This document shows, one piece after another, positions 1-64,000 of a stretch of DNA of 64,000 nucleotides. Each line of letters starts with the position of its first letter. Positions within the stretch are counted from its first letter, which is position 1. The DNA is from Dimorphilus gyrociliatus (taxonomy: Eukaryota; Animalia; Annelida), in contig CAJFCJ010000010.1 in assembly GCA_904063045.1 (NCBI GenBank), positions 930,001-994,000 on the forward strand, in the 5' to 3' direction. The position numbers and the translations under genes were made by a program. Below the pieces are notes generated by a model. It was given only the letters and a program-made list of their open reading frames with translations, was not told the origin of the DNA and did not search any database.

Positions 1-207
1 GATTAAGATTGAGATATAGAAATTCTCAATTAATAAATTACGGAGAATTAACGCTTGCTCTTTGGGCATATTAGTTGATTAGATTTATGATGATATCGTT
101 GAAGAGTTCTTCATTGAAAATTCCATGTTATTTTCTACAAATAAAAAGAAATTTTAAGAAAAACTGTATAAATCCAGATAAAATATATTGACTAATTGCA
201 AAATAAT

Positions 208-2468
208 CTATTTACTAGGGTTATCCAAAGCGTTGGTAGAATCCGTAACTTTGGATGAATGCAAGTTTGCTTCGTGTTGAGATTCTTCGAGTTTAATTAT
301 ATATGAAGAAAACTTAAAGGATTTTAAGAGTAGCCCTTTTGCTACGAAGCCATAGCAGGCGAGTAGAATCATGACAACCAAACTAATAACCATAATTACG
401 ATAACTATTATGATAGCTGGAGGAAAGAGAATAAGAAAAAAGTAAGAATAAAATATTTAAAATACCTTTATCGAACGTATCTGAACTGTTTTTAACGCTT
501 TCCCCTATTGGTGGATCTATTATATACATTCAAGTTGGGTATGAATGCAAAGAAAACTATTTGACCTTGTCTTAAACTTATACATTACCTGTTGTATTTG
601 GCAATAGTGTCGTACCTGAAAAGATAGAAAGCAATAAATATAAAAGTAACATTATCATTTTTTTGTTTTAATAGAACACAAGGAAAATGATGAAAATTTG
701 GATTAATAATTAATAAGTTTGAAAGTTATTGATAGATTATTACTTGATTGTGTAGGTTTTGTACTCTCATAAATCTTATTAGTTGTAGATGTTAGTTTCG
801 AAATGAAAGAAGTTGTTAATAAAGTTGTCTTTTCTATTATTTTTTGCGTTGTACTTGTTTTAGCAGGAGGAAGAGTATGTTGAACTTTTTTTGTAGTTAA
901 AACTACATTTTTAGATGTTGTAGTTATCGTTGTTAGTTTGATTGTTGGCTTGGTTGTTGGCGTAGTTGGTTTCTGTGTTGTTGTTGGTTGTTTAGTAGTA
1001 GTTTTTGCAGTTGTTGGATCATCAATTTCTTTATAAAAGATTATATAATGTACAGGTGTATTATATAATTAAATATAAATTATTTACCTGTCTTACAAAT
1101 AATTTTATTCGTTGAGGCGCAATTTGCGCAATCTAATCCATCATTTGATAGAACAACACACTGATTATCTGGCGCGTTACAGTCAGTAATTGTTTTCCAG
1201 TTGGAATTAAAGGTTATACATTTGCCACTATCGCAAAATATTCTTTTTGTATAACCTAACCAAACTTGATCGGTAGATATTTTAGTTTGTAATTTATTGT
1301 AATCCTCAGCTGTTTTAATAGTTAGTAACGTGGTTTGACTATCTCGGCAAAATTTTTGAGCCTCAGTAAAACTTTTCGTTACTATTTAATAAAAAGTAAA
1401 AACTCTATTTTATTACTTTAATATATAAAGGATTTAATTAAAAAAGAAAGTGAATAATTCATGTCACCTGTATGATAATTAAATTTAGCATCTATAAATG
1501 GTTTTTTGATATTGCAATTGTCAGTTTGAAGAGGAGAGTTTTTGCTTGCGGTTACGCAATCAGAAGTTGGTTCAGTTGTAGACCATGTAAGTAAGGTTGC
1601 ATTATAGATAAAGTTTACGCCGTTACCACCACATATAGAACCATCTGAACAGGCTATAGAACAAAAGGAATTCTGAGCCTTATTGTACTTTCCAAAGGAA
1701 TTTCCACAATAGCAGCTTGGTGAAACCTAATAACATAGAGTTTTCTTAATAAATATTAGTGTTATTTATTAATCTTACTCCGTCATGTTGTATTCCAGCA
1801 TATTTGAAACCATTATTATTTCCCACATTCAATTGTAAACAACTCAATTTACAATTTAACTTAGTTACGAAAATAGGTGCCAGTGGTGACTTGTGAGGCA
1901 AATCTGGAGCGATACTTACATCATTATAACATCCAATTTCGTCATCTTCATCAATAGTTGACTGCTGGCTTTCTGCAGCTGTATATAAATATTATAAAAA
2001 AGAAATACTTTTATCATATACTGCAATACTGCGGTACTTAAATAAGGTAGAGACTACAAACTTTCTTTAATAGATCCGTATATGTTACTACTGGTAGAAA
2101 TGTATTTTGTCCATATCCTTTCATTTTTAAATTTATTATTAACATCAGACGGCAAAAGAGGATAAATGACTGTGGAATCCTGAGCACAATTGTTTGAACC
2201 ATCAGCAGCGTTAGAGTCTCTTATATAGAGACAATAGTCGGTATTACCCTCATTAACGGAAATTCCATTAAGAGTTGTACATTGATGTGTAGTTATCTTT
2301 GAATCTAGGTTTAAATATAGAAATTATATTAACGACACGTATACGCTATGCTAATATGGAGGATAGTTAAATTACGGCAATAGGAAATGAGTAGAGAAAA
2401 CGAAACTAACTTAATACTGAAGTACACGTAAGAATAAGTAAAACAATGAGCTCTGTTGTCTTCCTCAT
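208..2468 (-). CDS. Type-I membrane protein: signal peptide, degenerate CTL-like region, WSC domain, C-type lectin-like domain, Thr-rich mucin stalk, TM helix, short tail (9 exons)
   Basis: Hand-spliced with GT-AG introns. ATG 2468 gives MRKTTELIVLLILTCTSVL. WSC: IGCYNDV...CKLSC...KYAGIQHDG|VSPSCYCGNSFGKY...CSIACSDGSICGG. CTLD: KSFTEAQKFCRDSQTTLLTIK...QVWLGY...QCVVL...CANCASTNKIIC. Exon ~744-1028 encodes PTTAKTTTKQPTTTQKPTT. Last exon 208-416 encodes IIIVIVIMVISLVVMILLACYGF; stop TAG 210-208. Confidence 0.85.
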
Positions 2469-2606
2469 TAGTCAAAAATATTGTTTACTCCATCATAAAT
2501 CCTACTAATCTTGTGTAAATAGGTAAAAATTGAACATTTTCAATATAGACTTCTAAACTGCTATACTGTATCCTTAGTAGCAGACATACAATCGAAATAA
2601 TACGGG

Positions 2607-2619
2607 GTAACCTGGTAAC
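2607..2619. promoter_or_regulatory. RFX X-box-like motif GTAACCTGGTAAC about 140 bp upstream of the WSC/CTL gene ATG
   Basis: Matches GTNRCC-N-RGYAAC; promoter-proximal position. Confidence 0.4.
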
Positions 2620-3373
2620 TCGTGAATATTGATTAATCTACTGTCTCCGCTACAGAGGTACAGTATATATCTACAGTACACGGTAAAGGTAAAACACACC
2701 TAATATTACTTCTACAACAAGCAATAGAGTTAATTAATTGTTTTTATCTTATGCAATCCTTTAAAAAATTGTTGTTTTAAAGAAACTATCAACAAACTAT
2801 ACTATTCTTCCATCAAATGGATTTCTATTACGTGAAGATATATAAAAGCCACAAATACTGGCCAGTTCTTTTTTTTGAGAAATTATCCATTTTTCTAATA
2901 TTATTTAATAAACATTTATCTTTTTTATCATTATGAAAAGCTGTATACAAGATTTTTGTTTTGAGTTTTCCTTTCCTTTCTTTTCTAATCTTAATCTAAA
3001 AATAGACTTAAAGTGGTCAAAACTAGATTATAGACATTTCTAAACAATCACTATTTTGTACAGTTAAGTTGAAAAAGGCTACTTATTGTCTTTTTTTTTA
3101 CATGTAAAAAGTAGAAACTATTACAGAAAGAGAGTTTAGAAAAAGTACTTTTTCTTAAAAATATTCAATATCTTTTATGATAATATCCAAACTTTTGCTT
3201 TATTTCTTTTATTAAGAAAATTTATATTTACATTTAACTAATTGAAGTTAAGTATAATTTAGTTAAAAAGAAATATAAAGATGATTAATCGAAGGAGAGA
3301 GAAAGAGAGAAAAAGGGGAAAAGAAGGTTTTGGGGACGGTAGGAATTTTATACGGTTAGTAAATTCAAAATCT

Positions 3374-3404
<31 letters not shown>

Positions 3405-4269
3405 GGTATGTTATATTGAGTTCATTCTGTATAATTGATTATTTTTTGCAATATTTCATAGTTAATGGAAATATCCATAATGACATAATTCAATATTTGC
3501 TTCTGTTATTGTTACATTTTCTTAACCAAATTTTTGACAAGTTTATTACAATTTAGAAAAGAAAATTGGTATAAAAAAAACATTGATAATTAAAAATAAC
3601 AAAAAAAAGAAAAAGGAGAAATTCAACAAATATCTTTCTTTTGTTTTTTTAAAAAAAAAATATTAACTTTTTTTAATCATTCTTTCAGAATTTTTCTCTG
3701 TAAATTGTATTATTTTATGTTTTGATTTTAATTATTTAAAAAGAGAGAAAGTTTTATGTAAACAAAGAAATAAATAAAATATTGACAAAAAGTGTTAAGT
3801 AAAATTTTGTTAATTACAAAAAGAAACTCTTGTGTTTTTGTTTGTTCGTCCAAAGAGAAAAAAAGAATCAGCTTTGTACACATTTAATAAAAAGAAAAGG
3901 AAATTTACATTTCATACTATTTCTTTTTCATAAAGATAAAAATACATTGATAGAGATGAATAGTTCAAACTATAGTTATATTTGTATATTGTACTTTGTT
4001 CTTTGGATAACTAAAGGGAAAAGAAAACCAGTTAAATTTGTTTTCTTTTATCTTTATCTGCATCTAATTTTGCTTATTTCTTTTACATAAATAGCACACA
4101 CAAAAATAAAGAACAACATCTCAATATCACAAGTAAAACAATTAAAAATTAACAAATGTAATAAACTTGTTTTCTTTGGAAAGTAAAACATGATTTTTCT
4201 TGTTATTTTAAATGAAAAGAAATCTTTTGACAAAAACAACTTAAATAGGTTGAAATGTAAAATAACGTT

Positions 4270-4272
<3 letters not shown>

Positions 4273-4305
<33 letters not shown>
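4273..4305. repeat. (AT)n microsatellite
   Basis: Direct reading. Confidence 0.95.
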
Positions 4306-4311
<6 letters not shown>

Positions 4312-4337
4312 TTTTTAAGTATAATTCTGAATAACAA

Positions 4338-7300
4338 TCAAATGACTGAAGATGAAGCTTCTTTTGATCTTTCGTCTGCTATTCTTTCTTCTTCACTTTT
4401 CCAAAAAGCGTAATTGTCCTCTAAATTTCCCATAAGCTCGGAAATATCAATCAGTTCTATTGACAGGGAAAAAAACAATGATATAAAATAATACTTCTAA
4501 ACAGTTATTGAATGGGAATATTAATGTTTATTTATGGGATATATGACGTTGGCAAAGGATCTAAATACTGTATTAAAGTTAATCTCTTTATACATAACTT
4601 ACCATTCCAAGCTGCAAACATATCTTTAATAATAAAATCCAAAAATCCAGTTTGACATTTACCCAAATTACATGTTTTCCTATCAAAGTTGGGCATAACT
4701 AATGGCAAACCTTTCCTCTCTTCCTCTTCTGTTTGATCAAAGTATTCTTCAGAGATTCTCTTCGACCATTCAACACACAAGTCTCTCGATCTAAGTGGAT
4801 TTGAAATGTCCGCGCACTTAATCAGTATTCGTAGGATAATCCGTTTTGAATCGGGTGAAGATAGGGCAGCCAGCGTAGTGTCATCGAATATTTTCGTTTC
4901 AGTGGCGAAAGATGGAGCTGGCTGTTCGTTTGGTGGGCTAATCTGAAGTGCTTTAGTTGAGCTAACAAATCTTGAAACATGTTCAAAATGCTTTGACATA
5001 TCAGTAGCTAACACCATATCAATTATTGATTCTCTTAAAGTCCTATAATCGTCCCTGGATATATTCTTAAAAATATTCGCCGTATCCGAAGAGCCGGTGA
5101 GCCGGAAGGCTAAAGAAGCGTGATGAGATTCCAAAACGGAAATATCGTTGTACAACAAAGCCAGGTTAGAAGAAGCATTTACTAAGAACGGATTGGTTCT
5201 GCCTGGGTGATCGACATCATGTACAACGGCCGACAAACATGCGGCCACTCTGTCCACATCTTCTAAAATCACTTTAGCCCTGGGACGGTTTAAAAAATAG
5301 GCTGTAGCATGAAGGACATCGGATCCGTGTGTCGAATTGTGATATGGGTTGCTAATATGATAATTTTGCTCTATTATAGTTAACCAATTGAAGAGTAGAG
5401 CCTCATCTATACGTAACAGTTCCTGTACACCAAAACGTCTAAAGATTTTTAGGCCTAAGTATGCTAAGGGTCGTTTATGAGTGGCTTCTTCTAAACGAAG
5501 TATATCATACGACCACAATTCGTCATTTTCCAAATATTCTGAATATTTATTTAGAGCATCGCTTGTGTTTGAGAATTGAGATCTTATAATTCCAGGAGTA
5601 ATATCTTTATCTGTAGATAAAAGCAAATATATTTCTTGAATAGAAAAATAATTATACAATTAGTATTCACAGCTTAATTAACTGTACAAGTTTTATCGCT
5701 ACAAAGATAAATGTTGTCAAATATGTTTGAAATGAAACCCCTAATAGAACTTGGTGATAAGTAGGGTAGAATCATGCAATTTTCATTCTAATGACAACTC
5801 GTTGTACCTTTTTTTATTCCAATTTAAAAGGAAGAGAAATTCATATGTATAATTTTCTACTTTATATTACTCCCAATTTTTCGCTATTCTATACCGTCCC
5901 TGTCCTTGTTGTGTTTGTATGTGTGTGTGTGTTTCTCTTTCTCTCTCTCTCTCCCTTTCAGTCTCTTCCTCTCAATTTCTCTCCCACTTTAACGATTGTT
6001 CTTCTCTTTTTCTGCCTATCACTCGCCCTCTCTTACCTATTCTCTTCTCCTCTCTTGAGTAAAACCGTTTAGATTATGCACAGACAATAACCTTTTGGAG
6101 CATGAAAAGGAAAAAAATAGAAAAGAAAAGAGAAGTGGACAGTGATAAGTAGAAGTATTTTATCGTTAATACGAGATACATGGAACTGTTAATGTAGATT
6201 GAAGATAAAAATGTGTTACGCAATTATTTCAAATCAAACAGTCTTGACCTACTTAACTCTTCTTTAAATTTGATATACTGGTAACAAAAGAATATTAGTT
6301 TTATTATATCTACAATAAAATATCATCTGGAAGAAAACTATATTCATTTTTGATTGTTAACTCCAGATATGTCAATATATTACATTATATATATATTTGT
6401 GAAAATACGTTTGCTTACTTGATCCCTTATTAAAAATTGTAATTCTATATTTATATTAAATCCTTACAAGACTGAAAGAGAGAAATTGAATAGAGTTTAA
6501 CTAATTAATTATTTGCTTCCTTGTTAGTCGATGCTAAAGGAAAATAATAGTAATCTAAGAATATTGAATAATTTCTTGTGTTTTTCTGTCTTTTTTTATA
6601 AATATTTAACAATGACAACAAAATGAGAATAAACGCAAAAGAAATCCGTACAAAATGAAAATGAAACTCGTCTAAATACGACTTTTTTTTATAAGGACAG
6701 CTGGAAAGTATCATTGGTGTCATTGAACTATATAACTTTGTTTTCTGTTAACCTTATTAGAAAGTCCAATTTTCAATTCGTTCAACTCGAACCAGTCTCG
6801 TATCAGAGTACTCACACTATGGTATGCCGATCAAACACTATCGATTACTCTAAATTACGTTCGCACGAGCACCATTTATCAAAGTAATACGATTAACTAT
6901 CAAAGAAGCATAAAATAGTGTGTTTTTATAGTTCTCGTCCATTCAACCTGAGCATGTTAAGAAGGTTATAAACAACATTATACTGGTGGAATGAGACGGA
7001 AAATAAAACAGTAATGAAATAAAAATAAATAAATAAATAAATAGAAAATTAGGCCTATACTAAAGCTGATTGACGGCAAATACTTAACGAGATTTGCGTA
7101 TCGGAAAACAGAGCTAATATAAAAAATAACAAACAAAAGATCATTCTATTAGAGATTTATAACAGAGAACACATGGATATGTTTTATATTATATATATAT
7201 ATATAAGCAAATATATACTATATGCTCTCTGTATTTAATTATGTAGCATTTACAAAATATTTCTCTATTATGAAAATAGCTAGAGGACAACGATGATTGC

Positions 7301-10300
7301 CAAGTAAGCTTGTTAAAAGAAGAAACTAAAGGATATTTAGGGTTGCAGAATTGGCTGAAGGGAAAGAAGAGATAAAATATATTGACTTGAAGTGAGTGAG
7401 CAGGACGGAGACAGAGAGAGAATAAGAGAGCGAGAGAGAGAGAGAGAGAGAGAGAGGCTAATTAAAGTATGATGTATATAAGTTATTTATATTTTTTTCA
7501 ACTATAAATGGTAAGAGAATCTATATTCTTCGTAGTAAGATAAAATCCGTGACTTGTCATATAACTTTTGAGCGTGATATTAAATTTCAATACTTAATCC
7601 AAAAATTCATAATCACGAAGATAAAAATATATTTAGAAATCGAAAAAAGTAAAAAAAAGAGAATTGGAAAAACAAAAAAAAAAAAAAAGAAAGGAGACTC
7701 CATCACTTTTTTAACGGTAATCGATTGCCTTTTGAAAATATTTTAATCGACTTTTAACTATCTGTATCAAGCCAAGTTTTAATTTTAATATGAACCAATG
7801 GAAAAATCATTAGTTCTCTTTTATTCCTATTTTTTCAATTTTAGCCTAGTAAATGTTATATCTTTCTATCAAAATTGAGAATGTTGAGTAAATCTTTAGT
7901 ATATAAGAGTACTATTACGCATTTAGACAAATTTACACTTTTGCTTATACAGATGTACAATAGATGTTTTTCTTTTTCTCTCAGTCATTTTTTTCTTTCT
8001 TATTCAAATTATACGCTTCTTATACTATTCCACCCACATTTTCTCCACGCTCGTTTATTTTAATACTATTTAATCTTTCTCACTGCTTTCTTATGGCAAT
8101 TATTTTTGTATACTTAGAAATTAATGATATTTTTTTGCCTAAAGTATAGAAAACCTAAAGTGACATTATATATATATTATATATATATATATAATGATCA
8201 AAAGAGTGTTCGTTTCTTTTATACAGTAACGATATAAATCAATTTAGAGAAAACAATGTAAAAAACTATAATATACAATAGGGGAATACAAAAGAATACT
8301 AAGAGAAAAAGAAAAGAATAATAACAGCTTACCTGCAAAGGATTTTGGAGAAGAGAATTCACTAGAGTGTTTCCGTTTAGCAGTTGTCTAGTTAAAAAAA
8401 AAAAAGAAAAAACATAGGAAAAATTGAAAAAAAATGAAGAATAACAAATGTAGTTTGAAAAAAATATGCATATAATTAAGTCATTGAGGCTTTAAGTGAA
8501 AAGTAATTAGCTTTTTAATTAAAAAAGAGAAAAGAGGAAAAAAAAAAGAGAATAATCTTACAGTTATCAAACCACCCACGTAATCATTAGCTACGTCGTC
8601 TTGTATTTTTGAATCAAATTTTAATGGTGAATATAACTCCGCACTTCTTAGAATTTCTAACGCCGAGTCTAAAGCGTTTTCAGTTTGCGGTGTTGTCTCT
8701 TTAACCATATTAATAACGTTGATAACTCGCATAATTGGAGCGTCTAACATGACGCTTTGTTGCTGAGCAAAGCGCGTTAGGAAAGAATCTTTTCGTTTTG
8801 AAGTTATGCCAACAGTTCCGTTTGACGTTTCCTTATGAAAATCGGGTGAAATACGCCGAACCGTCACCAGAAGGTCAGAGACGTATTCGACTGTGCAACG
8901 ACCTGATTCGGCTTTCCAAGAGTATTTGGTTTCGGTTGATAATGAGTTTCTGATTTCGTCGGGAATGGGTGGACGATGATCAGCAAAGATTTGCTTAAAT
9001 GAGGCGTTTGAATAACACGTAACATCGCTGGAGGCTTCACGAATTTCTACGGCGTCGGTGCAATTCTCAAGGGCAGCTAAAACAGCACTGCTAACCCTGA
9101 GTTTTAGGTTGGTTTTGACGAGATCAAATAGTACTAAAAGATCATCATAAGCATCTTGTTTGGAGACGGTATGGAATAGACGCTGTATTTCATAAAAAAG
9201 CAAGAGAAAGCCAATATTAAATATATACAAAATGAATGTGGAAGTATAAAACGTTAAAGGAATACATTTTTTTATTTCAATTGGCCTATAATTTCAATTA
9301 TTTTAAAAACAGAGTATATATTGAACAGTTTGTTGCTTATTCAAAAAATTATCTCTCATAAATCTATTAGTTGCGATTAATTTTCACGATTCGAAATATA
9401 TAAATAAAATTTCATATATGTAATTCATTTTTTTATGACCTACTTTCTGTAATGTATTAAATAATAATAAAAAAGAGCAGCTTTTACTTTCCTAGATATT
9501 AGTATCTGTGACCTTTTCTATTTCATTTCTACATATTGGGAGAGAAAGAGTTGAGAAAGCGAGATATTTTGTTAAAACCAGTAAAATGTTAGATATAGAG
9601 CCATTTCCTTAATTTCTTTAGTTCAATTTCAATGAAATAGCCACGATGTACAACTGTATATTGATTCGACTTAGTCACCTAGAAAATTGTTGAGCTCTAT
9701 ATAATCTTTTTCTTTAACGCGTCTTGCAGCTTTTATCAATTAATTATTCGGAAAGGAGGGAGGAGACAGGAGGTAGGGGGTGGAAAAGGGAAAGAGGAAA
9801 AAGGGGAAAATTGCCTAAGTCACCTTGACAGACGATTCAACCTTGTTTAGGGTTGAGCTATACTAGCTCTTTTTTTATAAGATTATTTTAAGCTCACAAG
9901 GGTCAAATCAAGTTTATTCCTATCATTAATAATTTATATGATTTAATGATAGTAGATTTACTTGTATTCTCCTAACCGCTTACTCTTTTTTTAATATCCC
10001 TATTTAAATAATCAAAGTAGCAATTGGACTGTAGTTAGTTAGAAATATTGAATAAATGACTCAGCTATAAAGAATAAAAAGAAGAGAGAAGCGACCAGTC
10101 AATCATTCAAATATTGGACATTCAAACTAATGTTCTTAAAAGATATTAATCAACTAATTAGATAAAATATAATATATTCATATCATGCTAGCTAAATTTA
10201 TTTCTTTTTATTTCTAAAAGTAGATTTAAATAGAAAATTTCTATCTATTCTTATTCAAGTTTATACAAGTTAGTTAAACTCTTTCACAGTTAGGAATTTA

Positions 10301-13300
10301 CTGTACTAAGCGAATGGAAAGAGAAGACGATCTGCATATCTAAGTATAATTTCTGTTGAAATACATAAATGAGGTTTAGAAAAGCTTAGAGGAGTTAGAG
10401 GTGGTAGAAAAATACTAAGTAAATATTATATATATATATACATATATATATTTATTTTAATATATATATATAATCTTTATATATAATATTTACAGTAAAA
10501 CACATAGAGTATGTAAGATTAATATTACTAGGGTGTTTTATAATACATAGACTTGTATACCCATACTTTGTTCCATATGGGACTTGTATACTGATACTTA
10601 ACTGTTAAAATATATCTTGGGTAGATCAATTTCAATTTGAACGACATTGATCTGACCTTCAGACTCTTTGCATGGTTAATAGTTTATACAATTTTTGCCA
10701 TATTGTATATCAGAGCAAACTGGTTATGGTAAAGATATATCTTTGATAGCTTCTCTTTAACGACAAGCCGTCATGCTCACTTTCTACCTACATTTTATTC
10801 CCTGTGTTTTCCTCCTTCCCTCTCTCTCTCCCCAACCCCCAACTATCCTTATTTCTATTTCTCTTTCTCTCTCTTTAAACACCCCTCGAAATAAAGTAAA
10901 TAAAAGATATTTATACAAATAGGGGTAATTTTCTAACTTAATTTAAAGGAATTCCTTTTCTTTAAACTCTACCTACAAATTTACAAGTAATAATAGTTTG
11001 ATAATAATTTCAAGTGGACGATAAAAAAGATTTAAATATATGGGAACAAGTAGGAGAGAGGTAGAAAAAAAACTAGTGATAAAAAGCTGGATAGATAACT
11101 AGATAGATAGATAGAAATAGAGAGCAGAAAGAGTCTGAAATGTATCTTTTAAGGTTGCTGACGTATTTGAGAGTTTCTATTTCGTTAGCTTTTGTGCGGT
11201 AAAGTATTGCTAGAAAAACTCTTTAGGATACTCCTTAACCTGTAATATTGACCTATTTTTTCGAAAATGTTTAAATGTTACGTAGCCAAGTTCAATGTCC
11301 ATGGCCAAGGGCAAAAATTGTTTTTTTGAAACTATCTTAAGCAGTAAGGCTTTGGAAATGTTTAAAGTATGATTAATAAGATTAATAATAAAGAAGAATG
11401 TATTATAGTAAGATGGAATTATGGATATAAGTAATATTTTCGATATTAAAAACTAGCAATTAAATTATTCCATTTAGATATATTGCATAGATTATATATG
11501 TATATCTGTAGATAATGTATGTTCTATACTAATTTACAGTATACTGTATATATATAATCCAACAGAAAGAAACAAATCTCTCAAAGACATTTTGATTAAT
11601 ATGAAAATCTTTAAGAATTCTCATTCTGTCTCTCCTTCAAGCCTACTCAGTTTCTTTGTCTCGAATTTACTTCTTTACCGACATTGTCAGAAACGATTGA
11701 AGTTATTATATTTTATTCTCTGATTAAATTCTTTTTAATTTCAAGGAATCAGATAGAAAAAAAGGAACTGCCAAGTACAAAAGAGGCATTTTCATCAAAA
11801 GCGGATTGTGTGAATAGACCATGGCCACTCTTATCTACATATATATTTGATTTTTATTTACCTACACTATTGTTCGATAATGATATTTTATGTTTACACC
11901 CCAAACCTTTAACTAATAGATTCTGTATATTCAACATTCTACTTTTCATGAAACTGATGTAACAAAGTAAAGGGGAAGATGACAAGCAAAAATACTAAAT
12001 GTAAAACATTGTTCTTTTGAAAAATTAGTTCTATTTTGTTCAAAATTAGCATCCTAAAGAGAAACTCTGTCTCTCCTAACCCTGCAAGTCATTCTAAATT
12101 CTATCGCATTTCCTTGCATAGAAACAAAGTCAAGCTGCGTCTAAAAATATGATTATATTCCATTTACAGACATTACAGTGGGGAGTAATTCGAAACAAAC
12201 GAAATAAAGTTGTGAATGCACTAACCTTGTAAAAAAAACCTAGAAAACTAGACTACAAAATGTTTTTCTGTATTCTGTTATTTTTTTTTCTTAGACATAA
12301 ACAGATCAATCCTAAATACTTTTCTCTAACAATATGATAATAGAATATTCTTATATTCCTCTATTTTCGCTTAGTTTTTTCATTTTTATTACAAAAATTT
12401 GTATTTAAAATTTATAACTACTTACATAATTATATCCAGTTGCTAATAAAGCTCCTACGTCCGTCTTATCGCCCTCCGACCTATTGATGTGAAAGAGAAA
12501 CAAAAAATAAGCAATTATTAAGAAAAAATTAGGTTAAATAGTTCCTCGGGGAACACTCGGTAAAGAGAACTTCAAAATGCAAAATATAGGCAATTTAGGA
12601 AAACATGCACAAGAAGAGGGAAAAAAATAAAACTCCAATTACTATATTTAAAAAAATAAGTATCTATATATAAATATATATATACTGTATAAATTATATA
12701 TATATACATATATATACATACTGCATATATACTAATATATACATAATTATATATATATATAAAATATATATTCATATATGTAAATAGGAAAAAAAAAGTG
12801 TCTAAATGAGTCAGAAATACGACCTTTTAGAAGAACATACTCCCGACCGCAATCTACGGCTGCAAAAATCGAAATGATGTTTTTTTTTTTGTTTTGGCTT
12901 TTTTTTTTCTTTTTAGATTTTTGTTTTATTAAGAAACTAAAATAAATCAAAGAAAGAAAAAGAAAGAAAAAGGAAGTGTGAAAATAAACTTTTTAGTGTT
13001 GGTGTGTCTTAAATATCTTTATTTTAGTTTTTGGAATAGTTTTTTCTTTTTTTTTTAAAAAAACAAATATAAAAGAAACAGGTAAATAATTAAACGTCAG
13101 AAAAAGAGAAAAATAATCAATTATAATGAACAATTTTTTCCCTTAGGTCTTTTTAGATTGTTACATTTTGCTTTCTTGTCTTTTTTTATGGATATTTTAA
13201 TGCTTTAATTTGTACTTAAAAAGATTTCTCTCTAATGTTACTTACCGTTGATTTTTCGGTATTATGGCCGCAATAATGGCAAATTCATTTTGGTTACGTA

Positions 13301-16300
13301 ACGCCTTACACAGCGAATCAACATCGAAACTTGGCGTTCTTCTATCCAACAGAAAGATATCTACAGAAGTTGATGGAATATTTTCAGTTGTTTCATGGAC
13401 ATCGCAGGGACAACTTGAATGGGCAGCCGCTTTAATAAATGCGTCAATGCAAGTATCCTTTTTAGGTGTTACAATAGATATCTGCCGGGGGAAAAATAAT
13501 TATTAGAAAAGACCTATACAAAAGGAAATAATAATAAATATATAAATAAACATAAGAGTAAGCCAATAAATAGAATACGATATATTTAACTTAGCTACCA
13601 GCCTAAAATGAAAGGTGCATTTTATATAATTAAAAGATAAAACAAATGTTGTAATTGAGCGTAAGAGTTTAGCATGAAATCTTCAAAAGATTGTAAGTAG
13701 CTTATACCATAATAAATCAGTAATAAAACAGGTAGAAATAGGGTGTTAAAAAATGGTAGTATTTTTTGTAGATAGTATAAAATAGCTTAAGTAGTTTTGT
13801 ATACATAAAGCAAGTTTGTTTTCATTTTTTTCCTTTCAACAAGTCGTATAATATTCGTTTTTTATATATTATATATGCAGTATATATATATATATATATA
13901 TAAATACAGATAAATATCAATTGTACTATAGAGATATTTTGTTACAGGTTTAAGTGCAGAACAATTATAGAAATAATTAATCTTGATGATATGTTAGAAG
14001 ATCTGAACAATGCAGTCGAGACTTATATTTAAATACATGTTTATACTGTATGAATATATAACTAGAGACTTTTTATGCGAATATAACCTGTTTATACAAC
14101 TTAAAAGTAATAAACGTGGATAAGAGAGAGAGAGAGAGAGAGAGTGAGTGAAGACTATAGTTTATATAGAAATAATTACTAAATTTGTTTCCCAAAGAAA
14201 TCACTTAACTAAAAAAAACAAGAACTTTATACGAAAGGAATAGGAACACTATGCTAGTGGGGTTTTTTTGTATATTTAAAGATCAATCATAGAACTGTTG
14301 TGAGAGTATTGGAAAAAAATTGTTATTGATATGGAAAGGTAAGTGGGAGGCCAGAAACAGGAATTATTAATAATAAATAATAATTCATTAATTGTCAATA
14401 TATTAGAAATTGAGTAATTAGTATTTACACTTCGTAGCTGTTGCTTAGTAACAACTAAAGGTGTAATTGAGATAATTTAAAATCGATAAAACATTTTGTG
14501 GGTGTAAATTAAGTTTTATTGAAATCCCTGAAAGTTCTTAATTTAAGTTGCAACAGGCAACAAAAGCGTAATCATCGCATTAGTATAATTCCAATTTCTA
14601 ATTAATTAAGTTAATTAAACAAACAAAAATATGTAAATTTCATTTTATATTATTTTCAGAAAACTTTATGTATGAAGATGTATGAATATATGCAAATAAA
14701 TAACGCATACGTGAATATATAGTATGTTAAATGATAATAGATGTTTTCTAATATATTCAATAACTGATAAATCAGCTCCTAAAGTAGTTGACTAACACTT
14801 CTATTCTTATCTTTAATATCTGAATGGAATTTTTGTCTATATTATTAAAATTATTACTTTTAATATATTTGAAAAAAATATTTAAAGTCAGTGAAATCTT
14901 ACTTTCAAGTTAATTTATTAACCTTTTAATTTTTAATTAATTATTTGAAAGAGAAAATGTTAGAAGAAAATAAGAGAAATTCAATCTTTCTATACATATA
15001 TACAGTATATATGTTATATAACATATTCTATAACATTTGAGAATATAAAAGCATAAAATATATGCCAAAAGCTCAATAAAACACAATGTCTTGTCAAGTA
15101 AAACCTTGCAATTATTTTCATTTTTCTCTTTTTTTTCTATCTGTCTTTCAATTTTTTTTTAATTTACTCTTTAAATTTTACATTTCTTTTGTTAAAAGAA
15201 GCAAGAGTCTTGTCTGTGATTTGAAGAAATTCCATGCTAAATTATGCGGCTAGATAAACTAGTCGACCTCGTAATCCGAAAGCTCTCAGTTCGGTAAAAT
15301 CAATCAAATAACAAGAGCAGATTCGGATGAAAGAGAAAAAGGCGTAAATTTTCCCTTTTCTTCTAATCATTTTTATGAAGTAGTCGCTACTTGGGGGGTA
15401 ACGGTTTACGAACACTATATTATATCGAGACTATAAATAAATACATATTCAATATGTGTATATCGCATATCTCTAACCCTGTTTATAATTATTCATAAGG
15501 GAAGAAACGACAATATTAACCTAACATATTCCAGCACACTTTAAATAAATATCGTAAATATTCGTACTGATGCGTGCTACCAGTTCAATAAATAAAGAAA
15601 AAAGTTTATTGAGCAACAATTAAGCGGATCGATATCAATTTTGTCAATATTTAGAGTAAATATCGGTTTTCTTCAATTTAATAAAACCTTTAAAAATCAG
15701 TGTCTCCCCGAAAAAAATAAACAATTGTTCTATCAGGCAAAGAAATAGTGTCAATATCTTGTCCTTATTGTGGGAAACGCTCCAGTTTTGGGAAAATATC
15801 AACTAAATCAAGCAGTAGAGTGAACTATTAGAGGATTAGGTTGAAATAAACTTTGAAGGAAAGAATTATTTAGGACCTTTTGGGAACAAAAAGTAAGTCA
15901 ACAATAAAAATATACTGTATTTATGATAAAATTTCTTTTCAACGATGATCTTTCGTATTTATTAGATATATCTTTTAGTAGTACTGTCCCCACCTAGCTT
16001 TGTTATAAGAGGAACTTGAGCTGGCCTGCCCTTTTCGAAAATGTCGCAGGGTAAGAGTATATATATATATGTGAATGGGACGGGGAGCTGACATTCGTTT
16101 TATTTCTTTTTTTCAATGGTCGGCTGAGTTTGAAAGAAGGTTGAGATAAATTTTCGCTTTTAACAGTGAATTCGGAAAAGAATACCATTTTTGGTGAAAA
16201 ATTGCACATGATGATAAATGAACGACTAATAATTTAGAAAAGGGAGGGATAAAGGCAGTGTGAAATAGAAAAGAAAGACATGGATAGGGGAATGGGAGAC

Positions 16301-17471
16301 GGGGTGGGAGAGAAATGAGAAGAAAGAAATAGTAAAAACATAATTTAATTAAATGTTATTTTACTCTCTTGCCCATTTTATCTCTAGTAAGAAAATATAA
16401 GGTTATACGATAGCTTTTTATCCAATTTAAACACATATATTATTGCCGAGAAGCAAGGAAATAAGACGGCATATAGAGGTGATTTATTTCTCTTTTTTTT
16501 CCTTTATTTCTCATTCTCACTCTCTTTCTCCTTGTCAACCTTTCCTTATGTCCTTGTCCCTTAATGCCCTCATCATCTTCTTCTTCTTCTTCCAGTGTCT
16601 TAAGCGCTATTTGCTAAGGTTATTGATACATTTATGATTTCCTTTGACTGACAAAAAAAGAAAGGCAGCAATAACACCTGTCACTATATTAATTTAATCC
16701 AATAAGCCTTGCAAAAAAAAAAATTTACGTCTGTTCTCTTCCTTCTTATCTAAAAGAATATGCCAGAAAAATTTAGGAAATGCGAATTAGAGTTACCATA
16801 ACAAGGGATTACTCGGTCGAGTGCAATTCGTTGCATAGTTGTAACAAAATTGTTTATACACTTAAACCGAAAAAATAAGGCAAGATTACCAGGTTTTCAA
16901 CTTATTTTCAAAATACAAAGATATATTTATATCCTATATCTATATACATATATGATAGTGCTAAACTGCTTAAGAAAAAGAGTAAAGAGAAATAGAAAAA
17001 AGCCTTACAAAAATAAATTCAACCTTCAATAGAAAAAAATAAAGGAAATAAAGAGAGAAAGAGAGGGAGGGAGAGATAGAGAAGAGAGACAGGGAGAGAC
17101 AGACATAGAGAAAGAGAGAAATAAAGAAAACTAGATTGAATACATCAACATTTTATTCCTTATTTATATTCTTATAATACAATCATCATAACTTGAAAAG
17201 CATTTAATAGTCGTCAAATATTTTGTTTATTTATTTACAGTATTGAAGTGTTCGTTATATAATCTATTCTGTTTCTTTGAACGTTCAGGAAAGTAATTTA
17301 TATATATATATATATATAATAAAAAAAATAGATAAAGAAATAGAAAAACAACATCAAAATCTCAATATCCATAACAAGTTCGTAAAAAGAAAGACGTAAT
17401 TTTCTTATTAAAAGAAACAAAAAAGAGCAAGAGAGAGAGAAAGAAAGAAAGAAAGATAGATAGATAAGGAC

Positions 17472-17516
<45 letters not shown>

Positions 17517-18567
17517 CAGAGACACAGAAGGGAAAAGGGAAGGGAGCTAAGGAAGAGGGATTCTTGAAGATTTCTAATATAATTGATGAACGAATATTAA
17601 AGATAAAGTATTAAAGTCAAATAGTAAATATAGTAAAAAAAAAAAAAACAAAAAAGAACAAGGAAAAAAAAAACTCACCCTTGGTACTTTATAAGGAAAT
17701 ACTATACGTGCCAAATTCTCCATTTGACGTTCGTTCTGTAAAAATAAATGGCGGGAAGATGTAAAAATATTCAATTACTCGTTTATCTAATAAACGTTAG
17801 ACAATTAACGGCTCAGGCGAATAATCTTCCAGGATGATATATTTATATATATATACATACATACTGTATATATACAAAAACAAGGATAGTTTAGAATTAT
17901 GTGCAATCAACATTTCAAGATAACTATACATTTACAGTTAATATGCCCTATATTTATATATATATATGTCCTAAATTTATTATTCTACATATTCTCTTAT
18001 AAACATTTATACATATTAAAGAACTTTTTATGTCATATATAAATTTTCACACGTATGCTTTATAAAATATATGCATAAAATTATTTGAAAATATTTCGTC
18101 TGCTAAATGATCTTTGTGATAAGTAAAAACAAGGAGGTTGGTAAGAATTAATTAATTACCTCTTAATTAAGCAAACAGGCAAAAATAAACGGGCATGTGC
18201 AGATTCAGTTGGATTGGCTTCTTATTGCTTAGATTATCCGCAGCCGAATATTTTCATATTCAACACAGTTAATCGCCTAAATCCTCCTTCGCTCTATAAA
18301 TAATAACTAAGCTTCTAGTATACTGAACTACTACTATAGAACTAACAATAAGGCGGCCTAGAGATATCGGCCTTTGATAGATGGCGCTGTCGCAGAGTCG
18401 ATTCTCGGTCGTCAAGGAAACCGACATATTTTTTCGTATACAGATTGGCACATAGAATTTAGAATATTTACTTTTATTTTTTTGTTGCTTCTTATTATGT
18501 AATCCGAATTATGAAGAACTTGTCCATTGGTCGTATCCGATAAGCTAATACTCGGCGTGCAACCCAT
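4338..18567 (-). CDS. PDE8: cAMP-specific phosphodiesterase 8 (REC-PAS-catalytic), about 729 aa
   Basis: Exons 18472-18567 (MGCTPSISLS, cf. PDE8 MGCAPSIH), 13246-13481 (REC-like), 12426-12480, 8562-9182 (PAS plus DAPIMRVINVIN...LEILRSAELYSP), 8333-8387, 4603-5610 (YHNSTHGSDV, HDVDHPG, HH, DMSKH, CADISNP, ISEEYF, CQTGF), 4338-4456. All phases compatible; total 2190 nt. Confidence 0.95.
14440..14452. promoter_or_regulatory. RFX X-box-like motif GTTGCTTAGTAAC in PDE8 intron 1
   Basis: Matches GTNRCY-N-RGYAAC within a TAAT-rich non-coding block. Confidence 0.35.
17474..17509. repeat. (AG)n microsatellite
   Basis: Direct reading. Confidence 0.95.
17679..17723 (-). CDS. PDE8: Putative alternative first coding exon of PDE8 (MENLARIVFPYKVPR)
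   Basis: ATG 17723, 15 codons, strong donor AGG|gtgagt in phase 0, compatible with the exon at 13481. Upstream CCAAT box (18213-18219) and CTCF-like site (18378). Confidence 0.5.
18378..18388 (+). promoter_or_regulatory. CTCF-like motif TAGATGGCGCT
   Basis: Matches the CTCF core; one of several copies in the window. Confidence 0.5.
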
Positions 18568-21025
18568 TGTATTATCCGAAATTGCTGCAAACTTTGTCAC
18601 GTGATTTGTTTACCGTCACACAGTCGAGATAAGAAGTTTAAACGTTTTTGTACAAATACTTTTATAGCTTAGATACAACTGAGGACTCCGATATCCTATA
18701 GGTTAGGCATTCTTGAGCGACATCTCATGGCCTTCTATAATTATATAAGTAGATAAGAAAAGAAAGAAAACTGGTGACAATTAAATACAAACTGTCTTGA
18801 AAATCATACAAGAAAACCCAAAAATATTGCTATCTCCTTTATATCTCTAGCTTATTTGCATAGGCATATATTTGTGTAAATATATATATATATATATATA
18901 TACTAATATGTATATGTATATATAATTTATACTGTACATATATATATACATGCATATACTATCTATACATTCAGATATATATATGTATCTATAAGCAGAG
19001 AACCTAACTTATTGCATGTTTATTAAGCACTGTTAAAATTAGTTAAACTAGGTAAAGGTTCAGAGTAGTAATCATAAGACAATGACGTACTATAAAGCCT
19101 AAAGCTGTATGAGAGAACAAAGTGACTCAATTGATAAGTAGAATGTAATCTTTAAGCGGGCGTATACATCTGCCTTCTAATTGGATACGTTATCGTATAT
19201 CGATAGAAAGCATTCTCAAGAAACAAAGTCTTTTAATGTCCTTTTTATTTGTTTTTTTTTTCATTTCTCTTTCTCCTATCTTTTTATTTTCTTTCTTTTT
19301 TTTGTATTTTCTTTTTTTCTTTAAAAAAAAACTCAACCCAATAATTAATACATTGGTTTCAGAAAATCTGTAATTTTTTACACTTTTCATTCATCTTCTA
19401 CTCTTACACTTTACATTCATCTTCATCCTCCCCCTTCTCATTGTCCGCCACCCCCCTCTTTTTTTCTATACTATTTTTCATTCTAAATTCTTTTTTCTTT
19501 TTTTTCATCCTTCCACCTTTTCATACTTCTACCCTATCTTCTTCTCTCTATCTAGGTTAAAAAATGTTTCTGTTAAAAATAACTATTTATTCATAAATTT
19601 ATAAAAGACTACCCTTAAAGGTTAGTTCCTTACATCTTAAGCTAATAATTTTAGGTTATTTAGATTATTGAATCAAGATTTATTGCTTTGTCTAAGTTTG
19701 TTTTATTAGGTTGTAGAATGCTGCCATGAGTAATTAGGATGTTTTATCAATACATCTTAAATATAAGAAAAAACTTCTTCTCTAATTGCTTTAAGTAATT
19801 TATAATATAAAGAATATTTATAAAAGAAATCTTAACGTAAAATTCAGACGTTATAGTTTTAAATTGAGTAAATAACATTCTCAACTCTATCGTGTTAACT
19901 AACTGTGTTGACTGTTTTAAATTCTTGCTATTCGCTAAGATGGTACAGGCAAACATACAATCTCCTTGCTCTCTTTCATCTTTCATACAGTTTTCCTTCT
20001 TTCTCTTACTCACTCACTCTCTCTCTCTCTCTCACAAACACACCCACATATACTCTCTCTTTCCCTCCTTCTCCCTCTGTCTGTGTCTCTCTTCCTCTGA
20101 ATAGAGTATATGTACGGCGTATGTACTATATATTTTCATCTTTTTTCCATCTTGAATAAATAAATACAGTAAATATTTTATATAGGCAACTAGAAAAAAC
20201 CTGTTGATGTATGCATATGCACTGGCTTCTCTGCTGAGTTCTTGTTCTCTTTGAATGTTATTAATAATCGAACCTTTCTCCAGTATGTGTGTGTTCGATT
20301 AAATTGATATGTACAAAAATCCAAAGTCTTTTCTTACTTTAAAGGTAAAATTACTTTTTTCTTTTTCCTTTACAGACTAATGATTAATACTTACGTACAA
20401 GCTGCAACAGTTTTAATTTGTTTACATAAGTATAATACTCATTAGAATCTTGATAAGAAAATGTAATTAAAAGTTATTAATCGCTTATAAAAAGACCACA
20501 TTTTTATTAAAATAAGTACTTTGTTACAATTTATAATATTAATTTATAGGAAAATATTACAAGTATGAATAAAACATGAAAAAAGAGAATGAAGAGTGAA
20601 TGAAAGAGAGAGAGAGAGAGAGAGAGATAGAGACTGTATTAAATATAAAAATTAAAAAAACCATTCCATCTGCGTTTGTAATCTTTCTCTCTTCCATTAA
20701 TCAAAACTGCAGAGGAAAATATTAGCAAACTGAGCGAGAACGATGCATACCCATCATTAACCTTTGAGCATGCGACAAACATTAAATAGTGTTATAGCTA
20801 AAGAATGAAAGAGGATTTCTTACACTTAATTACTCGGTTAAAGAGACATTTTAGACATTTTATGAACTCTGCGTTTCAATCTTATTTCAAATATAATAAT
20901 ATATGTAATAAGTAAATCTAGCCATCTATGTATAGTGTGTAGGTGATTTTTCTATTATATTAATCAATCATTCCTTACACGATTAAAATTTGTTATCCGT
21001 TCCTTTTTCCTAAATTATTTACCGT

Positions 21026-21036
21026 AACGCCATCTA
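21026..21036 (-). promoter_or_regulatory. CTCF-like motif (AACGCCATCTA on + strand)
   Basis: Same core; upstream of PDE8. Confidence 0.5.
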
Positions 21037-22636
21037 TGTTCAAGAAATAATAACATAAAGACATCATTTTCTATGGCAGTAATACGATATTTGAGTTTTT
21101 AGCATTAAAGAAAAGAAAATGCTAACGTGATTATAAAACTACTATAAGAATTGGGTGGGTGGAAAGATGATAAGAAGGACAAAAAGAGAAATGGGAATAA
21201 ACTATTAAAAAGATCAGATGGTCAATCTATATTGAGAAGGAAAAAAAGAACGCTAACCTTTACAAACTTTGTGTTAGTTTTTCGTTAATCCCTCATTATA
21301 TTTGTAACTCAAGAATATAGTGATAACTTAAAGATTAATGTCAAGTAACATTTCCAAAAATTCCTTTTTTATAGGATAATAAAAAGAAAGAAATTGTTTA
21401 TATTTAAATATCTGCTCTTTTATAAAGACTATAAAAGAAAAATAGAATTACTTTGTTTAAAGTAGCAAATAAAGTTATTTATATACAAATGAATAAATTT
21501 GCGTCTTCTTCTTTTCTTTCTCTTTCCGCCTGTCTCTCTCTCTCTAGTTGACATAAAACTTTAGGTGGCACAAGAACAATTCTTTTTTCATCTTTAATCA
21601 AGAGAAAAGGGTATCACTCATCCTCTAATAAACCGATTTTCGACTTGATGTGATCTTCCTTAACGCCAATAAGACGACGTGTTTCGCGGATGCCAAATAT
21701 AGTTTGCTCTTTACAAATTTTCCTCATTTAGGAAGATTTTAGCGAGTTGGCTTACTTAGAAAAATTTATTAACTTTAAAACTTTGTCAAGCCTAAAGATA
21801 TTTCTATGAAAAAAGTCTATAAAGGGTAAAATAAGGAGAGTAATCTTTAATTATACTGTATTTACGCTTCATCAGCTACTATCTCATTTTCTAAAAGTTT
21901 TAATTTGTTAAAAACAATCAATCATGATCACAAATATTCAGGTGAAGGAATACAATATAGATATAAAAAATTATATAGTAACTCTAAAGAGTATACACAG
22001 TTTACAGGTCAACTAATTTTAGATGTGAGTTATCTTTTAAAAAGCTTTCAGTGTTTTCTTTTGTCTCATATAAAGATTATATACACTCATTTAATAATTA
22101 TCCTTCTTGGTTACCTCCTTAATGACTAATCTTTTACTTGAAAACTTTTAAAACATTTAAGAGATTTAATTAGCCTAATTTAAACTCGAATATTAATTAA
22201 TTAAAGCAATACTATAGAGAGATGCCTTGTAGATTCTTCATACTTAACAATAATAGTTATATTTTGAAATATTGGTTTTTTATCATTCTATTATTGTTTG
22301 ATTACTTCAAAACAATTTATGTTGACGGTTATTTAATTAATTATTTTATAGTTTTCTTAACAGAGGTCAGTCATTTACGATTATCAATACTATCAAGATT
22401 TTAATATAAAAAAAATAAGAGTTGGTTTTTGTACAAAACAAAATATAAAAAGATGTTAAAGCTGTTTAAAGGCAGCTAAAAATTTCATGGCCTGCACTGG
22501 ACCCACGTGACTAATACTAAGGTTGAATTTTTACACAAATGTCATAGGCATAACAAAATTATAAAAGTTATTAAGCACTTGTAATTTAATAAGCCAGAGG
22601 GAGTGATACGAGTAACGCAAAAGGGATAGAAAGTAA

Positions 22637-24166
22637 CTAGCAGGTGAATAGAGGTTCCAACCTACAACAGTCTGTTGGGGACGTGTATAAGGGTGGAAAT
22701 TCTTCCAATTCCTCATTAAAATTATTTGAAATAATAACTTGATGGTTTATAAGTTTTTTCTTGTCATGCTTTATCACTCCTTGCTGAAAATGGGTCTCGA
22801 TCTAAATACATTAAAAAATAAGTTATTTACATTTTCAGTTAAACGATTAACTTACTCGAATAAAATAGTCATGCGTTATTAAACTTTGACCTTCTAAAAC
22901 TTTACTGGGAATACTGTCGTGTGGAACCAATAACGCTTCCTCAAAATTAGTTAATGCACCGTTTGATATGTCATTAAATTCGAATGAGCTCAGTACGGTT
23001 TCACGGGTCCAGTTAGGTCCTCTAAATAATTCAAGATTTGATGGTAAATGTTCACTTGTATCGTAAGCGTTCAATTTGTCGTTCTGTCTATCATAGCAGA
23101 GGAAGTTTGCACCAAAGGTATATTTAAATATCTGTTAAAAATATTGATTATTTATAAATTTAGTGATTAAAATATAGTAAAATTTTCCATACACTAATTA
23201 ATTGAACTAGAACTTTCTTTATTTTCAAGCCACTTGTATTATGAATAAATCCATGAAAATTTACTGTACTTCCAGGTAAGAATAAGTTTCTATTCTCGAA
23301 TGCAATTTTTATATTACCATTTCGATTAATTAAATTATTCGGAAAATATTCAAAAGTATAAGAATAATTTTTCTGTTGCATAGAAATATGTTAATTAATT
23401 AATTAAAAGGAAAACTGTTTACATATATCTTTCATATAAAAAAAGAAATTTTATATTTTTTACTTTAGATTGTATTTCAATACTTTTCGGTGAAATGACG
23501 TCTAGATATTTACAAGATGTTCTTGTTAGATCGTCGACATTTGATATTGAACATTCCACTTTATATTTTATTGATCCTCTCCTAAAATAAAAGATAAACT
23601 AAATCAAAATTTTAATTGTTTAACAATTATTTGTAATAATACAAACGAATCATCAGTTACAATTGTCTGCGGATTGTCTTCTGGTATTAGAAATTCTATT
23701 TGCCAATTGGTTTCACCCTCTCTTAATAAACGGAGAGAATCTTTCATATTTAATAAAAACGAGCACTCTTTTAAAATTGGTTGATTTATCCTAATAAGTA
23801 TTTTTATTTACCTTCTGACTCATCCCTTATTATATATTTTTTATCTATAATTGATTTTATTATACGTCCTCTTCCCTTTATAATATCATCTGGATTATGT
23901 GGACCATTTATTGATTCTACATTTGTTATTACTTCGAGATATAAAACAATTTCAAATCCTGTATAGATTAAAAGTTTTATGAGTCCAATTTAAATTCTAT
24001 TCTAAGTTTCTTTGCTCCTCAATTCAAATTTTTATTATTTCTTTCCTTTACCTTTGACATACAAAGAGATTATTGTATCAATAACAATGTTTAAACGAAA
24101 AGGTCTTCCAATAACAATTGATTTTTCCGGGTTGACTCTTTCTATAATAAATTTATTAAGATCCAT
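22637..24166 (-). CDS. Arrestin-domain-containing protein (alpha-arrestin, ARRDC-like), 7 exons
   Basis: Hand-spliced: MDLNKFIIE...VKGFEIVLYLEV; IEFLIPEDNPQTIVTDSRGSIKYKVEC; FLPGSTVNFHGFIHNTSGLKIKKVLVQL; LITHDYFIR|IETHF; C-terminal EFPPLY (PPxY); TAG 22639-22637. The start ATG is uncertain because the frame is open about 22 codons further upstream. Includes a 44-nt intron. Confidence 0.75.
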
Positions 24167-24601
24167 TCCTTCCTCTTCTATTTCGTAATCATCAGATATA
24201 TAATACGCTTCCTCTTTTATGACTGTTAAACTCTATGGCACATTTATTCTATTTTTTTCTCAGATTTTTTATTTAAAATAACACCATGCATTTCGTTTAT
24301 CCTCTTATTGAGAATTTACATACGGGTTGTTTGCTTACTCATAAAATCCCTTCGTCAACAAGGTAGAAAACCAGGTATTATCACTATGGAATGCAATAAA
24401 AAGGGAAAATATGACAACGCAGAATCTGTATTAAGAAGTTTTTTAATTTTTTGTACAAGACGATATCTAACCTTTATTTCATGTATTCAAAAATTGCTAC
24501 AAAATCATTTTATACACAATTTATAAGTAAAATATTAAAGGCTCAGACTTGATTTCAATTATTTTCAATACTCTTATTGATAAAATGTATTACTATTCCA
24601 A

Positions 24602-24613
24602 TAGATGGCAGCA
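24602..24613 (+). promoter_or_regulatory. CTCF-like motif TAGATGGCAGCA in the divergent promoter between the arrestin and transcobalamin-beta genes
   Basis: Direct reading; lies in the ~780-bp head-to-head gap. Confidence 0.45.
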
Positions 24614-24947
24614 TTATGTGATACAATAGGTTTGTATAGAAAAAAAACTGTTAATTGTAAGAAGGAAAGAAAGAGGTGGGAGGAAGAGAGAGGGAGGGGG
24701 GAAGGGAATAATTCTCTCTTTCTCATGCTTTCATCACCAAAGTAATATAGAACTATGAATATAAATGTAGAGAAAACGATTCATAGAAAAAAAACTTAAA
24801 ATCATAAAAAAACATAAGTATTACATTTATCTTAACGTTATCATTAGAAAACAGCTGTGTTTTCAGTTGTTTTTTCTTGTATAAATAAGGTTGAAACAGG
24901 TCATACATTCTCTGTGTACTTTAATTTGTAAGCCAAGACTACAGAAA

Positions 24948-25516
24948 ATGTATAAAATTATTGCCTACCTTGTCTTTCTGACTGCTCTTGGTTCGAATCA
25001 TTCTACTTCGGAAAGTTCTCCAATAATAATTTTCTACTTTCAGCTTCTGCTGCTGTTAGATACACTGCCGTAAATGAGCAAACCAATGGTAACCAATTTA
25101 GACATGAGCATTTATCTAATGAACCGGTTGGGAGTGAATTTATCAAAGTTATGGAGGAAGCCCAGAAAGAAAATCCAGAAAAATTCAGGTAAAGTATTAT
25201 AGTTTTATTTTGATTCATAAATATTTTGTAATACAAATTTTGTAGATTTGAAGCTATAGAATACGAGTGGGGAAAGATGATTGTCGAAATAAATGGAGTT
25301 AGAGCTAACGGACAAGATCGAACCTTTTGGGGATTTTTAAGAGAAGAAGAGAGCAGTCTTTGTATGATGAGAACTGGTAATTAATCATTTATTTTTAAAT
25401 AGCTATTAAAAAATCTTTAAATTTCAGGAGTTTCCACTTACAAAATCAAGAAAGACGAGCATCTCTATATGAAATTCTTGACTTTCGATGACAGATATCC
25501 CCAATGTAAAGATTAG
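24948..25516 (+). CDS. Secreted stand-alone transcobalamin/haptocorrin beta-domain (DUF4430-like) protein, 135 aa; putative cobalamin binder
   Basis: Exons 24948-24990, 25044-25188, 25246-25376, 25428-25516 (408 nt). Protein: MYKIIAYLVFLTALASA-AVRYTAVNE...GSEFIKVMEEAQKENPEKFRFEAIEYEWGKMIVEINGVRANGQDRTFWGFL...TGVSTYKIKKDEHLYMKF. Aligns by eye to the haptocorrin beta domain (GSVFLSVMEKAQK...WGPYITCIQG...DRTYWELL...GAGSYVVRNGE). AATAAA about 45 nt after the stop. Confidence 0.85.
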
Positions 25517-25918
25517 AAAAGATATAATTGAAGCTTCTGTACAACAATACAAACAGTAAATAAAACTAAGCTATCCAACATCTAATGATTTTACTCTTGA
25601 ACTTTTAATTGCATTATATTCACAGTAACCGTTTAATTTTATTCTTACTGGGGAAAGAGACGGAATCTCGTAGAAATATTTGATTATCTTAAGAAAATTC
25701 GTTATTATTTACTTCCATGCGTTTTTATCTATCTAGGGAAAATGAAAGTATTTACAATACGTAGCTATACATGATAAATTCGTAAGGTCAACTTGTATAG
25801 AATTTCTTTTATATTTTTATTAGAGTTTTCCTCTAGAAAAGAAAGGTATAAAATTACATATTTTAAATCTTCTCTTGTTTTTTTATGACTTGAATTTATG
25901 GTATGGTAATTATCTTTG

Positions 25919-27018
25919 TTACTTGTTATGAAAGTCTTCGTTATCTAATCTTCCTCTCTCCAACCTTAATGAACCCTGCCTAATAAGAAAAAGAAAAATA
26001 CCATTAAAAAGTACATATTCGTTTGTTTATTGGCTTAGTTAAGTTGATAATGAAGAAAATATCTTACAACAGTTCATTTGCAGTTTGTAATTCTTGAATC
26101 TTCTCCTGTGTTTTAGTCATCCATTCGTCGTATCTCGCTTGCCAGTTTAATTGAGTCTATTTAAAGATTTTAAAGTTGATTGTGTGATCAAATAGAAGTA
26201 TATTTAGAAGGTAAAAGTCTAAATATAAACCTCAGCCTTTATCTTTTTCACGTTTTCGCACCAGGTTGCCTCTTTTACACTTAATTCGTCGAATAATTCG
26301 GAAACTTTTTTCTAAGTGAACGAAACCAAAAGACTTAGTTTAGCTATAAAAACGTCTATTATCAATTAGTGTAGAGATTGATTAAAGACTAAAGAGATTA
26401 ATAACTTACAGTGAGATCTTCGTTTTCCAATTGTAAAGCAAATTTATCATCATTTAACTCTTTTATAATACCTTTTAACTTTCGAATCTCTTCTTCGTGA
26501 TTGCATTGAAATTTGGTTTCCTTATTTTGCTTTGAGAGATAATTTTCCCTTTCGATCTCTAAATCACTGATTTTACGATAAAGAACTGAAATCTCTTCTT
26601 CGTGGTTGCATTTATTGTTAAGCTTCTTATTTTGATTATCTTCTCCTCTTTCCAGAGAAGAGTTAGAAGTTGAGGAATTTCTTCTATAACAAACACAAAA
26701 TTCCATCTCTAAAGAACAAGCCCATTCAGAGAATGATTAAGCTAATAAGTATACCGTTGTATTCCGCATTGCACGTACTCCTTCTCTTTTCTAAGGACTG
26801 TTGTGTTTTTGGCTCTACGCAATTCATCCAATTTTCTCTTATACGATGTAATTTCAGATTCCATCTAGAGCAATAGATGGCGTTCAATATATTTTTAGTA
26901 TATGTAAAGAATTGGAGATTTTTAAGGTACGAACCTCTTTAACCTTGCCTCTCAAAAGGGCAACCTCGTTAGTAAGGGAAACTTCCTTTTCGGCCTTGCC
27001 TTTATATCTCGACATCAT
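25919..27018 (-). CDS. Coiled-coil protein of unknown function (6 exons)
   Basis: Phase-compatible exons: MMSRYKGKAEKEVSLTNEVALLRGKVKE | MESEITSYKRKLDELRRAK...IQR | RNSS...CNHEEEI...CNHEEEI...EDLT | KKVSELFDELSVKEATWCE... | TQLNWQARYDEWMTKTQEKIQELQTANELL | QGSLRLERGRLDNEDFHNK*. Heptad-like charge and hydrophobic pattern. Confidence 0.7.
26874..26884 (+). promoter_or_regulatory. CTCF-like motif TAGATGGCGTT (intron 1 of the coiled-coil gene)
   Basis: Direct reading. Confidence 0.45.
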
Positions 27019-27186
27019 TTAAATGATTTAAGCGACAATTTAGTCGTTTTACTCTCAAACATGAACCAGTCAATGGTCCGTACAAGCGGCTTGGAGACAA
27101 TCTTCATTATATTACGAATCGATAGTTGGCCAGCAATCAATAGGGAATAGTTAGGAGCGTTATAAAAATATAATAAATAATGCACT

Positions 27187-27198
27187 AACGCCATCTAG
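27187..27198 (-). promoter_or_regulatory. CTCF-like motif (AACGCCATCTAG on +) about 170 bp upstream of the coiled-coil gene ATG
   Basis: Direct reading. Confidence 0.5.
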
Positions 27199-27463
27199 TA
27201 TCAAAATGATGTATGAGCAATAGTTTATTTATTTTAATATAAGATTAAAAAATGATAATAATAATATAAAACTGTTCTAATTTCCAACTAAGAATCACAA
27301 TTATCTTCACTAAGAAACATATTTTTTTCATTTATAAATAATATCTATGATAGAAGGGAGTCGTTGTGTCAATATTGAGAAACGTTTAAGATGAGTTTCC
27401 TCTCATTGTATTTTGCCATAATAAATATCACTTCCTGAGACATCATCTGGTCCCTATCGTTGA

Positions 27464-30400
27464 TTACAAATCTCTAATTGAAAACTTCTTTTCTATTTTT
27501 TCACCCACAAGTAACTCTAATTGATCGTACGGTTGGGTAGTTGGATAACCGGTGATATTATATTCTCCGTTCGCTCTTAATCTATTATCCCTAATTACGT
27601 ACCAACCGCGATGCATATAGGGATTCAATTTAAAGTTGATAACGTTTAATTTCGAATGATTATCAATATTAAAATACAAATAGCCTGCTAAACCTCTGTA
27701 GTCTGAAGGATTTTTTATAGTTATATTTAATAGGCCTGGAATTGCTTTTATTACATTAAAGTCGAAATCTCTTGTAGGGGCTAGCATTGGAAACTTTTCA
27801 AAGTTCATTCCCAACTTAGCAATACCTTCTGTTGTAACGGCCCTCAGCGTTAAGTTCATTAGGCTATTTGGCCAATGATTTTTTATATCTAAGATAAAAT
27901 CATCTATTCCTTTTTGTGCCGCCGTCTTTTTGATCTCTCTAATCAATTTGCTATTTGTTTCATTATAATGGAAAACCGGATGAGTGTATCTCCTTTCATT
28001 GTATTTAGTCCATTCATCCAGAGAGAAACAAATTCTTTCGTATTCCTTATCATTGACTACGCTTATCCTTTTATGCATTTTTTTATGACAACGTGGGCAA
28101 TCGGCGAATTTGTTTATGGTAAGGTGATAAGCCTTAAGGAAGCCTTTAAAAACCTTTTCAGAGTCTTTATCCGAATAATATTTACTTATTAAGGGTATCC
28201 TTATTTTAGCGTATTTTTTACCATGCTCTTTTTCAGTAGTAGGTTGCAACTCCCAGTTAAAAGCTTTAAAGAAGTAAGTATGGGATATCCTCTTACCCCT
28301 ATTCCTAAATAATTCAACCCCATCGTTAACAAAATTTGTACATGCAGAGTTAACAACCCTCCATTCTATTTTTATAGGTTGAAATAGTTGAAAATATAAT
28401 GATACATTGTTTAGTTTGACTTTCCCATTATTAAGGGGAACGCTAAACTTAAAGTTTTTCTTTTCATTGATTGAATCCGTATCAATAAATTTGAACTGTA
28501 AAGAAGCCTTTTCAGAACAAAGATGAGATGGTATTGACCACGTAAGAAGAACTTGATCTGGTGTTAAAGAAGAGTAGATTTCCTTGTCACAAATGTTAAG
28601 CTTAAAGTTTAAATCTGTTTGGAGACAGTGGAACACGATATCATTTTTGTATATAAAATTATGATTAGAATGAAAACATAGTAGAACTAAATGGAAATTT
28701 ATTAACTTAAACTGCGTATTGCATAATTAATCCTTATTTTTCGGGCTTTTAGTTTCCGATTAGATTATACCTTTTCATTAATTTCATTCGCTTCATATTA
28801 TATCTTCTATGTCAGTAGATAAAAAGGAAACAAGGCAAGAAACGAAGAAGGTGTTTTAATGAGATAAAAATAGTGAAAAAAAACGACAGGCATCTAAAAG
28901 GTTCACTAAGAGGAATACGTTTTAAAAAGGTGTAAAGGTTTCGTAAGCCTTTTAATAGTAAATTATAGGCCGAATGGAATTAAGTCCGCAGGCGCCTTCT
29001 GAGCTCTTAGTACGTCGTAAATTATAAAATCTTTATATAGCTATATATCTATATGACACATCCATATACAGTAAACTGTATATTTATAAGAATAATGGAC
29101 AATAAGAGATTGAAAAGCGAAATTGTTCAATTAATTTTCTCGTTTTAAGTGTCAAAAATCTTGAAACAGCCATTCTCTTACAAGTAATGATATAATACAG
29201 AAACTTGAAGCTCTTACAGCGGACACTTGTTTGTAGAAAAGTATAAAGAAGTTTATTCTTAAAATAAAAGATTAAATAGCTATTATCTTCTTTTAAAGAC
29301 TGTTATAAAATATATACAATTGATTTATTCAGTTGGAAACATATAGCTGGTATTTACGTATATATCATCTTATGTATAATATATAATATCTTCCTACAAA
29401 TACTTGTTTATACAATGAAAACGAATACAAAAATCTAGTTTATTTGGATTCCTTTTACAGTCTTAAATCAATTTATAATTATAATTGAATGAAAATTATA
29501 TACATGTAATAGAAGGTTGTTTGATCTCAAATTATATCTTCAAGTTCTCTTATATTTATTGATCTTCTTATCATATTGTAATTGTTTTTTTTTTGTTCGT
29601 ATTTTCGTATATAGGTTGAAATAACCCTTTCCCCACCAATTATTAATAAACACTTCAAAATATTTCATTACAATCTATGGATTAGTTTGCTAAATCAAAG
29701 TGATGAAGCTGTACGTAGATATCTAGTTGACCTATATACTACTGTCACAACAATCCTTTCGTTACTGGTCTATTTAAACCATACTTTCCCCACTATTTAG
29801 ACTAGTTGAAATCATCGTCCTACTATAAGGATGTATAGGAAAGCGAATGCGTGAGTTAGTGAGCGAGCGAGTGAAAATGAGGTAGGAAAGGAGAGAGAGA
29901 GAAAGATAACAAAACTATTTATAAAATTGTCAAATTATCTATTAGGCCTATTCGGGGAAAATTAGATTTTCTTTATTTGTATAAATTTTATACAAATACG
30001 TGAAAGAAATGATTGAAAATATTTTACAAGATTGATGCTGTTTATAGGAAACAGAAAATAAAGTAAATAAATTAGTGGGAATTCTTTTCAATTATAATGC
30101 GTAACGTAAAGCGTAATTAGCCTTAATCCGGGTGTAATGGAGAAGCTGTGTTACCATACTTTGTTCCTGCCAAAACAGATATATAGAAATGGGACTTTAG
30201 GACACTGATCTGGAAAAAGATAAAAGAAGGAAAGAAAGAAAAAAAGAATCTTATTCTTCTTAGCTTTTTTCTTTGTTTGGAGAAAGAGACAATAACTTCC
30301 CAAATCGACTATATAAAAACTAATAAATCAAGAATCAGTATGTAATTTAAGTTATTTAAATGGTGCCAAAGTTAAATTTATAACTAACTCTAACTTAAAA

Positions 30401-30613
30401 CGGATATTTATTGTTTTTATGAAAACTTTTATAAAACTTTTATCAAAGAGCTTGAAACAAAGTTAATACAAAAACTTCTTATATTTCAAGGTGAAAAAAA
30501 AGCAGAGTGTATAAAAAAGGTACAAAGGTAAAAAGAAATGTTGGAGGAGGAGGAAGGGCAGAGAGAGAAAGAAGAAAATGAAAGAGAGTAAGAAATGGTA
30601 GAGGTATATACAG

Positions 30614-30658
<45 letters not shown>

Positions 30659-31063
30659 CGAGAGGAAGAAAGAAAGTTAAGGGAAAATAGAGAAGAGGAA
30701 AGGGGGTGAGGAGAAGTATAAATATGAAGGGAAAAAAGAAAACAAAGGATATATTTATACAAAAACTTTGTTTTAAATAATCGATACGAAAATGTTAAAA
30801 TAAACGAATTGGGGAGGTTAAATAAGACTAAAAGAAATAAACAATAAATGCATATATTACACATATGTATATATATGTAGATATAGCTGTATATTTTTCT
30901 ATATGAGTGCAAAGGATTGGTGTAACGTGAACGTTATACTTTCTTGCCTACATTGAGATAATGAATCCAAAAATGAAAAAAAAGAAAACTTACCTATTTT
31001 AGTAGAAATAATGACGATAAAATTGAATTTAAATATCAATAAGAAACCACTAAAATTCTTCAT
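27464..31063 (-). CDS. Orphan protein, about 430 aa, hydrophobic N-terminus (possibly secreted)
   Basis: The 390-codon open frame at 27464-28636 lacks its own ATG. Proposed exon 1, 30994-31063 (MKNFSGFLLIFKFNFIVIISTKI, donor AG|gtaagt), joins in phase 1 to the acceptor at 28686 (tttccatttag); total 1293 nt, in frame. No family recognised; weak FN3/Ig-like strands (QVLLTWSIP; YNITGYP). Confidence 0.55.
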
Positions 31064-33829
31064 TTTTTAATCTTCTTTTCACTCTTCCGAAAGTATTTAT
31101 TTTCATAAAAAATATGATGAAATTCTTTGTATATTTTCTCTCTTCTTTTTAATTTATTTCGTTTATAGAAATATAGAGAAACAAAATAAAACGTTGCAAA
31201 AAAATATATATAACTAAAAAGTATAAACGAAAATATAAAGTTCTGCAAAACGCTCTTCAGCTCCGCTTTATCCTGGGTATCCAGCCGTTCGAATAGCGAA
31301 AACCGTAAAGCCGCTTTGGCTATAATAGTTCGCACTTTTGTAGATGTTCTGTGTAGGCTTTGCCACACGCTTAAAAGGGGAATTGGAACCAGTCTATATA
31401 TCGAATTTTCTTTCTCTCCTTCTCTCTCTCCATCTCTCCCTTTGCTTGTCTGTCTATCTCACTCCCACTATTTCCCTCTGGTTCTTTTGTACTTCCGTCT
31501 CCTTCAACTGTACCAAATCTCATAATTATGTAATTTTAACCTTTGCTTATTTATTCTTTTTTCATCTAGCCAGTAAGAAGTAACACACTATTTAGAATCT
31601 GGTTCTCTCCAACAGAGAGCGCGCCTTTTTTCTATATTCAAAAAGACGAAAAGGCCTATCAATGCTAGTCTTGTGTTTACAGCTGCGGAAATTGATTTAA
31701 TATAGTGCAACATCTGATTAGTTTGTTTTAAGATTATTGGCTTTACCTATATTTTTTTCTTTATAGTATGAATTTCATAGTAAAGTAGAAAGATTAAAGC
31801 TAAAGGCTTTCCTGTTTATTATAAACAGGCAATTTTTCTTTCTCTTGTGGCAGCGAATTTGTTTAATTTCGTTTACGTTCTATAAATCTTCTTTTACTAT
31901 TTGAAATGGCCCGGAAAAACTTTCATACAAAATGAAAAATATCTTAACTACTTACCGCACGTGCATACATTAGCTATAAAAGAACAGATACCAATATACA
32001 GTATACACTTTTGATATATGTTATTAAAATTCGTAAATATATGATTTTTAATATAGAATTTTGATTGGAATATAGCAACAACAACGACAGAATAATATAG
32101 TGTCATGCTTCACCTATTGGAACAAATTGCACTTAAAGACTGTGAATTTAAAACGTTTAGTTTATATTATAATAGAAAGAAATTTAATTAACAAGTTATT
32201 TAACTTTTCTACGTTTTTATATTACAGTATAATATTCCATTTTTTTTTATTCTGCAAAAAAAGTCCTTGAAACGCCCATCTAGGCACGTTAAGTTTGGAG
32301 GTTTCCAATTTCAGTTTGTCATCTTGACAACTATGACTCCTTTTTTCCGCAAAAGGATACTCTATATCACATTAGACATGGTAGTTTATTTTGAAAAAAA
32401 TAAGTTTGCCTCACAACATAAATAAATAGAATTGGGAGAAAAGTTAGAAAAGGCGAAATATACTCATCAATGAAAGAAGAATAGACGGAAGAATCAATTA
32501 ATATGGAACAAATCAAAATGTTAAGCCGTATTTAACATACATCATTCCATATTTGGTAATCTCATAGGGCATAACAAAATGAATAAAAGAGGGAAAAAAA
32601 AGTGAAAACAACCTTTATTGAAGGTGTTAAATAGTTGAATGAAAAGCCCTGAGGTTATGTTATAGATTTCAGTAAAAGATTAACCCATTTATGTCAAGTC
32701 ACGCAATTAGTGCATAAAATTGCGGCATACGGTAAACTGCATCATGAATTATTACGGGTGAATCGCCTAAAGCTAATGAGTATCTTTTTTGTGTAACGTA
32801 CATCTTCTCTTTTACATAACGGGAATCTCTTCTTTGCTTCTCTGCTGTTTTTTCCAGGTATAAATATAGATTTCACATAAATTCAAAAACATTAAACATC
32901 TGTGTTGCATTTGAAAAAAAAGTACTAAGTACACAAAGTACGTTACGTAATATGCTCAAGCTTCTCTTTACACCGAATATTAAATACCTATAAATTTTAG
33001 CAAATGGTTAACTTAAGGAAAACTAAGTCTAAAGAAAACAGATTAAGTGGATTATTATGGAGAAAAGCATGATGTACAATTTGTTGTTGTATCTACAATT
33101 TAAATTGGTTTTAGTATAAAATACATTGAAAAACATTTTAAAGAACAGAGAAGTGATAAAAATAAAAAATTAGAGGATAATTTTTTTGGCAATCTTTCAA
33201 AATTTGTATTACGTACAACTTCCGGGCAGTAAACAAGATGGTATTTGCATAAAAAAAAATCCGCTAAATTTTCTTTCTTTTCTCTCTCTCTCTCTCCCTC
33301 TCTCTCTCTTTCTCTTTATACCGTTTTAATTTGGTCTAGTGAGCTACTGATTTTTTTCTTTTTTGTCCATTATTACGTTTTGTACCTATAAATAGATTTT
33401 ATAAGCATATGATTTTTTTCCCTCCTATACTATATTTTTATTGTAATAAGATCGATTAACCCTATATCAGTTGGGGTGAAGTTAGTAAACAAACTCTTAC
33501 AGAATATTGTCCAGATCAGATGCAGGTGTAGGAACCGATTTGCCAAAGAGCAAGTGGCTTTTGTCAGTTTTTATCCTACTGCAACTCAAAATAAACTTTT
33601 TCCTCCCTTTCTGAGTTTACTTGACAGATTCTTTAGTTCATTTAAACTTAACAGCTTTTTCTTTTTTATATGCAAATTTTTGGCATTATTTTTATTATGA
33701 ATTAAAATCGAAGAAAAAACTTTTATTGACTTTTTTTTTTATTAAAAAAAAAGATATTAACTTTTTTTACAATTAAAGAGAGAAAACAAGGAAGATTTTT
33801 TATTAAAAACTTTTAACTATCGTATATTA

Positions 33830-33840
33830 AGCGCCACCTA
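33830..33840 (-). promoter_or_regulatory. CTCF-like motif variant (AGCGCCACCTA on +)
   Basis: TAGGTGGCGCT on the minus strand; about 1.5 kb upstream of the C1q gene. Confidence 0.45.
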
Positions 33841-35368
33841 ACAACAAATTTTGCATTGAATAAACACTGCTAGAAACATTATGGAATCGTTGTACGTAGT
33901 AAAGTTAAATATGGGAGGTGAAATGGAGGAAATTGGTCATATTTAATGGAAATGTGACAGTGTCAAATAAAGTTTTATACAGAGAAAATCATAAGCTATT
34001 ATATAAGTTTATCATAGAAGGTGAAAAATGACAAGTTCTTCAGTGAACAATAACAATTTGAACAAGATTAGCTATTGGACAAATTGCAACCAATCACGAT
34101 AGGGCGTCGAACCGTCTATTTATGTTAGTTTCAAGACACGTCTCTTTCTAGCTGCTATATTTCGACTTTTTCACTGAAAAGTTGTGTAAGTAACATTTTC
34201 TTTAATCAAAAATTTTTTTATTTGAAAGATTTTCCAATTATTTCCTTTAATGAAAAAGCTTTCATTCTCTAATTCCCCCCCCCTATTTTTACTTTTAAAT
34301 CTCTTCTTTCATTCATCTTTTTTTCTGTAGTGTGTAAAAATTTTAAAGCATATACAATTATCTAACTATAAAGAATAGTTAAGTACAAATCAATCGATTA
34401 ATCGATCGATTGATTAATTAATTTATTTATTCATTCTATTAAAAAAGAAAATAGTTTATTAATTTCTGTTTTTAAAAAAAAAATATTAATAACAAAAAAA
34501 AAATGAAAATCGTTTTTGTTGAAAAATGTTGATTTGTTTAAAATAGGATATTCTTCTTTTCAATTACTCTTTCAAATATTTTCTGATACAGTAAAAGAGT
34601 GTTTTCATCTTAAAAACACTAAATAGGAAATTAATAGCTGTACATTTGAAAGCTGTACACAAATTACGTTTGCATACATAATGACCTTTGTAAATTAATC
34701 GATTTATATGAAAAATGTTGAATTTACATTAATTAGGCACTCTGATTGTTTTCATTTTTCATCAAAAGTTTCATTTTATTCTTCTCTCTTTTCTCTTCTC
34801 TTCTCTTCTCTTCTCTTTTCATGTAATCTATATTTATTTTATTTTAGTAAAAAAAAATATTTCCGCATAAATTAACAGTAAATAAATAAAAGCTTCGACG
34901 GTTACGCATGACAGAACATCTCAATTAGTTTGCCTTTTTTCTCCTTCTATTTACGTGATTACGTTCTATGTCGTTTTACCAATACATCAATACTTTCGGG
35001 AAAATTGCTTCACCCTATACAATTGATAAAAAGTAAACGGTTTGTCATTTCTGACGTATGTAGTCGGGAGGCAATATTTCTTGAGAAAAGGAGTAATGCC
35101 AAGGTCAATTCTAAGGAGACAAACCGAAAAATACGCGACATACTCTACGTCTTCACAAAAGAATTATTATCAATAGCTGACTGACTGGCCCGTATGAAAG
35201 AGTTGATGGGCTGAAGGGGAAATAGTGACGGTAAAATCGCTTAGTGCAGTAAACTAGGGAATCGAAGCTGCGTACTCGTCCGTCTTTCTTGTCGGAAAGT
35301 TTTTCTATAATTATAGTTATTGAATATAGGGCTATTTTTCTTCCTTCTAGATTAGCTTGGAAGAAAAT

Positions 35369-36759
35369 ATGCATTGGATTAGATTGATCTGTTCGATTAC
35401 CTTTATGATTACGCTACTGAGCGTCTCTGTACCAGTTGATGCAAGAAAGAAAAGAGACAAGGAAAAGAAGAAGCGCAAAGATTTGGTGGAAAACGGAAAA
35501 TGCCAATTACAGGTTGCATGCGAAGAATTCGGCGATTACTCAGTTAGAGTTCCAGTAAAGGGACCTAGAGGACCTCAAGGATTACCAGGAGAGAAGGGCA
35601 GTCGAGGTGAAGCTGGAAATCCAGGAAGTATCGGAACTCCAGGTAACACAACCTTTCATTTTTCATGTTAAATTGATGATCATTGATTTCTTTTATTGAT
35701 TTTTAATCGATCGTTCACACGCTGCTTGATTGCTTTCTCTTGTTGAAACGATTGATTGGCAAAGAGTATATTTTAACATTAGAAAGGTTTAAGGATGTTT
35801 ATGTGGAAAATTTAGTATATTATTCAATGTTTATTCCAACAATTATTTAATTATTGTCAATTTCCCAACCAACAATCTGCCAGAAACTTAAAACTTCAAT
35901 CTTTTGAAAATTTTTATATTTTAAAGTCATAATAGAATAATCTCTTTTTCGATAAATCACCCATTTTCATTACTTATTAAATATGAAAAAGTAGACGCCT
36001 TTATCAAAACCAAATCTCCATACAATATTAGGAAGTATTGTTATTCTATAAGCTCGATGCCATCAAAATTCATCGCTAGATATTGGTGAGAGTAGAAGCA
36101 GGGAGCCATTGGGTATTAAGCAATTCGTCCAACTCAAAGACCAATAAAACTACTAGATTACAACCATTTTAGGTTTAAAGTTAAGTCAGAATCGTCTATT
36201 AATTTTTACTTTATTCACCTCTATCTCTTGAAGAGCCTCTCATTTCAGTGATTTGACAAGTGACGCCTTAACTGTAATGCCTGCGGGGTAGAGCTTGTTC
36301 GCAAATGGGGATACCACTAGAGATAATTCTGCAGTAAATATTCTAGAAAAGATATAATCAAACGAATATTATAAAGTTTGTTTAGACAGCGTGTTTTGTC
36401 ATATCTTCTCCAAATAATTCAGTAATTTTAAGTAAATCCCTTAAAAGATTGTAAAGATACATCTGCTTTTTTTTCTTCAAAGAAAGAAAGATATATATTT
36501 ATATTGTAAGAGAGCGAGAGAGAGAGAGAGAAAGAGAGAAAGAAAGAGAGAAATATAGTGAGAGAAAGCACATTGGGAAGGAAAAAGTAAAGATAAACCA
36601 AGGGGAAAAAGCCAGAGAAGCAAGAAGGGAAAATGCTTTTCTTTTTATACGTCTTCCCTTTTAGCACCAACATGAATTTTTGAGAAGTTTCTTAGACTGT
36701 TTCATTAAATTTTTTACTACTAATTTTATATATAGATCTATATACTGCATATATATATA

Positions 36760-36802
<43 letters not shown>

Positions 36803-39151
36803 CTTGTATACTTATCACTACATTTACTTAAAAATTGGATCATTAATTATTCATAAACTATTTATATATAGTAAATTCTCTTCAAATAACGTAGTAAAGG
36901 TTCTGAACTTTCACACTAATATACTGGTACATTTAGAGTGTTGTACTCGTTCTAATTTATAGCTAATTGACAAATGTAGGCTTTACCTGTCAGCTAACTT
37001 GCCCTTGTCACGAAACAAGTAAAGTTAAGGGAAGAACGAAAACGATCAAGTAGATGCTTTCTGTGGCTGTAAATTTCTGGAATTGTTACAAGTTAAATAT
37101 CCCTTTTTGTCAGTATTTTTGAAAAAAACAGGGAAAATGGCGAATAATATTTCCTTACTCTTCACATTTTCATTTCCTTCTCTATTCTCTTTTGAAAAAC
37201 AAAATTGATTGGATTTGTGCTTGAAGGGGGAAAAAATAATGCTGTATGTATTCAACCTTACGACAGCGTCAAAAACATCGGTTCTTAATGGTTATTGAGG
37301 TTAAATAAGGTTCAGTAATTCTATTAAGGATGTCGTAAATGTTTTACGCGATAAGGAAATTTAGGTACAATTTTTTGGTTCGTTAAGCAAATTTAGTGAA
37401 AGGAAAAATTTCTATGTTTAGATGGAGAAAATGCAGAATGTAATCGTTTACCTTAACATATTCCTTCCTCTTTTCTTTTCCTCTTGATGAAATGAAATTA
37501 GAAGACTATTTCGTCAAAAAGATACATTTTCTACAAAATCTTTCTTATAGTAGCTTACGTAATTACGTAAATTTGCATAAATTTAAATAAGCCTTTACGA
37601 TATTCTGTGCAGAAATATTTTAATAGGAGAGAAAGTAATATAAATTTTATGTCCAGTAATGGATTTTTCTACTTAATTAATTAATGAAGTATAATAAGAG
37701 GAAAGGAATAAGACGGTAGAATAAATCAAATTTATTGTGTAATATATTTAATAAGCATCAAGATGTTAAAAAATGTAAGACTATACAGGAATAGTGATTT
37801 TCTTTTTAAAATATATCTAGGTATCCCTGCACCAGAAAGGAGAGCAGTCGCTTTTTATGCAGGACTAAGAATGAATGCTGGAAAAGAAGATGGGGGAAAA
37901 ACTGTAAAATTCGACAAAGTCATATCGAATATTGGTGATGCGTACGAACCTAATACAGGAAGATTTACAGCATTAGACGGTGGAGTCTATAAATTTGACG
38001 TAGTCATATCGGCCCAGGGTAGACATAAGGTAAGAAAAAAAACGACTTAAATTTTAAAATTCCGTCTCCAGACGCTCGATTTCTTTCGCATAACTTTTCG
38101 CCTGATCTCCCAGTAGGAATAGTCTTTTTTGTATCTATCATTTGCAGACTGTTTATTTAGACAAAATATATCTGCAAAACAATTCCTCTACATAACATCA
38201 GTAGCCAACTTAAGAGTGTCCTGCCAAAAAAAGGCGTCACACCCTTCTCCCCCTCCCCCCTCCTTTTTATGAATTGCTTTTATCTTAGAAAAAAAAACAA
38301 AAAGACGCTCAACGTGTTATATAGCTTTTAGTAACCTATTAGAAATGCTTTTAAACAAGCTGGAAAAAAAAAGCTATTAAATATCTCCGATAATTCGAGT
38401 CTAAAGTAAATAATATAAAAAGACGATTAAACTTGCTATTAATTCGATGTTTTTTAAAACTGTTTCATTCAACTGTTTGCCCCCTACTTCAATTTATTAA
38501 TCATACAAATTTTAATGACATTGTTTAAAAGTACTTGAAAGTACTGTATCGATTGTTCTTAATAATTTCACGATACTTGAAAAGATTTCTTTTTCTTTTT
38601 AATCAATATATAAATAAGTCGATAGACTAACAATTTCTTTTGTTTCTTATATAATTAAACAAACTAAAAATACTATGTCATTATGTAATAAAAGAAATCA
38701 AACGTTCTTGTAAAACTCTTCCTCCCTTTTCGATATTTTTTAATCCTTTTTAATTATTATCATTATTTCGCTTTCAGTCTTGGTATCTCTTTGTCTTTAT
38801 CCTTTCCTACCTCTCCCTGTCCCTCTCCCACCCTTTGGATAATATTATATTTTCTCTTTTCTTCTTTCTTCTTTTCCTATTAACGTTTCTCTTTACGTTT
38901 TCTTTTTTTAGGCTGCTGTTGACCTTTTAAAAAATGGAAAGAATATAGTCTCGATTTGGGCGGAAAGCATCCCCTACTGGTCAACTGCAAGTAACAACGC
39001 CATCTTGTATTTGAAACGAGGTGATTACGTGGAAGTGAGACTAAGAGAAAAAGCTCCTTACCTACACGGTTATATGTATTCGACGTTTAGTGGTCACATG
39101 TTGTACGAGAATAGTATCATTGATAAGGATATTATTGAAGCCAAGCTTTAA
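35369..39151 (+). CDS. Secreted C1q-domain protein with short collagen segment (C1QL/C1QTNF-like), 240 aa
   Basis: Exons 35369-35642, 37821-38029, 38912-39151 (723 nt). Signal MHWIRLICSITFMITLLSVSVPVDA; about 10 Gly-X-Y triplets; gC1q motifs VAFYAGL, VKFDKVISNIGDAYEPNTGRFTA, GVYKFDV, TASNNAILYLKRGDYVEV, YSTFSGHML. Confidence 0.93.
36761..36797. repeat. (AT)n microsatellite
   Basis: Direct reading. Confidence 0.95.
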
Positions 39152-42100
39152 GGAACTTGAGAAAAATTTCAAAAAATGAATCATTATAAAGTCTAGATGG
39201 CATTACTTGTAACTCCTCAATCTATCTATCTATCTATCTATTTTCTTTCTATCTATCTCTCTCTCTCTCTCTCTCTATGCTTATACAATACTCTCCTAAC
39301 CAGAAATTTCTCCATATACAAATCCAATTGTTTACTCCATGTATAAATACATGAACAATATATAAGAGTCATCTGTAAAGTGTATTTTAGATAAAAAGTA
39401 ATCTGTTTTTAAACTGTGTTATATTTCGCATAGTTATCATTTTTAGTTAGTTGAAATAATGTACTATAATAAAAAAATTCTTAAAAAAAGGATGATTTGT
39501 CTATGTCTCTGATGTTGAGTTAAATAAATACACAAATATTTAAAAAAAATCATAAAGGATGCCTTGTTTCTCTTCTATTAATTATTTATCATTGTTTACT
39601 ATCTTTTACTTTCTTTGGAAATTGTCTTTCTTTCTCCTTTTTTTTTGATTTTATTAAATATTAATTAAGATTATCAAACGGATTGTTTTTTAATCCGAGT
39701 TATTTATCTAATTAAAATAATAAAATTAATTATCATAATTTAGTTAGATCAATTAAAATGTAACATTATGGATATTGTTACATTTCGAGATAGTGTCTCA
39801 CTCTCGTAGCCATGTTGTTTTTTCTCCCGAAACTACCTCTTGAATATCAATGAGAAGGTCATTATCATCATATTTCTTTCATTCCCCTAATCTCCATTTT
39901 GGTTTGTCTAGAATAAGGCATAAGCAAATTTCCTGGAAAAGCCTTAAAATTCTGGCTATTTTTACATACCAATTTGATTTTTATGAGCATCCCAATTTCT
40001 TTTCTTTTGTCTCTGGAACAATAGAAAATGATTAATAGGAGTTTTTTCTACATTCTCTATAGCCAGTAACGATTAATTTACATGATAAAACCATTGGTGA
40101 TACGTTTAAACTATGAGTTTTCTCTACATTGTGAAGAAGTCTATCAAAAAAAAAAGGATGAAAAGTTTTTTATTTACCTGGAAAGACGAAAAAGAAGAGG
40201 AGGAAGAGGAAGAAGGTGAGACCTGAAAGAAGAATGAATGGAACAAAATATACTTGTATTAATGCGAGTAATAAAAAGAAATTTACAAATATACAAAAGA
40301 GAGTTTTTTTTAAATTGTAAGCATATATTATATGTAATATATACAAGAGGAAAAGCTTCATTTTAATTAGACATGAGTCCTATTACATTGCTTCAAATCT
40401 TCTAAACAATAATGCAAACATTCTACCACTGAGAAATAATATATACTATTTAATCAATATAAAAGAATTAATGATTTCCATTACCAGAAAAATTGTCAAT
40501 AGAACGTCTGTTTTTTTACTTACATTCGGTATGGGAAGTTTGATAATTAATGATATAGATACGAATAGCTATTTTTTAAAGATTAAAGAAGAGAAATTAT
40601 TCATTTTTATTAAAGGTAAACTAGATTTAAGACAACATCTTGAAGTTTTGGATTAGCTATGAAATGTATCAAAGAAATTTAGTAGAATGGTGCCTTTTTT
40701 TATTCAAACGAAAAAGAAAATAAAGTGAAAAATAGAAAGGTGGATTGGGAAAAAATGACTGAACTCTTATTCTTAAAAGGCTTTAAGAGATGTTAATATA
40801 ATTTGCATACTGCATTCAACTCAATCTGTAAGCCCTTAGAAGATTTTTTTTCTCTTTTATAGAAAAATTCTTGTATTAAGGAATAAAATATTACAAATAA
40901 AATTCCCTTTTGTTTTTGTTATGTCTCTCATTTCTAATCCTTGATCCCACTTCCTCCCCTATCTCCAATCGGTCTTTTTTTACAATTTGATGGATATTTC
41001 ATGTAATTATACTATCGAATTATTCATGCAAGAATGAAAGTTTAATTGAAAATAGCTTTATACAGGTTTTGAAATGTTTCTTTAAGTAGTTTTGTTAATC
41101 CACATGATCATCCTGTCTTATGTGATTCGCCGTCTCTAGTTAATTAGAAATTAGTCACACTATTAGCTGTATATTTACCATTAAACCATTGTTGTTATTA
41201 CTAATTTAACAAACTGAAAGCATTACAGATTCAATGGAAAAATGAGGCATTTTTAAGGATTAGTTATTGGTAAACTGAACAATGTTCTTTGTTCTTTTTA
41301 TTATAATTGCCTAGTTACTTTTAACGGTTGATTGATATATCAATTTAAGATGGATAATTACCCTGTCTGCCTTTGTTTCTCTTTCCTCTTTCCTTTTAAT
41401 CTATAGACCTAAATCTTTGACATCAAATAATTATTGATAGGAGAGTGTTTACCATAAGAGATCCGTCAATGTTAGACTAGGAATATAAATTGAAATCATC
41501 TAGTATTAAACATTTAACTGATAGAAAACGAGGAGTTAAAGAAAAGATCACAAGTAGTACATTGAAGATATTAGCATAAAAGATTGCAATGGGTAAAGTT
41601 AACTCTAAATATTTGAATAATTATAGATACATTTTCAATGATTGTACTGAAATCGGGTAATTTCAAATTTGTTTTATGTCCCATCAACAAAGATTAATGG
41701 ATGATGTCTTACTTATGTATGAATATTTATGTAGAATATACTGTCTCTAGGTGTAAATTGTATATATACTGTATACTGTATAAAAGTAAAATATAAGTAT
41801 ATTTTACTCTTTCTCTCGTTATCTTTTCTCTTCGTTGCAGTTTTTTTCGTCTGTAAGGCAAATAATCCTTCGAGTCTATCTACAATGCTGATAATTTCTT
41901 TTTCTAGTATCAAGTCTTTCTTAACATGTAGGTTTCGTGACCTGAAATATTACTTCACTTAAAGAAGAAGGCGTTAAATTGATTGTTTTTCAATAAAACA
42001 TCTACATTTATCAGTAAATTTACCGTTAAAGTTTAATCGTTAATCCAATACATTCATCACAATTGGTATTATGCTTTATTATCAATACTATTGTATGCTC

Positions 42101-43463
42101 TGTATGGCGAGTTCCTGGCAACGTAGAAGGAAGAAGATAAGATGAGTAAACAACAGAGCAATAATCTTGTCCATGCTAATGCTTATATTCTTCTCTGTTA
42201 CATTTAATTCTTAGATATTGGTTAACAAGCTATTGTTTGTCTTTCTTTCATGTATTGTCCTATAAAATCTGAAGTTAAATGGAACAAAGAAAATTGGATT
42301 TAAAAACAGTTGGGCCTTTATTTCTAATAGTTTAGATAATCCCTGAGGGCATCTGGAAGTAGTTTAGACACCAGAACTAAAGTTTTGTCATTCCGTTCAT
42401 AAAACTCTAAATTAACCCAGTTTTGCAATGTTATTTACTTGTTTATATTTACCGTTTTATTCAAGTTTAATTTATATTTATATCCTGTTCGAAAAGTATT
42501 AATGTGTTCATTATTTATTTTTTGTATTCTTGTTATTTATATTTAATGGATTCAATATTTGAAAAATATGATTATGTTGAAGGAAAGAGAAATTCTTACA
42601 CATCATAAGTAAAATAGAAAATTATACCTTGGCGCGAAATAAGGGTAAATAGCTCTTATTTCATTTGATATTATTCAATATTTCGCATCAAAAATTACTT
42701 GTTAGCTACAGCTGACAGAACATTTTACACGAACAAAGCAAGCAAACATACTGAGGTTTAAATTTCTACTTCAAAATGCGAAAGAGAATATAAAGGAGAA
42801 AAGTCAAGTTAGAGATAAACATAGAAAGAGAGTAAGGATAAGAGAGACAGGCGGACGAGTAGAGTATAGAGAGCTGAGGGTAAAGGGTTATATATACGCC
42901 AAAAAATGCTTGCTTATTTGTCAAATCATTCATTATTGCTCACGAAAAAAGGAAAAAAATTGTTTGTTATTAGCTGGTAGTTTGTCAATCTTTTAAAAAT
43001 ATCTCAACCAGTACCACAGAAAAATAATGTAAAGAAATGCTATTCTTTCCCGTTTATTTATAGAAAGTATTTAGTAATTTTTAGATTTATTTATACAAAG
43101 TCACACAGGGTTATTTATATATTTTATATATTTCCTTTAAAGTTATAGATAGAAATTTTCAGTTGTTGCTTTTTTTTCTTTTTTAAACGATTAGACTTTC
43201 AATTTAATGATTATATTACTTCAATTTATATAAAGGTTTTTCTGTTGTTGTTGAATACTGAAATATATATTGTATATATCTACAGTATATTTAGTATTAT
43301 TGAATGTATATAAAAAAATTATATATAATAAATCTATACCTCTTCATAGGCTTACCCAAGTAGTCAACAGGGGGAGTAAATATCGTCCCCAAACCGAGCC
43401 ACTTTCCAAACAGCCTTTACTTCATAACCTTAAAAACAAAAGAAGAAGCTTCTCTTAGCTAAA

Positions 43464-43860
43464 ATGTTGAATATTACTGGAAATGAGAGTTTATCTAGTT
43501 ACGAAATTTGGTTACATAATTTCTGTTACAAATTACTACTACCACTTATCTTAGGAGCCATTATGTTTATTGGTATTGCAGGTTGTATTTCTTATAAACA
43601 AATTTCTTCTCTTCTTTTTGTTTGCAGTATATATTTTAGAAAATCTAACTTGTTCTAATTCTTTTTTAGGGAACGCTATCGTAGCATTCTTAATATGTTT
43701 CAGGAAGACAATGAGAACAGAGATGAACTTGATGCTGTTGAATTTAGCTATTGCAGATTTAACTTTTTTGACAACTGTTGTACCCGTAACGGCTTATAAG
43801 TAAGATTCGACATTTACATAGATGTTATGTAATCTTCTCTCTTTCTCTATCTCTCTCTCC

Positions 43861-43918
<58 letters not shown>

Positions 43919-44757
43919 AAGTGTAGATTTAGATTTAAACAGTTGTATTAAATATATTTTATTTACATCACAGGCATGCAACGGATTCTTGGTTACTCGG
44001 TGATGTTGCTTGTAAACTATTACATTTTTTGTTATACGTTACATGTTTTGTAACAATTTATACTCTTGTTATAATTGCAGTTTACCGTTATGCTATTATT
44101 GTACAAGATTTAATTTGTTCAAAAGTTAAAGTGTGCTTTATACTCTTTTTTCTTTGGTTAATTGTTATATTATCTTGCATCCCTATTCTACTTATATATA
44201 GGGTTGAAAAATTTGAAATGCCGCCTTACGAACCGTATTGTTATTGTCATTTAGTAGAAAAGGGTAAGAATTCTTATCCTTTAACTCTAGGATTTTTTAT
44301 ACTTGGTTATGTTTTTCCATTGTTTATGATTGTTACATTGTATTTATTGATTTATAAATATTTAGAATTAATGGAAAAGAAGCCAACACTGAAATTCAAT
44401 GATAATATAAAAAGATCAAATCAGATTGCAAAAGTTTTAGCAATTGTTGTCCTAGTATTTGCAGTTTGTTGGCTACCGCTACATGTGTTTCTATTATATG
44501 TTAATTTTACTAAACACGTAACCTTTTCTCTCTCGTTCAACCTAATTTTAATAATAACTCATGCATGTGCCTATTCAAATTCGGCTATAAATCCAATAAT
44601 TTATAGTTTTGTAAGTAAAGAATTTAGAGATGCATTTAAAGGAATCCTTTACAATCCTTTCCGTTCGAAATTCTTCGCTAGAGATTCTTCTACAGGTGAA
44701 CGTCTAAACACGGATCAAGATCAGGCTGGACAAACTCAACATTGTATAATAGAATAG
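43464..44757 (+). CDS. Class A peptide GPCR, galanin/allatostatin-A receptor-like, about 343 aa
   Basis: Exons 43464-43581, 43670-43799, 43974-44757. N-glycosylation sites NIT and NES; TM1 GIAGNAIV; TM2 LLNLAIADLTF; WLLGDVACK; TM3 end AVYRY; TM5 GYVFP; TM6 FAVCWLPLH; TM7 NSAINPIIY; helix 8 SKEFRDAF. Confidence 0.88.
43851..43913. repeat. (CT)n microsatellite in GPCR intron 2
   Basis: Direct reading. Confidence 0.95.
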
Positions 44758-45337
44758 TCAAATATTCATAACTCTTATAAGATTACAAAGGAAAATTTGT
44801 CGTTTTGGTGGAAACTTATCACTCTATCTAGTATTCGTGCTCTCTTCTGCTAAATGTAATTTAATATTCTCGTGCTAACTTATTTTCCTATTGAATATTC
44901 ATTTATTCAAAGTGATACAATTTGAAATAAAAATTATGTATTTTACAGAGAGAAAATCAACGAAATAGCTTTAGCATTTATTTTAGTAAAATCAATTAAT
45001 TAAAGTCCCTTATCCTACGTCAATAAATCGCAATCTAAACTCGCAAATAATCATGAATATTCGTAATAATTTCAAATTAATATAAACAGATGAGTAACTT
45101 AACATTCTACATAAGTTTTTGGGTATTTAGAATGTTTTATTTAAGGAAATCCCTTTAGAAAAACTGTATTAAAGCAAGACACGACTGATCTGACAACGCT
45201 AATAGTTGGGCTTCTTATGCTAAAATGGTACTTTCCTTTTTCAATTTTCTACCAGTTATATAGCTTATTCCTATTAAAAACCATGAAAATGATACTGTAA
45301 TAATATTAAAAATAATAATGATTGAAATAAAATAATT

Positions 45338-45348
45338 AGCGCCATCTA
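45338..45348 (-). promoter_or_regulatory. CTCF-like motif (AGCGCCATCTA on +) about 460 bp upstream of the SMase ATG
   Basis: Direct reading. Confidence 0.5.
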
Positions 45349-45801
45349 TCTTTAAAGGTGTAAGTAGTAAGCTAACTCAGAGCTGTAAGTCAAAGATAAC
45401 AGATTTTCTTAGAATTGACGCACAAAGGCGTAAAATTATAACATTGTTGTTCTCTTTTAAAATGATAAAAAGGATGTTTTAGATACGTTTATTATAATTA
45501 TTCCTATTTGATTCAAGAATTGAAGATAATTTAGGAAAAGAGTACGATTTAACAATCATTCTTACATAAGAATATTAAGGTTTTGAAGATACTTCCCTCT
45601 CTAGTAATAAGTTTTATGTTGGAGATGATAAATTATTAGCTAAATGCTATTAGTAGAAATATTAATAATGGAATTTGTCATATTTGTTGCACAAAAAGTG
45701 AACATTTTCTTAAAGCGTGAGAAATAGCAGTTTGTTAGATACGTTCGTTTCTAATTTTTATGTTGTTATTAAAGATTTCTTCCTTAAAGGATTGAAGAGA
45801 A

Positions 45802-47055
45802 ATGGCAAGAGTTTTAATCTATTTCTTAATATCCTATCTTCTGAATGTAGTAGATTCAAACTGCTCGGAAGGTTGTCTTCCAAATTTTTCTTGTAACCCA
45901 TACGATAACAAATGCTACGAGAATCCAACGCCAAGTACAAGGCCATCAGTATGGTTGGGTGAAGCTCCAGACAAATGTGACAGAACGGAAAAGCATTGTG
46001 AATTGTTTGGCTTAAACTATGATTCCTCTCATCCGAAAGGTGATGGGGAATTTTGTAGAAACGGTACAAAAGTGAGATGCTTAGTTCAGGAGAACATCGA
46101 TCTGGAAACCACGCCATCAAATGAATTTCGTTATGTGACATATAACATCTTTGAAAGGGATTTTGCTATAACTTACGATGGTCAACGAGAAAGATCATGT
46201 CGTATAATTTACTGGATGATTAGAAATCATCCAAATATAGATGCATTTTCATTCCAAGAGACTTTTATGGGCGGCTGCTTTTCAGACGATAATCTAACTT
46301 TAAGGGATATGTTAACCTATTATGGTTTTGAATATTATACGCAAACAATTGAATCCGATTCTCAACCATCGAATGGAGGAATATTTATTGCTTCGAGATG
46401 GCCAATAGCCTTTAATTCAAGTTATGTGTATACTAATTACAAACCAGACTCTTGGGATTCTTTCGCCGCTAAAGGAATTGTCTATGCAAAAGTTATTAAA
46501 ACTGTTAACCAAAAGGCTGAAATATATCATTTGGGTGGTACGCATTTACAGTCTGGTAAGCCAAAAACTTATCAAAGTCAACAATGTAAAGAAATAGCTG
46601 AATTTTTTGGAAATTTAAGTATACCTGAAACAGAGGCTGTTCTCATTGGAGGTGATTTTAACCTGAATCAATTATTATCAAACGATACAGAGGAAACTGA
46701 GAATTTGATCAAGTGTATGGAATATTTAAATGCTAACATTCCAGTAAATACTGGACCACTAAACGCAACTACCGATCCTACTACTAATGATCTATTGCAA
46801 ATTTTAAAACCTAATAAAACCAAAAAGAATTGGATAGATTATGTTCTTCCAAGTATATCCTTTAAAAAACCAATTGAATCAAGTCAAACAGTTCTTCAAC
46901 CGAAAGCTAGTGAAAAGTTTCCCATATGCTTATGTGAAAGATGCATTCCGTTGGACGACTACATTTACCCGGATGACCCTGAATGCGGGAGAGTTGTAAA
47001 AATAAGTCATCTTGCGGATCATTATCCCGTTCTTGGTAAATTTGTATTTCAATAA
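45802..47055 (+). CDS. Secreted neutral sphingomyelinase C-like enzyme (DNase I/EEP fold) with Cys-rich N-terminal extension, intronless, 417 aa
   Basis: Single ORF; signal MARVLIYFLISYLLNVVDS; motifs YVTYNIF, FSFQETF, NGGIFIASRWPI, AAKGIVYAKV, HLGGTHLQS, LIGGDFN, WIDYVL, ADHYPVLG, typical of the bacterial SMase C/beta-haemolysin subgroup. Confidence 0.85.
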   Translation: MARVLIYFLISYLLNVVDSNCSEGCLPNFSCNPYDNKCYENPTPSTRPSVWLGEAPDKCDRTEKHCELFGLNYDSSHPKGDGEFCRNGTKVRCLVQENIDLETTPSNEFRYVTYNIFERDFAITYDGQRERSCRIIYWMIRNHPNIDAFSFQETFMGGCFSDDNLTLRDMLTYYGFEYYTQTIESDSQPSNGGIFIASRWPIAFNSSYVYTNYKPDSWDSFAAKGIVYAKVIKTVNQKAEIYHLGGTHLQSGKPKTYQSQQCKEIAEFFGNLSIPETEAVLIGGDFNLNQLLSNDTEETENLIKCMEYLNANIPVNTGPLNATTDPTTNDLLQILKPNKTKKNWIDYVLPSISFKKPIESSQTVLQPKASEKFPICLCERCIPLDDYIYPDDPECGRVVKISHLADHYPVLGKFVFQ

Positions 47056-49035
47056 ATAAAAACTAACGCTTTAAATAATCTATTTAGATGTAAAAACAAA
47101 ACGCATTTTTCATGGTAAAATAAACATTTTACGTCATAATCTATAGTTAATCCTTTAATCTATGTACTTGCTAATCTCTATATTACCTAGAACGAGTTTA
47201 AATAGTATATTCCAGATTTCTGTAATTGTCTCTTTCCTCCTCAAGTTATCAAGTAGTGTATCATCCTTAAATGAACTTTTAAATTCATTTGAATATGTAT
47301 TTTAAGCACAATTAATCAAGGTTCTAGGATAAAAATAGAACTGAATGTTTCGGATTTCACCTATGAAAATCTAAGGTTTTCTTAAATAAATATCTTTCGG
47401 AAAATGCTACTTTACAATACACGCTTTACTCTCTTTTGAAGATCTAGATAATATATAACGCTTTAGAAAGGGAGATTTTAAATAGGGTCTTGCGTTAGAT
47501 TATCCTTTGAACAAAAAATTGGGTAAAAAATATCTATCAATTTGGTTCCTTATTTCATTTAGAGCTACGAATTTCAAGGATAATTAAATTAATTTAAGCA
47601 TTTTTAGATAATTTATAGTTGAAAGGTTCGTTTGAGTTCTGGAATTTGAGATCTATTTTAGGCTTGATCAAGTTTATCTCTAAAATTTTTTCTTTTCTTA
47701 TAGATGAAGACAAAGAAGAAAACATTCTATCTCTTATTCTTTTCTTTATTCTATTTTAATATCTGTAATAACAGTATAAAAACGTATTTATAGTCCAATA
47801 TTTGTAAACACAATGCACACTACTATTAAATAAATTAGAAGCGCATTTATGTAAATATATGTATATAAAGCATATATATATACTGCAATAGCCTTAAATA
47901 ACCAAGGACAATTGATATCCGAAGGGAATATTAAAACTTTTCTCTAAATTCGTATTCTTTTTGTTATTTCTTTCTTTGGTATATCTTTCTTGTTTTAATA
48001 CATAGGTTAGTATAACCTATGATATATACTAAATATAAGCATATACATATACAGTATATATATATATATATATATATATTGTATATAACAGATATAGCTA
48101 TCGTCTAACATTACGTAATTGTGGAATATAAGAAAGATTATTGATATAGGTTACACTTTTTTATAGAGTGAAGATACTAATGACTTGTTCTCGTATATCA
48201 ATAATACTAGCTAACTAAGTATGGAGAGGAAAGCCATCAACTATATAAAATGTATACGTACAAAATTTCACTTCCTACCAATGAACTGTTAGAGTAACGT
48301 TTACTGTTGTGTAAACCTATTGAATGGAGAAAATGCAGCGGAAATATCTATACACTTATCATAAAAACTATAAATCGTATTAATAAGTCTTGTATATTAT
48401 AACTTAAGTAAACAAGAAGGAAATCAGTTGAGAAATGTTCTTTAGTTTTTATATTAAGAATCTTTCCTATAAATACTTTAATAAATACGATTAAAAAAAG
48501 AGAAGAAAAGAATGATTATCGAAATCTGTACATGATTTCACCTTTGATTATAAACACTTATTGACTTTATACATTTGTTCTTAATAAATATTTTATTAAT
48601 TTCTCTTATAATTTTTATCAATGAAAATATTCTATAACATTTAATATATCAAGCTAAAATTTTGTAATTATTAATGATTTATATTTTAAAAAAATAGGTC
48701 AAATATAAAGATCCATCTTTTATAAAAAACATAATCAGCAAGTATAATTTACATTGTATTAAATAACTGAATTTAGAACTTTTTTATCATTTAAAAAAAC
48801 ATTGATTGACTAGTTAACTTTTATTTACGTTTGTTCAATAAATTGGTGAATGAATATTTTCAAGTTGGATTTTATGGAATATTTATTCAGTTTGCTTGAA
48901 TCTGATCTATTTTATTGAATTTTATTGAAAAAAATTGCTTTGTCGCTTCAATTAATCATAAGCTATTGTCATCTTGACTCGCTATCTCCTTCTTTTGTCT
49001 TTTCTTCCTTTTCTTCCCCAAAACTTTTAATATTC

Positions 49036-52000
49036 ATGAAAGCATTTGTGAACATTTTATTTATATTCTCTATTAGTACACTAACACTCTGCGGTAAGCT
49101 TTTTTATAGTTGATGATACTTTTAAGGACAATTGATTGAAATATAGGTTCTACTTGTCAAAGAGATGAGGATTGCTCATACAATGGATTATGCATTGTTG
49201 GAAAGTGCAGCTGCAGCTATCCATTGAATGGAACAATTTGCAACTATGGTAATTAATAAAATAAGTATTCTATCTTATGTAATTAAGTTATTCATGGACA
49301 ACTCAAGGAACCAAGATAAAATTCTATTTTCAACAACAAAGTTATGGTTCATCAATAGGATCAGAAATTCCAGTTAAAAACACTTCGGAATGCTTTGAAA
49401 TTTGTCTCTCTATAGATATATGTGTTGGATTTTTCCTCTACTATAATAATAATATAAATCATATGAAGTGCTTTTTGAAAAGTCAAATTAACTATCCATT
49501 AACTTTTCATAGCAATGAGGATATAATTACTGTTATTTTAACTGGTAATAGAATTAACACAAAGCATTTACCTTCTTAAGCGTATACCATTTTATTTTCA
49601 TTATCTTATAATTAGATAAAAAGCTTGGAATTTGTGGTAGTGAAACAATCTATACTGAACATCATTTAGAATGTTTAGAATTTCTATGGAAAAAGCATGG
49701 ATGCTCTAATTTTGGATTAAAATTTTCTGAAAATCTACCAAAATGGATGTCTAACATGACTACAAAAGAAATTGAAGACGATATGATAAATGTTCTGTTA
49801 CCACCAACCTTTTACATAAATACAAATGTTCAACCTAATAATTCAAGATGGTATCGTTACAGCTGCTTTGGACCTGGTTCAAAGGGTCATTACAACATAG
49901 CAGCTTTTAAAGATACTATAGTATCGAATCTTATTTCTCAAGACGATTTGTATCATCATTCTCATGTCGTTGATGGAACTTCACTTAGCGATATTAATTT
50001 AGGGAGTTGTACCAGAATGCCGTCTTCTAACCCTTGGATTGCCATTGATTTAAGAGAAATATACGATATAAGAACGATTGAAATCATTCCACCGAATTGC
50101 TGCAGTAATATTATCAAATAGCTTATCAATATTTATATATATACTGTATATTAATAATTACTATTAACTCGTTCAATTTCCGTTAAAGGTCAAAATCAAA
50201 CTATTAGCGTCTACGCCTTTAGTACAGATAAATTTGTACTCAACGATACAGTATATGAAAACGAAATTTGCGATTATGATATTGATTTATTAACTGGATA
50301 TGAGAGAAGAGTTATTGAATGTTTACCAAACTTAAAAGGGGGACGTTTCGTTAAAATTCAAGAAGAATCAAACAATAGCTTAACGTTATGCGAAATTTAT
50401 ATATATACAAGTAATATAATTTAATCATATTTAATCTTTGAGAAACAGATATTCTCTCCTTTATCCATATAGGCGATCTAGCTTTAGGTCAACCTTCATA
50501 CTCTTCGAGCTCTCTCGATGAAACATCCTACCCTGGTGCAGCTGTTAGTGAATATTATAAATTGGGAGAATGCTTTGTTTCCATTGTGGAAGAAAGTCAT
50601 CAATGGTTATCTGTTTATTTAGGTGGATTCTATCTTATTAGAAGTGCCGCTCTACTAACAAAAAGTTTGCATGACTTGGAAATTTTTCTAACAAGACAAC
50701 ATCCTGGTCTATTTTGGCCTCCTTTAGAGAGAGTTCTATGCAATAAACTAAAGAATATATCTGAAACTAATTTTCCATACATGGTTATTTGTTTAGAGGA
50801 AGCGACTGGTGAATTTATAGTTGTTTATAGTTTAAAGGACTTGCATGTTTGTCAACTACAAGTTTGGGGTGAGAAGTTAACTAAATCAGGTTTAGTATGA
50901 TTTTTAATAACAGTTTAGCCTTATATTTTAGTATTTTAACGATTTTATTATAATTTTATTGATATGTCTTTTAGGAGAGAATACAAAAAATATTGCCTTG
51001 CATAGACCAGTAGCGCTATCTAGCGTACATGACCAGAAATATTCTCTGAGCTACTTTGCAACGGATGGATTATCTGATTCAAATATGGCAGCTACTGCTC
51101 AAGAAGATAATCCATGGATAAGCGTTGATCTCTTGAGGGTTTATTCCGTTAAAAATATAGGTATACTTATTAGGGCGGCAAAATCGGGTGAGGAATGGTT
51201 TTTGCATAAATCTATTACTTTATGACATTTATCATAAATCATTTGCGAAGCAGTTCTAGGAAGATATCGAAGAATAAGAGGTCACGTTGGAATTGATATA
51301 ATAAATTATGAAAACGTCTCTATTAATGGAAACTGTTTTATTGAAAATGGAACAGATAGCAAAACCATCCTAAAAGGCTCATACAAATTTTGGAACTGTT
51401 CTAATGAAGGCCAAAGGGGTAGATTCGTTACAATACAATCACTTGACCAATCAGCAATACTTCATATTAATGAACTAGAAGTGTATGGAAGTGTTGATTT
51501 AGTGTACGATTTTCAAAGAATCAAATTTATAAATTGTGAAATAGAGGCTATAGATGATTCTTCGGCAGAAGTTCCGTCAAATCAAAAGTTTCCTATCAAA
51601 ATAATTGATGATATTTTTATTCCATATAGCTTTATCAATCCAATTATTTCCTACATAATAATAAAACATTCTTACGAAAGCAGTATAATTATTTATTTCG
51701 ATGATTTATATTTAGTAAAACAAATTGGCGTTCAACCACTGTATAATCTAAGCACTGGTGAGAATAGATATAAAATTTCTCTATTGATTATTAGATTATT
51801 AAAATGTTACCGGCAGTAAGCGTATTCCTGGAATAAGTGATGAGTTAATGTTTGCAAACTGTACTAGTTTTTTATTTGTAATTATAAAAGATTCTTTATT
51901 AGGTGCGAAAATAAATTCACTTATTACCTAGGTATTAGGTATATTGCCTGGTTCTTTCATTTATTGCTATTGCTACATTTTACTTATATATTTAATGTTT

Positions 52001-52665
52001 TTAAGAAAAATTCAACAACTTTACCGTAAACGTTGAAAGAATTGGTAGAAAGCAAAGGAAATTTTGCAGTTTCTTTTATACGAATAAGACACACCTCTAT
52101 TCTTTAGAGTATTTCAATTGTCCAAACAAAACTTACGGAAATCTCCTTTCTATTTATAGAAGTGACTCGGTCAATTCATTGGTCATAAGTGAGATAATTG
52201 CATTGGGTTTAAAACATGACAATCCTATTGGTAAGCATTCTGTCGTTCTATTTACTATCTATAATATGTAATACTGTTCTACTTCTCAGTTCCCCAGGTT
52301 AACGGGTGTAAGTAGTTCTATGGAAAATTATTTTTAATATTTATGCAATCAATAAAGATTTATTTTTACTAATCCAAGCTCTCTGGATGATATATGGAAC
52401 CAGATGGAAATTACTGAGACGTCTTATTGAACATACATTTTTAAACGTTTCAACTTTAAGAGAATGTTCATCAAGATGCTTAAAAGAAAATTGCGGAAGT
52501 TATTCTTATAGTTTTCAAATTAAAGTTTGTTTATTATCTAAATATGAAATAAATGGAATTGAAGATAAGGATGCTGTTGTTGTTAAAAGTAGACTTTATG
52601 TGACATTTACATATCTAGATGACGAAATTAACAATAAATATTGTTCGTTGAACGCTGTTACTTAA
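49036..52665 (+). CDS. Secreted mosaic protein copy A: EGF-PAN-Cys module-4x F-type-lectin/F5-8C-like-PAN, about 916 aa, 11 exons
   Basis: Exons 49036-49093, 49147-49248, 49308-49544, 49616-50104, 50189-50410, 50473-50868, 50975-51187, 51254-51757, 52006-52230, 52290-52307, 52379-52665 (2751 nt, open). Motifs CQRDEDCSYNGLC, ECFEICLSIDICVGF, ECLEFLWKKHGC, NIAAFK/NIALHRP, PWIAIDL/PWISVDL, LTLCEI, ECSSRCLKENCGSYSY. Confidence 0.8.
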
Positions 52666-53156
52666 TTTAAGAATACACAATTAAATGATTTTATATCTTA
52701 TCTGATTTTATTTCACTTATATTATCAGTTTAAAATCAATCAAATAACTATATTTTTGTTATTAACTATTATAATATCTTCTTTAAGAAAGACGATGGAG
52801 AGGTCTTTCAAGGTTGAACAACATTTTATTTTGAGATGCATAATATATACATAAATTTATACATTTACATAAATCATGAATATTCACCTTGAACTACTTT
52901 CTACAAAGGAAAAGAAATAATAAAGAATAAATCATAAAGTAGCTATTTTTAAAGACACGTGTAAGGATTTATTGGCATAAGCGTATTTTCTTTTTATCTT
53001 AGGGGCGTTTCTCCTTCTTTGATTGTATATATAAGTTTAGTATAAATTGTATTTGTTATTGGTACACTTTTGAAAAAATCACAAGTATTTCATCAATTTA
53101 ATTGGATTATCAAGAAAAGACGGAAAAGAAATAAATAACAAATAACTCGAGCAATT

Positions 53157-55251
53157 ATGGATTCAGATATTGCTCCTCTTATTGATGAGGAACATAATAG
53201 AAATATGTCTAATCCAGGCACTGATTCTAACAACCGGCTGTCTGTTAGGAGAAAATTGAACGCCCTCGGGATATTAGTAACGGAAATGTGCGAGCGAATG
53301 ACGTTTTACAGGTTATTAACCTCTAACGTAGCTTGCTCTCTTAAACAATAGTGTATAAGGTTAAAACTTCTATTTTAGTATATCGGGAAATATTGTAATA
53401 TTTTGTCAAAATATGCTGAAATTTTCATCAGCAACTGCTGCAACCATAAATGGGGCATTCATAGGTTAAGAAAAATCATATATTTTATCATTTTCTCTAG
53501 TAGTTTAATAGCTATATATTTACAATTAGGAACATGTTATTTTAGCCCAATTCTGGGAGGAGCCATCGCAGATTCGTACGCTGGTAAATTCAATACTATA
53601 CTTGGGGCGAGTTTTATATATTTCATCGGTAGGATGATCTTAATTATTCAAGTATTCTTTTAAGACGTTTAAACTTGATTTGAAGGTACATTAATTCTAC
53701 CGTTAATTTCTTTGGATTATCAACATTTTAATTCGTCTTATTTTTTATCTCTGGTATGTTAAATCTTCTATTTTAAATGCCTAGTTTTCTATTAATTAAT
53801 AAGAATTTTCCAACAGACTTTTCGAAGGGTACTTTTCTTTTTTTCAATAGTGTTCGTAGCAATAGGTACAGGAGGTATTAAGGCAAACGTTGGACCTTTT
53901 GGCGCCGACCAAGTTAAAGAGGGAGGTTCAAAAGCAGTTGAAGTATTCTTCTTCTGGTTTTATTGGTTCATCAACTGCGGAACAATATTTTCTTTTACTG
54001 TGGTAGTTTATTTACAACAAAACGTTAGTTTTGCAATTGGATACGCAGTACCTTCAGCAGGAATGTTGATTGCAATCAAAATATTTTTAGCTAAACGAAA
54101 CCACTACGAACATCCAAAAATTCAAGGTTTTCACAAAAATTAAGAAACAAAAAAACTTAAATCAGCTTTTCACATTATAACTGAAACAATAACCTTCGTT
54201 TAGGGAGTGTACTGAAAAAAATGTTTGGTGTAGGCTTTTATCTTCTACGAAATTGTAGGAAAAGAGGAATAAATGATGCTAAAACATGCTTTGATAAGGC
54301 AAAAATAAATTTCGGAGGACCATATTCTAATGAAGATGTTACTAATTTTAAATTACTTTTAAAAGTTATTCCAATATTCTTATTTACAATTATTTATTGG
54401 ACTTTAAATACACAGGTACTCTTCTTGTATTCTAATTTATTTTTCATACTTTACATTGTGCTTTATATATCTAGTCGGGATCATATTTTGTTATTCAAGG
54501 AGAGCGTTTGAGAGTTAAGGTTAACTCTTTTACTATACCAGTTGCTTCGTTGAATATCTTCAATTCTGTTTGTATTATGCTTTTTATTCCCTTGATGGAT
54601 AGGGTAATTTATCCTTTAATGGATAAATTTGGTAAAAAGCCCACACAACTACAGAGATTAGGATTTGGAATGATTGTAATAACAACAAGCTTTCTTATAA
54701 GTGGAGGTTTAGAGATTGTTAGAAAGAAAGATATAGAGAAGAATGGTGTCATTCAACAAGTTATCGGTGATAAAACTTACAATGCATCACACGTTACCAT
54801 TCTCGGGCAAATACCTCAATTTGCTCTAACTGGAGCTAGTGAAGTGTTCACAAGTATTACCAGTTTGGAATTTGCATATTCTCAAGCACCAAAATCGCTG
54901 AAAAGTGTAATAATGGGAATAAACTTGATGATGACTGGTTTAGGTAGTTATTTGGGATCTCTTCTTATAAATGTAATAAAAAAAGCAACGGCAAATGGTA
55001 AATATTGATTTTTTTCTAGAAATTATTACATATAGTAAACTATTAAACTATTAATTACCTAATTAGATCCATGGTTACCGGATGATATTAATAAGGGAAA
55101 ACTGGAATATTTTTTCTTTTTGTTAGCTGGCTTAATGGCCTTAAATTTCCTAATATTCATACCAGTTTCAAAATCGTATCAATACGTGACAAAAGAGACA
55201 GATGAACTAGGAGAAGACAATGCAGAGGAGGAACATAAAAATGAGAATTAG
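53157..55251 (+). CDS. SLC15/POT-family proton-coupled oligopeptide transporter (SLC15A3/A4-like), 8 exons
   Basis: EMCERMTFYS (ExxER motif), SPILGGAIADSYAGKF, GTGGIKANVGPFGADQ, FFFWFYWFINCG, QIPQFALTGASEVFTSITSLEFAYSQAPKSLKS, NKGKLEYFFFLLAGL; N-terminal DIAPLI ([DE]xxxL[LI]) sorting motif; stop TAG 55249-55251. Confidence 0.92.
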
Positions 55252-56148
55252 TTAATCTATTTATATAAAACTATATTTAAATCAAAAACTACAAACGTTT
55301 CATTATAATGAAAATGTTAAAAAATTGATTTATGATTAATATACAACATATTTTATTTATATATATATATAAATATTTTCAATGCGATGTATATAAACAT
55401 TGAACTTGTTAAAAGAGACTAGTGATCTTGCTTATGAATGAGTTATTTCCACGAAGAAAGTAATTGATTGACAAAATCTATATTGATTGTAAATCAATAT
55501 TAAATCAATTATCGATTGCAAAGAGTATTTATGCTTATTGAACAAAATTTTCCTGTATTGAACACCATATTCATTCAATATAGCGATTTCTTACAAAACA
55601 TCCGACAATTTCTTTTATTAATTAATTCAAAAAATATTTTAAAATGTCAATGAATAATTTAATTATTCAACAATTCAAATGATTTAACAGACATCAAACG
55701 TCTCCGATTAAAGAAAATAAATTAAAGATTGAATATTTATGACGTACTTATTTTGAAGAACGATTTGCTGTAGTATATTAGAATATTCTGTTTGTAAATG
55801 GAAAAAGGTTTATAGCAATAGTCTTCTAGGTCAGGAATACATTAAGAAGTAGTGTTCTGTTTTTTAATTCATCGAACTATATTTTCATTGGCTGCTATTA
55901 TTTTAAACATGTAGCGCCCTCAGCTACCTTTCAAAATGTAGTTGCACATTAATACACTTATTCACATGATTAGATGAATTTGGAATTTATTTATTGGTAC
56001 TATTCTACTACTGTTCAGCATCTGCATTTGAATATTAAACCTTCAAGGTATATACTGCACTGGCCTAAATCATTTGAAGATATATTGCATTAAACTATTT
56101 ATAAATAAGTTCTTCATTGGATTCAAAGCTGCAAACATTAAAGAAATT

Positions 56149-59100
56149 ATGAAAATATCTAAAATTACTTTGTGGTTGCTTTTTAAAATTTCTTTATATA
56201 TTGAAAGTATTATTAACAATTTTTTATTTGTATTGTAATGTTCTATCATTTATGTCTATTTCTCTAGATGAAGCAGGAAATTGTGATCATATTTGTAGTC
56301 TGTTTTCGAGTTGTCAAGTTATACCTGGACTTTGCATGTGTAATGACAAATATGAAGAATTTTTTTGCAGCCATAGTAAGTATATTATAATAGTTGAAAA
56401 AAGAAAGCATTCCCAAGTATATCTTTCTTTTATAGGTAGATTTGCTAAAATTCTATTTCGACACGATAGTTCAGGAAATGATCTTGGTAGTTTCGAACAG
56501 GTTAATACCTTAGAAGAAGGTTTTGATTTGTGCAGAAATGAGCCTTCGTGTGTAGGATACTCAATTAGAAGAGAGCTTTTTGGCAGTTATAAAATCTGGT
56601 TGAAATATAAAATTATTTATCCTGTTCTTGGATCAACCGACGACATGGCGTCAGTTGCCATGTTAGGTGTTTATATACTTTTTTCATAGAACATAGCACA
56701 TAATTAGAAGGTGAAATAATTATTTTTAGATAAAAAACTGGGAATATGCGGAGACCCTTTTGCAACCGTACAACATGAACCAGAATGTATAGATTTATTA
56801 TGGAAAAATGTCGGTTGTAAAATCGGAACGGAAGCTTACTTGAACAATATAAATGATTGGAAAGGTGTTAAAAGAAGTTATGATATAGAGAATGAGATGC
56901 AAGTATTTAGTGAAAATTCAACACATTATTCATTACCATCATCTTGGGATTCAAGAAAAAGCGTCAGAGAAATGTGTTTTGGTGAACTATCACCTTCTAC
57001 GAAAAATATTGCAATTTATAAAATTGTTACATCTTCGCCTGTTTCTGAAAATGAACTCTTCCATCCCAATCATATTGTTGACGGTGTTGAAATGCAAGAT
57101 CCACTTTTGGGTGGATGCGCCCTACTTGAAGGAAAGCAGCCGTGGATATATATAGATTTATTGATACCTCATAAAATAAGACAAGTAACTCTTATCCCGC
57201 CGTCTTGCTGCTGTATGTAGATACATAATAAAAGTAGAGTTTTAATAAAATTTTGAATAAACATAGGTGATGATCAAATGGTGGATTTAAATTTAAAGCT
57301 TAAGCCACCGTCCGTCATTAATTCGGTATTTTATTATGAAATTTGTGAGCAGAATGTCTCTTTAACGACTGGAGAAAAGCTTAAAACAATTTTATGCAAA
57401 CCTCATATCAATCCTGGACAATATTTTAGTGTTTATTCAAATATTAACAAACACTTGGCAATTTGTGAAATTAAATTATTTACAGGTAAAAAATTTATAA
57501 CTGTAAAATATGAATACTTAATTAATCATTTTCAAAATAAAGATGACCTACTATTAAATAAAGAAGCGTTCTCCTCAAGCTATCATACGCCCAGTAGTAT
57601 GGCTTTCAATGCTGTAAGCGAATTTCTTACAGATTTCTACTTTCAGTCTGTTCCCTCACAGCATCAATGGTTCGGAGTTGATATGGAAAATGTTTATTAC
57701 GTTTACGGGGTAGATTTAAGTAAAAAAAACGCTCCGAATGCAAAATTTAACAATCTAAATATCTATTTAACAATTCAACATCCAAGTACTAATTGGACAA
57801 GTATTACTAAAAAATTATGTAATACTTTTATTACATCTGATTTTACAAAGAATTGGTATACTGTTTTATGTGAAAATAAAGAAACTTTCGGCAGATTTTT
57901 AGTTCTCGAAAAGAGAGATAGTGAATCGCTACAACTATATAAAATATCTGCATGGGGAATTCTTAAAAGTAGAATTACTGAAGATGATTACAGTATTAAT
58001 AAATTGAATTTTCAAAATCAACAGTTAATAGAGTATATCTTTATTATATTTTAGCCTTCAAAAATATTGCTTATAACAAACCGGTAAAAGCGTCCAGCAT
58101 GCTTGAAGATAACCTTGAAGGCTATGTTCCCTATGCGTATGCAGCTACTGATGGGATATTAAATTTTTTTATGTGTCACACAAATAATATTAAAGGTTGG
58201 GTTCAAATAGATCTACTTGGTGAATACAAAGTAAATTACATAGGAATGCTAACAAGAAGATACTGTAAGTTTAAAAAATTACTATTTTTATCAATTGTGC
58301 TTTTAATTAATTATCTAACTATAGATGCATATGTATATGCTAATATTAGGGGCTATTTGACAAATGTAAGCTTAACAACCGATCAAGCTATACCATTTAT
58401 CATACCCAATTGCTTTGATAATTCGGATGGAACTCACATCAGTGTTATTGCCGGAGAAATGAAATTCTGGAAATGTAAAGTTCCCGAACCTTTTGCTAGG
58501 TACACTGTATTATATAATTTAGGAACACAACCAGTAAAAGCACACGAAATTCAAGTTTTCGGTTATCCACTCAATCATTCAAGTATTTTCAAAAGATTGG
58601 AATTTATGTCAGCAAATTCAAATCATATGGGTAGTGCAAAAAAATATAAGACTATTTCAAATATTTTACCTGTAAAGGCTATTGATAAAAAGTTGCCACC
58701 AGCTTTTCAAAAATTCATGGCTAGTTGTACATCTGCAAGGGAAACTGGAATGCCTTCAAGAATAACTGTATTTTTGAACGCTACTCATATCATAGATGAA
58801 ATCATAGTACTTCCTTGTTTTGACTTACATGACGGTAATAGAAATTTATTGGATATAAATTAATAACAAATCACTATTTATAATAGAAATTTTAGAAAAT
58901 ATTGAATCATATGTTGAATATAGCAGGAACTTTAAATATCAAAAATGTGATATAATAGTTGGTGACAATAGTACATTACTTATTCCAACATATTTTCAAT
59001 GCCCACCGAAAACGGAAGGCGACCGAATATCAGTGTACAGAAATGATTCAAAAAGCTTAAGTATATCTGAGATTATAGCTTTTGGTGTTCCATCAGCTAA

Positions 59101-59546
59101 GAATTTAGGTTGGTTTTAATTGCTTTTGTTATTTAATAAGAATATTTGTATTATTCTACAACAGAAGCGGCTAATGAACAAGGTGAATAGATATGAAAAA
59201 ATAAAGATTTATAAGTCTATTATCTAAAATATATTAGTTGATCTATTTTTCATTTATTATAATAGAGAGTTGGAGATTTCTGAAGGAAGGATATAAGCTA
59301 CAATCAACGATTACTTATAGAACAATACAGGAATCTCTATCGATTTTAGATTGTTGGAAAGAGTGTAATAAAGAAAATTGTAAAGCCTTTTCCTATTCAA
59401 AACTGTTGAGTGAATGTATTGTTTCTAAGGAAAAATTGATGAAAGGCTTTACAATGGGTAAAATTGAACCGAGCAATCAAGAATTCGCAACATTTATCTT
59501 AACAGGATGTACGATTAACTGCGGACAAGACATCAACTGTTTTTAA
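56149..59546 (+). CDS. Secreted mosaic protein copy B (EGF-PAN-Cys-4x F-type-lectin-like-PAN), about 918 aa, 11 exons
   Basis: Exons 56149-56206, 56268-56375, 56436-56666, 56730-57212, 57267-57485, 57543-57968, 58055-58264, 58325-58834, 58896-59108, 59165-59182, 59266-59546 (2757 nt, open). Same motifs and intron positions as copy A. Confidence 0.8.
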
Positions 59547-59909
59547 TTATTTTGCTATGGTATTATTAAGTGAAAAACTCTTCTTTTACTTCAAAAGCAG
59601 ATTTATATATTTATTATAGTAAATAAACAATCAAATTGAAAATGTACCTGTTTTTTCATTTATCAATAGAAATATTCTATGAGTTAGTCATAATGGTTTA
59701 GAAATTGGTAACGAACCTAAATATTTACATTGATTTTAGCTTTTCCAAGTCTTATCTTTTTCAAATTCAAATGAAAAGTTGATTTATCGATTCTCTTCTC
59801 AAAGTATAGCCATTAGTGTAGAGGTCTCTTCATTCTTGAAATTAGTAACCTCCTGATCAAATATAATTTTAGAATCAGGATTTTCTAAAAGACAAGAAAG
59901 AATTGAAAA

Positions 59910-62900
59910 ATGAAAAGACTGAAGATAAAGATGATGATTTTCAAAAGTTGTTTTATTCTTTTAATATTCTCTATAGTGGCTTGTAAGTTAATGAATTATT
60001 CATTAAGCATTATAAACAGTGAATATTATTTTAAAAGGTTCTGCATGCCAGAGTGACGATGATTGTATTGCTAATGGATATTGTCAAGAAGGAAACTGTC
60101 ATTGTAATACATTATATAAGGGTTCCCTCTGTAACGAAGGTGAGGAGGAAACAAAAGACAATCAGAAATTTTTTTTACGATACTTTCGACGTTTTTATTT
60201 CAGGTAGAAGCATCAAGATCTATGATAATTACGTTTCTGAAGACTATCCTCTCACGCAGGAGCCTTTTATAATTTCTACTTATTCAGCATGTTATGATGC
60301 TTGCTTAAATAATACGAAATGCGTTGGATTTGTTTCTATGTTTTATACATCACAATTTCATTGTTCAATGCAGGAAATAATTTCCTATCCAATGATTTAC
60401 CGTTCACCGAAAGCATCAAAGAATTATACAACTATGATTCTGAAAAGTAATTTACCAGTTTTCATTTAATTTTCCTATCATAGCTTATTCACTTTGTCAT
60501 GTTGTTTTGTTTTGTTTTAGACAGCGAATACGGCGTTTGTGGATTAGGTAATATTACAGCAAGACACTCAGAAGAATGTATTGAATATTTATGGGAGAAA
60601 ACTGGTTGCGTAAAGAATAGTTTTTATTTTTTAGCAAAGTTATCCTTTTGGATAACAAATCTTAAAATCGACAATATAAAATATGAAATGAAATTTATAA
60701 GAAAAAATTCAGTACATATTAGCTACTCTCAAGCATTTAATGAACAGAATGAATGGTATAGAGTTATGTGCTTTGACCATATTTCTCCATCAATTTTTAA
60801 TATAGCGCTGTATAAAACCGTTGTTGTATATACATCCAACGAAACTGAGAATTCTGAACTTTACCATTATTCTCATATTGTTGATGGCGTTACAGAATCT
60901 AATCCATTGCTAGGCGGCTGTTCAAAGGCAACTTTTTGGATAGGAGTTGATTTACTTCAAGATTACTTCATTATTACAGTAGCAATTTATGCACCTACCT
61001 GTTGTTTGTATATTGAAATGTTTTAAAAGAGATATATGAGCTAATAACAATTTATCCATTCCTATAAAAAATATAGGTTCGACTCAAATTGTTGATATTA
61101 CTATTAACAAAAATCATATTCAAAATATAACTAAAAGACAGGAAAATCTTTGTATGGAGAATGTTTTACTTAATTCATCAAGTAGTAAGACAATGGTAAA
61201 TTGCTTGTTAACCGTAAGTTCCGGAAGATATGTTATTCTTAGTAATGCTCTTACAACATCTATGATAACTATCTGCGAAATAGAAGTATTCACAAGTAAA
61301 TTATTCTATTACTCTAATAAATATTTTGTATTGTATTTATTAAAAAAATTAGGTAATATATTATATAAACAACAACAAGTATATTCATCTGGAGTTTCGA
61401 AAACCTATTTTTCACCAAATTACGCTCTTAAAGAGAGGGTTTCTACTGGCTATTGTTTTGTTGCATCTTACTCAAGTACATCTTATGGTTGGATTACAAT
61501 AGATCTTCAAAACATATATCTCATATATGGAATTGATATTTTATCTCTTATTAACACTAGCCACCATATTGATATTATCTTGTCTAACAATAACAAAACT
61601 TCAGAAGGAAATTTTGAAAATGGAATAATATGCGGTAATGAAACTAATTTTATAGCAGACTATTACTCTACATTCTTCTGTAATATTAACAATTCTACTG
61701 GTAAATATATTTCTATAATAAAGAAAGAACTTGGTAAATTATCTATTTGCCAACTTGAAATGTGGGGTTTACTTATTGGAGAGAACAGTTTGTTAAATTA
61801 AGTCCAAAATTAAACAATTACTATGTAAAAATTATTTTTATAGATGAAAGTGCAGTAAATATCGCTTATAATAAACCTGTTTGGCAGTCGTCTCTAAAAC
61901 AAAATTCTCTCATTTATGCTCCCTACTTTGCTACTGATGGATCTAGTGGAATATATTTTGCAAAAACCTTGAAAATTAAATATTCTTGGTTGCTTGTTGA
62001 CCTTCTATCCCAGTATAAAGTATTGTGTATGTCTATCTTGATTCATCCTAGAGAAACATGTAATAAATATATATCAATGACTTTTGACATTTTTTCTATA
62101 TCATTGATCATTGTAGATTTGGGTCTATATAATAATATTCATGGTCATATTACTAGAAAACTATTATATATTCCTCTTAATTCATCCCTTTTACTGGCCT
62201 CCATGGTGGGAAATTGCTTTGAAACTAATTCAACAGAATCAGAAAGTCTGATTAGAGGAAAATTGAAGTTTTGGTACTGTAAGAATCCTAATCCGATCGG
62301 TCGCTTTTCATTACTATATACATCTCTTGACCAAAGTTTAACAATACCTGAATTGGAAATTTATGGAACTCCTGAATTTGATGCATATAGCGTTATAAAT
62401 ACAAGGACAGCTTTTATGAATTCAATTGATACAATTAGCACAGATTATCCAAATTATAAAAAATATGGCGTAAAAGCGGTAGACGGTTTTACATGTCCCA
62501 TAACGAATAACGTTATAATTCCTGGTTCAAGTTGCGCTATGGGCGTTGATGTAAAAGAGATAAAACTAACGGTGATTTTATCAAAGGTTTACTTAATTAA
62601 AGAGATAGTTGTTATTTTACCTATGAACAAATTAAGTATGTGTACAATAATTTTGCTGTCCTACTGAACTAAAGACTCTTTTCCATAGGAAGCGATTCAT
62701 TCAATAACGTATTTATATCTGCCGATCAAACAGCTGATCTAATCACCAGAAAACTTTGTAACTTTTATAAGAAAAATTATGAAAAAAATGTAACTTCATT
62801 ACCAATATATATTCATTGCTTGGGTGAATTATACGGCGATCAAGTTTCTTTCTATCGATCCGATGGTTTTAATAGATTAGAGATTTGCGAAATATTTGTG

Positions 62901-63332
62901 CTCGGTCGTAAAGCAAATTTTCCAGGTATTAATTATTAAAATATTAGTAATTTCATTCATATTTCTCATTTCACTAGCTGAAAATTTAGTTGATCGATTT
63001 GGTAAGTAAAATAGTACTTTGGTGAATTATAAAACTTAAATTAACCTTTATTACTAGTAAATGTATGGAGAATGGTTGAAAAAGGAGCAAGAATAGCTGA
63101 ATTATTAGTGTCAAATATCAAATTGAAAACAAAATCTATAACCGAATGTTCAAAATTTTGCTCAAAGACATTCTGTAATACTTTTACTTATTCATTTTTT
63201 AGTGAAAGTTGTCTTGTTTCTAATTATACTTTATCTCCCAAGACAAATAGTAGTACCATATTTATGTATAAAAATAGTGCATCCATTACAATGTCGAGTA
63301 TAAAATCGGTAATTAATCAGACATGCTACTAA
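59910..63332 (+). CDS. Secreted mosaic protein copy C (EGF-PAN-Cys-4x F-type-lectin-like-PAN), about 934 aa, 11 exons
   Basis: Exons 59910-59982, 60038-60139, 60204-60446, 60521-61003, 61077-61295, 61353-61766, 61844-62059, 62117-62635, 62689-62925, 62978-63001, 63058-63332 (2805 nt, open). The exon 4 donor (gtttgt) is weak. Confidence 0.78.
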
Positions 63333-63808
63333 TATATTAGGCCTATTAAGACCAACTTTCATTTAATGTTAAATATTTTTATTGATGGATTCTTGCAATA
63401 CAGATTAAAGAAACAATTTCATGTTTAAGCGTTCAATATTTGAAATTATTTTCATCTTCTTCGACGAGATATTATTAACAATAAACATTAGTAACTGTAT
63501 ATTATTGTGAGAAGATTTACAAAGAGAAAAGCATTAATTGAATCGATATTGAAGAGAAAAGGTGATAAAGATTTATTAAAAATATTGAACATTTTCTTTA
63601 TAATTTCCTTATTGACATTACATTTCGTGAAACGAGTACTTTAGAGACGTTTCAAAAAAAGGCTTTAAATGTAACATTTATGATATTGTTTTTCAAATGT
63701 TACCTTCTTTATGTAGAAAATAATTAATATATTGCTTATTCAAAATCACACTATTTATTGCCGAGGAGCGTTTAACCATACACTTCCAATGAGATTTACT
63801 GTTGAACG

Positions 63809-64000
63809 ATGCAATATTTTTATATATTCATCACTTCAATAACTATTCAAAATATTGAATTATCATGTAAGATTTTATTCATTTAACATAATAATTCTCA
63901 GTGGAGTCTAAAGTCTATAAATCACATATATAGCTGGCGTATGTCTAACTAATGACGACTGCTCTGAGGGATTTTGTATTGATGGAACTTGTACTTCTTG
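63809..64000 (+). CDS. Start of a probable copy D of the same family (signal exon plus EGF exon), runs off the window
   Basis: MQYFYIFITSITIQNIELS|gtaaga (phase 1), then an exon from 63934 encoding SGVCLTNDDCSEGFCIDGTC, matching the CxxDxDC EGF exon of copies A and C. Confidence 0.6.

Follow-up and report, generated by a model that had tools for sequence, protein, structure and literature searches.

What kind of protein is encoded by a row of divergent but similarly built genes in a 64,000-nucleotide stretch (the window) of the Dimorphilus gyrociliatus genome, and does kinship with F-type lectins tell what these proteins bind? Our analysis indicated that the family is made of known extracellular modules in an arrangement that has no name. 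The best overall explanation, to which we assign a probability of roughly 0.6, is that the genes form a five-gene array within a larger family and encode secreted, multivalent binders derived from F-type lectins.

Layout of the array

Using pieces of gene c2 as tblastn queries against the window, we found three intact plus-strand genes (c1, c2, and c3; Table 1), followed by the start of c4, and no extra copy in the upstream part. Past the window edge, an approximate model of c4 reaches to near 67256 in extended coordinates (about 67.3 kb), with 11 exons coding for about 943 aa, and c5, likewise an approximate model, lies downstream of it and wholly outside the window (about 67449-70929, extended coordinates). 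The five-gene array is situated on contig C10, which carries exactly five exon-4 matches, and the window holds members 1-3 and the beginning of member 4. An unrelated POT/PTR2 transporter gene (53.1-55.2 kb; PF00854, E 6e-40) splits the array between c1 and c2.

All 30 introns of c1-c3 are GT-AG and phase 1, with sizes of 37-248 nt (the majority 52-84 nt), and exon sizes are almost the same between the three genes, while pairwise protein identity is 27-31%. The original prediction of three intact paralogues and the start of a fourth, sharing an 11-exon structure at low amino acid identity, was therefore confirmed, and the array start that it proposed is exactly the ATG of c1. Public protein models agree with most of the splice junctions compared: 9 of the 10 junctions of c2 (both sides of the micro-exon included) and 8 of the 10 of c3 are identical in the deposited model CAD5119518.1 (P0001), which also contains the c2 micro-exon peptide, and junctions 3-5 of c1 are identical in the public fragment P0002. 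The donor of c1 exon 6 is uncertain, as P0002 uses a donor 33 nt further downstream.

Table 1. Genes and protein modules of the array within the window
Feature	Position	Strand	Detail or basis
Gene c1	49036-52665	+	916 aa, 11 exons (58/102/237/489/222/396/213/504/225/18/287 nt); curated model
c1 exons 1-6	49036-49093, 49147-49248, 49308-49544, 49616-50104, 50189-50410, 50473-50868	+	
c1 exons 7-11	50975-51187, 51254-51757, 52006-52230, 52290-52307, 52379-52665	+	
c1 exon 2, EGF-like, 6 Cys	49147-49248	+	PF23106 EGF_Teneurin E 8.6e-5, 23.0 bits (cut-off 24.3, slightly missed)
c1 exon 3, N-terminal PAN/apple-like	49308-49544	+	PF00024 PAN_1 E 1.6e-3, 18.7 bits (cut-off 21.4); PAN_4 E 0.012
c1 exon 4, 4-Cys module (predicted helical) and N-terminal half of domain A	49616-50104	+	Alignment A1
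c1 exons 5-9, remainder of A, B (exon 6), C (exons 7-8), D (exons 8-9)	50189-52230	+	
c1 exons 10-11, 18-nt micro-exon linker and C-terminal PAN	52290-52665	+	PAN_1 E 8.5e-6, 26.0 bits (above cut-off 21.4)
Gene c2	56149-59546	+	929 aa, 11 exons (58/108/231/483/219/450/210/510/222/18/281 nt); curated model
c2 exons 1-6	56149-56206, 56268-56375, 56436-56666, 56730-57212, 57267-57485, 57543-57992	+	
c2 exons 7-11	58055-58264, 58325-58834, 58887-59108, 59165-59182, 59266-59546	+	
c2 exon 2, EGF-like, 6 Cys	56268-56375	+	Cys pattern and alignment with exon 2 of c1 and c3
c2 exon 3, N-terminal PAN-like	56436-56666	+	PAN_4 E 1.7e-3
c2 exon 4, 4-Cys module and N-terminal half of F-lectin domain A	56730-57212	+	Alignment A1; PDB profile matches
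c2 exons 5-9, F-lectin-derived A (C-terminal half), B, C, D	57267-59108	+	PF00754 and PF22633 below cut-off; profiles A2 and A3 match 3CQO (2e-5, 1e-8)
c2 exons 10-11, 18-nt micro-exon and C-terminal PAN	59165-59546	+	PAN_1 E 3.9e-5, 23.9 bits (above cut-off 21.4)
Gene c3	59910-63332	+	941 aa, 11 exons (73/120/243/483/219/435/216/519/219/24/275 nt); curated model
c3 exons 1-6	59910-59982, 60020-60139, 60204-60446, 60521-61003, 61077-61295, 61353-61787	+	
c3 exons 7-11	61844-62059, 62117-62635, 62689-62907, 62978-63001, 63058-63332	+	
c3 exon 2, EGF-like, 6 Cys	60020-60139	+	EGF_TEN E 1.7e-5; EGF_Teneurin E 5.9e-4, 20.3 bits (cut-off 24.3)
c3 exon 3, N-terminal PAN-like	60204-60446	+	PAN_4 E 2.2e-4, PAN_2 E 0.013, each below cut-off
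c3 exon 4, 4-Cys module and N-terminal half of domain A	60521-61003	+	Alignment A1; PDB profile matches
c3 exons 5-9, F-lectin-derived A (C-terminal half), B, C, D	61077-62907	+	Alignment, profile searches, hhalign
c3 exons 10-11, 24-nt micro-exon and C-terminal PAN	62978-63332	+	PAN_1 E 3.9e-4, 20.7 bits (slightly below cut-off 21.4)
Start of gene c4	63809-64000	+	Signal exon 63809-63866; EGF exon begins 63934; rest past window edge

Module order and predicted secretion

We hold with high confidence, as one joint judgment on the structural and evolutionary description, that the putative order of modules is signal peptide, EGF-like, PAN, a four-cysteine (4-Cys) module, four F-type-lectin-derived jelly-rolls (A-D; aa 226-370, 371-502, 507-652, and 684-808 of the c1 protein), a micro-exon linker, and a second PAN. 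The architecture that had been read from the sequence is thus judged to be real, although the evidence for its parts differs, and the searches used exon or domain pieces of c1-c3 and the folding a single-domain piece of c1. Assignment of the EGF-like and N-terminal PAN modules involves Pfam matches below cut-off (PAN_4, 2e-4 to 2e-3; PAN_1, 1.6e-3); exon 3 of c2 lacks one cysteine pair, with Gly and Ile at two cysteine columns (alignment A8), and the stretch matching exon 3 in the structure model of paralogue P0007 has a sheet-plus-helix topology. The C-terminal PAN scores above the PAN_1 cut-off in c1 and c2 and below it in c3; its profile placed apple domains top in the PDB without reaching significance (E 0.07-0.3), and hhalign gave no significant match between the N-terminal and C-terminal PAN profiles. 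The 4-Cys module (about 85 aa; positions 1-90 of the exon-4 profile) had no match in Pfam or the PDB and is helical in the P0007 model.

The proteins of c1-c3 are probably secreted without a membrane anchor, as suggested by an N-terminal hydrophobic leader (weakly hydrophobic in c2) and the lack of any other transmembrane-like segment. A 19-residue Kyte-Doolittle scan, a heuristic, found no hydrophobic segment at or above 1.5 other than the N-terminal signal-like stretches and beta-core motifs, and the C-termini are hydrophilic, in agreement with the earlier reading that neither a transmembrane segment nor a GPI tail is present.

Descent from F-type lectins

Homology and modeled fold together establish that the four domains descend from an F-type lectin domain. 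The exon-4 profile matched only 3CQO (3e-9), 1K12 (3e-5), and 2J1R in the PDB, at positions 97-162 (domain A); the domain B profile matched 3CQO (2e-5) and 1K12 (2e-4) over the full domain, and the domain C profile matched 3CQO (1e-8) and 2J1R (4e-3). Comparison of the domains with one another by hhalign gave 94-98% for five of the six pairs (A-B, A-C, and B-C, 98%; A-D, 95%; B-D, 94%), and domain D is tied to F-lectins only by its hhalign matches to A and B and by above-cut-off Pfam matches in paralogues P0007 and P0013. Only one window domain was folded, domain B of c1 (exon 6); its AF2 model (22-sequence alignment; pLDDT, 90.3) superposed on 1K12 and 3CQO with a TM-score of 0.82 (RMSD, 2.5-2.6), the top TM-score among the Foldseek matches listed. 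The other domains were approached through the whole-protein model of P0007, the best PDB match of which is the tandem F-lectin 3CQO. Discoidin/FA58C/CBM32 domains (neuropilin b1b2, factor V/VIII C1C2, and bacterial CBM32) share the same superfold: CBM32 chitosan-binding modules reached a TM-score of 0.79 with the domain B model, with E-values slightly below the F-lectin ones, and tandem b1b2 or C1C2 pairs also ranked high in Foldseek. Sequence profiles nevertheless favor F-lectins over discoidins by several orders of magnitude, and the PF00754/PF22633 matches are weak.

Tandem F-type lectins (AAA, 1K12; MsaFBP32, 3CQO; Xenopus fucolectins) are thus the sole or best PDB sequence matches of the domain A-C profiles and share with the c1-c3 proteins a homologous jelly-roll, its tandem arrangement, and, as predicted for c1-c3, secretion. 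Of the matches from a search of 1.84 billion proteins, four that cover the lectin half only were looked up, and they include a Xenopus protein named fucolectin. The c1-c3 domains differ in scoring less than 28 Pfam bits per piece, against about 55-60 per domain in the tandem F-lectins of other animals, and in being flanked by EGF, two PAN, and 4-Cys modules. In eukaryotes, F-lectin domains are frequently combined with CTL, pentraxin, CCP, transmembrane, and FA58C domains, a list that does not contain EGF, PAN, or 4-Cys (PMC5712786). The intron that splits A, C, and D lies just past the Cys-Cys site, whereas that of MsaFBP32 falls at the turn corresponding to Glu123-Cys124 of AAA (PMC5712786).

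State of the fucose-binding motif

The fucose-binding motif of F-type lectins, HX24RXDX4(R/K), comprises His52, Arg79, and Arg86 of AAA (PMC5712786). It was present in none of the 20 domains of c1-c5, which separates them from the tandem F-type lectins above. A relaxed pattern, H.{22,28}R.[DE].{4}[RK], likewise had no match in c1-c5 or paralogues P0007, P0013, and P0044, whereas the vertebrate multi-domain F-lectins serving as positive controls gave 10 (Xenopus), 7 (Dallia), and 5 (Tiliqua). The lectin-half match from Saccoglossus, unlike these three, also lacks the canonical motif. Two further hallmarks, a contiguous Cys82-Cys83 disulfide and the cation-binding motif h2DGx (PMC5712786), are partly kept. 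The Cys-Cys pair occurs in domain A of c1-c4 but not in domain A of c5 or in domains B-D; h2DGx occurs in domain A (VVDG/IVDG, c1-c3) and domain C (ATDG; c1, c2, c3, and c5) and is missing or degenerate in B and D. Because no domain carries the fucose motif, lectin activity itself is uncertain, and glycan recognition does not follow from the F-type lectin name.

Family size, age, and alternative explanations

Whole-genome searches gave 57 matches to exon 4 and 60 to exon 6, at about 43 loci, which bears out the proposed lineage-specific expansion. All named proteins looked up that carry the full exon-4 signature are from D. gyrociliatus, and the nearest relatives elsewhere, among those scanned, consist simply of tandem F-lectin domains and carry no extracellular domain of another kind. 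Closer counterparts of c1 and c2 exist in another species as orthologue-like fragments (53-56% identity); one of these, P0004, shares 53% identity with exon 4 of c2 and 32-39% with the other copies. The tree, with a median terminal branch of 0.87 substitutions per site and the window copies not resolved as a clade, places the divergence of these copies far in the past, and dS among them is therefore saturated. The sole recent pair in the family has a dN/dS of 0.63, fast yet below 1. Of the earlier interpretation, then, architecture, probable secretion, divergence, and expansion stand. The description of the family as diversifying is not supported by copies of this age or by this single ratio, and "undescribed recognition system" is too strong for a lineage-specific family built from known modules and already public as unnamed, mis-fused predictions.

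These data bear on several other readings. The proteins might be structural or adhesive matrix components (mucus, cuticle, adhesive-gland secretion, or egg cocoon) that cross-link the worm's own glycoproteins and not foreign targets, an unlikely explanation that still deserves weight: PAN modules at both ends would suit cross-linking, and old, persistent paralogues, at least two of them with counterparts in another species, fit housekeeping as well as immunity. Low-complexity stretches, whether Ser/Thr-rich as in mucins or of another kind, are absent from c1-c3, however, and a structural role does not usually call for as much diversity as about 43 loci at 23-31% identity represent.

A function as gamete-recognition or egg-coat proteins, by analogy with oyster sperm bindin, appears improbable. 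Bindin has 1-5 F-lectin repeats, evolves fast, and has lost the basic triad in some isoforms (PMC5712786); tandem repeats, triad loss, and strong diversification are thus common to both, and the dN/dS of the recent pair would fit as well. Yet bindin owes its diversity to selection, splicing, and recombination acting on a few genes, in contrast to the many separate, anciently diverged loci here, and PAN, EGF, and 4-Cys modules do not occur in bindin.

A reading of the proteins as canonical F-type lectins that bind fucose, which the domain name implies, is more doubtful still. Domains A-C are homologous to fucose-binding lectins, the modeled fold of domain B is identical, and some domains retain the Cys-Cys pair and cation motif; against this stand the absence of even the relaxed motif, present 5-10 times in each vertebrate control, and the residues that HMMER aligns with 1K12 and 3CQO, where the His52 column is occupied by K, R, or L and Arg79 lies opposite a gap or Pro. 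Functionless, decaying duplicates or annotation artefacts are scarcely credible, for although the deposited models are wrong (P0001 joins c2-c5, and P0002 is a fragment) and 5 of the 57 exon-4 matches contain stops, c1-c3 keep an open frame over 11 exons, with splice phases and cysteines conserved at about 70% sequence divergence, and c1 and c2 have the counterparts noted above.

A possible role in recognition

Our preferred explanation remains that of secreted, F-lectin-derived binders. All exons are phase 1-1, and the gene therefore has the appearance of one assembled by exon shuffling, the copies of which would then have arisen by whole-gene duplication. The most likely mode of action is that of soluble, extracellular, multivalent binders, in which four F-lectin-derived sandwiches could present as many as four distinct binding surfaces. 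Binding would not involve the canonical His-Arg-Arg fucose pocket, so that the ligands would be other glycans or non-sugar molecules, and the terminal PAN modules may tether the protein to partners that are glycoproteins or polysaccharides, or may join one another. An immune-type role is a tentative suggestion, and its link to immunity is indirect because the D. gyrociliatus genome paper leaves the expanded families unnamed. Within this explanation, the most likely role would be the recognition or agglutination of foreign surfaces, with each old paralogue possibly having its own specificity.

Gene models and organization of the array

Our tblastn search of the AT-rich window (~29% GC; C10:930001-994000, where C10 is contig CAJFCJ010000010.1 of the 77.9-Mb assembly) with the open frames of one copy revealed three colinear paralogues on the + strand, at 49.0-52.7, 56.1-59.5, and 59.9-63.3 kb (c1, c2, and c3), and no copy upstream of c1 within the 64 kb. 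A fourth copy (c4) starts inside the window with its ATG at 63809, a fifth (c5) was found behind it in the next 9 kb of C10, and this contig carries exactly five occurrences of the exon-4 signature. The original prediction of three intact paralogues followed by the start of a fourth was thus confirmed by both the search and the gene models, which were built with a splice-aware script and then corrected using paralogue alignment and deposited models. The common 11-exon structure was likewise borne out: exon lengths are nearly equal across c1-c3, including a micro-exon of 18-24 nt ahead of the last exon, and all introns (30/30) are GT-AG and in phase 1. Most introns measure 52-84 nt, in agreement with the median intron of 66 bp in Dimorphilus gyrociliatus (PMC7854359). 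The low amino-acid identity noted by eye corresponds to pairwise values of 27-31% among c1-c3 and 23-31% among c1-c5. An unrelated POT/PTR2 (SLC15-type) peptide transporter gene (PF00854, matched by two exon pieces at E 2e-31 and 6e-40) breaks up the array between c1 and c2, and downstream of c5 there is another match to an F5/8-type domain (P0105, 28% identity).

The deposited protein CAD5119518.1 (DgyrCDS8120, partial; 2843 aa) shares 9/10 junctions with our model of c2 and 8/10 with that of c3, but is wrong overall, as it joins four separate genes (c2, c3, c4, and c5) into one; the signal exon is missing from it, and 46 residues of domain B in c2 are passed over. A public protein of 486 aa (P0002) is a fragment of c1. 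A literature search found DgyrCDS identifiers mentioned in no paper, and neither lectins nor the CAD5119518.1 gene are mentioned in the genome-paper supplements searched (PMC7854359).

Coordinates and exon assignments of features in and next to the array (window positions unless stated; A-D, the four tandem jelly-roll domains)
Feature	Position	Strand	Content	Basis
c1	49036-52665	+	916 aa, 11 exons	predicted gene model
c2	56149-59546	+	929 aa, 11 exons	predicted gene model
c3	59910-63332	+	941 aa, 11 exons	predicted gene model
CAD5119518.1	C10:986149-1000929 (window 56149-64000 and beyond)		merged c2 to c5	deposited model
Transporter gene	53139-55248	+	POT/PTR2	PF00854
F5/8-type match	72448-72822, extended coordinate (~C10:1002448-1002822)		P0105	
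c2 exon 3	56436-56666		PAN-like module	
4-Cys module, c1	49618-49860		first half of exon 4	
4-Cys module, c2	56732-56971		first half of exon 4	
4-Cys module, c3	60523-60765		first half of exon 4	
Exon 1			hydrophobic leader	hydropathy scan
Exon 2			six-Cys EGF-like module	EGF_Teneurin, 23.0 bits in c1 (cut-off 24.3)
Exon 3			PAN-like module	all matches below cut-off
Exon 4			4-Cys module, then first half of A	alignment, PDB profile search
Exon 5			second half of A	paralogue alignment
Exon 6			entire B	PDB profile match, AlphaFold model, structure superposition
Exon 7 + first half of exon 8			C	PDB profile match
Second half of exon 8 + exon 9			D	hhalign
Exon 10			micro-exon linker	comparison with deposited model
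Exon 11			PAN_1 domain	26.0 (c1) and 23.9 (c2) bits, above cut-off 21.4; 20.7 in c3

Domain composition and the 4-Cys module

Pfam and PDB searches were performed with single exons, and identity, hydropathy, motif counts, and hhalign comparisons were obtained on the joined models. The hydropathy scan, a heuristic, showed neither a TM-like segment nor a hydrophobic C-terminus, in line with the absence of a TM or GPI tail noted originally. The profiles of the N-terminal and C-terminal PAN modules gave no significant match to each other in hhalign. In the N-terminal PAN-like module of c2, glycine and isoleucine occupy two cysteine columns, as if both partners of a single disulfide had been lost together. 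Both columns hold cysteine in c1; c3 has cysteine in the first and probably also in the second, where an alignment gap shifts it.

The stretch of ~85 residues opening exon 4 carries four invariant cysteines (CxG ... H..EC...LW...GC ... C). Exon-4 positions 1-90 had no match in Pfam or PDB, and the protein atlas search returned no usable match to the module. In the model of P0007 (DgyrCDS3191, a full-length paralogue; pLDDT 71), this stretch is predicted to form four or five helices, with a local pLDDT that is ~77-92 in the first two-thirds and drops thereafter; the whole-protein fold was modelled on this deposited paralogue. An uncharacterised protein of Ciona intestinalis (P0059) contains this module in tandem repeats, and a similar repeat is present in P0082, which comes from the MAG of a green alga (assigned to Monoraphidium). 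The family also draws attention to a 4-Cys module that lacks a Pfam name.

F-type lectin fold without the fucose motif

Profiles of the window exons ranked F-type lectins first in PDB for domains A to C, namely the striped-bass lectin MsaFBP32 (3CQO; 3e-9 for A, 2e-5 for B, and 1e-8 for C), the eel agglutinin AAA (1K12; 3e-5 for A and 2e-4 for B), and 2J1R (0.07 for A and 4e-3 for C), with the domain B matches extending across the entire domain and discoidin-type matches being much weaker. The exon 8 profile, spanning the C-terminal half of C and the N-terminal half of D, found nothing significant in PDB. Local profile-profile comparison supported repeat homology at ~98% for A-B, A-C, and B-C, 95% for A-D, and 94% for B-D. 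The AlphaFold model of c1 domain B (pLDDT 90.3; 22 paralogous exons in the alignment) superposed on 1K12 and 3CQO with a TM of 0.82, the top TM among the matches listed, where CBM32 chitosan-binding modules came first by E-value (TM 0.79). The hallmarks of F-type lectins are kept in part: the contiguous Cys-Cys pair is present in domain A of c1-c4 but absent from domain A of c5 and from B-D, and the h2DGx cation motif is present in domains A and C but absent or degenerate in B and D. Among the matches restricted to the lectin half in an HMMER scan covering all of 1.84 billion proteins, four were looked up, one of them a Xenopus protein named fucolectin. By homology and predicted fold, domains A-D can be assigned to the F-type lectins, as originally proposed.

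This assignment does not extend to the function-defining fucose-binding motif, HX24RXDX4(R/K) (PMC5712786). A relaxed pattern was found in 0/20 domains of c1-c5 and in none of three further paralogues (P0007, P0013, and P0044); it occurred in 5-10 copies in each of three vertebrate positive controls. When aligned with AAA and MsaFBP32, K, R, or L takes the place of His52, and Arg79 stands opposite a gap or Pro. Among the lectin-half matches, the canonical motif is present in those of Xenopus, Dallia, and Tiliqua and absent from that of Saccoglossus. Deviations from the motif have been linked to altered specificity or to loss of sugar binding (PMC5712786). Canonical fucose binding is unlikely.

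Size and age of the family

The genome-wide copy count proposed at the outset returned 57 matches to the exon-4 profile and 60 to the domain-B exon, with ~43 genomic places carrying both in the right order. Two of these loci (C54:53819-57133 and C117:42970-46284) are 99.7% identical over 3.3 kb and are probably haplotigs, so that family counts from this assembly are slightly too high. Of the proteins bearing the complete exon-4 signature, the 13 named ones that were looked up all belong to D. gyrociliatus, and 11 further matches are exon-sized fragments from Logan assemblies. In contrast to the window proteins, the nine nearest lectin-half relatives scanned (one from Saccoglossus) are plain chains of 3-8 F-lectin domains, and at E <=1e-4 no further type of extracellular domain, PAN and EGF included, was detected in them.

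Sequence comparison indicates that the neighbouring window copies are old rather than recent duplicates, since they form no resolved clade in the tree (in which the placement of c4 and the drawn root are meaningless, the c4 exon-4 row being out of frame with 12 stops), the median terminal branch is 0.87 substitutions per site, and closer counterparts exist elsewhere. P0003 clusters with c1 (support 100/99; 56% identity), P0004, which is absent from the D. gyrociliatus genome, is closest to c2 (53% vs 32-39% for other copies), and P0012 is closest to c3 (35%). The same 20,616-base longest contig is reported for all three, which suggests, although it does not prove, that the array has been kept in order in another species. 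With protein identities this low, synonymous sites among the window copies are saturated. The only young pair found (C130:8164-11571 and C63:55645-59052; 86% DNA identity) evolves fast, with a dN/dS of 0.63 over 644 codons, which some intron read-through may inflate, and of 1.49 in one ORF piece; 0.63 is no evidence for positive selection. The original interpretation is supported in part, for a lineage-expanded multi-domain family; these values do not support its description as diversifying.

Possible function and significance

The safest reading is that the predicted proteins form a lineage-specific family whose members are secreted, bind multivalently, and were assembled by exon shuffling, with known extracellular modules set around four re-tooled F-lectin domains. 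Within this reading, we favour recognition of foreign surfaces (probability roughly 0.4), because the few expanded families in D. gyrociliatus are mostly locally duplicated immune-type genes according to the genome paper (PMC7854359) and because the diversity of the family is high. A role of the secreted proteins in matrix, mucus, or cocoon is less probable, though it deserves consideration. Gamete recognition appears improbable.

The boldest reading, and a doubtful one, is that the ~43 loci constitute a repertoire of soluble receptors that is encoded in the germline and specific to dinophilids. On this view the F-lectin scaffold would have lost the fucose triad and had its pockets replaced to fit many non-fucose ligands, each old paralogue having its own specificity. 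If so, its logic would be comparable to that of snail FREPs or amphioxus VCBPs, which are diversified invertebrate recognition families. The findings do not overturn present ideas; F-lectins with several domains and lectin families expanded in single lineages are already well established. If the proteins bind ligands, they would provide a natural set of ~43 divergent F-lectin scaffolds without the canonical fucose triad, which would help to show how the specificity of this fold shifts and could serve as a source of new binders. For the organism, whose genome is otherwise noted for gene loss (PMC7854359), the family adds an annelid case of a large, old expansion of secreted recognition-type proteins.
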